A stretch of 51,969 nucleotides of DNA from Octopus bimaculoides (taxonomy: Eukaryota), in contig NC_068981.1 of the NCBI RefSeq assembly GCF_001194135.2, forward strand, positions 23,135,116 through 23,187,084, given 5' to 3'. The translations under genes and the position numbers were made by a program. Of this stretch, positions 1 through 51,969 are shown piece by piece (the first letter of the stretch is position 1; each line of letters starts with the position of its first letter). Under the pieces are notes generated by a model. That model was not told where the DNA came from, did not search any database, and saw only the letters and a program-made list of their open reading frames with translations.

Positions 1-416
1 CATGTGTTGTTCACACATATGATGCGGAATATGAACGTAAATAAATAAATTTAAATTTAAATTTAAATTTAAAAAAAAAAAAGTCTCTATCTGATCTGAT
101 ATAAACAAAATTGTTACAAACACACATATGGACGAACATTCATACATATAAGCACGAACACATAAGTGCGTGCACACATGAGCGTGCACACATACGAGCT
201 TGCACACACTCACATGCTCATACCGAACAGTTTTGAAACAACGCCAAAACAACGCCAGATCATACATTCAAAATAAATGGAAGTGGAGAGACAAGTTACT
301 GAAGAGATTGCAAGAGTGCAATGAAATAATTTAACAAAAAACTATATAAATTAATAAAGGACTGAACCAGTGCGTGTGTTTATTACCGGCATAATGCCTC
401 TCCCAAGGTTTAATTA

Positions 417-447
<31 letters not shown>

Positions 448-680
448 TATCACCACACATGTATATGTACGGCTGAATCTCTGTTGATTCACCAGAAACA
501 AGAAATCATATATGTATGTATACATATATGTGTATGTGTGTGTGTGTGTATACATATGTATATATATATCTGTGTGTGTGTGTGTATGTATGAATGTCTG
601 TATGTATTTACATACATGTATATATGGTGGTAATGTTGAAGACAATGATTGGATTAATGATGATGATGATGTTGGTGGTG

Positions 681-711
<31 letters not shown>

Positions 712-720
712 TGGTGGTGT

Positions 721-769
<49 letters not shown>

Positions 770-980
770 GAGGATGACAATGATTTACTGACAGCTTTGT
801 GACACTGGAGAGAAAGTTGATTAGTATCCAGCAGTGATGAGATAACACCTTTGTCTCCTTTGGTCTTTGTCTGAAAACACAGACAGACAAACAGGTATCT
901 TCACCTACTTCTGTCTACGCAACCAATGGAACTCCATTTCTCAAACGATGAAGAAAATCAATAAGACACTGTTAACAAAC

Positions 981-1117
981 CTGCTTATAGCATCTTTATG
1001 TCCAATATAAGTTTTGGTCAGTTTGAAACCACCAGCTCGGATAGGGTAGCTGGCCATTGTCTTGGACATTAGCAAAAGTGGGTTTACCTTTCTGTCTGTC
1101 GGAAACTTGGCGTCCTT
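981..1117 (-). CDS. SPAG16: SPAG16 exon 9 (KDAKFPTDRKVNPLLLMSKTMASYPIRAGGFKLTKTYIGHKDAIS), leading into the first WD40 repeat
   Basis: 137 nt, ttacag acceptor and AG|gtttgt donor, phase 0 to 2. KDAKFPTD..NP resembles KDSEFPID..NP, and the GH dipeptide starts the WD40 region. The gene continues left of the window. Confidence 0.88.
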
Positions 1118-1171
1118 CTGTAAACAGAAATAGCAATCAAGGACACAGTATTAGAGGAGTGGGGCAGGCAA

Positions 1172-1204
<33 letters not shown>

Positions 1205-1551
1205 CAACAGCAGTAGTGGTGGTGGTGGTGGCGGTGAGTGATAAGGTCCATTAGGAAGCATACACTTAAACCTTTAGCATTTAAACTGACCATATCTGGC
1301 CAAAATAATCTAGCAGTTTTATCTTTGAACTGGATAGATTTGGCCTCTCACATTTACCCTACAAAATTATTCTACAAATAAACAATCATGTCATTGAAAT
1401 CTCAAAGCTACAAGGTAAGGCATGACTAATTCATATTGATGTGTATAAATAAGCGTTACATTTGACAGAGTAAATTGATTGCTAAAGGGTTAATTGCTCA
1501 AGAAGGAACAAACAACAACAACATATATATGTGTGTGTGTGTATGTATATC

Positions 1552-2225
1552 ATCATCATCATCATCATCATCATCATCGTTTAACGTCTGCTTTCCATGC
1601 TAGCATAGGTTGGATGATTTGACTGAGGACTGGTGAAACCAGATGGCTACACCAGGGTCCAATCTGATTTGGCATGGTTTCTACAGCTGGATGCCCTTCC
1701 TAACGCCAACCACTCTGAGAGTGTAGTGGGTGCTTTTACGTGCCACCGGTATGAAGGCCAGTCAGAAGGTATTGGCAACGGCCATGCTCGAAATGGTGTA
1801 TTTTACATGCCACCTGCACAGGAGCCAGTCATGGGGCACTGGCAACGAACTCGCCCGAATGTCTTTACACATGCCACTGGCACAAGTGCCAGGAAGGCGA
1901 CGTTGGTAACGATCACGTTCAAATGGTGCTATTTACGTGCTACCGTCACGGGAGCCAGACAGCTGGTGCTCTGGCAACAATCACGCTCGGAAGGTGCTCT
2001 TAGTGATCTACTGGTACAGGTGCTATCACGATTTTGCTTTTGCTTGCCCCAACAGGTCTTCACAAGCCGAGTTTAGTGTTCAATGAAGAGACGTTGGCAT
2101 GGGTGCCAGTCTACAAATTTAGTTCGATTTCGATTTCACTTGCCTCAACAGGTCTTTGCAACCGGAGTTTAGTGTCCAAAGAAGGAATGTCCCTGGCAGA
2201 GGCCTTGGATTTTGGTCTCACTTGG
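1552..2225 (-). mobile_element. Retroposon family A, (GAT)n-tailed, with internal tandem subrepeats
   Basis: 3' end CGTCCAACC.ATGCTAGCATGGAAAGC.GACGTTAAACGATGATGAT and the motif GGTTGGCGTTAGGAAGGGCATCC. Multiple copies in the window. Confidence 0.85.
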
Positions 2226-2812
2226 CTTATATATATATATGACCGGCTTCTACACAACTTCCTTTCCATCAACCAAATTCACTTAAAAGTCATTAATTGA
2301 CTCTGGGCTTTAGCAGAAGACTCTTGTTTGAGGTTCTGCAAAGTAAGACTGAACCTGAAATCACATGGTTGTGAAGCAAACTTCTTACCCACATAGCCAT
2401 GCCTGTGCTTATATTCATAGTACTTATTTGAATGGGATAACATTGCATAAACTCAGATTTAGATCTGTCATGAGCCCTAAGACTTGTGGACCTCATAAGA
2501 CTCATAAGCCTCATTAGACTCTCTTTCCAGGAAATATAAATGACAGATTACAATATGTCCTACTGAATGGGATGTTGGTCTGTCACGAGGTCAGCTACCA
2601 CAGCTATCGCTGGAACTCAATTTACAGCTGAGTGAACTGAAGTAACATGAAATGAAGTGTTTTGCTCAAGAACACAATGTACTGACTGGTGCAGAAACTA
2701 AACCATGATCTTGTGATCATGAGTGCAACACCCTGACCACTAGGCCATGAACCTTCACCTTTGGCATTGCATAGAATTGAAGAAAGATAAGCAAATATGG
2801 AAGTGAACTTAC

Positions 2813-2946
2813 CTTAAGCTCTCTTGCAAAGCTGCTCTTCGTAGACTTCTCCCTTTCTTCTGCTAGTTTCCTCTGTGTTGGCCCCATGCCTTTCTCATCC
2901 AATATCACTCTACCTTTACCACAAGGATGTGTAGTTAGGTATTGTT
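2813..2946 (-). CDS. SPAG16: SPAG16 exon 8 (EQYLTTHPCGKGRVILDEKGMGPTQRKLAEEREKSTKSSFARELK)
   Basis: 134 nt, tgacag acceptor and AAG|gtaagt donor, phase 1 to 0. Contains the GPTQ motif. Confidence 0.88.
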
Positions 2947-3873
2947 CTGTCAAAATATCAAAGCTAAATTAAATATACATGTTTAACTATATTTTCTGTA
3001 ATTTTTCTGTTTTATTATAATTTACTCCCACCCACCAACACATACAAACACATATAAACACACATGAACACGAACACATATACATAGATATGCACACATA
3101 CACACACATCTGCATCCACATACATACGCACACACAAACACTCACACACATCTCAATATCCATAAACATATATATGATGAACTTCCCTATTGTTTCCATC
3201 TACCATTTCCACTTACAAGGCATTGATTGAACCAGGGTTAGAAGAGAGGAAAATTACTTAAATCAATTGAGACCAACTCCAAATGAGATGCTCTAAAGAA
3301 TCAAGAATTCTCCAGAATTGACATGTCATGAAAAAACAGACACTAAGCATGCATTAAACTTGCAAAAACTGATGAAGTGCAGCAGTCATTGAGTCATTGC
3401 ACAGAAACTGGTATCCCAAATCTAAGTATTCCATTCCTATGTTATTTAGCCATGATAAATTTAACCATGTATTTCCAATGATATTGAGGTCTACTTCATT
3501 TGTTGTTACACATGTGGGATAAGGTTGGGCAACTGCTGTGCTGATGATGTCCACTGAGGCAAAGACACATCAGCACAACTGTTTTATATGTGTACAGGTA
3601 CCATCTTCATCATTATAGTTTAAATCTTTCTGGCATGTTGACATGAGTTAGACAGTTCATGATCCAACGTGTTGGAAGACTGTCATGTTCAAGTGTTTGG
3701 CATAGTTTCTAAGGCTGGGTGTTCTTCCTGACACCAACCTACAGATTGCAATGGATACCTTTTCTTTTGTGGTACCGGCCCTTGTAGGGGTCACCATGTA
3801 AATCACTTCTTCCTCCACATACATATGTTCATGCGTGCATGCATACACATAAGACTGGTAGAAAGAGGCATAT

Positions 3874-4106
3874 AAAGGTGGCAAGCTGTCAGAATTGTTA
3901 GCACGCCGGGCGAAATGCTTAGCGGTATTTTGTCTACCATTACGTTCTGAGTTCAAATTCCGCCGAGGTCGACTTTGCCTTTTATCCTTTCGGGGTCGAT
4001 AAATTAAGTACCAGTTACACTCTGGGGTCGATGTAATCGACTTAATCCCTTTGTCTGTCCTTGTTTGTCCCCTCTATGTTTAGCCCGTTGTGGGCAATAA
4101 AGAAAT
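3874..4106 (+). mobile_element. SINE family B monomer with TSD
   Basis: tRNA-like head, GAGTTCAAATTCC B-box and GCCTTT.ATCCTTTCGGGGTCGATAAA core. 15-bp TSD TAGAAAGAGGCATAT at 3859-3873 and 4107-4121. Confidence 0.88.
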
Positions 4107-5189
4107 TAGAAAGAGGCATATTTAAAATGTGCAAGAATGATATTCGTTACACTCAGGTAAGGAAGCAAAACAATGAAATGGATGCAAAATGGATAAAGAA
4201 TAAGTTGAGGAATTTTAAAATGGTGCTATTCTAGCAATAAAAAAATTAACTTCAGAATAAAATATTTCAAACATCTTTATTTTCTTTAAATTCTTTCCTT
4301 CATCTGATGAAAAGAAGATGATAAAAAAAATTATTAATATATAAAATATAAATTTATACAAATAATAAAAGTATCAACACATAAATCCATAAAATCATGA
4401 AAAATATAATTTTTTAAAAGTGGTCACAGTAACCAATATTGGTTTTAAAAAATGGATTCAAAAGAAAACAGGTTAAAAATGGTGAAGGAAAAATAAAACA
4501 AAATGGACAAAAAATAAATTTATAAATGATCAAACGTGAAGTGATAGGAATCAGAATAAAGTAAAAAGAATTGGTGTTGATAGAACATCGATCTGCTAAC
4601 TAAAATACTATGGTGGTGTTGCTAAAATGTATGTGCAGTGCATTGGGTGCAACAAAATTTCTTCAGATGAAAAGTGGTAAAAGTTCTTCACAGTGTTTTT
4701 ATCCAGTCAAAAGCAAAAATGATATTATGTTAAGGTGGTTTATACAGAGATAAACGGTATTTTGGTGCATGCTTGTAAGGATTGAATAGCTCTCACCTTA
4801 GAATTAAGCTGCTGAAATTTTGTTGCAAGAAGAGTATTTTCTCAGTTTGGCATAACTGGCAATAAAGCCTAGATGTGAAGCTTCCATGGTGATATGATTG
4901 TGTAGCACAGGATGGATCAAGTAATTCTGAATGTGTGTGTTCAGTTGTCTTTCTAATAAGCCATATACACTTTGATAAAGCTGCCCTACAGCATATTTGA
5001 GCATTAATGAAGGAATGCCTATGGTTGTTGATCTGCGATTTGAAGCTATTTTTGGTGAGTCTGTTATAGGACTTCAGTGAAGAGTTGTCTGTTAGTCTGT
5101 CAATTGTCTATTTGTCTATTTAACTATCTACATATTCATTCATCTATCTTGCTGATTAGAAGCCTATTTCTGACTGACTGTCTGTGTAC

Positions 5190-5390
5190 ATACTTATCCA
5201 ACTGTCTGTCTATCTGTCTGTTTGTCGGTCAGTCTATCTATATATCTGTCTGTCTGTCTGTCTGTTAGTCTATCTATCTATCTATCTATCTATCTCTCTA
5301 TCTCTCTATCTATCTGTCTGTCTGTCTGTCTGTCTGTCTGTCAGTCAGTCTGTCTGTCTGTCTGTCTGTCTGTATCTATCTATCTATTTG

Positions 5391-5449
<59 letters not shown>

Positions 5450-5460
5450 GTCTATATATG
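5190..5460. repeat. Compound (TCTG)n/(TCTA)n microsatellite, representative of dozens in the window
   Basis: Directly visible. Similar arrays at 420-780, 12140-12390, 23800-24260, 27200-27430, 30225-30360, 39456-39539, 44260-45430 and 49340-49870. Confidence 0.97.
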
Positions 5461-7378
5461 CACCTATTCATCTTCCTATCTACTTCTCTAGCTATCCACC
5501 AACAGCCCAACTTATCTCTGTCAATTCATCTATCAATACATTCAAACATTAAGACCTAAACTAGAAAAACAAAAAACAAAACACCTCTTTCTCTTGTCTT
5601 GTCTATTCTAATAGTCTTTGACATTTCATAATTTTGTTATATCAGTTTTTTGCACAGCTATGAACCAAATTTGACATCAAATACACTCTACCCATATGCT
5701 TAAACTTGTTGCTTGAGGTACATCATGCACTGTGGGCTTCTTTCAGTCTTGATAAACATAAAAGGAGTGAAAACGATTTTAACCAGTAACCCAAGCTGGG
5801 TCATACAGGGAGCCTCTATGTGATCCTTGAACCTGCTAGAAACAGCAGTCAAATTTTGCCTAAATTACCTTCACTGTCTGAAAAAATTGGAATGACAGAT
5901 TAGATGATATAGCATTAAATACCCCTAAATAGATGGGGGTTGGCGTCATTAGAATGCTTTTGATCATAAATCAGTTTGATCATGACTGATGTAAGATTAA
6001 ACAGCATCATCATTATTATTATTGTGCTGTAATAAGGCAGTGAGTTGGCAGAATTGTTAGCATGCTGGGAAAAATGCTTAGCAGTATTTTGCTGGTTTTT
6101 ATGTTTTGAGAGTTCAACTTCCACCGAGGTTGACTTTGGCTTTCATCCTTCTGGGGGATAATGAAATAAGTACCAACTGAGCTCTGCGGGTCAATGTAAT
6201 GTAATTGACTAACACCCCCCACCTCTAACTCCCTCAAAATTTCAGGCTGTGTGCTCTGTCCTTCTCCTCTTCCCATTCATTATCCTCCACCTCCTCCTCC
6301 TCCTCCTCCTCCCCATCATCATCATCACCACCACCGCCGCAACCACCACCATATATATACATGTATGTATATGTATGAGTATGTGTGTGTGTACGTACGA
6401 AGCTCTTGGACCTTGAGTCACTGTTACTTTTGCTAAATATTAATATATATATATATATATATATATGCATACATACGTATGTACATACATACATACGTAC
6501 ATACATACATATAGACAGACATGGTATGTATATACACAATAGGTTTCTCTACAGTTTCCATTCCATTCAAGAAGTATGGGTTAATCTGGGGCAATGATAG
6601 AAGACACTTGTCCAAGCTGCTGTGTTGTGGTACCAAACCTAAAACCACATGGTAGCAAACCAAACTTCTTAACCACTCTTAACCACACATCCATATCTGC
6701 ACCTCTATCCCAATAAACTACTCCACCATATCTAATAGACCATACATGCTCCACCGTCTCTCCCCATCCAGCTTTTTGAAGACTTCCACATTCAGTGCTC
6801 GTTTCTCACAACCATTACAGCATCAGACTTCCCAAGCAAGCTTCATGTTGCTTGCCATTTTTGCATGGAGAGAGAGAAAGAGAGAGAAACCTTTTGCTGC
6901 CAACAGAGTTAAAAGGCTCCTGAACTTTAACTCTTTCCAACTCTAGCTACGATATTTTCACTATATTGTATAAAAGCTAGCAAATGATATCAGTTATTGC
7001 AATCAGTCATCCCAATAAAAGATGTAAGCTTCATATAATTCATGATAACCATGGGGATACATTAAATAATTATTAAATTATTAATACAATGGAAGTATAA
7101 CGAAGTATCTCATTAGAAATTAGAATAATGTTGTACTGGTAGTGATAAAATATTTACCTTCTCTCTCTGAAATGAATGCCATGAAATAGCAACATATTAA
7201 ATGCGAACATACCATTATTAACCTCACTAACTGTCCCAAAGGTTGCACAGCTCTGGTGATAACATGTTCATATGATCTAACAAGAGAGCCTCTTTACAGT
7301 CATTTGATTTGCTTGACATAGCAGCTAAGTAACTATTAAGTTACACTTAACTACCTTGAAATAAAATGAAGTGCATAT

Positions 7379-7995
7379 TCATCATCATCATCATCATCAT
7401 CATTTGACCTCCGCCTTCCATGCTAGCATGGGTTGGACGATTTGACTGAGGACTGGCAAACCAGAAGGCTATACCAGGCTCCAATCTGATCCGGCAGAGT
7501 TTCTATAGCTGGATACCCTTCCTAATGCCAACCACTCCGAGAGTGTTGTGGGTGCTTTTACATGCCACCAGCACGAGGGCCAGTCAGGCAGTATTGGCAA
7601 TGGCCATGCTCAAAAGGTGTTTGTTATGTACCACCTGCACAGGAGCCAGTCCAGCGGCACTGGCAACCACCTCGCTCGAATGTTTTTTTCACATGCCACC
7701 AGCACAAGAGCCAGTAAGGTGATGCTGGTAACAATCACGCTCAAATGGTGCTATTTACGTGCCACTGGCATGGAAGTCAGACAGCTGCTCTGGCAATGAA
7801 CAGGCTCGGATAGTGCTGCTAGTGCTCTACTGGCGCAGGTGCCAGTCATCGAATTTGGTTCAGTTTCGATTTCACTTGCCCCAACAGGTCTTTGCAAGCC
7901 GAGTTTAGTGTCCAATGAAGGAGAGGTTGGCATGGGTGCCAGTTGTTGAATTTCGATTGATTTCATTTGCCTCAACAGATCTTCGCAAGCAGAGT
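7379..7995 (-). mobile_element. Retroposon family A copy
   Basis: Aligns along its length with the 1552 copy. Confidence 0.85.
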
Positions 7996-8478
7996 TTATA
8001 TTAGACAATATAATCCAAGAAACCAGTAAAATAATGGTATGATCAAAGTTCGAATGTCTTTGATCAGAAGTCTTGCTCAATCAGGGTTGACCTAGGGCTA
8101 AACAATAATAACAACAATATCTTAAGATGCTTTCGGACACCAACACCATTAGTAGAGAAGATAAAAAGATATCAATGCATGAAACTTATCCTGCTATATA
8201 ACACCAGAGGTGAGGAAAAGGACATATTGGAGAATAGAGTCTGAGGTATATTATGTCTGAAACAAAAGATGAGTTGGTCATGACTGGAATGCTTTTGATC
8301 ATAGTTCTGCTCAATCAAGACTTGCCTGGGGTTAAACAACAACAAAACCTAAATTCTAGACAAACTAATGAGGGAAGCTGTACTTGATTGTCTGACCTGC
8401 TAGAAATAGAAGCCAGTTCTTTCTCAAATCATATGCTACTATTTTAAAAATCAGGAGGACATACTGGTTAATTGGAAA

Positions 8479-8900
8479 CTCTTTTACTCTTTTACTCTTT
8501 TACTTGTTTCAGTCTTTTGACTGTGGCCATGCTGGAGCACCGCCTTTAGTTGAGCAAATCGACCCCAGGACTTATTCTTTGTAAACCTAGTACTTATTCT
8601 ATCGGTCTCTTTTGCCGAACCGTTAAGTTACGGGGGACGTAAACACACCAGCATCGGCTGTCAAGCGATGTTGAGGGGGACAATCACAGACATACAAACA
8701 CATACACACACACACATATAAATATATACATATATATGACGGGCTTCTTTTCAGTTTGTGTCTACCAAATCCACTCACAAGGCTTTCGTGGGCCCGAGGC
8801 TATAGTAGAAGACACTTGCCCAAGATGCCACGCAGTGGGACTGAACCCGGAAACATGTGGTTGATAGGCAAGCTACTTACCACACAACCACTCCTACGCC
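8479..8900 (-). mobile_element. SINE family C (tRNA head, CORE-like segment, internal microsatellite), full length
   Basis: GGCGTAGGAGTGGTTGTGTGG head, GGTTCAGTCCC B-box, GGCATCTTGGGCAAGTGTC, internal (TA)n/(TG)n, tail GCATGGCCACAGTC..GACTGAAACAAGTAAAAGAG. Confidence 0.88.
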
Positions 8901-9289
8901 TGTTTAAAAAAAAAATTTTAACTGTTGTGATAGCTGTTACTGGAACCCCTTTGATGATAGGTCTCTTCAATGAGGACTAACCTGGGTCTAAAGAACAACA
9001 ACAACAACAACAACAATCACAACCACAACAGCAAGAAAAATACAACCAGCTACATAGATTCTAAAGTATATATACTCAATATAATTGTAGAAGTTTCCAA
9101 AGATCATATCCAATGATGTCCCATAAAAAAGTACACTAACTACACAACTGAAATAGCCAACATGATAAAACCAGAATTAGCATCAAACAGGATCCACCAA
9201 CATCACACACAGCAGAAATATAAATAACCATCAAACAAATAAACATAGAAATATGAAAATATAGCAAAGGAAAGCATAAAATTATATCA

Positions 9290-9875
9290 GACATTTGCAT
9301 AAAATACACCATTCTGAGTGTGGCCATTGCCAGTACCACCTGACTGGCCTTCGTAGGATTTTCGAGCGAGATCGTTGCCAGTGCCTCTGGACTGGCTCTT
9401 GTGCGGGTGGCACATAAAATACACCATTTTGAGTGTGGCCGTTGCCAGTACCGCCTGACTGGCCTTCGTGCCGGTGGCACGTAAAAGCACCCACTACACT
9501 CTCTGAGTGGTTGGCGTTAGGAAGGGCATCCAGCTGTAGAAATTCTGCCAAANNNNNNNNNNGATTTTCGAGCGAGATCGTTGCCAGTGCCTCTGGACTG
9601 GCTCTTGTGCGGGTGGCACATAAAATACACCATTTTGAGTGTGGCCGTTGCCAGTACCGCCTGACTGGCCTTCGTGCCGGTGGCACGTAAAAGCACCCAC
9701 TACACTCTCTGAGTGGTTGGCGTTAGGAAGGGCATCCAGCTGTAGAAATTCTGCCAAATCAGATTGGAGCCTGGTGTTGCCATCCGGTTTCACCAGTCCT
9801 CAGTCAAATCGTCCAACCTATGCTAGCATGGAAAGCGGATGTTAAACAATGATGATGATGATGATGATGACGATA
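9290..9875 (+). mobile_element. Retroposon family A copy, opposite orientation, containing an assembly overlap
   Basis: Reverse complement of the 7379 copy; (GAT)n tail at 9849-9873. Confidence 0.85.
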
Positions 9876-9956
9876 AATTACATCACATGTAGAACAACGA
9901 TATGCAAAGTATGAAGCTGCAATGATAAATCTAACAATGAGCATACTACATATATG

Positions 9957-11064
9957 CTGGACTGTAGCAGAAAACACTCTTGCTCAAGGTACTGCATGCT
10001 GGGATTGAACCTGAAGTCCCATGGTTGCAAAGCAAGCTTCTTAACCATGCACCATGCCTTATGTATTTTTTTTTTCCTTGCTAGATTTGTAGAAAGGGGA
10101 AGTGACCATGAAACTAATGACATTGATGCTATTTAGACTGTTGCAAATTGACATTTGTAGCAAAGACATGAATAGGGATCAGATTTCATAGTACTGATGT
10201 CCCGGGGAAGAAGGAATAGGCGTGGTGGTTAATGCAGGGCCTAAGGTAAGATGGTGGTCTAGACATAATAAGGATGATGAGAACAGGAAGGTTAGAGGAT
10301 TAACTACTATGAGAGTCTCCCTTATGTTATTGCTCAGCCTACTAAAACTAGCAGCTAAATTACCTTTAAATCTGACCCTACTGTCTTGAAAAAGGAAAGG
10401 ACACATTAGAGAGTATGGTCCTGGAAAAACGGGAAGGTCATGGCTAGATCACCCTTGATTATAGGTTTGCTCAATCAAGGTTGATCTGGGGCTATACAGC
10501 AAAAATGACATCATTATGTTTACCATCATCATCATCAACAGTAACAACATCAACAATAACAGCAAGAGCAGCAGCATAACCACCACTGCTATGATGACGC
10601 CGCTGCCGATGACAACAATGACGACCACCACATATATATATATCTATGAAGGGCTTTATTCAGTTTCTTGCTACCAGTTTCTGTCACAAGGCTTTGATCG
10701 GCCTAGGGTTATAGAAAAAGACACCTGCCCAAGGTGCCATGCTGTGAGACTGAACTCGGAAACATGTGGTTAAGAAGTAAGCTTCTTACCACACAGCCAT
10801 GATTGCACCTATATAACTTCATTTGTTTTTTTTTTTTAATCTAACCCCAAGAATGACGAAAGGCAAAGTTGACTTCTGAGGGATTTGAAATCAGAACAGA
10901 AAGCAACATAACCAAATTCTACACAAGCTTTGGCCTAATGCTTGACTAATCCATTTTGATATTATATTACTGTTTTAAATCAGCAGATAAACTTATCTGT
11001 TCTTAATATACTTTTGAAATTTAAACTATAATTTTTAGAGTTTAGAAAAAAAAANNNNNNNNNN

Positions 11065-11110
<46 letters not shown>

Positions 11111-12140
11111 TTAAGATCTAAAGCGACTTACCAGACATTCTTTTCTCTGGTTTATTTTTAATGTCTAAATTCTTTATCGTCCTTGTCAGTTCTTCACAGT
11201 GAGTTTGAGTTCGTTCCAACTCAATCTTAGTCAACATCTTGTGTTTCATAGCAGATTCATATCTTTCTTTAAACTCTTTCAATGTTGGCTCAAAAGCACT
11301 GTAATGCTTCTTAAGACTGTAAGAAACAGATATAGAGGTACTTATATTTTTTATCTTCTCTTTTTCAGTCCCTAGGACTGTGGCCATGCCGAGACACTGG
11401 CTTGAAGGGTTTAGTTAAATAAATCAGGTTCAGTGCTTATTTTTTAAAAGTTTGGTAATTCATTCTATTGGTTGGTTTCGCAAAACCACTAAGTTACAAG
11501 GGATAAAAACTAACACAGATTGTTAGAGGACTCAAACACACATGCACATTCACAAGGCTTTGGTAAGCCCGAGGCTATAGTAGAAGACACTTGCCCAAGG
11601 TGCCACGCAGTGGGATTGAACCTGGAACCATGCGGTTGGTAAGCAAGCTATTTGCCACACAGCCACTCCTGCTATATGATTATATTAGTAAAACTTAAAC
11701 AAATCTTATAATATTTCATTACATCCTTATTTTCATGTTAGAGAAAAGTTTGTACGGCCAGACTGGAACCCACAGTTCCACTGAACAAAGTATAATAGCT
11801 GCTACAGTGAGTGAATTTTCAGAAAACATATCAGTTAAATAGGCAAAGGTATACCATATGGTTAAAAACATTACTTGTTAACTACTGATGTCACAAACTT
11901 TGCTACATCTTCATTGTCTTTCTTCTCTTGACGCCATCTTTGTGTTTAAATTTCATTATCACTTCACACCTCTTCTCTTGCATGTTTACTTTAACTCTCA
12001 CTTCTTAGAACCCTGTGTTGCACTTTCTTTCTCTCCCTTTCTTTTATCTCTCTATCACTTTTTCCACTCTCTCTCAGCTCCTCTCCATTTCAATGTTGCA
12101 GTATCTTTCTCAGTTCAACATTATCAATGCCAATACGTAT

Positions 12141-12195
<55 letters not shown>

Positions 12196-13838
12196 TTGCA
12201 TAGAAACACATATACTATTCCTGTTATTAAATGTACGAAGATGCACTTGCACATACTCCAAACACATACAGAGAGAGGGGGAGAGAGAGGGAGGGAGGGA
12301 GAGAGAGAGGGATGGAGAGGGAGAGAGAGAGAGCGATGGAGAGGGAGAGAGAGAGCGATGGAGAGGGAGAGAGAGAGAGAGTGAAAGAGGGAGAGATAGA
12401 GCAAGACTCAGTTTCTAACTTCTTAGAAGTTTTATTTTCTCTCTGTCTATCTCTTTTTATGTCTCTCTCACTTCTCCCTCAACATACTTCTCTGAGTTAC
12501 TTTCTTTAGTCTAGCACAAAAGTTAGCTAGGTAGGAACGTACTATTTTGTTGATACACAGATGCTTAAGAAAAAGACAGTCTGACTTTTGTTTGTAGGCA
12601 AGGGACATCTACAGACATGCTCTGATCTGTTAGACTTTGTTAACATAATAAAGTGTAATGAAGCTTGCTAAGCAGTTGACAGATTTTTATACATGTGTTA
12701 TTGTGTATCTGTGTTTCTTTGTAATTGAGTATATGTGGATGCTATATGTGGCTGTGTGAGTACATGTATATGAACAACATCTTGCTGAAGTCATCATTGG
12801 CTTCTGTCTTTCTCATTCAACTTAATCAAATAAGTGTAGCTGCAGGAGTCATTAGAAATGAAATAGCCGCGTGGCCAGCTTATAGAACTCAAGTTCAATT
12901 CTACCATAGGTGCTTTACTGTGTATTTAGGTATTACTCATAAGTCTACCTATGTCACTGAATCATCAGGATTAGATAACGGACCTTCCTAAGAATTTTAC
13001 TTAGAAGAGTTATGTTTAGAGTGGAGTGTAGACTTATCACGTGTCCATTTAATGCCATGAAATCAAACACACACACACAGTACACCAGCACTTAAAAGCT
13101 CCATTTATCCAAAGATATCAATCAGAAATAATTGAAGTACTGATGTTAAATAAGTGAAAATTGTAGTGTTTTAGATTAAGAAATTAATAATAATGGAATG
13201 GCGGTGCATCAACATGGCCACAGCTCTGAGCTGAAAGTACAGCAAAAAAAAAAAAAAAAAAATAGAATGCTGGGGTATGACCTTAAAAGGTTTAGTCAAA
13301 CAAAAACCTAATACTCATTTTTTTTAAAAGTCAGATACTTATTCTGTCAATCTTCTAGGTTGAACTGCCAAGTAATAAGATCATAAACAAACCAACACTG
13401 GCTATCAAACAGTGAGGGTATGAACATACATATGGGCTTCCACACAATTTCTGTCAAGCAGATTTACTCACAAGGCATTAACTGGCCTGGACTGTAGCAG
13501 AAAACACTGTTGCTCAAGGTACTGCATGCTGGGATTGAACCTGAAGTCTCATGGTTGCAAAGCAAGCTTCTTAACCATGCAGCCATGCCTTATGTATTTT
13601 TTTTTTTACTTGCTGGATCTGTAGGAAGGAGAAGTGGCCATGAAACTAATGACATTGGTGCTATTTGGACTGTTGCAAATTGACACTTGTAGCAAAGACA
13701 TAAATAGGGATCAGATTTCATAGTACTAATGTCCCGGAGAAGAAGGAATAGGGGTGGTGGTTAATGCAGGGCCTAAGGTAAGATGGTGGTCTGGACATAA
13801 TAAGGATGATGAGAACAGGAAGGTCAGAGGATCAGTAC
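9957..13838 (+). repeat. Direct duplication of about 350 bp (9957-10305 and 13487-13838)
   Basis: Both copies run CTGGACTGTAGCAGAAAACAC...GAGAACAGGAAGGT.AGAGGAT, with scattered substitutions. Confidence 0.92.
11132..11316 (-). CDS. SPAG16: SPAG16 exon 7 (LKKHYSAFEPTLKEFKERYESAMKHKMLTKIELERTQTHCEELTRTIKNLDIKNKPEKRMS)
   Basis: 185 nt, ttacag acceptor and G|gtaagt donor, phase 2 to 1. Matches LKLHYASYEPT...KEKMLTSLERD. It is the core of track ORF 11118..11387. Confidence 0.95.
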
Positions 13839-14308
13839 TTTCTGAGTAAAGGTTGTACAAAACCAGGCAACTACAAGAAATAGAGGTCATTATAGTAGTA
13901 GCCAAAAAAAAAAAAAAAAAAAAAAAAAGAAATAGAAAGAGGGAAACGATCTGCCTGTGGGGAGAGGCTAGAGTGAATCTAGAAGCGATTTTATTTAATA
14001 TAGTAAGGTGAAAAAGTTTCAACTAACTTAAACCATCTATGCAATTATTAAATAAACACTCCCTCTAAAATTCATATGCAAGGGACATAACTCCAATGAA
14101 ATTAACTGAAGTAGAAAAAGTAGCAGATGCAGTGTTGGAATTGGCTGTGCTTTACAACCATGTTGTTTTAGGTTCAATCCCACTGCACTGTATCTTGGGA
14201 AAATGTCTTCTGATAGAGCCTTGGCTGACCAATGTCTTGCAAATGAACTCGGTAGATGGAATCTGTGTGGAAGCTCGTCATATATATATCTGTGTGTGTA
14301 CATGTGTG

Positions 14309-14342
<34 letters not shown>

Positions 14343-14784
14343 CACCTCTCTCTCTCTCTCTCTCTTTGTATCTGATTTTGTCCTTCACAAGTAGTGTTGG
14401 TTTGATTATGTCTCCATAACTTAGTGGTTCAGACCAATAGAGTGGTACCTTAAAAAAAAACAGAAGAAGTACTGAGGTAGATTTCTTAAAATAAAAAAAA
14501 GCCTAAAGTGACGCTGCAGCATGGTCACAGCCCAATGACTGAAACAAGTAAGGGATAAAGCAATGGACATGTTTTGATCTTATGAAACCTCCTTAGTGAA
14601 GCATATTCACTATATTTCAACAAATCAATTGATTAACTGATTCTTGGTTTTCGTTTCTAATCCTACAGAAGCTGGCTTAAAACAACCATTTGACTGGTTG
14701 CAATCAGATTGTAAGGAATATGTATCGATAGTTTTTTTGAATGTTAATGAACCAATCAGTTAATTTATGTGATAAGCAATTTAC

Positions 14785-14892
14785 CGTTTGATGTCATTCA
14801 TAAGATTATTTCTTTCTTGAACAATTCGATGATGGTTCATTCGATGGAAGTCTCTCTGTTTCTGTAATTTTACATAGGCCTCTTTAGCTTTT
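14785..14892 (-). CDS. SPAG16: SPAG16 exon 6 (KAKEAYVKLQKQRDFHRMNHHRIVQERNNLMNDIKR)
   Basis: 108 nt, tttcag acceptor and CG|gtaaat donor. Near-identical to the SPAG16 hallmark KERDFHRMHHKRIVQEKNKLINDLK. Confidence 0.95.
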
Positions 14893-15135
14893 CTGAAAGA
14901 AAGAAGAAAAATATACTTTAAAATATATCAGAATCTTCTTTGGATATTTACTTGTACTTAACTGAACAGAGTGGAGCAATGTGAAATGAAATGCTTAGCT
15001 TGAAGGCACACAAGCCCTTAACTTAGCATTTAACCTCTAAGCCATATGCATTTAGTACTGTGACATCAAACTGCAGGCTTTCTACTCTTCATGACTGTTT
15101 ACCACCAATTTGCTATAAATTCATATTTAAGCATA

Positions 15136-15445
15136 GGCATAGGAGTGGCTGTGTGGTAAGTAGCTTGCTTACCAACCACATGGTTCCGGGTTCAGTCCCA
15201 CTGTGTGGCACATTGGGCAAGTGTCTTCTACTATATCCTCGGGCTAACCAAAGCCTTGTGAGTGGATTTGGCAGACAGAAACTGAAAGAAGCCCGTCGTA
15301 TATGTATATATATATATATATGTGTGTGTGTGTATGTGTGTGTATATGTTTGTCCCCCCAACATCGCTTGACAACCGATGGTGGTGTGTTTACGTCCCCG
15401 TAACCTAGTGGTTCAGCAAAAGAGATCGATAGAATAAATACTAGA
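15136..15445 (+). mobile_element. SINE family C copy, 3'-truncated
   Basis: Same family as the 8479 copy, opposite orientation. Others at about 14126-14555 (+) and 45471-45748 (+), plus partial copies at 2260-2405, 6530-6680, 10650-10803, 11530-11672, 40800-40945 and 43700-43800. Confidence 0.88.
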
Positions 15446-16105
15446 ATAAGTGTGTGTGTGAGCAATGATTCTTTGTCAGAAATTTTGGTCGTTTTGCCAA
15501 TGTGATAAAACCTTACTGTATTTATATTGTACACAAGGAAATTAATAAGTTGTTCTAATGACCACACAGTTATAATCTCAGTTTGTACTGCTATCATTGC
15601 ATTGTACCTTTGAGCAAATTACCAAATTCTGTTTACTGCAGATTGTCTCAATGAACAAAAAATAGTCGCCAACAGCTCTTCAGAGTTGAGTGATTAACAT
15701 AGAAAGAACATGCAGTTGTAAAACTTAATTTACCACAGAGCCATGCAGTTTGTCAAACTATAAGGAATACAACAAAATCTCTCTCTTGAACCATATCCTA
15801 TCATTTTAAAGGAAAGTTATGTTAGATAATGTAGTCTTAGAAACACTGTGTAACAAAAAAAAAACTAAACAAAAAAAAAACTTAAAAAACGACGCACAGT
15901 TTGCAACGGAATTTTCGATTAAAACTGATAACGATAATCGAAATATTTCCAAGGGAAATAATTTTTAACGAAATAACTGAGTTATTTCCCTTGCAAATCG
16001 CTTCACTATTTATACTCGCTAACGTTTTTCAGTTACAGGTTAGGTTTTTAATCAGAGTTCTGTTGTTATAAAAAAAAAAAAATGTTGAAAGCGTACAGTA
16101 CTGTA

Positions 16106-16173
16106 CAGTTGCGGTCCCCAATTTTTTTGTACCACGAACCAGTTTCATTCAAGGCATTTTTTTCTACGGACCG
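16106..16173 (+). mobile_element. hAT-Charlie-like terminal fragment
   Basis: GCGGTCCCCAATTTTTTTGTACCACGAACCAGTTTCAT..TTTTTCTACGGACCG resembles Charlie/MER1-type ends as I recall them. No partner end found. Confidence 0.4.
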
Positions 16174-17449
16174 AGAAACCACGCTCATAACAAAACATAA
16201 ACAGCATTCTAGTTTGTCTAGTATGTAGTGCAAGACCTGAATACAGTAATAACAACAATATTATACCATGGCAATATTAAGAATTAGTTATCAAAAATTT
16301 CTTTAGAAACATTTAAAAAATTGAGCTGAAATGCATGTTATTTGAAGCAAAGTATTATTTTTTCATCTTCCAAGCATTCAATATAAAGTTAACCAATTGT
16401 GATATATAAATGCAAGAATGCCAGCTTGTCACCTTTGACATGATTAAATAATGCAAGGTATTTGTCTGATATTACTCCCGAAGGAGTTTATTGAAAAAAC
16501 AACTATTGTAAATGCATTTAATTCGAAACTATGATCATTAGCGTTTGATTAATTAACTTAATATTGAATGTTTAGAAGAGGTAAAAATAATACTTTGCCT
16601 CAAATAACACATGATTTGATGCCTTTCAGTTGATTTTTAAAAACGTTTTAGAAGAAATTTTTGATATCTAATTCTTAATATTGTCTTGGAATATTGTTAT
16701 TGTTATTGTAACCAGGGCTTGCACTACATACTTAGACAAAGTAAGCAATTACATAATGTATTAAAATCTGGGGTCACTGCACAAGTTCTGAACAATGTAA
16801 GCTAAATTTCTTGATCCAAGCAAAAACAAAATCTCTGTAATGCAGGAAGCAGGAAAGGTCAGTCTTAGAACAGTGGAGGATAGAGGCAAGATTTGGGGGG
16901 TAGGGCAGGGATGAAAAGAGGGTTACGTAGTGTTATAACTTGTTACATGATTTGGTATGCAACATAAAATTTTGCCTGGTAACAGATTTACTTGGTGACA
17001 TGCATGATAATAAAACTAGAGATATTTTGGGTGGTAATTCAATCTTAGTTGTCTAACTGGATTTTTCAGTTTGAGTAAAAAGGTGAGTGACTGGAGAAAA
17101 TTCAGTAAAGGGGCTGAGAAAAGGGAGCGTACAGGAAAATGGAGCATATATTGTAGAACTGAGAGAAGGGGGAGAAAATTGTGGGGCTGGGAGAAAGGGC
17201 CACATATTGTAGGGCTGAGAGAAGTAGATGCATATTGTAGGACTAGCTAAGGGCACTGAATATATGGCCCTAGCCCTTTACAAAATATAGGTGTTTTCTA
17301 CCTTAAGAGTTTTGTTGTATTCTAGCGACTGAAATCCTAGTTAATTTGTTTTGTTTATCATAGAGGGGAAAGTGAACAATTAATTATGAACTAGAATTAA
17401 GAAACAAAATGCATTAAAAAAAATAAACCAACATTATGTCTGTACTTAC

Positions 17450-17587
17450 AGAGCTACTTTCTTGAATGCAGCAGAATCTTTTTCAAGAAGTTTTATTTGT
17501 GATTCTAATTGCAAAATTGATATGTAAACATCAGGTAGGAGAAAGGGAGCAGCATTTGATACCATGCCCTTTTGTTCCATTTCATAC
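17450..17587 (-). CDS. SPAG16: SPAG16 exon 5 (YEMEQKGMVSNAAPFLLPDVYISILQLESQIKLLEKDSAAFKKVAL)
   Basis: 138 nt, ctacag acceptor and CT|gtaagt donor, phase 2 to 2. YE..QKG..PDVY motif; coiled-coil character. Confidence 0.92.
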
Positions 17588-17837
17588 CTGTAGTGGGGGA
17601 TAAGAAGTAAAAATGGTGAATGTGACCAAAACTGAGATTAGCAGTTTTGAGACATTTACATTGTAGACTTCATATTTTGAATTCAAATCCTTCAAGAGTT
17701 GAGACTTGTTTTTCGTGCCATACAATAAAATTCTATAAAACAAGGCAAAGTAATATTTTACTAGGGTCCATTCAATTGATTATACATTTATTTAGGAAAG
17801 AGATTATTTCACAATGCAACTGTCACCAAGGGACACC

Positions 17838-18470
17838 ACATCATCATCATCATCATCGTTTAACGTCCGCCTTCCATGCTAGCATGGGTTGGACGATTTG
17901 ACTGAGGACTGGTGAACCAGATGGCTGCACCAGGCTCCAGTCTGATCTGACAGAGTTTCTACAGCTGGATGCCCCTTCCTAAAGCCAACCACACCGAGAG
18001 TGTAGTGGGTGCTTTTACGTGCCACTGGCATGAGGGCCAGTCAGGCGGTACTGGCAACGGCCATGCTCAAATGGTGTTTTTTTACATGCTACCTGCACAG
18101 GAGTCAGTCCAGCGGCACTGGCNNNNNNNNNNCACTGGCACGGAAGCCAGACAGCTGCTCTGGCAATGATCCTGCTCAGATGGTGCTGTTAGTGCTCCAC
18201 TGGCACAGGTGCCAGTCATCGAATTTGGTTCAATTTGGATTTCACTTGCCCCAACAGGTCTTCGCAAGCAGAGTTTAGTGTCCAATGAAGGAAGGTTGGC
18301 ATGGGTGCCAGTCGTCGAATTTGGTTCGATTTCGATTTCACTTGCCTCAACAGGTCTTCGCAATCAGAGTTTAGTGTCCAAAGAAGGAAAGGTACACGTA
18401 AATGGGCTGGCTACACCCCCCGTGAAGGCCACAAGTTATGGTCTCACTTGTCTTGCCGGGTCTTCTCACG
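17838..18470 (-). mobile_element. Retroposon family A copy
   Basis: Aligns with the 1552 and 7379 copies. Other copies at 25843-26108 (-), 23917-24130 (+), 20230-20335 (+) and 26398-26690 (inverted pair). Confidence 0.85.
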
Positions 18471-18659
18471 CACAACATATTTCCAAAGGCCTCAGTCTTA
18501 AAAAAAAAAGATTATAGTATTACTGAAAAAAAATTTGGAGCTTTGTAACTGACTCCTCAAAAGAAATCTCAAAAGAAATCACAAAATATCAATAATTGTC
18601 TGTATTTTAATCATTAATTCTATAATGCAGTTTGCCATGATAATTAAACTGAAACATAT

Positions 18660-18900
18660 TATCTATTTCTTTATTGCCCACAGGTGGGGGCTAAACATGG
18701 AGGGGACAAACAAGGACAGACAAAGGGATTAAGTCGATTACATCAACCCCAGTGCGTAACTGGTACTTAATTTATTGACCCCCAAAAGGATGAGAGGCAA
18801 AGTCGACCTCGGCGGAATTTGAACTCAGAACATAACGGCAGACGAAATACCACTAAGCATTTCGCTCGGCCTTCTAATGATTCTGACAGCTTGCCACCCT
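18660..18900 (-). mobile_element. SINE family B copy
   Basis: Reverse complement of the 3874 unit. Further copies at about 6040-6245 (+), 23260-23392 (-), 41340-41520 (-), 43465-43682 (-) and 47345-47700 (-). Confidence 0.85.
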
Positions 18901-19647
18901 AAAAATCATTATCATCATTCACAAGCAAATCATGACTTTGTATCACGTACCATGCTTTTGCTAATGGTTCCAGGCGCTTATGAGGTCATAGATACCCACT
19001 TAGCCCTTCTATCCTTCATCTAGCAGAATATCCAGGGTGAGAGAAAGAGTGAGATTGAGAGAGAGAGAGAGAGAGGATGTACACATGATGGCAGGTACTC
19101 CTTTCAGCATAGAGAGGAGCAATATAAAATGGAGTATCTTGCTCAAGGATACAACATCCACCACTGTCCAGGAATTGAACCCATGACTTTATGATTCAGG
19201 GTGTAAACACTTTAACCCCTAGGCAACGTGCTTCATTGCAGAATAATTAGTGTTATTACATATCATGAACCCTGTAATGTGATGATAATTGTCCAGGAAT
19301 GGCTTCAAAATGTCAGTATTCTCACTTGAATTGTTAATGTTATATCAAAGGATATTGAATGTTACACTCCCAAATTTCATAAACGTTGATGTATTACGAG
19401 CCAACACATCTACATGGTTGTTATACTTGTTAGAAATAGAAAATAGGTGTCCCTCAAATTGATCCTAGTCTTAAAAAAAGGAAGGATATTTTAGATAATA
19501 TATATATAAAAAAAAACCCAAAATGTTTAGAATAACATAAAAGGAATAATTTCCATTTTCATAAAGGCAATATTATAATTTCAGTAAGGTTTAGACAATC
19601 ATTTCTCAACCATAAGGTTTTGGGTTCAGTCCCACTTTGTGATGGAA

Positions 19648-19930
19648 CATGGCTTAGTGGTTAGGATATTCATGTTCTAATCATAAGGTCATAAGGTCAT
19701 AAGTTTCCAATGATGCAAGACACTTTTTTTCACATTGCTCCAGTCCAGTCAACTGGCAAAAATGAGTAGTACCAGTTATTAAACAAGGGTCAGCCTTGTC
19801 ACATTCTGTATCATACTGAATCTCTGTCAGCACTACATGAAGGTTACATGTGTCTGTGGAGTGTTCAGCCACTTAACTGTTAATTTCACAAGCAGGCTGT
19901 TCCATTGATCAGATCAACTTGAACACTCAT
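19648..19930 (+). mobile_element. CORE-like SINE (head 2 / tail 1)
   Basis: GGCTTAGTGGTTAGG head and GCAAGACACTTTTTTTCACATTGCTCCAGTCC, followed by the AAGGGTCAGCCTTGTCAC..GCAGGCTGTTCC tail of the 31580 family. Confidence 0.7.
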
Positions 19931-20502
19931 TCTAACCAATGGAGAGCCAGTCTCCCCCCTTCGTGGCACCATGAGCAAAGTCATGTGAGTGGATTTGGCA
20001 GATGGAAGCTGAATGAAGCCTCTTGTACACACACAACATACATACGTGTATGTATGCATGTATACGTGCATGTGTTTGTGTGTGTATTTGTGCTTCTTTG
20101 TCTTGGCATGGCATGATAGTTACAAATGAGTCTCACTCACATACAAGTGGTGTTGTTTTTCCAGTCTCCTGTGAAAATATGCCCGGGCATGGGGGGGGGG
20201 GGGAATATTACCTTGATGGAAACAAGTGAGGATTGGTGGAAGGATAGGCATTTGGGTGTAGAATATCTGCCCCAACAAACTGCATCCACTCCATGCAAGC
20301 ATGGAAAGTAGACATTAAAATGATGGTGATGATGTTTCCTTACACTAGAACTGCTCAAAATTAATAGATAATTAATATATTTGACTGAATTAATTCCAGT
20401 AAAACACCAGGTACTTATTGTATTGAATACAGAAAGGTGAAAGAGTCAATTCCTGACAAAATTCGGATTCATTTTATCCAAAGTTTTCAAATATTTTCTT
20501 AC

Positions 20503-20642
20503 CATTCTGCTTGGAAAGCATTTAGAGTTTTCTTCATTTTCATCTGTGCTAAAAAGTTGCAAATGAAATCATCCACCGTTTCAGGAATTTCTTTGACTGA
20601 TGCCTCTGGACTTTCACTAACATCTTGTGGTACTTCAGTCAA
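20503..20642 (-). CDS. SPAG16: SPAG16 exon 4 (LTEVPQDVSESPEASVKEIPETVDDFICNFLAQMKMKKTLNAFQAEW)
   Basis: 140 nt, polypyrimidine tract with aaacag acceptor and TG|gtaaga donor. PETVDDFICNFL..MKMKKTLNAFQAEW matches SPAG16 PEVIEDFLCNFL..MGMTRTLDCFQSEW. Confidence 0.92.
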
Positions 20643-21419
20643 CTGTTTAAAGTAGGAGAAAATTTAGATAGAAGATTCTTTTATCAGTTTCTTCATATAT
20701 GGCATAAAATTAAAACATAATTCTAAGGCAGTTAAATCATCTCTTTAGCATTCAGATTACACTGTCAAATGTAATACTTAGTTATTCACATTGCTTTGAT
20801 TTAATCAGGCATAATCTTGTAGCTTCAAAATTTCAATCATGTGATTGTTTACATTATTTACATTATTTACATTCGACGGATATTTGCCTTCATCTTGTTT
20901 GTTGTTAACACAATGTTTCAGCTGATATACCCTCCAGCCTTCATCAGGTGTCTTGGGGAAATTTCGAACCTGGGCTCTCATTCTGAAGGTATTTTTCGAT
21001 GTTATTATTATTATTATTATTGTTGTTAGTGTTCAGGTCACTGCTTGGAATCGAACTTGGAATCTTGGGGTTAGTAGTCCGTGCTCTTAACACTCAGCTC
21101 TGATGTATTGCATCTTATAGCAGAAACAGCTGTAAGCAGATGAACTTCAATGCATCATTTCCCATTCCTTTATCTTTTATTTAATTCAACACACACACAC
21201 ACACACACGACAAACTTCTGCAGTATTTGTCAAATAATTTCTCTCTCAAGGTATTGGTCAACCTGTGGCTGAAGTATTGAACAAAGTTGACAATGTACAC
21301 ACAGTGAGGCCAGCTCTAATTACATGGTCCCAATACAAACGTCTTAACTGCCCCCCCCCCCACCACCACAGCCTAAGTTACTACAAAAGTGCATTAGATA
21401 CAATAAAACAGAGGATTAC

Positions 21420-21493
21420 ACTAGATGCTGAGCTGATCTTCTCTTTCTCTTCTACTTTCAGACACTTCAAAAGTGTGTTAAAATCTTCACTCC
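21420..21493 (-). CDS. SPAG16: SPAG16 exon 3 (GSEDFNTLLKCLKVEEKEKISSASS); 3' boundary tentative
   Basis: ttgcag acceptor in phase 1; GSED resembles human GEED. A phase-0 donor is needed to join exon 4. The best candidate is AGT|gtaatc at 21419, which is weak. Confidence 0.6.
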
Positions 21494-21555
21494 CTGCAAG
21501 CATAAATGAGTTATGTCATTAATAAAGAGATACTTGACATTTTATAATAACAAAA

Positions 21556-21601
<46 letters not shown>

Positions 21602-21613
21602 TAAAAATAAAAA

Positions 21614-21647
<34 letters not shown>

Positions 21648-22354
21648 GTTTCAAATTTTGGCACAAGACCAGGAATTTTCGGGTGAGTTGGGTAAGTCAG
21701 TTACATCAATCCCAGTGTCCAACTGGCACTTATTCTATTGACCCCCAAAAGTATGAAAGACAAATTTGATCTTGGTTGAAATGTTAAGTTAGTATACATG
21801 AAACTCAGCATCTGAGAATGTAAATTTATGCTGACTTGTTCAATAAATTCAACAAAATGGAATAAACTTTTTATTTTGAGGAAAAAAAAAAAAGAACCCA
21901 TTGAATCAGATTAACAATTTCCTCAGATCCTAGTTAGATCTGTGAATAAAAAGTGTTCTATCCATGACTATTCCATCATTTGGTGCACCTATATCAGAGA
22001 ATAAGGCAGCCAATCAGTAGGGTTGTTTGAGCATTGAATAGATTGTTTAGCAGTAATTTTTCCTGCTCCCCATCCTCATACTAAGGTCAGTGCTGCTTTT
22101 TATCTTTTAGGACTCATTAATAAAGTACCAGTTATGTACTGGGATCAATCCTTCTCTTTTACTCACTCTTTTGGTTTGTCTGCCTCATATTACTCTCTTT
22201 CTGGGAGGAGTTGGTTATGGTCAGACCTGGAAAGGGATGGGCTCCACTACTAAGTCTAAAAATGTTCAAGACACACTGTATGTCATAACAGTACCCCTAA
22301 AACTTCATAAAGAATTAAGGGCCCAGTGTAAGACATATCAAAGAATGGGTGTTT

Positions 22355-22800
22355 AACCCTGAAAGGATGAAACGCAAAGTCGGCCTCAGTGAAATTTGAA
22401 CTCAGAACATAATCTTTTCTACTCTAGGTACAAGGCCCAAAATTTTTGGGTAGGGGTCCAGTTGATTCGATCGACTCCAGTATGCAACTGATACTTAATT
22501 TGTCAACCCTGAAAGGATGAAAGGCAAAGCTGACCGTGGCAGAATTTGAACTCAGAACGTAAAGACAGACGAAATATTTATTTCTTTATTGTTCACAGGG
22601 GGCTAAATACAGAGGGGACAAACAAGGACAGACAAAGGATTTCATTCGATTACATCGACCTCAGTGCATAGTTAATTTATCGACTCCGAAAGGATGAAAG
22701 CTAAAGTCGACCTCGTCAGAGTTTGAACTCAGAACGTAGCGCTAGATGAAATACTGCTAAGCGTTTCACCCGGCGTGCTAACGTTTCTACCAGCTCACCA
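22355..22800 (-). mobile_element. SINE family B tandem trimer
   Basis: Three successive GAGTTCAAA..CTTTCATCCTTTC units. Confidence 0.8.
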
Positions 22801-22861
22801 CATTGTTTAGAATTAATATTAGTAGTACAGATGTTCAGATAAGTAAAATATGGTGTCTTAC

Positions 22862-22939
22862 CTAATGATATGGCATCTTCATTAATGGAAAGCTCTTCAT
22901 ATTTATAATTTTCATCACAATCATCACTGAAAGTTTCCG
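22862..22939 (-). CDS. SPAG16: SPAG16 exon 2 (PETFSDDCDENYKYEELSINEDAISL)
   Basis: 78 nt, cttcag acceptor and G|gtaaga donor, phase 1 to 1. The acidic YKYEE segment resembles human DDYEYEE. Confidence 0.85.
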   Translation of the reverse strand, partial: RKLSVMIVMKIINMKSFPLMKMPYH

Positions 22940-23394
22940 CTGAAGTGATTAGTCAAAGAAGCAAAATTGGTATAGTAGTTTAGCCCCAGGGTAACCATGG
23001 TCAAGTAAACCTAAGATTAACTGTTTAGTATTTAGATTACTTTGTGAAATGTAACACCTGTGTAATCATAATGTTTTAAGATTATCCACCATCTTTCTGA
23101 CATCAACCTTGGGCACCTTTTGAATTCCATATGTCTAACATTCGTGGACGTTCGTTTGTTCTTTTATTTGTTTCAGTCATTTGACTGTGGCCATGCTGGA
23201 GCACCACCTTTAGTCAAACAAATCAACCCCAGGACTTATTCTTTGCATGCTTAGTACTTATTCTTATTTCTTTATTGCCCACAAGAAGCTAAACATAAAG
23301 GGGACAAACAAGGACAGACAAAGGGATTAAGTCGATTACATCGACTCCAGTGCATAACTGGTACTTAATTTATCGACCCCGAAAGGATGAAACA

Positions 23395-23460
23395 TATACG
23401 GGCAAGACAAGTGAAAATTACATAAATATTTATGTAATTTTCACTTGTCTTGCCCGTATA
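23395..23460. repeat. Perfect 66-bp palindrome with no spacer
   Basis: TATACGGGCAAGACAAGTGAAAATTACATAAAT followed directly by its exact reverse complement. Confidence 0.95.
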
Positions 23461-23566
23461 CGTTTTGTTGCTTCGCTAAATTTTCTTTGAGAACAATTCA
23501 GTCTTAGTAGACGCATTACATGTGATCTTCTTCTAGCACATTAACAGTTCACCTAGTGGTCTCCTT

Positions 23567-23598
<32 letters not shown>

Positions 23599-23806
23599 TA
23601 CACATACATACATATAAATAATTTGTGAAAACAAGTTTCCAAATCAATCAGGTGTAACCCTACAGTGTTATACGCATCTACATATCGTACTTTGGGGTCT
23701 TATTTATCATATATTTAAATATTTATCTATAAATATACAAAGTATCTGATAAAAGTCAATATTCAATTTTTGGGGATACCGCATATCAATTAATCCCCCA
23801 AAATTG

Positions 23807-23905
<99 letters not shown>

Positions 23906-24041
23906 TATATAAATGGCTTTAGCAAGGGCATCCAGCTGTGGAAACTATGCTAAAGATGATATTGAAGTCTGACACAACCTTGCAGCTTGCTGGCTTCCTA
24001 TCAAACTGTCCAGCCATGCTAACATGAAAAGTGGATGTTAC

Positions 24042-24117
<76 letters not shown>

Positions 24118-24200
24118 CAATGGTGATGATACACACACACACACACACACATATAGATAAATAGATAGATAGATAAATAAATAGATAGTTTGATAGATAA

Positions 24201-24233
<33 letters not shown>

Positions 24234-24951
24234 CAGATAAACAGATAGATAGATACACATACAGGCTAAAAATTTCTAGTGAGAATCACACTTTGAAAAG
24301 CTAAAGAGTGTAAACTGGTCAGTAAAACAGATTTTCTCTCTAGTTTTTTAATAAAATTTATTTAGTGAAAACTTCACTTCAGTAAAATCAGATTTAGTAA
24401 AATATATTCTCATTTTGAACAATATATTTTATAAAAAAAAACCCTCTTCTGTAAAATCAGACTTACATTATAGGTAAAAAGCACTATAATTTTCTCAGTA
24501 AAACTTTTTTTATGTGAAAACAAGCATTGTAAGTTTTACTGCATATATATNNNNNNNNNNNNNNNNNNNNNNNNNNNNNNNNNNNNNNNNNNNNNNNNNN
24601 NNNNNNNNNNNNNNNNNNNNNNNNNNNNNNNNNNNNNNNNNNNNNNNNNNNNNNNNNNNNNNNNNNNTATAAAAAAATTCAAATATATAAAAAAATGCAA
24701 TACATTTTCAACCCTTTTTATCGTTTTCCTATATATATATACATGTGTGCATGTATGCGTGTATACATATATATTTCTATGCATGTATGTATGATGTATG
24801 TATGTATGTATGTGTGTCTGTATGTATGTTTGTATGTGTGTATGTTTGTATGCATGTGTGTATGTGTTAACTTTACACATGGAATTGGAATTAAATTCTC
24901 TTTGCAAAGTTAATCTGTTAGTAAAAAATTTTAGCAAACAAAACATTGTGA

Positions 24952-25011
<60 letters not shown>

Positions 25012-25146
25012 ACATACACACACACATGCACACACACACACACGCACATACGCTCTCTACAAGGCATCTCCTGAAATATATACATACTTTAACAGCTGAC
25101 AATTCAATTTTCATTTTTTTTTTTTAGTTTTAAACTATTGGAAATA

Positions 25147-25630
25147 ATGAATGGAACTAGACCAAACTTTGAACAAAGGAAATTTATCCTAGAGTGCTAC
25201 TGGAAATTTGAAAACACAGTTGAAGTGCAAATAGAGTTTAGGAGAGTTTCAAACAGATTCATCTATGTAACTTGCCGTCTCTCAAATTAGGGAGAAGTTT
25301 GAAGCAGATGGAACTGTTCAAAATGTCTACAAGAAATATTCTGGAAGGCTTCAGATATCATTGAGCCCCTCAGAGCAAGAAAGTGTACTAGAGATGTGTT
25401 GCCCATCTAGAAAACCTGTGTTGCAAGTGAGTTGTGAGATAGGAATTTCAAAGTCAACCATCCATCGAATTTTGATGTGCTACCATTGGATAAGCTACAT
25501 TCCAAGAATAGTGCAATGTCTCAATGAAGAGATATGGACCGAAGAGTTGAGTTCTGTGAGTCATATATGGAAAGATGTGTAGAAGATGCACACTTTCCAA
25601 CAATGACTGTTTGGAGTAATGAGGTTGCAT
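25147..25630 (+). mobile_element. Tc1/mariner transposase 5' fragment (DUF4817-like HTH) within SPAG16 intron 1
   Basis: MNGTRPNFEQRKFILECYWKFENTVEVQ, then frameshift to QIREKFEADGTVQN..SGR, then GISKSTIHRIL, then [14 protein letters not shown] (degenerate WSDE motif). Confidence 0.8.
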
Positions 25631-27249
25631 ACACACACACACAGAGTTGAAATTTATAGAAAAACAAAAGACGAAGACAGGTGTATGAACAACAAGCAGG
25701 TGTATTAGTTTGATGTTCGGGAAAGTGAGAATGTCTTTTATGTTTCAAGCCTACAGTCTTCAAGAGAAAATAAACAGAGTAAGAATATAAAAAAAATTTG
25801 TGGATATAGCGATCAAGCATAGCGACTGGTTTGACAGGATATCATCATCATCATCATCATCATCATCGTTTAACGTCCGCTTTCCATGCTAGCATGGGTT
25901 GGACGATTTGACTGAGGACTGGTGAAACCGGATGGCAACACCAGGCTCCAATCTAAATTTGGCAGAGTTTCTACAGCTGGATGCCCTTCCTAACGCCAAC
26001 CATTCAGAGAGTGTAGTAGGTGCTTTTACTTGTCACCCACACGAAGGCCAGTCAGGCGATACTGGCAACGGCCACGCTCGAAATGGTGTCTTTTATGTGC
26101 CACCCGCANNNNNNNNNNNNNNNNNNNNNNNNNNNNNNNNNNNNNNNNNNNNNNNNNNNNNNNNNNNNNNNNNNNNNNNNNNNNNNNNNNNNNNNNNNNN
26201 NNNNNNNNNNNNNNNNNNNNNNNNNNNNNNNNNNNNNNNNNNNNNNNNNNNNNNNNNNNNNNNNNNNNNNNNNNNNNNNNNNNNNNNNNNNNNNNNNNNN
26301 NNNNNNNNNNNNNNNNNNNNNNNNNNNNNNNNNNNNNNNNNNNNNNNNNNNNNNNNNNNNNNNATATATAGATATATATATATATATTATTATTATAATC
26401 ATCGTTTAACGTCCACCTTCCATGCTGACTTGGGTTGGACGGTTTGATAGGAGCTGGTCAAGCAGAAACCTGCACAATGCTTCTGTGTCTGTCTTGGCAT
26501 GATTTTTTTATGGCTGGATGCCTTTCCTAACACCAACCACAGCCGTAAAAATTCTGCCAAAAACAGAAACAATAACTTAAGGTAGTTTTCTACTTGACTG
26601 GCTCCTGTCAACCATCCTCCTACCCATGCATGCATGGATGACGGATGTTAAACGATGATGATGATGATAATGACGACGACGACGATGATGATGATAAAGC
26701 AAAAAAGGTCAGTGTAAGGTTAGTATATTCCAAAATTCCTTGTGTAGGAAGTTACTAATGTTCAAGAATGTATGCAGCTAGTATAGATGACAAAAGGTGG
26801 ACAATATACTTAGAATAGAATTTATTAATCATCATAAGTAACCCCCCCCCCCACACCAGTGAACATAAGAGTGTAGGCTGTACATAAATAACTTTTTATA
26901 GGAATGGAGTATTGGTGATAACATGATATGAAAGTGCTTATTACAGTACAGTAATGTACATGGAGAGATATTCTCATTATTTATTGCTTAAAGTATGTTC
27001 ATGAGTACGATATTTTACTTATATTTTGTTTCAGAGACAACAACATTCAATGTAAGTAATCTCATAAAAGAGAAGTGGATCTCTGTTTGTTTATCTGTCT
27101 ATCTGTAACAACATCTATTAAAGGGAGGAAAAGAAGGAGAGAAATGAAAATATATGTCATGTCACAATGTATCTTTAGAAGGGAGAAGAAAAAGATTTTT
27201 GAGAGAGAAATAGAGAGAGAGAGAATGAAATAGAGAGAGAGAGAATGAA

Positions 27250-27314
<65 letters not shown>

Positions 27315-28068
27315 GTGTGTAAGAGATAGATAGATAGTCAGACAGACAAATAGTTAGATAGATAGATAGATAGATAGATAGAGAGAGAGAGTGAGTGAGT
27401 GAGTGAGAGGCTGAAGATAGATAGATAGATAGGTAGTGTTGTGACCATAGTAATTAACAATTTTTGATTAAAAACGCGGGTAATTTGAGTACAAGTCTGT
27501 AACAACACAGCTTAAAAAATGATTTTCATTATATAACAATATAGTTATTCTTTTGGTTGTTGCTGTGTGTGTGTCTGTGTATTTCTGTATGTCTTTCAAC
27601 ACAGAGACAATGCAATGCAATGCAACACAGCTTCAAAATAATTTAAAAAATCGTCTTTCACTATATAACAATATAGATAGTTATTTTTTGTTTTTTTTAT
27701 CTCCACGCGCACGCGCGCGCGTTTCTGTACGTCTTTCATCATAAAGACAATGCGACACACGTTAAAAAAAAACGACTTTCACTATATAACAGTGCTATTA
27801 AAAGGTATGTGCATGATTAGCAAATATTTTTACTGGCAGAGTAGTGATAGATAATAACTTACACATAAAAATAAAGTGTTTTATATAAATATACATACAT
27901 ACATATATGCTGAAGAGCGCAGGCTCGAAATGTAAAAGACTTCGTCACTTTCCCGAGCGTCAAACTAATACACCTGATTGTTGCTCATATTCCTGTTTTC
28001 GTCTTTTGTTTTTCTGTAAATTTCAACTACATATATATACACACATATATATATATATATATATATGT

Positions 28069-28446
28069 TCTTTTTATTCTTTAACTTGTTTCAGTCATTT
28101 GACTGCGGCCATGCTGGAGCACCGTCTTTAGTCGTAGAAATCGACCTCAGGACTTACTTTTTGTAAACGTAGTACTTATTCTATCGATCTCTTTTGTCGA
28201 AATGCTAGGTTACGGGTACGAAAATACACCAACAAGCGATAGTGAGGGAACACAGACACACACAAATACGCACACACATATATGACGGGCTTCTTTCAGT
28301 TTCCGTCAACACAAATCCACTCACAAGGCTTTGGTCAGCCCGAGTCTATAGTTAGAAGACTCTCATTCAAGGTGCCACGCAGTGGGACTGAACCCGGAAC
28401 CATGTGGTTGGGAAGCAAGCTTCTTACTACACAACCACACTGCGCC
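28069..28446 (-). mobile_element. SINE family C copy
   Basis: Full head and tail matching the 8479 copy. Confidence 0.85.
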
Positions 28447-28943
28447 TATATCTATGTATATTTATATAAAATGTTTATTTTTATATGTACACTAAGTTAT
28501 TATATATCACTACTCTGCCAGTAAAAATATATGTATGTATACAGAGAGCACAAGAGAGAGAGAGAGAGAGAGGGAAAGAGGGGGAGGGAGAGAGGGGAGA
28601 GGGAGGGACAAATATGTTCATATATAAATAAAGTGGAAGTATACAAAAATAGACCTTATTTCCCATCTTACTGTTAGTTTTGTTTCATTCATTTTGTTTA
28701 TAATTGTTTACATTTCGAATTATATATGGAGGCACCAAAATCTTTTGAGTGCTTAGGCCCTCTATGGGTCTTAATCCGGCCCTGCCAAAATTCCATCTTT
28801 CAACGATAACAGGGGTTCTCAACGTAGGCGGTACTGTTCCCCAAGAGGGCGCTGGACATATCGAAGGAGGTTCAGGTTTTAGGGGGTCGTTGAGGTTACG
28901 TAATCAGCATGCTACCTTTTACTTATAGTAGTAATTATATTAT

Positions 28944-29296
28944 GTGGTTAGGGCAGCGGCCTCGCAGTCGTAGGATCGCGGTTTCGATTTCCAGACTGGG
29001 CGTTGTGAGTGTTTATTGAGCGAAAACACAAAAAGCTTCACGAGACTCCGGCAGGGAGTCGTGGCAAACCCTGCTGTATTCTTTCTCTCACTCTTTCTTC
29101 CTGTTTCTGTTGTACCTGTATTTCAAAGGGCCAGCCTTGTCACACTCTGTGTCACACTGAATCTCCCTGAGAACTACATTAAGGGTACATATATCTGTGG
29201 AGTGCTCAGCCACTTGTTCATTAATTTCACGAGCAGGCTGTTTCGATGATCGGATCAACTGGAACTCTCGTCGTCGCAACCGACGGAGTGCCACCA
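28944..29296 (+). mobile_element. tRNA-derived SINE (head 1 / tail 1), slightly 5'-truncated
   Basis: Same family as the 31580 copy, more diverged. Confidence 0.85.
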
Positions 29297-29911
29297 ACTA
29301 TATTATACATGATAAAACTAGTAACGATTATTAAAATAAAATGAGCGATAAGTAATGTGCTGCTATTTCTAGCAGGTCGAGCAATAGTGTAGGTTCTATA
29401 CAATTGTTCGTCCTGATATAGAAAATTTAGCTAGATCTCATCAGGTACAGGAAAGTCATTAACTTGCAATGTATGAAGTAAATTCACATTTGTTTTCATT
29501 TAATTTTTTTATGATGTCACTGTTAAAAGCTTATACAATCTATTTTTCGAGTAAGAACCACTGAATCACGCCCATCTGAAGAGTGCTATAGACTACTAAT
29601 GTTTTAGTAAAAAAAAAAAAATCAAAAATAAAAATTAGCTGACGACAACAATGAACCAAAATATATTGCTTTGTGCTTTAGTCAAAAGAAAGCAACAAAA
29701 ATACCAACATTAACTAAAATATTAATAATGTTAGTGTGTTTGTATTATAAATACAAGACCTGTCTTAAAATTGAACGAGCTAGAGTACGTAAATTTCACC
29801 GCAAGTACCAAAGTACACATACACATGAAAAAAAAAATATCTACCTACATTATCTTTACGTAGATTTCACTTGAACCTAATTTATTTTATAGTTTTCGCA
29901 ATAAAGGATAC

Positions 29912-29954
29912 GTTCTAAATAATATTTCTCTTCGTTTGGGTCAATCTCTGCCAT
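29912..29954 (-). CDS. SPAG16: SPAG16/PF20 orthologue, coding exon 1 (MAEIDPNEEKYYLE + C)
   Basis: ATG at 29954-29952. The YYLE motif matches the SPAG16 N-terminus as I recall it (human AYYLEQ). The exon ends in phase 1 at donor GTATCCTTT and joins exon 2 in frame. Confidence 0.85.
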
Positions 29955-29966
29955 AGCTGTTCTGCC

Positions 29967-29980
29967 GTTACTATAGTAAC
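29967..29980. promoter_or_regulatory. RFX X-box (GTTACTATAGTAAC)
   Basis: Perfect 14-bp palindrome fitting the GTNNYY-AT-RRNAAC X-box pattern, 12 nt upstream of the SPAG16 ATG. Ciliary genes are classic RFX targets. Confidence 0.7.
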
Positions 29981-30225
29981 TACAATAACAGCTTAACTTG
30001 GCGCTTTTTCGGTATCTTATTGAAGGGAGGCAACTCTTGCAAGTCAGCGCGGTTATAATGTCTCTTGATGGGAAAACAGAACTACAATCATACAAACCAC
30101 TTTGCGATCATATGGCTTCGGGTTCATTTCCACTTCGCAGTAACTTGGGCCTCTTCTACTATAGCTGAGGACCAACCTATGCCTTGTGAATAAATTTTAT
30201 AGACGGAAACTATATGGAAGCTCGA

Positions 30226-30278
<53 letters not shown>

Positions 30279-30281
30279 CTG

Positions 30282-30348
<67 letters not shown>

Positions 30349-30473
30349 CTGTCTGTCTGTCTGTTAGTACTCGTGTCGATTTGCTCGACTAAATACTTCA
30401 AGGTAGTGACGCAGCATGGCTGTAGTCCAACGACTGAAACTAATAAAAATATGTGACGCACACACACAAACAT

Positions 30474-30519
<46 letters not shown>

Positions 30520-30865
30520 GCACACACAACGCACATACCTACCTACCTACTGGCCTATGTATCTAAGCGTGATGTGTGTACCGCCTGCACAGAGCAACCA
30601 CGTTTGATGAAGGCGATCCAGTTGAAGCGAGGTTATGTTTAACCCTGTCAGACCAGAATTCCTGTTTCTTGTTTCTTTACTGCCCNNNNNNNNNNNNNNN
30701 NNNNNNNNNNNNNNNNNNNNNNNNNNNNNNNNNNNNNNNNNNNNNNNNNNNNNNNNNNNNNNNNNNNNNNNNNNNNNNNNNNNNNNNNNNNNNNNNNNNN
30801 NNNNNNNNNNNNNNNNNNNNNNNNNNNNNNNNNNNNNNNNNNNNNNNNNNNNNNNNNNNNNNNNN

Positions 30866-31135
30866 TACCGCTAAGCATTTCACCCAGCGCGCTAACGTTT
30901 CTTATTTCTTTATTGCCCACAAGGGGCTAAACATAGAGTGGACAAACAAGGACAGACAAACGGATTAAGTCGATTATATCGAACCCAGTGCGTAACTGGT
31001 ACTTATTTAATCGACCCCGAAAGGATGAAAGGTAAAGTCGACCTCGGCGGAATTTGAACTCAGAACGTAACAGCAGATGAAATACCGCTAAGCATTTCAC
31101 CCAGCATGCTAACGTTTCTGCCAGCTCACCGCCTT
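30866..31135 (-). mobile_element. SINE family B tandem dimer running into a gap
   Basis: One full unit plus the start of a second, with the same AATAAGAA|ACGTTAGC junction. Confidence 0.85.
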
Positions 31136-31579
31136 CCCGAATTCCTGTTTCTAACTTACCCTCTGCTTGGGCTCCTAAGCAAAATAAATAAATAGTTGCA
31201 TATACAACTTAAGAGTAACGATTGCAGGCAAACTAATGGACAAAATAGGCTGCATCATCTTTTTGTACGTGTGTTGTTCATTACCGCTTTACCAGGAATC
31301 TAGCAGAGATGATGTTTGATCTATTCTCGTCATAACGCGAATACGGCCTGGCAGGGTTAAGGAAAAGGGCGGTCAAATCGGCTCCCGCACAGGGCGTTAT
31401 GTCATGATACATCCATAATATACAACTTGACCCTTAAGACTAGTAAGATATTAACAATTAATACCTTTCATAACAACAGTAATACTGACAAGCCCTGTTA
31501 AATAGAGGGATAGAGACAGAGGCATAAGGTTAGTCTGGACTGCTTTTCCATGCTGTACAGTGTCACTTAGACAACATCT

Positions 31580-31966
31580 GCTGTTGTTGGCACTCCGTCG
31601 CTTACGACGATGAGCATTCCAGTTGATTCGATCAACGGAACAGCCTGCTCGTGAAATTAACGTGCAAGTGGCTGAGCACTCCACAGACACGTGTACCCTT
31701 AACGTAGTTCTCGGGGATATTCAGCGTGACACAGTGTGACAAGGCTGACCCTTTGAATTACAGGCACAACAGAAACAGGAAGTAAGAGTGAGAGAAAGTT
31801 GTGGTGAAAGAGTACAGCAGGGTTCCCCACCATCCCCTGCCGGAGCCTTGTGGAGCTTTAGGTGTTTTCGTTCAATAAACACTCACAACGCACGGTCTGG
31901 GAATCGAAACCGCGATTCTATGACCGCGTGTCCGCTGCCCTAACCACTGGGCCATTGCACCTCCAC
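31580..31966 (-). mobile_element. tRNA-derived SINE (head 1 / tail 1), full length with TSD
   Basis: Head has Pol III A and B boxes (TGGCCCAGTGG, GGTTTCGATTCCC). The 3' end is CGACGGAGTGCC(AAC)n. 12-bp TSD TAGACAACATCT at 31568-31579 and 31967-31978. Confidence 0.9.
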
Positions 31967-32018
31967 TAGACAACATCTACTGAACAGTAAAGAGAGAAAT
32001 GCGTATACGACTGAGAAG

Positions 32019-34721
32019 CAGGGTTGCCACTCATCAAATAATAAAACACCCAGATTATTTGCTGCAAAAAACCCAGATCCTATTTTATAAACCCAGATGT
32101 TAGAAAATAGGTATATAATTGGTAATTTAAAGATAAAATATGTTATATGACAAAATGAATACAGAATTTAATACGTTATATCATATGGCAGTTAATTGTC
32201 AATTTCGTACATATCCACATCGTCTTCATTCACTCCTCCCTTTTTGAAGTGCAATCTACTCATATATCTACGGTGACAAGACCCATCCACTACATTTTTA
32301 ATAAGTTTAGCGTTCGGCTCCCAAGAAATGCATATCGCTCCCTTTCTTGTAATTGCTTGTTTAGCGAGAAGACGATCGGTGATCGTTTCGGTTTTCAACC
32401 TATTAGTGAACTTGGTCTTTGTGCAATTTACTTGGGAAAATATGCGCTCCACGCACTCTGATGAATAAGGTAACACCGTCACATTAGTCATGAATTGTGA
32501 CAGCCTCTCAAATTTAGAGTGGTCAAGCCCGTCTTTAAGATTGTGCATGGAATACCAGAATTCAGGGATGCTTTTTGAGGAAACAGGAATATCTTTATAT
32601 TGCCGAAATAATTTCCATTCATCGTCTATTTTATCAAGTGTGTTTTCTGGTGCAATTGCTGGAAAGTTTGTTGCCAAGGGAATTATTGACTAAGGAGATC
32701 GCGCGCTACTTTTGGATCAAGTATTTCTAAGAGGGCAAACACTCCAGCATCATCGAGAGAAAAGCGCGTTTGTATTTGAGAGCATAATTCTATTAAAAAT
32801 TTTTGCAATCAGTTTTGAATGTTGCTGAGTCACCAACGATGGAATTTTGTTCTAGATATCTCATTGCGTGTCCACCGAGGTAAATATCACTCATATCTTT
32901 GTGATTTGTTGTGTTATTAAGACCAATATCTGTCTGATAATGTAGATACAGCTAAAACATTCTCTTTTATAAAGCAACTAAGGATATTTTTATATTCACT
33001 GGATACAAGTATATGCAACACATGCATTCAAAAGTGTTCCGATTGAAACTCGACATTAAGAGTCTTTACTTTCTTTAATATATAATGTAAGAAGAGCAGT
33101 ATGTGCTTCGTCCCTTTGTTAATCATTGTTTCATAGATTCTTTTTTGCTCCGTTCACTTTTCTACGTTAGCCTCAAACTGAAAATAAAGTACAAGGGCAT
33201 CCCGCTGTTCTATTATAACGTTAATTACATTTTCACGTGACAACCATCTAGTTTGTGAAAGCTTTGAAATCTTGTTTTCTTTTGTGCCAACAGCACTTTG
33301 TATCATACTGAAGTCATTTTGAGGTTTGCCACTTTGAGAAAAGTAAGAAGTTAAGTCCTTTAAAAGGACTCGAGATACGAAGGTAACACCTTCACTGCAT
33401 GATTTGAACAAGGTGCAAACGAATGGCAAACACAGCCTATTGTAAATACAGTCGGAATATCGTTTCTCAATAACTTTTGAAACACGCTCTCGTTACCCAT
33501 CAATGTTGAGTAATTATCGCTGGCAAATCCAAGTATGTTGCTCATAGATACATCTTCTTTTGTAAGCGTAGACTTGACAGCATCGTACAAACCACGAGAT
33601 GAACCATTTTCTCCTACAAAGAATATCCTTGACATTAAGCGGTTGTTCATCAAAAAAAGCGAACAGCTATTGCTAAGATTTGTGTCACTGAGATGTCCCT
33701 ACTCTCATCTATCAATACTGAAAACTTTTGTTTCTTGAGAATTTCCAAGATTTCATTTCGATCATAATGTGCAATTTCGTCTAGCATAATGTGAGTTAAG
33801 TTTTTTTTTTTTTTTCATTTGTAGATTTTTAGCTATTTCACTATCGGGAAAGGCCTTTTTACAAATTTCAGCTAAGTGATTTATATGAATGAAAGATAAG
33901 TGGTGTTTAGCAACATAACCTGTCAGTTGCTACATTTTCATTTAATGTATCATCTGTTTTTTTTAACAATAAATGAATCTAATTTAATTGCAGATTTCGC
34001 ACAATCAAAAACTTTCTTGTGTTTGGCAGTGTTTTTATGAGCTAATAGCTTTGATTTGATTTGCTAGCATTTTTCAACACAACGTTGCAACAAACGCAGT
34101 AGCAGGTGTCAGGATTTTTATCATCTTGCCGTAAGCAATCTTTAAGCTCAGCATCTTCCAACCACGACTTCTTGGAATTTTGGGTTTACCACTTCTCCTT
34201 TTTGGACACACTATTGTCTGCCATTACTTCGCAAAGGGTTACAAAACAAAAACACTCATTCAAAATGTTAAACAGATTTTAAATCGCGAGTAACAATCGG
34301 AGCGTACACCATCAACACAGTGAAGCTGTCAACTGGCAGTGTCAGAGTTTCAGACAAGTGTACAAGCGGCCACTAACGCGTTGTAACTTGTAGTTGCACG
34401 ATATGATACAAGTATAAACAAATATTGAACGCACACAATCGGTAATTATGTCACATACAATATTTCTATAGATAAGTTCATTACGTGAGATGATTATGGA
34501 TAATATATAGAAAGTTTACCAAATATTAGAAGAGGTGCCATCTTGGTACATATTGAATACAAAGAGTATGACGTCAAATTCTTTTTAAAAGATAAGTTTG
34601 CAGCCAAAGCTAACTTAAAAACCCAGATTTTATGTAAATTTGGAAATTAAAATCCATAAACCCATCATTGCTCCAAAAAACCCCCAGATCTGGGCGGAAA
34701 AAGCCATCAGTAGCATCCCTG
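32019..34721 (-). mobile_element. Full-length degenerate hAT DNA transposon (about 2.7 kb)
   Basis: TIRs CAGGGTTGCCAC (32019) and CAGGGATGCTAC (reverse complement, ending 34721). 8-bp TSD CTGAGAAG / CAGAGAAG (7 of 8 match). Subterminal AAACCCAGAT repeats at both ends. Internal transposase remnant. Confidence 0.9.
32192..34224 (-). pseudogene. hAT transposase pseudogene (N-terminal Zn finger, catalytic core, C-terminal dimerisation domain)
   Basis: Fragments CYCVCC..HKNTAKH, GFASDNYSTLMG, CVCHS, LSQTRWLS and IPEFW..LPYSSECVERIFSQVN lie in different frames with stops and frameshifts (first stop at codon 13). Confidence 0.9.
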
Positions 34722-36263
34722 CAGAGAAGGCAATAATATCGTACGACTGGGCGAAGAATTTTTGATCAAGTATTCTAAGATTACAGCGGTTTCGTGGGAG
34801 CCAAAAGTATCAGGATTAACCTACTTAAACAAACTTGGCGAAATAATATTAATCAGAACAACAGAAAACCATGCATGGTTACATATCCTGCGAGTTAGAG
34901 AACATCGACAATATTGAGAGGACGTGCTATAAGTACATCCCATCTTATCCGGAGGGCTATACTTGAGCTATCCAAAAAGAGGAGATAATTTATAAAAAGC
35001 TGACAAATCCATAAAACGACCCCGAGAGCAGTCTCGATTTAAGTACAAGGAACCTTGCCGTTTTGCTAGTATTCGGCTAGAATTCTTTAAAGAAAAAAGA
35101 AACTTAAATAAATCTCAAAAAAAAAAAAAACATAATAAATAACATCTATGCATGTATACATACATAAGTACATTCACTGCTCGCGCACGCACGCACACAC
35201 ATACACACGTACACACATACACGCAGATTTTAAAGATTTACAATGTAAAGTGATATTAAAAAAATGGTAAGCCTCATTTTGAGATGGAGACATTAAGTCG
35301 TGGTGAAAAACCGTGACATGCTGGATATTACTTTATATGATATAATATATACAAGTGTATATTAGATATATTAGTGTACATAATATGTTGTAGTTTGAGG
35401 GAGATTTTACTTCTATTCATTGAAAATCGATGTAATATTGATCAAGTTTTCAGTGCACCATGGACAAACTTTGTGACGTGTTTGAAACAGGCATCGTTGT
35501 ACGGTTAAGAAAATCGCTTCGCAAGTACGTGGTTACTAGTTTAATCCCACTACACGGCACATTTCAGTCGACCAAAAGTATTGTGAATGAAATTTTGTTG
35601 ACAGAAACTCAGTGTAGGTTTGCTGAATGAAATGCTGGTCTTGTTTTTGGGGTGCAACACTCAATCTGTCTCCCATGAGTGGCGTTCATTCTGTGGAAAT
35701 TATGCCGGTCAGGCATCCGGTATTAAGATTACCTACTCTTTTTCTCACGCCAATCTCGTGAGGTCATGAAAAAAGTCATGAGCGCTATCCTTCGTCATCT
35801 AAATTTACCATAAAAATTCCCCAGTTGAGTTGCTTTATTCTCCTAGATGATACTTACTCAATAGTTGCTCTTTATCATATCAAGATATTTACAGACAGAA
35901 CTGTTAACTCTTCTCAGTATTGGCATATTTGACTAGTGTATCAGCTTAGATCTGATTTATCTTTTTCATCCCAACATTATAGGAGTTTTTCTTACCGTAT
36001 CACTTTACCATGGAGTTTCGTATTTTAAATTTATTTTCAACTCTTCTTTATCTTCACAGATGTTCGTTTGTTTCAACCTCTGTGTAATGACTGCTGGCCA
36101 CCCTGGAAGTAGAGCACATTTTGTTAATCTCTTAGCTCAGCTCTAATCTCTAGTAGCTGCTGTTGATTCGAAAAAGCATTATTATCTATATTTTAAGCAG
36201 TATTCTAATTGCTGATGTTCACCTTTCTTTGTGGTAAAAACAGACACTAAATATCTTTAATTA

Positions 36264-36480
36264 CGAGGGGATGTTGAAAAATTTCTAGCTTTAGGTAAAA
36301 GAAAATACAGGAGGATCAGTTGATTATGATTTTATTCAACACATTCCCCTTTCAGATTCACGCATTTATTGCAGCGGTCCTTCAGTTTTTCTAAGGTCTG
36401 TAAAAGAACGCAGAAGGTTGGGCTTTCAACCAGGCCTTTCACGATACCCTTAAAGCCAGGAACTTTTCAGCACCCTTTCG
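36264..36480. mobile_element. Mariner-derived MITE (about 217 bp)
   Basis: Imperfect TIRs of about 32 bp: CGAGGGGATGTTGAAAAATTTCTAGCTTTAGG and the reverse complement CGAAAGGGTGCTGAAAAGTTCCTGGCTTTAAGG. TA on the left flank. Confidence 0.7.
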
Positions 36481-36607
36481 TTGAATGTTTTTATTGTATC
36501 TTGGGTCATTATGCCAGTGATAAACACACGTACACACACACACACACACACACTAGTTCTATTTCACTTCATTTATTATTATTATTAGTCAACTAGTTAA
36601 ACCATTC

Positions 36608-36910
36608 GTGGAGGCGCAATGGCCCAGTGGTTAGGGCAGCGGATTCGCAGTCGGAGGATCGCGGTTTCGATTCCCAGACCGAGCGTTGTGTGTGTTTATT
36701 GAGCGAAAACACCTAAAGCTCCACGAAGCTCCAGCAGGGGGTGGTGGCGACCCCTGTTGTAATCTTTCGCCCCATCTTTCTCTCACTCTTTCTTTCTGCT
36801 TCTTGAGTAACGCCTCGATGGACTGGTGTCCCGTCCAGCTGGAGGGAACACATATGCCATAGAAACCGGGAAACTGGGCCCATGAGCCTGGCTATGTTTG
36901 AAAAGGGTGT
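36608..36910 (+). mobile_element. tRNA-derived SINE (head 1 / tail 2)
   Basis: The first ~190 nt match the 31580 family, then it switches to a GATGGACTGGTGTCCCGTCCAG..GAAACCGGG..ATGAGCC module. Confidence 0.8.
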
Positions 36911-36959
36911 GTAAAAAAAAGTTAAACCATTCAAGTTAAACGATTATTTGATTAACAGT

Positions 36960-37250
36960 CATCTACGTTCGTCGGAGTTTTTCGTCACCATTCATGACCT
37001 CATCAAGGACGTGCTTTCTAAGTTTTGTCATTTTCCCTATTTTTCTATCCTCGCTATATTTTTTTAACCATTCAGCTGACAACGTTAATGCCGGAGCATC
37101 TCACTACCAAAATAAGATATTGTCAGGTCTTAGCGACATAATTGCTGTCTAAAATAGGCATAACAAGTCCAAGACTGTTACTTGATGTCAGTAAACTTAG
37201 ATGCGTGAGGAGAGAAAATGTCTGAAATATCAGCCATACGATCTACGAAC
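36960..37250 (-). mobile_element. Possible highly decayed RTE-like LINE ORF2 3' fragment
   Basis: QLNG*KNIARI followed by a G..R.R-like segment resembles RTE QLRWLGHIARM..GRP..RW. Many stops. Confidence 0.25.
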
Positions 37251-37493
37251 TGATATTTGTAGACAGACGTTAAGTGTGCAAGGTTAATGGGTTTAGAAGG
37301 TGGAAAGGATGACTTGTAAGGTCGTAAGATATGTAGAATATACGTTCCTAAACGTTTCCTTTCTTAAGGGGCATTATATCTTGTTAAATTCATTGATGAC
37401 TATACACAGACATGACAGATGTAAATTAACACCATTATAATCATTAAAATTTATTTAAATCTGAAATTATACATTCAAATTATTTATTAATTG

Positions 37494-38345
37494 TTATAAT
37501 GTGAATAACTGATATTCAGTAGACAAGCTCTTTGCATTTTTCAGTGAAAGGACCCTATTAGGCATGTTACTGATCAGATGACGAATTTTCTCTTGCGGAA
37601 ATTTTTGCCAAGTTTCATGCCGTAAACTCAAGAGATCTGGCTTTGAAGATGCTTCCTTGTTCTTTTTAGGAAGTGTCTTGTCCATTATGTCCTATTATGG
37701 TGACTGACTTTTTAATGCCATTCTCATCTAACAAATCTTGGGTCATGTTAGCCGTGTGATAAAGAGCCCCATCTTCCATAAATAGTCTTCTTTAATAATT
37801 TTACCACTGGAGAAGATTGGAAGGAGTTCTTTCTGCAATATGGACATATATTTATCTGAATTTGCTTCCCTCATACTCCACCAGCTCTGATCAACCATTG
37901 CTCCAAATTTCTCCCCAGATCATCACAGAATAGTTGTGTGTTTCATTGTTAGTTGCAATCTTTTCACATCAAATTCTTGATTACAGAGTCTTCAGACCCA
38001 CACTCGATCACTGTTAGAAAATACAGCAAATCTGGACTCATCAGAGAATACGACAGTGTCCCAAAATGCTAATGACCTCTCCACCATCTCACTGGCCCAA
38101 TCTTTTCTCCGCTTGATGTTGGCTGGTCGAAAAAGTGGCTTACTTTTTGCTGCTCTGCTATTGTAACCAAGTTTATGGAGATACCTGACAGCTGTTCTGG
38201 AACTGATATCAATTTGTTCTGCTATGTTAGAGACCTTGCAACGAGGATTATCCTCCACACTTCTTTTAACAAAGAGAAAGGTCCTGTCAGAGGGCTTTGA
38301 TTGATCTGGGCGAGGTGATGTAGACTCCTTCTTCTCTCCAGCGAA
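37494..38345 (-). mobile_element. Tc1-family transposase remnant
   Basis: HTH region (VEDNPRCKVSNIAEQIDISSRTAVRYLHKLGY), first catalytic D in VVFSDESRF, second in FMEDGALYHTA, and a C-terminus LISNMPNRVLSLKNAKSLSTEY. Frameshifted, with an internal deletion. Confidence 0.88.
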
Positions 38346-38359
38346 TCGCACACTTACTC

Positions 38360-38525
38360 TCTTAACCGGATTGATCCCAAAATCTAATCAGTTAATGCCA
38401 GTTACGAGACCAAACACCTCTGAAAGTTTCAACCAAATCCATCCAGCGGTTCTTTAGATATCTTGTCCACGGACAAACAAACACAACTGAAAACAATACC
38501 TCGGCTTTTGCTAAGGCGGATGTAA
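38360..38525 (+). mobile_element. Possible non-autonomous Helentron (HINE/DINE-like) fragment
   Basis: AAAGTTTCAACCAAATCCATCCAGCGGTTCTTTAGATATC..ACAAACAAAC..GAAAACAATACCTCGGC..GGCGGATGTAA with a 3' hairpin-like end. It abuts the truncated Tc1 5' end. Family assignment from memory. Confidence 0.35.
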
Positions 38526-39423
38526 TAAAACAATAAACAAAGAAATTAAAACATACATATTCCAGTTTTGTTATTAATTTGATAAGAATAATGGTAAAGT
38601 TGACTGGAAAGTTTGCCGCCAGGTTAGAAAAAACTTTCCATAGCTCAATAGAAGTGTAAATGGTGATTACGTTTAGGAATTTTTTTTACACTAATCACGT
38701 GCTTAAGGCCTGATTGTGAGTCTAAGGTATTTGCATAGAACGCTTGTCATTTAGATGGCTTAGATTTCAATAGCCAATGAAAACTGGCGCTCATCATCGA
38801 TTAACGCTAAACTGGCACGAAATTTCATAAACTCTAAAAATCTACTCACTGGAGATTATATACGAAGTTAATTTTCCAAGAGTACCACGTCTTGAGGGAA
38901 CGTCTATGAGATTGCTTGACGTGTCGGAAATAGAAATGAGCTCTTCCTCAAATCTCAATGTTATAGGAAGGACAAATCTTATGAGAAGGACAGATTCGGT
39001 AATGTAGTTCAAGATATACTATGTCTAAATAAGATGGGACAAGGGCGTAGCTAGAGTGTGTGCCGACGGGGGCAGCTATTGAGTTTTCTACCTTGCCGGG
39101 CTTCCAAGCGTATTCAGAATTATGTAGCAGACCCAAAAGTAGTGCATTCATAAAAGCGTCACTCGGGATGGACTGCCCCCTCATCCCTCCTTAGCTACGC
39201 AGCTGAAATGTGATGGTGAAGGCTGGAATGATTTTGCTCCTAGGTCTGTTCTCTTAGAATCCACACAATCAGTTTCCGTTATTCTGTTTTAAAAATAATT
39301 ACGTCTTTAATCTAAGCAAGACGATAAAGTACAAAATGTAGTTTATAAACCAGCAATAAATTTAATACTCAGCATTCCGGAGAAGATCTAAAGTAGGAAT
39401 CTGTTTGACTACTTACGTAACTA

Positions 39424-39855
39424 TTAGGTTGTCAGATAAATTTATTCGTTTTTTATCCATCCATCCATCCATCCATCCATCCATCCATCCATCCATCCAT
39501 CCATCCATCCATCCATCCATCCATCCATCCATCCATCCANNNNNNNNNNNNNNNNNNNNNNNNNNNNNNNNNNNNNNNNNNNNNNNNNNNNNNNNNNATC
39601 GATCGATCGTAATATTTTCCAATGTTATTTGAATTAGCACGAAAGATATTTTTATCGTAGCATTTTAATTTTAATTTTATTCATTTTTTTTTATTTCTTA
39701 TTATTATTCTGCTACAACTACTGTTTATTGTTTTCGAAATTTGAATAAATCGTACCTCATTTCACACATGTGACGACGGAGTGCCGAGCAGAAAAAAAAA
39801 CAAAACAAAAACAAAAACAAAAACAAAAAACGAACGAATTTATCTGACAACCCAA
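39424..39855. mobile_element. Mariner-type TIR pair enclosing a (CCAT)n array and a gap
   Basis: TA|TTAGGTTGTCAGATAAATTTATTCGTTTTTT on the left versus reverse complement TTGGGTTGTCAGATAAATTCGTTCGTTTTTT on the right. Confidence 0.6.
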
Positions 39856-41461
39856 TTTCCCACTTTGACTAGAGTAATTTATTTCTCCGCTTTTTGACTT
39901 ACATTTCAGTTTCTTTTTCTGAATGTCGTAAAATCATTTTATCATCTTTGTAGATTTGTTAATTGAATGTAGATAAAAAAAATTAAAAAAAAGATAGGAA
40001 TATGGAAGAGAGTAACATTCCCCTCACCCCTCCTTTTTTCATGTTACCCTTAAGGGAACACTTGACTTACATTATTGAAATAGCTGATACAACACACTAC
40101 CTCAAGTTACAGTTATTGGAATATTTAAACTCATATTACATAATAGAATATTAGATTATTTAAAGTTTCTGGGTGGTAAATACTTCTTCGCAGTCTCAGG
40201 CCAATTCAGACTACAGTCTCGAGGGTTTTAGGAAATTGGTAAACCGTTTAATTCTGAAAGATTGAAAAATAAAATGAGGGACAAAAAAAAAAAGGGAAAC
40301 AATTTATCTCAATGTGTGTTTATGGGCGAGCGAGTAAAATTCTGGTACATGGCTAATGTCAGCTGAGGATGAATATAACTATATCAATTGGAACTCTTAA
40401 GTCATAAAATTTGATACTCTTTATATATGAGATATGAGAAATGTTTGATCCATTAACTGAAATTCCTTTGTAAAAATGTACCGAGTTACATTCTTTATGA
40501 ATAGAGTTTTGTTTTCCATTCAATATTTCGAAAATAAACAGTAGGAATTGAAAAACCTCGTGGCAAACTTTTGTGTGATAATTTGATAAAATAAATATAA
40601 TGGGTCTCTGTCGTTCGTCGATCAGGTTTCAGTTGCTTAGTCAACTAAATTATCTGTTTCTGGATTAATGTGAAAGTGGCTGAGTATTCCACATCCACGT
40701 GCAATGTTAATGTAATTCTCAAGCAGACAATGCAGCGTAACACAACTGTGTAACAAGACCGTTTTGGAATGTCAAGTGCAATACACTTGAGAGGATTCTA
40801 TACAGTTTCCGTCTATCTGATTTCACTCGCAAAGTATGGCTCGACTCGAAGCTATAGCAAATGGCATTTTCCCAAAATGCCATGCAGTGGGATCGAACAC
40901 ATGACCTCATAGTTGCACAGCAAACTTCTTAATCATTCAGCCATACTGTACCTACAGATAAAATAAGTACTAGTCAAGTAGATCGATTACACGTTGTACC
41001 AAAATTTGAACCTTGTGCCATTTCTAGTTATTTAGGGGACGGTGAATGGAAAAGTCAGTACATCATCTGACAAAATTATCTTTTTTTCATCCTTTAGTTA
41101 CAAAGAAATGTAATGTCTTTGACCCCTTACGAGTCCTTCAGAACTGGTGAAAGAGAGGGACGAAGTTAGCCTCAAATCGAAGACCTGCCTGAATGCTCGC
41201 TTGAGACTGGAGTCTACAAAATGTATCCAAGGATCAGGTGATAGTGTTAGACTGGGTGACAGATTAATTCTACAATTCATGTAGGCCATGAGTTGTAGGC
41301 TTCAAAACGTGATGAGCCGAAACAAGTATTGCACAAGACATCTTACCAAACCCTCTGGCAGTAACTCTAATTCACCAACTAAAATTAGTACATTTTCTCA
41401 TCGACATCGAAAGGATGGACGCAAAATTGGCCTTAGCAGGATTTGAACTCAGAGTATAAAG

Positions 41462-41814
41462 AGTTAGAATACCACAAGGTATTTTGTCTAATGATCTAGC
41501 GACTCTGCCAATTCGTTAGCTGATGTCTGCTCCCTCTGCATCTTCTACTGCTACTACGTGGTTTTTGTTACACAGAACCATCAGGTGATCTCATGTCATT
41601 TCCACAAGGTTTGCTAGTCAACTCTCTCGTCTCTCACCTTTGAGTTTGTGACTCGAATCCCGCCTAAGATCCAATATGAATCACTTTTGCCGAGCCTTCC
41701 TTTCCAGAACTTCTTTTCTGTTCAAGATATTCCTGCAGCTATCACGATACAATTGGCTAACGAATTGGCAGAGTCGCTAGATCATTAGACAAAATACCTT
41801 GTGGTATTCTAACT
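41462..41814. repeat. Perfect 59-bp inverted repeat with a 235-bp spacer
   Basis: 41462-41520 is the exact reverse complement of 41756-41814. Confidence 0.95.
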
Positions 41815-42418
41815 AAAGGACAATATGAACTGTACCGATCTTACCTATTACGGTAGGTCCCCGAAAACCGTTTACATTGAGCCTTTCTATAAAACAAAGA
41901 AGGGAAGAAAAGGTTTGATTTCAAATTTCCCTGGAGCAACTTGCTTTCAAATCCTTTGAGGTTGGTGAGTCGATAAAATAAAGCTAGTAATATACCAGAA
42001 GTAGTATGGAATCGACTCACCTCTATCATAACACAGTGGTTGTTTTCATTAATGTAAGATATTTAGACAACAGTGGAGGGCAATACCTACGACGTATACA
42101 GAGTTTTCTTCAGACTAGTGATGCCAATGCATTTGGAAGGGTCTCAGTTAAAATATGGTCAGATATATTTATCTCTTGATAGATGTGTTTGTACGCTTTA
42201 TTTAAAGAAAAGGTATTATTCTTATTAGCATAAATATATGATTATATTACTAACATAATGAATAATTATTGATATTATGTTTTTTAAGATTTAAAATAAT
42301 GTATTTGATTACATAAATGTCACCTTGGTCCCTCTTACTGATTGCATCGCCCGTTTGGTAAAAAGAAAAAAAAAAAAGAAGGTATCTTCAAAGTTTGGTC
42401 GTAATATAACATTACGCA

Positions 42419-42850
42419 TAAGGCAGCGAGCTGGCAGAAACGTTAGCACTCTTGACGAAATGCTTAGCGGTATTTCGTCTGCCACTGCGTTCTGAGTTCA
42501 AATTCCGCCGAGGTCGACTTTGCCTTTCATCCTTTCGGGATCGATAAATTAAGTACCAGTTACGCACTGGGGTAGATGTAATCGATTTAATACCTTTGTC
42601 TGTCCTTGTTTGTCCCCTCTATGTTTAGCCCCTTGTGGGCAATAAAGAAATAAGAAACGTTAGCACGCCGGGCGAAATGCTTAGCGGTATTTCGTCTGTC
42701 TTTTCGTTCTGAGTTAAAATTCCGCTGAGGTCGACTTTGCCTTTCATCCTTTCGGGATCGATAAATTAAGTACCAGTTGCGTACTGAGGTTGATCTAATC
42801 GACTGGCTCCCACTCCCCGAAAATTTCGGGCCTTGTGCCTAGAGTAGAAA
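42419..42850 (+). mobile_element. SINE family B tandem dimer
   Basis: Two head-to-tail units joined at AATAAGAA|ACGTTAGC, with different 3' tails. Confidence 0.85.
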
Positions 42851-44388
42851 TGAACATAACATTATGTATTAAATATCTGACTGGCAGACATTTAAATCTA
42901 GTCAGTTGTGCAAATTATCATTTTTATACATTTATATTAAAATTTCATTCTAATGTTATCACGTATACGGTATTTCACAAAAAATCAATCAACTAAAGTT
43001 ATTTCACCATTACTATTTTCAACCAATTTCAATAATTTATTAATTTACTTTTCGGTAAGAATTTATTTATGAATTAAGTTTTAAATATCCTACACGGCTT
43101 TTAAGAAAAAAATTAACCAGAAAATTGCAAGTTAAGCAACTTGATCCATTCTGATTCCATATTTAATAATTTCATTAAGCAGAACATAATTTGGTACACA
43201 ATGGTGCCTGTTCGTGTTAGCTCGGACATATTTTTATTTATGTTCTATTTATTTCAGTCATTGAACTGCGGCCATGCTGGGACACCGCCTTAAAAGGTTT
43301 AGTCGATCAAATCGTCCCCGGTGCTTATATTTTTAATTGTAGAACTTATTCTGTCAGTTTCTTTNNNNNNNNNNNNNNNNNNNTTACAGATACAAAGACA
43401 CAGACGCACATACACGCATATGCATATGTGCAACGGGCTTCCACACAGTTTCCTATTTTTTTACTGCCCACAAGGAGCTACACACAGAGGGGACAAACAA
43501 GGACAGACAAACGGATTAAATCGATAATATCGACGTCAGTGCGTAACTGGTACTTAATTTTTCGACCCCGAAAGGATGAAAGGCAAAGTCGACCTCGGCA
43601 GAATTTGAACTCAGGACGTAAAGACAGATGAAACATTGCTAAGCATTTCGCCCGGCATGCTAACGTTTCTGCCAGCTCGTCGTCTAACAAATTCACTCAT
43701 AGCATAGTTATTAGTCGGCCTGGGGCTTTGATAGAAAACACTTGCCCAAGGTTGTCACGCAGTGGAACTGAACTGGAAACCACATGGTTGCATTGCAAAG
43801 CGACCATCTTAACGATGCAAAGACATAAACCTAAATGTATTATGATTCTGAAAAAGTTAAATAAAAAGAAGAAGAAAAAGAAAAGACGCAGTCACCAAAA
43901 CTAAGTTAGCAATAACATACTTAATTCTTGGAACATTACAAATCTAACTGGAAGTAAATAAGCGGAGAGGAAAAAAATCGATATTAGTGCATGGTATCTG
44001 TTAGAGAAAGAACCAGTCATGAACCGAGGGAGAAGAGAATACGAGGAATATAATGTGATAAACATTTCAATAAATTTAACTGGAACATGGTTTTATGAAA
44101 TAACTGCCGTGTGTAAATGGTACAGATAACGTGAAATATATAACTTTCAAGAGAATTAGGTGGACAGCCTGAATATATGATTTCTGATTCTTGCAGACGT
44201 TTCAATCGTCTGGCTTTATGTATACACACATACATACAAACGCACGCACAGACATATACACTCTTACGCGCATACGCATAAAGGAACTCGCGCGCGTATA
44301 TATATATATATATATATGCACACACACACATACACACAAACATGCATATACAGGGGCACGTCTCTAAATGCAAACACACACACACACA

Positions 44389-44419
<31 letters not shown>

Positions 44420-44939
44420 CCGTATATGTAACGCACATATGCACCTACACATATGCACATCTATATACACAAACACACACATACACTCACAAAACACACG
44501 CGCATACACATATATATGCACATATGCACATATGTACATGTGTACACATGAACATACTTAGGTACTTCTGCACACACACACACACACACACAAACACTGA
44601 TGACACATAAACAAACACAGATGACTCATAAACAAACGCTAACACACATATGTATAAACATACACATATACACAAACACACACTGATACATATATACATA
44701 GTGAAACATGCATAGATGCGCATCAAAATGCATTCAAATATACACATGCGCGCGCATAAACAAGCAAATTTACACGCAGATTCACATCCACATAAAGATA
44801 CACTCATACACAAACATGTACAAGATACGCACACATACAGAAATCCATGCATACTCACACATGAAAACATATAGTCACAGAGAGAATTCTCCTCCCTACA
44901 CAGTATACACACTTACGCACACATATATGTATACGCTGC

Positions 44940-45017
<78 letters not shown>

Positions 45018-45319
45018 AAAATGTAACATGGATGAAACGTGAAGAAAAATACAAATAAATCAAAAAGAAGATCAAACACAAAAGCAAAACGAAACAGGCG
45101 TAAAGAAATTTGATAAAATAAATTGTAGTAATAAAACAATTGGATAAGATGTCAGTAAGCTAAGAACGTCTGGAGATCGTCGTATACATAAACTACATAA
45201 ACGCATATACACAAATATGCATACATACATATGTACATATATACACACATACTCACGCGAGCGCACTCACACATACACACACACTCACTCATATGCATAT
45301 CTATCTATCTATTTATATA

Positions 45320-45426
<107 letters not shown>

Positions 45427-45927
45427 GCAGTCTGAGTACTGAAATAAATTAAAGAATAAAAGAATATATAGGCGCAGGTATAGCACCGAGTCGACTAATG
45501 CTTTGTGAGTAATTTTGGCAGATTGAAACTGCTTGGAAGCCTTTCAAGCGGCTTATTTTCCTCATTTCCACTGTTTTTCAATTAGTGTTGGTTTGTTTTC
45601 GTCTCCGTAACTTAGCATTTCGGCAATAGAATGCGATAGAATAAATACCAGACTTAGAAAGAAAAAGACACGAACTAGGGGCGATTTGTTCAACTAATCC
45701 CGTCAGAGCAGAGCCTCAGCATGGCCGTAGTTCAATGACTAAAACCGGTGAAAGATAATACAATTGTTAGCTCTCCCTCTCTCTTTCTCACACACACACA
45801 CACGCACACATTTTTTTATATTTATATTTGTGTACAGGCATGTATGCTTGCTCGTATGTTTATTTTCATGTATGTATATATTATGAATGAATGTATCTAT
45901 GTAATGTATGCGTTTTGTGTAAATCAA

Positions 45928-45958
<31 letters not shown>

Positions 45959-46166
45959 CTTACAAAGGGTAAATATCCAGAAACCTGGGTCCGTGCGTAT
46001 CGCGTCAGGTCGACGATGGGAAGGATGACTTCCCTTTGGAAATACTGATAGGGCACAGAAAGTGTGTCAATAGCCTGCTGGAGGAGATGTTTTCCTGGGG
46101 CTACAAGCTATAGTAGCATCCACCCTTAGTGGTTAGCCGCATTTAAGTGGCAAATATACTTCACGT

Positions 46167-46228
<62 letters not shown>

Positions 46229-46739
46229 AACAGAAGAATACACGTTGTTTTACTGACACAGGTAAAAAACAGAGATAAAGAAAACAAATCAAAACAATGA
46301 AAGAAATCTAAAAACCAACTAACCCCTTACATCAAGTCCAGGGCTTTAAAAAATTCTTGATTTATTAATAGGAAATTTGTTACTGAGAAATAACACAGAA
46401 TAACGTGAGAAGATAGGAGAGTATTAATGACAAGTGCTGAGGAGATAGATGATGATGGAAAGAATAGAAAGAAACGGCGAAAGAAAGTGGTTTATTGTCA
46501 ACTATAAAATGGAAATAAAATGGCGGATTTGATGGCGTCGAAGTTTTTAAAATTTAAATATTAGAAATAATTACAGTAGAGTTAGATGTTGTGATTAGGA
46601 TAAACTATTACGGGGATATTGAATATTACTGTCTTGTTGAAGAAGGAAGGGAGACAACCACGATCATGAGCGGAAATATACATTTTGCCATTGGTTTATT
46701 TCTCCGTACTAATAAATAATAAATGAATAAATAAATAAA

Positions 46740-46980
46740 AGAACAAAAGTTCTTCCCGAGCCATTGGCTCATAAAGCCGGTTTCTCGGATTTTGTGGCGT
46801 GTATACAAACCCCTGGACGGGACGCCGGTCCGTCGTAGGATTATTCACTTTTACCATCTGGGTGCACTGGAGTAATGTGAAATGAAGTGTTTTGCTCAAG
46901 AACACTGCGCATCGCCCAGTCCAGGAAACGAACCACCATCTTACGATCATGAATGAAACAACGTAGCCACTAAGTCACGT
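46740..46980 (-). mobile_element. CORE-like SINE (head 2 / tail 2)
   Basis: tRNA-like head, then GTGTTCTTGAGCAAAACACTTCATTTCAC (CORE-like), then GACGGACCGGCGTCCCGTCCAGGGG..GAAACCGGC..ATGAGCC. Confidence 0.75.
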
Positions 46981-47757
46981 GTCCCTAAACTAATGAGTTT
47001 ATTATACAGAAATATTTGTAATGGAACATTCTATGCTCTGGGAAATGTGACTAATTGATAAATTAATTAATTTAATTATAAAGGGGCGCTAACCGCATAT
47101 TTATGTAATAAAATATAATAAAATAAAATGGGATTAGTTCCGGTATGTCAAGCGTTGCATATAACATCGGGATTACATAAACACACAGTCAACAACCCTT
47201 TATAATTGAGACTTACACACATATACACAGGCATACAGCCACACCGCATACTGACACCCATACACACACACATAAAAGTACACTCGCAAATACTCATAGG
47301 CACAAATACACGAGCAGATCTACTCATTTAGAGAAGGCTCAAAATTAAACAGCAACAGCAAAAATGATTCCAAATTTTGGCACAAGGCCAGGATTTCCGG
47401 CGGGGTGGTGGGTGGAAGCCGATTACTTCGATCCCAGTGCTCAACTGATATCTGTTTATCGATGCTGAAAGGATGAAAAGCAAAGTCGACCTCGGTGGCA
47501 TTTGAACTCAACGTATAGACGGACGAAATACCGCTAAGCATTTTGTCCGGCGCCATAATGATTCTGCTAGCTCACCATCGTTAGGTTATATTTAATATCG
47601 GTTTCAAAATTTGGCACAGAGCCAGCAACTTCAGGGGAGGGGTAAGTCGATTACATGGACCCCACTCTTCAAGTGGTACCTATTTTATCGACTACCAAAA
47701 GATGACCAAAATATTAATTAAATATAACTTGCTTTTAATACGCTATAAAGCAAAAAT

Positions 47758-48145
47758 TGTTGTTGTTGGCACTCCATCGCTTACGACGACGAGGGTTCCA
47801 GTTGATCCGATCAACGGAACAGCCTGCTCGTGAAATTAACGTGCAAGTGGCTGAGCACTCCACAGACACGTGTACCCTTAACGTAGTTCTCGGGGAGATT
47901 CAGCGTGATACAGTGTGACAAGGCTGACCCTTTGAATTACAGGCACAACAGAAACAGGAAGTAAGAGTGAGAGAAAGTTGTGGTGGAAGAGTACAGCAAG
48001 GTTCGCCACCATCCTCTGCCGGAGCCTCGTGGAGCTTTAGGTGTTTTCGCTCAGTAAACACTCACAACGCCCGGTCTGGGAATCGAAACCGCGATCCTAT
48101 GACCGCGAGTCCGCTGCCCTAACCACTGGGCCATTGCGCCTCCAC
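47758..48145 (-). mobile_element. tRNA-derived SINE (head 1 / tail 1), full length
   Basis: Highly similar to the 31580-31966 copy. Imperfect TSD AGCAAA(A/C)AT. Confidence 0.9.
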
Positions 48146-49336
48146 ACAGCAAACATATATACGTCTATTAGCTGTAATGCTTGCATATGTACAAATTGAT
48201 AACGTAATAGCCACACGTTTATTAGAACCAATGAACAGTTAGCAGCCATTTTCCCTCATCACTCTAAACACCCTCACTACCACTGCGTATTCCATTTTAT
48301 TGGGTGTTGTCATTGGTGTTGAATATTCATTGAGAATTTAAGAGTTTTCGAGGAAGGTTTTGGTTGTCATTAGAAATTAAGTGCAATAATTTTAAATGCT
48401 GCTAGCCTTTACGGTTCATTTGCCTATTTTTATTAAAGATTTTATATTGCTAAGTGCATAACACCAATCCCTTTTGCAAGGGCCAATTGTATTAAAAGGA
48501 AAAAGACTTGTAAGCGAAAGTTCTTCGTTCGATGAAAAATGAACAGATAATTACTTCTCCAAAACAGTAAATGGATAATGGATTTTAGCTGTAAAGATTC
48601 GATTGTAGTTACAAAAAAACAGTACAATTTTGAATACCAAAATCAGCCAAGCATACGGAATGCAAACAAAACTGAAAGGGACTTTAAGACAACATGGCAT
48701 TTTTAAAAGAGTCTTCATGCAAACAATAATCTAATTTCAAAAGGGATTTCAAAGAAAATACTTCAATACCCAGGCNNNNNNNNNNNNNNNNNNNNNNNNN
48801 NNNNNNNNNNNNNNNNNNNNNNNNNNNNNNNNNNNNNNNNNNNNNNNNNNNNNNNNNNNNNNNNNNNNNNNNNNNNNNNNNNNNNNNNNNNNNNNNNNNN
48901 NNNNNNNNNNNNNNNNNNNNNNNNNNNNNNNNNNNNNNNNNNNNNNNNNNNNNNNNNNNNNNNNNNNNNNNNNNNNNNNNNNNNNNNNNNNNNNNNNNNN
49001 NNNNNNNNNNNNNNNNNNNNNNNNNNNNNNNNNNNNNNNNNNNNNNNNNNNNNNNNNNNNNNNNNNNNNNNNNNNNNNNNNNNNNNNNNNNNNNNNNNNN
49101 NNNNNNNNNNNNNNNNNNNNNNNNNNNNNNNNNNNNNNNNNNNNNNNNNNNNNNNNNNNNNNNNNNNNNNNNNNNNNNNNNNNNNNNNNNNNNNNNNNNN
49201 NNNNNNNNNNNNNNNNNNNNNNNNNNNNNNNNNNNNNNNNNNNNNNNNNNNNNNNNNNNNNNNNNNNNNNNNNNNNNNNNNNNNNNNNNNNNNNNNNNNN
49301 NNNNNNNNNNNNNNNNNNNNNNNNNNNNNNNNNNNN

Positions 49337-49391
<55 letters not shown>

Positions 49392-49472
49392 GTATGTATA
49401 AATGTCCACTTTAGTGGTCAACGTTATATATAAAAATATATGTATGTATATATCTATATCTATATCTATATC

Positions 49473-49570
<98 letters not shown>

Positions 49571-49717
49571 TGTATGTATGTATGTATGTATGTATGCATG
49601 TATGTATGTANNNNNNNNNNTGTGTGTGTGTTTCTGTGTGTATGTATGTAATACCACAGCACTCTTAGATATGTATGTATGTATATATGTATGTATGTAT
49701 ATATATGTGTGTGTGGA

Positions 49718-49750
<33 letters not shown>

Positions 49751-51768
49751 GTGTTTGTGTAATACCACAGCACTCTTAGATATGTATGTATGTATATATA
49801 TGTGTGTGTGTATGTGTGTGTGTGTTTGTGTGTTTGTGTGTGTGTGTGTGTGTGCGCGTGTGTGTGTAATACCACAGCGCTGTTGGCTAGATTCGGATGT
49901 GAGTTAACGACAAAGTAAGCCACATAAATATTTTTTTTATTAGTTTCAAATAACAAGGACCGAACCAGTTTATTATCTCACGTCGTACCAGCGATAGGAT
50001 ATCTAAATCAATACTGTAATTGGAAGCAACTCAATTGGAAAACACTGCCAAGTACATTTTCAAATGCTGAAAAGAGCAGAAACCAGAATCGATGGTGGAA
50101 TATGCTTTTCGTTGTTTTAATATTTTTGGATCAACATCAAAAGAAGTTCCCAGATTTACAAAATAACGAGTTCGAACTACAAATATGCGAAACCACATTT
50201 AATGGGATACCAGTTGACGCTTCTGATTCTATGTCACATAATTCAGTTACAATCGGAAAATACTTTGATATTCAAATTTCATAGTTTGTCTATTTTTGAA
50301 TTTTGTTAAGACGTATCATGATATTTAAAACATTATACCGCATGGGGTCTTTGATGTTCCAGCATTAAAAGCATTATAACTTTCTAGTAAATGAATACAT
50401 TAAATATTCTAATTAATGTTGCTTAATATGATCGCATGCATACTTATGAATTTATAACATAAAAGAATAATAATTTTTTTCTCAGCACCGATGCACTCTC
50501 ATAGTTTCTTATGCGTTAACAATTCTCACATGGTAATGAAAAAGGTTCTCCACCATTACTCTACGCGGTTGCTAGAGCTACAAGAAAAAAGCAGCCAAAT
50601 CGCCCTCAAATCATACTCTTTCGCCTGAAGAAACAGGACGCTTTAGGTATTGAAATAGTAGAAACAACAGTATGTCTGAATAACATATAGTGACCACTTT
50701 GTTGCGATCTATTGAGTGGTTTGTACTTGTAGTTCACAAGATATAGCTTTATCACATGCTATGTCACGCTGATGCTGCTTGAGAATTAGGTTAAGGGTAT
50801 ACATGTCCGTGAAATACTAAGCCACTTCACGTTAACTCAAGTGCAGGTAATTCATTTGATCAAACAACTAAAATGCCATCATTGAACGACGCTAGTTCAT
50901 CACCAGTCATAACATAAGCACAGTTTGTGTAACTCTGGCCCGTGTGGGTTTTGACCTGGTTTCAATTTGACCGCTAACCCATATTTGGTATCAAGAGTTA
51001 CAACACACGTTACAATTCGTCCACGTCGTTGTAATGCATCTATTTGCGCATGGTCACAACTAGAACACCTTTGATCACGGATTTATTCGATCAGAGAAGA
51101 CTAAAGACTGAATAAAACTACAACTATAACTACATAATGATGTGCATAATATTTTGTCTCACACAGAACTTTAGAGAATGACGTAGTGGATCGTCAAACA
51201 TCGGTGTTTCGGATTGATTTAAACCCCTCAGTGATAAACATAACAGTTGTACTTTTGTATATACATTATAAATGTAACACATGTCGTTATTTTCACGTAA
51301 TACTGTTTCGGCAACAACAATAATAATTGCAAATTCACTGTTTAACAAAAGTTGTATTCAGAGGAAATACAATTTAATATACATATATATAAAAGACTTT
51401 ACGTGAAGCAATTAATGTTGAAGCTAAATCAGTATGTGATAGGAATATAACTGATGACGAATGCAAATATGTAAAAGTAAAATAGAAATATTAATTATTA
51501 ATTTGACAATTTCTATAAATCACCATTGCTTCCTGAAACAAACTTGTGTCTCAGCTACGGAATTATATCTATGAAGCTGTTCTAAGAAATACTGGAAAAG
51601 TCAGTTTGTGAAATATGAAAGTGCATCGTCATCAGCATAACTATTTATATATGGCTTTTGTTAATAGATAATCGCGTGGTTTCGTATAAATAACTAGTTT
51701 ATAAGTGAGTGCTTATTTTTGTTTTACTTTACAAATTAATTATTCATATATAATATACATGTGAAAAG

Positions 51769-51800
<32 letters not shown>

Positions 51801-51917
51801 GAGAGTATTGTAGTTCGCTTGAAGCATTGTGTATTGTTTGTAAAGAATAAAAAGTTTAGAATGGTACAACAATGCACTATAATACAAAAAACGGACTATA
51901 TACCTGTTGTAATTTGG

Positions 51918-51969
<52 letters not shown>

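Follow-up and report, generated by a model that had tools for sequence, protein, structure and literature searches.

SPAG16 is a protein of the sperm tail and of motile cilia. Human and mouse SPAG16 have been listed with one minor intron each, with the donors AAC|GTATCCTTC and AGC|GTATCCTTC, respectively (Olthof et al. 2019, PMC6717393; MIDB). The exonic AAC or AGC of these donors can be read as GA(A/G) plus C, that is, a Glu codon and the first base of a Gln codon, which fits an intron in phase 1 after the residues YYLE. Judging by its coordinates relative to the gene start, this minor intron is probably intron 1 of the gene. The human gene has also been described to carry a 'twintron' that includes the U12 intron, which in the same work (Janice, Jakalski & Makalowski 2013, PMC3564746) was followed from human no further than sloth. 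With regard to molluscs, it has been shown that most of their orthologues of human minor introns are also of the minor class (Olthof 2024) and that these animals are relatively rich in minor introns, Octopus sinensis being among the species compared (Larue & Roy 2023).

A corresponding intron is found in the window, by which we mean the whole stretch of DNA that was analysed (51,969 nt). Our analysis indicates that the interval 22940-29911 on the minus strand is very probably the first intron of a SPAG16/PF20 orthologue, that it is of the GT-AG U12 type and would be removed by the minor spliceosome, and that it is orthologous to the minor intron of human and mouse SPAG16 (Table 1). At the level of sequence, intron 1 is confirmed as a genuine U12-type intron and as the expected orthologue of a known one. 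An earlier note on this DNA had placed a U12 intron here; its coordinates are right when read on the minus strand, where the junction 29912/22939 is in frame, and the class that it had assigned holds as well, in that both donor and branch site score as U12-type on human minor-intron matrices and the six neighbouring introns are of the U2 type.

Table 1. Position and description of SPAG16 exons, intron 1 signals and neighbouring features in the window
Feature	Position	Strand	Description
X-box-like palindrome, putative RFX site	29967..29980	-	GTTACTATAGTAAC; 13-26 nt upstream of ATG
Exon 1, coding part	29954..29912 (43 nt)	-	MAEIDPNEEKYYLE + 1 nt; reads ATGGCAGAGATTGACCCAAACGAAGAGAAATATTATTTAGAAC
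Intron 1	22940..29911	-	U12-type GT-AG intron in phase 1; assembled length 6,972 nt, including 372 N
U12-type 5' splice site	29903..29911	-	GTATCCTTT; intron opens with GTATCCTTTATT at 29911
Assembly gap	26109..26363		within dispersed repeat cluster; 3,548 nt from donor
Decayed transposase N-terminal (HTH) ORFs	25093..25579	+	DUF4817 E=1e-3, HTH_32 E=1e-4; both under Pfam gathering scores
Assembly gap	24551..24667		(TA)n on flanks; 1,611 nt from acceptor
U12-type branch-point sequence	22952..22960	-	TTCTTTGAC; branch A 22953, 13 nt from last intron base
3' splice site AG	22940..22941	-	first AG past branch site; intron ends ...TTTTGC TTCTTTGAC TAATCACTT CAG at 22940
Exon 2	22862..22939	-	(P)ETFSDDCDENYKYEELSINEDAISL; starts CGGAAACTTTC at 22939; U2-type donor GTAAGA
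Exon 3	21420..21493	-	GSEDFNTLLKCLKVEEKEKISSASS; puts exons 2 and 4 back in frame
Exon 4	20503..20642	-	…IPETVDDFICNFLAQMKMKKTLNAFQAEW
Exon 5	17450..17587	-	similarity to SPAG16
Exon 6	14785..14892	-	…QKQRDFHRMNHHRIVQERNNLMNDIKR
Exon 7	11132..11316	-	last SPAG16 exon in window; gene extends beyond low-coordinate end

When the seven exons are joined, an open frame of 255 aa is obtained that matches mouse SPAG16 (9ijj, E=4e-41) and Chlamydomonas PF20 (7n61, E=2e-38) in a protein search, and that shares 48% identity over 198 aa with tuatara SPAG16 (E=1e-62). The conserved N-terminal region of SPAG16/PF20 is present (…DDF(I/L)CNFL…, QKxRDFHRMxHxRxxQE and LKxHYxxxEP), and the acidic KYEE motif of exon 2 aligns with both mouse SPAG16 and Chlamydomonas PF20. 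The assignment of the gene as a SPAG16/PF20 orthologue is thus supported by protein similarity. In a collection that is evidently poor in animal proteins, a search with the N-terminal 227 aa retrieved just two relatives, namely SPAG16 of tuatara and an ORF from a protist. A gene model in which exon 2 is spliced straight to the DDFICNFL exon breaks the frame, and an internal acceptor, GAAG|TA, that was considered for it was dropped once exon 3 (21493-21420) had been found via metagenome loci and similarity to tuatara SPAG16. With the WD40 exons of a PF20 homologue as query, tblastn found no WD40 exon in the window; since beyond exon 7 the gene leaves the window at its low-coordinate end, the WD40 propeller would be expected outside it.

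Exons 1 and 2 join in frame in phase 1, reading ...K Y Y L E P E T F S D D... with the junction codon C|CG for Pro, and they are colinear with mouse SPAG16 residues 31-64 with no indel. The YYLE of exon 1 aligns to mouse residues 36-39, the mouse protein reading ...AYYLEQ... at this point, and the spacing from YYLE to YEE is 13 residues in the window and in mouse alike. This alignment, together with the donors listed by Olthof et al. (2019), bears out the statement in the earlier note that the human minor intron follows YYLE in phase 1. As for the acceptor, inspection of the sequence reveals that splicing to the next CAG, 13 nt further downstream, would change the reading frame and lead to a stop.

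In order to score the splice signals, matrices for donor and branch site were derived from a published set of 77 human minor introns, of which the 44 of the GT type served for the donor matrix. On these human-derived matrices the donor reaches 13.9 bits, which corresponds to the 23rd percentile of the 44 human GT-type minor donors, and the branch site 9.7 bits, the 29th percentile of the 77 human minor branch sites. Donor scores of at least 13.9 bits occur at only 2 of 103,916 window positions, and branch scores of at least 9.7 bits at 13 of 103,916 and at none of the 6,852 interior windows of intron 1. Relative to TCCTTRAC, the branch site has one departure, a C-to-T change that would still allow G.U wobble with U12. 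The remaining six introns of the gene are plainly U2-type, with the donors GTAAGN, GTAATC or GTAAAT and pyrimidine-rich acceptors.

It could be argued that the major (U2-type) spliceosome, or a different set of splice sites, removes the intron and that the U12-like motifs are coincidental or relics, in so far as GT-AG ends formally fit either spliceosome and the octamer GTATCCTT is found twice in the window, where about two occurrences are expected from base composition, so that the motif alone is not beyond chance. The finding goes beyond chance because the donor exactly ends a homologous coding exon, the branch site is correctly spaced and the arrangement recurs in other species. Furthermore, only 4 of 9 positions of the donor AAC|GTATCC agree with the U1 consensus CAG|GTAAGT, as counted by inspection, and no alternative GT is present in the coding part of exon 1. 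Donor and spaced branch site are kept in human, mouse, the window and two further lineages, around interiors that are unrelated and range from 313 nt to 16 kb, and this combination of kept signals with an unrelated, length-variable interior is indicative of selection on the U12 signals. Removal by the major spliceosome, or through other splice sites, is therefore considered highly improbable. The other occurrence of GTATCCTTG, in intron 4 on the minus strand (about 19155), was also considered as a U12 donor and rejected, as it lies within a copy of a SINE-like repeat, is not accompanied by an exon and represents a chance-level occurrence.

Scanning of metagenomes revealed ten more SPAG16 loci in two divergent sequence groups, with the pattern M..YY(L/F)E+C|GTATCCTT. 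These loci were chosen by the donor motif, the branch site being outside the search pattern, and they are for this reason uninformative on lineages that have lost or converted the intron. Nine of the ten reach exon 2, with introns of 313-1,090 nt that are all in phase 1, and each of these nine has a branch-site match (7.7-15.5 bits) located 10-14 nt from the 3' splice site. The conserved position that had been proposed for SPAG16 intron 1 is found across species, U12 signals being present at the same site and phase in the human and mouse lists and in nine metagenome loci. Since it shares its site, its phase (1) and its GT-AG subtype with the human and mouse intron, the intron would predate the split of this lineage from vertebrates, and the window and the metagenome loci appear to take the SPAG16 U12 intron much deeper than the range from human to sloth. 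The contigs of one of the two groups (group B) presumably come from coral samples; if group B is indeed coral, the minor type would have been kept since before the cnidarian-bilaterian split.

The length of the intron and, strictly speaking, the connection between exons 1 and 2 depend on the scaffold, as two N gaps of estimated size lie within the interval. These gaps could in principle conceal a misjoin or an extra coding exon, in which case the layout would be an assembly artefact and the '7-kb intron' would not be a single one. This view is at odds with the colinearity of exons 1-7, which lie on a single strand in the order of the orthologous protein, with the fact that exons 1 and 2 abut with no residue missing relative to mouse SPAG16, and with nine gap-free contigs of other species that have the same succession of exon 1, U12 intron and exon 2. 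Moreover, both gaps are situated in microsatellite or dispersed repeats, which are the usual cause of gaps in short-read assemblies; other copies of the repeat family around the 26109-26363 gap also adjoin gaps, at 9553 and 18123. We consider such an artefact extremely improbable, and because both gaps are wholly intronic, no codon is touched and the reading frame is not at issue. Regarding the interior of the intron, it had been claimed that several SINEs and a mariner fragment were absorbed; the repeats stand, as 38% of intron 1 is repeated elsewhere in the window, whereas the mariner fragment comes down to weak, sub-threshold HTH matches of the Tc1/mariner kind in two plus-strand ORFs. A tblastn comparison of the window's Tc1-type transposase with intron 1 gave no match.

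Following the established mechanism of minor introns, both ends would be recognised together by the U11/U12 di-snRNP, U11 pairing with the 5' splice site GUAUCCUUU and U12 with the branch site UUCUUUGAC, where it would bulge the A located 13 nt from the CAG, and U4atac/U6atac.U5 would catalyse the join GAA C|CG GAA. An Rfam search of the 52-kb window returned no matches, and with the window as its scope this result has no bearing on the minor snRNA genes. Repeat insertions would have enlarged the intron to about 7 kb, its metagenome relatives measuring 0.3-1.1 kb and those of mammals 11-16 kb. Translation continuing into the intron would run into a stop after 12 codons; this stop, together with the lack of any other GT dinucleotide in the 43-nt coding part of exon 1, suggests that full-length protein from this ATG would depend on the minor-type donor.

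Upstream of the ATG, the X-box-like palindrome is a putative RFX-type promoter motif; similar motifs are found upstream of the ATG in metagenome SPAG16 loci, and a loose X-box regex has 22 matches in 104 kb. In all lineages examined, the U12 intron is placed 34-43 coding bases past the start codon, just downstream of the X-box-like motif. Beyond its class, the intron might act as a rate-limiting gate, or 'throttle', that ties SPAG16 output to minor-spliceosome activity. The requirement for this donor to obtain full-length protein from the ATG, the promoter-proximal location of the intron and the retention of its minor type in distant lineages are consistent with such a role, as is the presence of Spag16 among the few named differentially expressed genes in mouse testis lacking U11 (PMC12956336). 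However, the mouse effect may be due to changed cell composition, an aspect that was examined by the authors themselves (PMC12956336), and Larue & Roy (2023) argue that much of the evolution of minor introns may be explained by neutral processes. On balance, a throttle is possible, although rather unlikely. [quoted passage not shown]

The locus adds a well-supported minor intron whose site, phase and subtype have been kept in very distant animals, even though its length has changed fifty-fold and its interior has been overwritten by repeats, and the U12 intron of SPAG16 is thereby followed to a greater depth than in published work. The compact orthologues, with introns of 313-1,090 nt, would represent convenient material for minor-splicing minigenes in a cilia gene. 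Nothing known is changed, as SPAG16 is already catalogued among the genes with a minor intron and human minor introns have been published to be conserved in molluscs as a rule; the intron is probably already included in a genome-wide collection, for instance MIDB or the data set of Larue & Roy.

In comparison with PF20 of Chlamydomonas and protists, the gene belongs to the same protein family and shares the acidic (K/E)YEE motif of exon 2. In a protist locus of 63.5% GC (L001), by contrast, the whole N-terminus is contained in one exon, with neither a YYLE motif nor a U12-like donor; this locus, the one protist locus examined, has no intron at the site, and as a guide to the ancestral state it was set aside as uninformative. 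In relation to the human twintron, the U12 intron of the window would correspond to the ancestral member of the arrangement; it differs in that an alternative U2-type intron in human leads to a protein of 577 aa instead of 631 aa, whereas exon 1 of the window offers no GT in its coding part as an external U2 donor. The likeness to the U12 intron of human and mouse SPAG16 is close, as gene, site after YYLE, phase 1 and GT-AG subtype are all shared and the donors are near-identical (AAC|GTATCCTTT in the window, AAC|GTATCCTTC in human and AGC|GTATCCTTC in mouse). On the other hand, the intron spans 6,972 nt in the window, whereas its human and mouse counterparts measure 11,444 and 15,847 nt, respectively, its branch site GCTTCTTTGACT (9.7 bits) is much nearer to consensus than the listed human and mouse sites TAAAACTTGACA and TTAAACTTGACA (about 0 to 0.8 bits on the same matrix), and the interiors have nothing in common except each genome's own repeats. 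In conclusion, the intron resembles GT-AG U12-type introns in general in its 5' RTATCCTT, its branch site of the TCCTTRAC kind, placed 10-15 nt from the 3' splice site, its non-zero phase and its presence in an otherwise U2-type gene, and it differs from them in nothing essential, its particularities being one wobble-compatible branch substitution and a large size reached through repeat insertions.

The intron between exons 1 and 2 of SPAG16, a gene for a sperm-tail and motile-cilia protein (PF20 in Chlamydomonas), is very probably a genuine U12-type intron. Its coordinates, motifs and reading, as put forward in the earlier note, are all correct: in minus-strand sequence the two exons join in frame at phase 1 to give ...YYLE-P-ETFSDD.... 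The coding part of exon 1 contains no alternative GT, and reading through into the intron reaches a stop after 12 codons. The U12 class proposed there was checked with position matrices derived from the donor and branch-point sequences of 77 human minor introns (Olthof et al. 2019, Table S2), scored against the base composition of the window. The donor AACGTATCCTTT reaches 13.9 bits (23rd percentile of 44 human GT-type donors; 2 of 103,916 window positions as high) and the branch site GCTTCTTTGACT 9.7 bits (29th percentile of 77 human sites; 13 of 103,916 positions as high), with 13 nt separating the branch A from the end of the intron. Across the intron interior (6,852 positions), no 40-nt window contains an equal branch-site match, and the site departs only once from TCCTTRAC, by a C-to-T change that a G.U wobble with U12 would accommodate. 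The remaining six SPAG16 introns are ordinary U2-type introns, with donors GTAAGA, GTAATC, GTAAGA, GTAAGT, GTAAAT and GTAAGT and pyrimidine-rich acceptors. The octamer GTATCCTT is found twice in the window, where about two copies are expected from composition, so that its significance rests on placement and conservation and not on the motif itself; the second copy, within a SINE-like repeat in SPAG16 intron 4, reads GTT followed by GTATCCTTG and scores 15.5 bits, and neither an exon nor a branch-site partner was found for this donor-like string.

The gene model was assembled from minus-strand stop-to-stop open reading frames together with splice-site inspection, and its seven exons combine into an open frame of 255 amino acids. 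Exon 3 was located because it resembles the 'EDLxxALxxIQE' exon present in related loci and in tuatara SPAG16, and the frame between exons 2 and 4 breaks if it is left out. The resulting protein matches mouse SPAG16 (PDB 9ijj; E=4e-41), Chlamydomonas PF20 (7n61/7som; E=2e-38) and tuatara SPAG16 (48% identity over 198 aa; E=1e-62). Its N-terminal 40 residues correspond to residues 31-64 of the mouse protein (TSEGAYYLEQVTITETSEDECEYEEIP), an alignment whose domain score is weak by itself but which is colinear with the strong match, and the spacing from YYLE to YEE is exactly 13 residues in both proteins. No WD40 exon was found in the window, indicating that SPAG16 extends past its low end.

Features of the SPAG16 region in the window and of related minor introns
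Feature	Position	Strand	Length	Details
Exon 1, coding part	29954-29912	minus	43 nt	from ATG at 29954; ATGGCAGAGATTGACCCAAACGAAGAGAAATATTATTTAGAAC, encoding MAEIDPNEEKYYLE plus one base
Intron 1	29911-22940	minus	6,972 nt in assembly (6,600 read)	starts at 29911 with GTATCCTTTATT; ends ...CCAATTTTGC TTCTTTGAC TAATCACTT CAG, last base 22940
Exon 2	22939-22862	minus		begins CG GAA ACT TTC AGT GAT GAT
Exon 3	21493-21420	minus	74 nt	GSEDFNTLLKCLKVEEKEKISSASS; between 'exon 2' of the earlier note and the DDFICNFL exon
Exon 4	20642-20503	minus		
Exon 5	17587-17450	minus		
Exon 6	14892-14785	minus		
Exon 7	11316-11132	minus		
Gap in intron 1	24551-24667		117 N	1,611 nt from acceptor; (TA)n on flanks
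Gap in intron 1	26109-26363		255 N	3,548 nt from donor; within cluster of dispersed repeat family
Dispersed repeat family copies	1552-1818, 7379-7639, 9608-9875, 17839-18097, 25840-26108, 26386-26541			
Two ORFs	25093-25579	plus		
Transposase remnants, decayed	37995-38387, 32195-32689	minus		upstream of SPAG16
Second octamer copy	~19144-19155	minus		
X-box-like palindrome	29967-29980	minus		GTTACTATAGTAAC; 13-26 nt 5' of SPAG16 ATG
Human SPAG16 minor intron	chr2:213284620-213296063		11,444 nt	AAC, then donor GTATCCTTC; branch site TAAAACTTGACA (Olthof et al. 2019, PMC6717393)
Mouse SPAG16 minor intron	chr1:69827122-69842968		15,847 nt	AGC, then donor GTATCCTTC; branch site TTAAACTTGACA (Olthof et al. 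2019, PMC6717393)
Group A metagenome introns			397-1,090 nt	exon 1 end MAVEVDTDKYYFE C, then donor GTATCCTTA; branch sites CCCTTAAC, TCTTTAAC, TGCTTAAC or TCCTTAAC, branch A 10 nt from intron end; exon 2 (R)HQLLDDSDSEFKYEQ
Group B metagenome introns			313-520 nt	exon 1 end MADEDGAYYLE C, then donor GTATCCTTT; branch site TTCTTTAAC, branch A 14 nt from intron end; exon 2 (Q)VTVAEDSDDEFAYEE

Two of the 11 runs of N in the window fall inside intron 1. Lying wholly within the intron, neither affects a codon, and the frame across them is thus not at issue; the true length of the intron and, strictly, the scaffold join across the gaps are uncertain. Judged from sequence, continuity gains indirect support from the seven exons being colinear and all on one strand, from the fit of exons 1 and 2 to mouse SPAG16 without an indel, and from the same layout in nine gap-free contigs of other species. 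Assembly gaps at 9553, 18123 and 26109 coincide with the ends of copies of one dispersed repeat family, the usual mark of repeats unresolved by short reads, which suggests that a tandem stretch inside the family could not be crossed by such reads. As regards the content of the intron, 38% of it consists of dispersed SINE-like repeats and microsatellites that recur in other parts of the window, upholding in substance the SINEs claimed earlier, whereas the accompanying mariner fragment is hinted at by two ORFs with weak, sub-threshold HTH matches, domains typical of Tc1/mariner-type transposases. Upstream of the gene, one decayed transposase remnant is Tc1-type (HTH_Tnp_Tc3_2, E=2e-9, passing the Pfam cut-off) and the other has a hAT dimerisation-domain match just under the cut-off (E=5e-4).

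Metagenome contigs were scanned for TAYTAYYTNGARNGTATCCTT, representing YY(L/F)E, one base and a U12 donor, which gave at least 120 matches; among the matches listed, SPAG16 exons are present in 10 loci, nine of which reach exon 2. These loci form two divergent sequence groups, A (L025, L036, L060, L038, L094 and L109, and also L101, which stops short of exon 2) and B (L068, L029 and L030), and all group A and B introns are in phase 1. The donor is part of the scan pattern, and the scan is blind to lineages having lost the intron; the branch site and its spacing are unselected. Branch sites at these loci score 7.7-15.5 bits, and in 8/9 of them, as in the window, the site has no interior rival within its own intron. 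The U12 signals are kept while the intron interior changes freely across the window, human, mouse and metagenome loci. At L001 (7400-7900), which holds a PF20 homologue from a protist or alga with 63.5% GC, no intron was found at the site, nor any YYLE or U12-like donor within 3 kb, and MAEPGVLGHEDDDDFQYEEVEIIE lies within a single first exon. Going by JGI sample prefixes, group A may derive from gutless annelids and group B from corals, which we take as a lead only. Immediately past the donor, unrelated lineages have similar sequences (window 29897-29903, GTATCCTTTATTGCG; L036, GTATCCTTATTGCG; L030, GTATCCTTTTTGCG), a likeness that may reflect chance or a promoter-proximal element, and most of L036, L060, L030, L038, L094 and L025 have a CG some 12-15 nt past the intron start.

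X-box-like motifs stand close to the ATG in the window, in group A (GTTG(T/C)CAT(G/A)G(C/A)(T/C)AC, about 35 nt upstream) and in group B (GTCGTCC(A/C)TAGCAAC, about 30 nt upstream in L029/L030). The motif, sought with a loose regular expression that has 22 matches per 104 kb in the window, fits a putative RFX-type control of this motile-cilia gene with transcription starting very near the U12 intron. Intron 1 would be recognised by the U11/U12 di-snRNP and its splicing catalysed by U4atac/U6atac.U5, in which case full-length SPAG16 would depend on the minor spliceosome. In a report on mouse testis after U11 ablation, Spag16 is one of the few genes named as differentially expressed, with cell-composition effects a concern (PMC12956336), and this is the sole datum bearing on the putative rate-limiting role of the intron.

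The exonic triplets AAC and AGC that precede the human and mouse donors correspond to GA(A/G) plus C, that is, Glu and the first base of Gln in ...YYLEQ..., which fits phase 1 after YYLE for both introns, the same as in the window (GAA C) and in agreement with the human site given in the earlier note. Intron 1 is orthologous to the human and mouse minor intron by position, phase and subtype. Both mammalian introns are presumably the first of their transcripts, which fits their coordinates relative to the gene starts. SPAG16 is already catalogued as a minor-intron gene, with one minor intron each in human and mouse (Olthof et al. 2019, PMC6717393). The human gene has been described as carrying a 'twintron' with an ancestral U12 member (631-aa U12 variant versus 577-aa U2 variant), and its U12 intron has been traced only from human to sloth (Janice et al. 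2013, PMC3564746), so that the documented age of this intron is here extended; the short metagenome orthologues would also be handy for experiments. Most molluscan orthologues of human minor introns are likewise minor (Olthof et al. 2024), and minor introns are relatively plentiful in molluscs, in a comparison that covered Octopus sinensis (Larue & Roy 2023). Intron 1 is quite possibly present in genome-wide catalogues already, and it represents a tidy example and not a surprise, its conservation as a minor type being the published norm for its clade.
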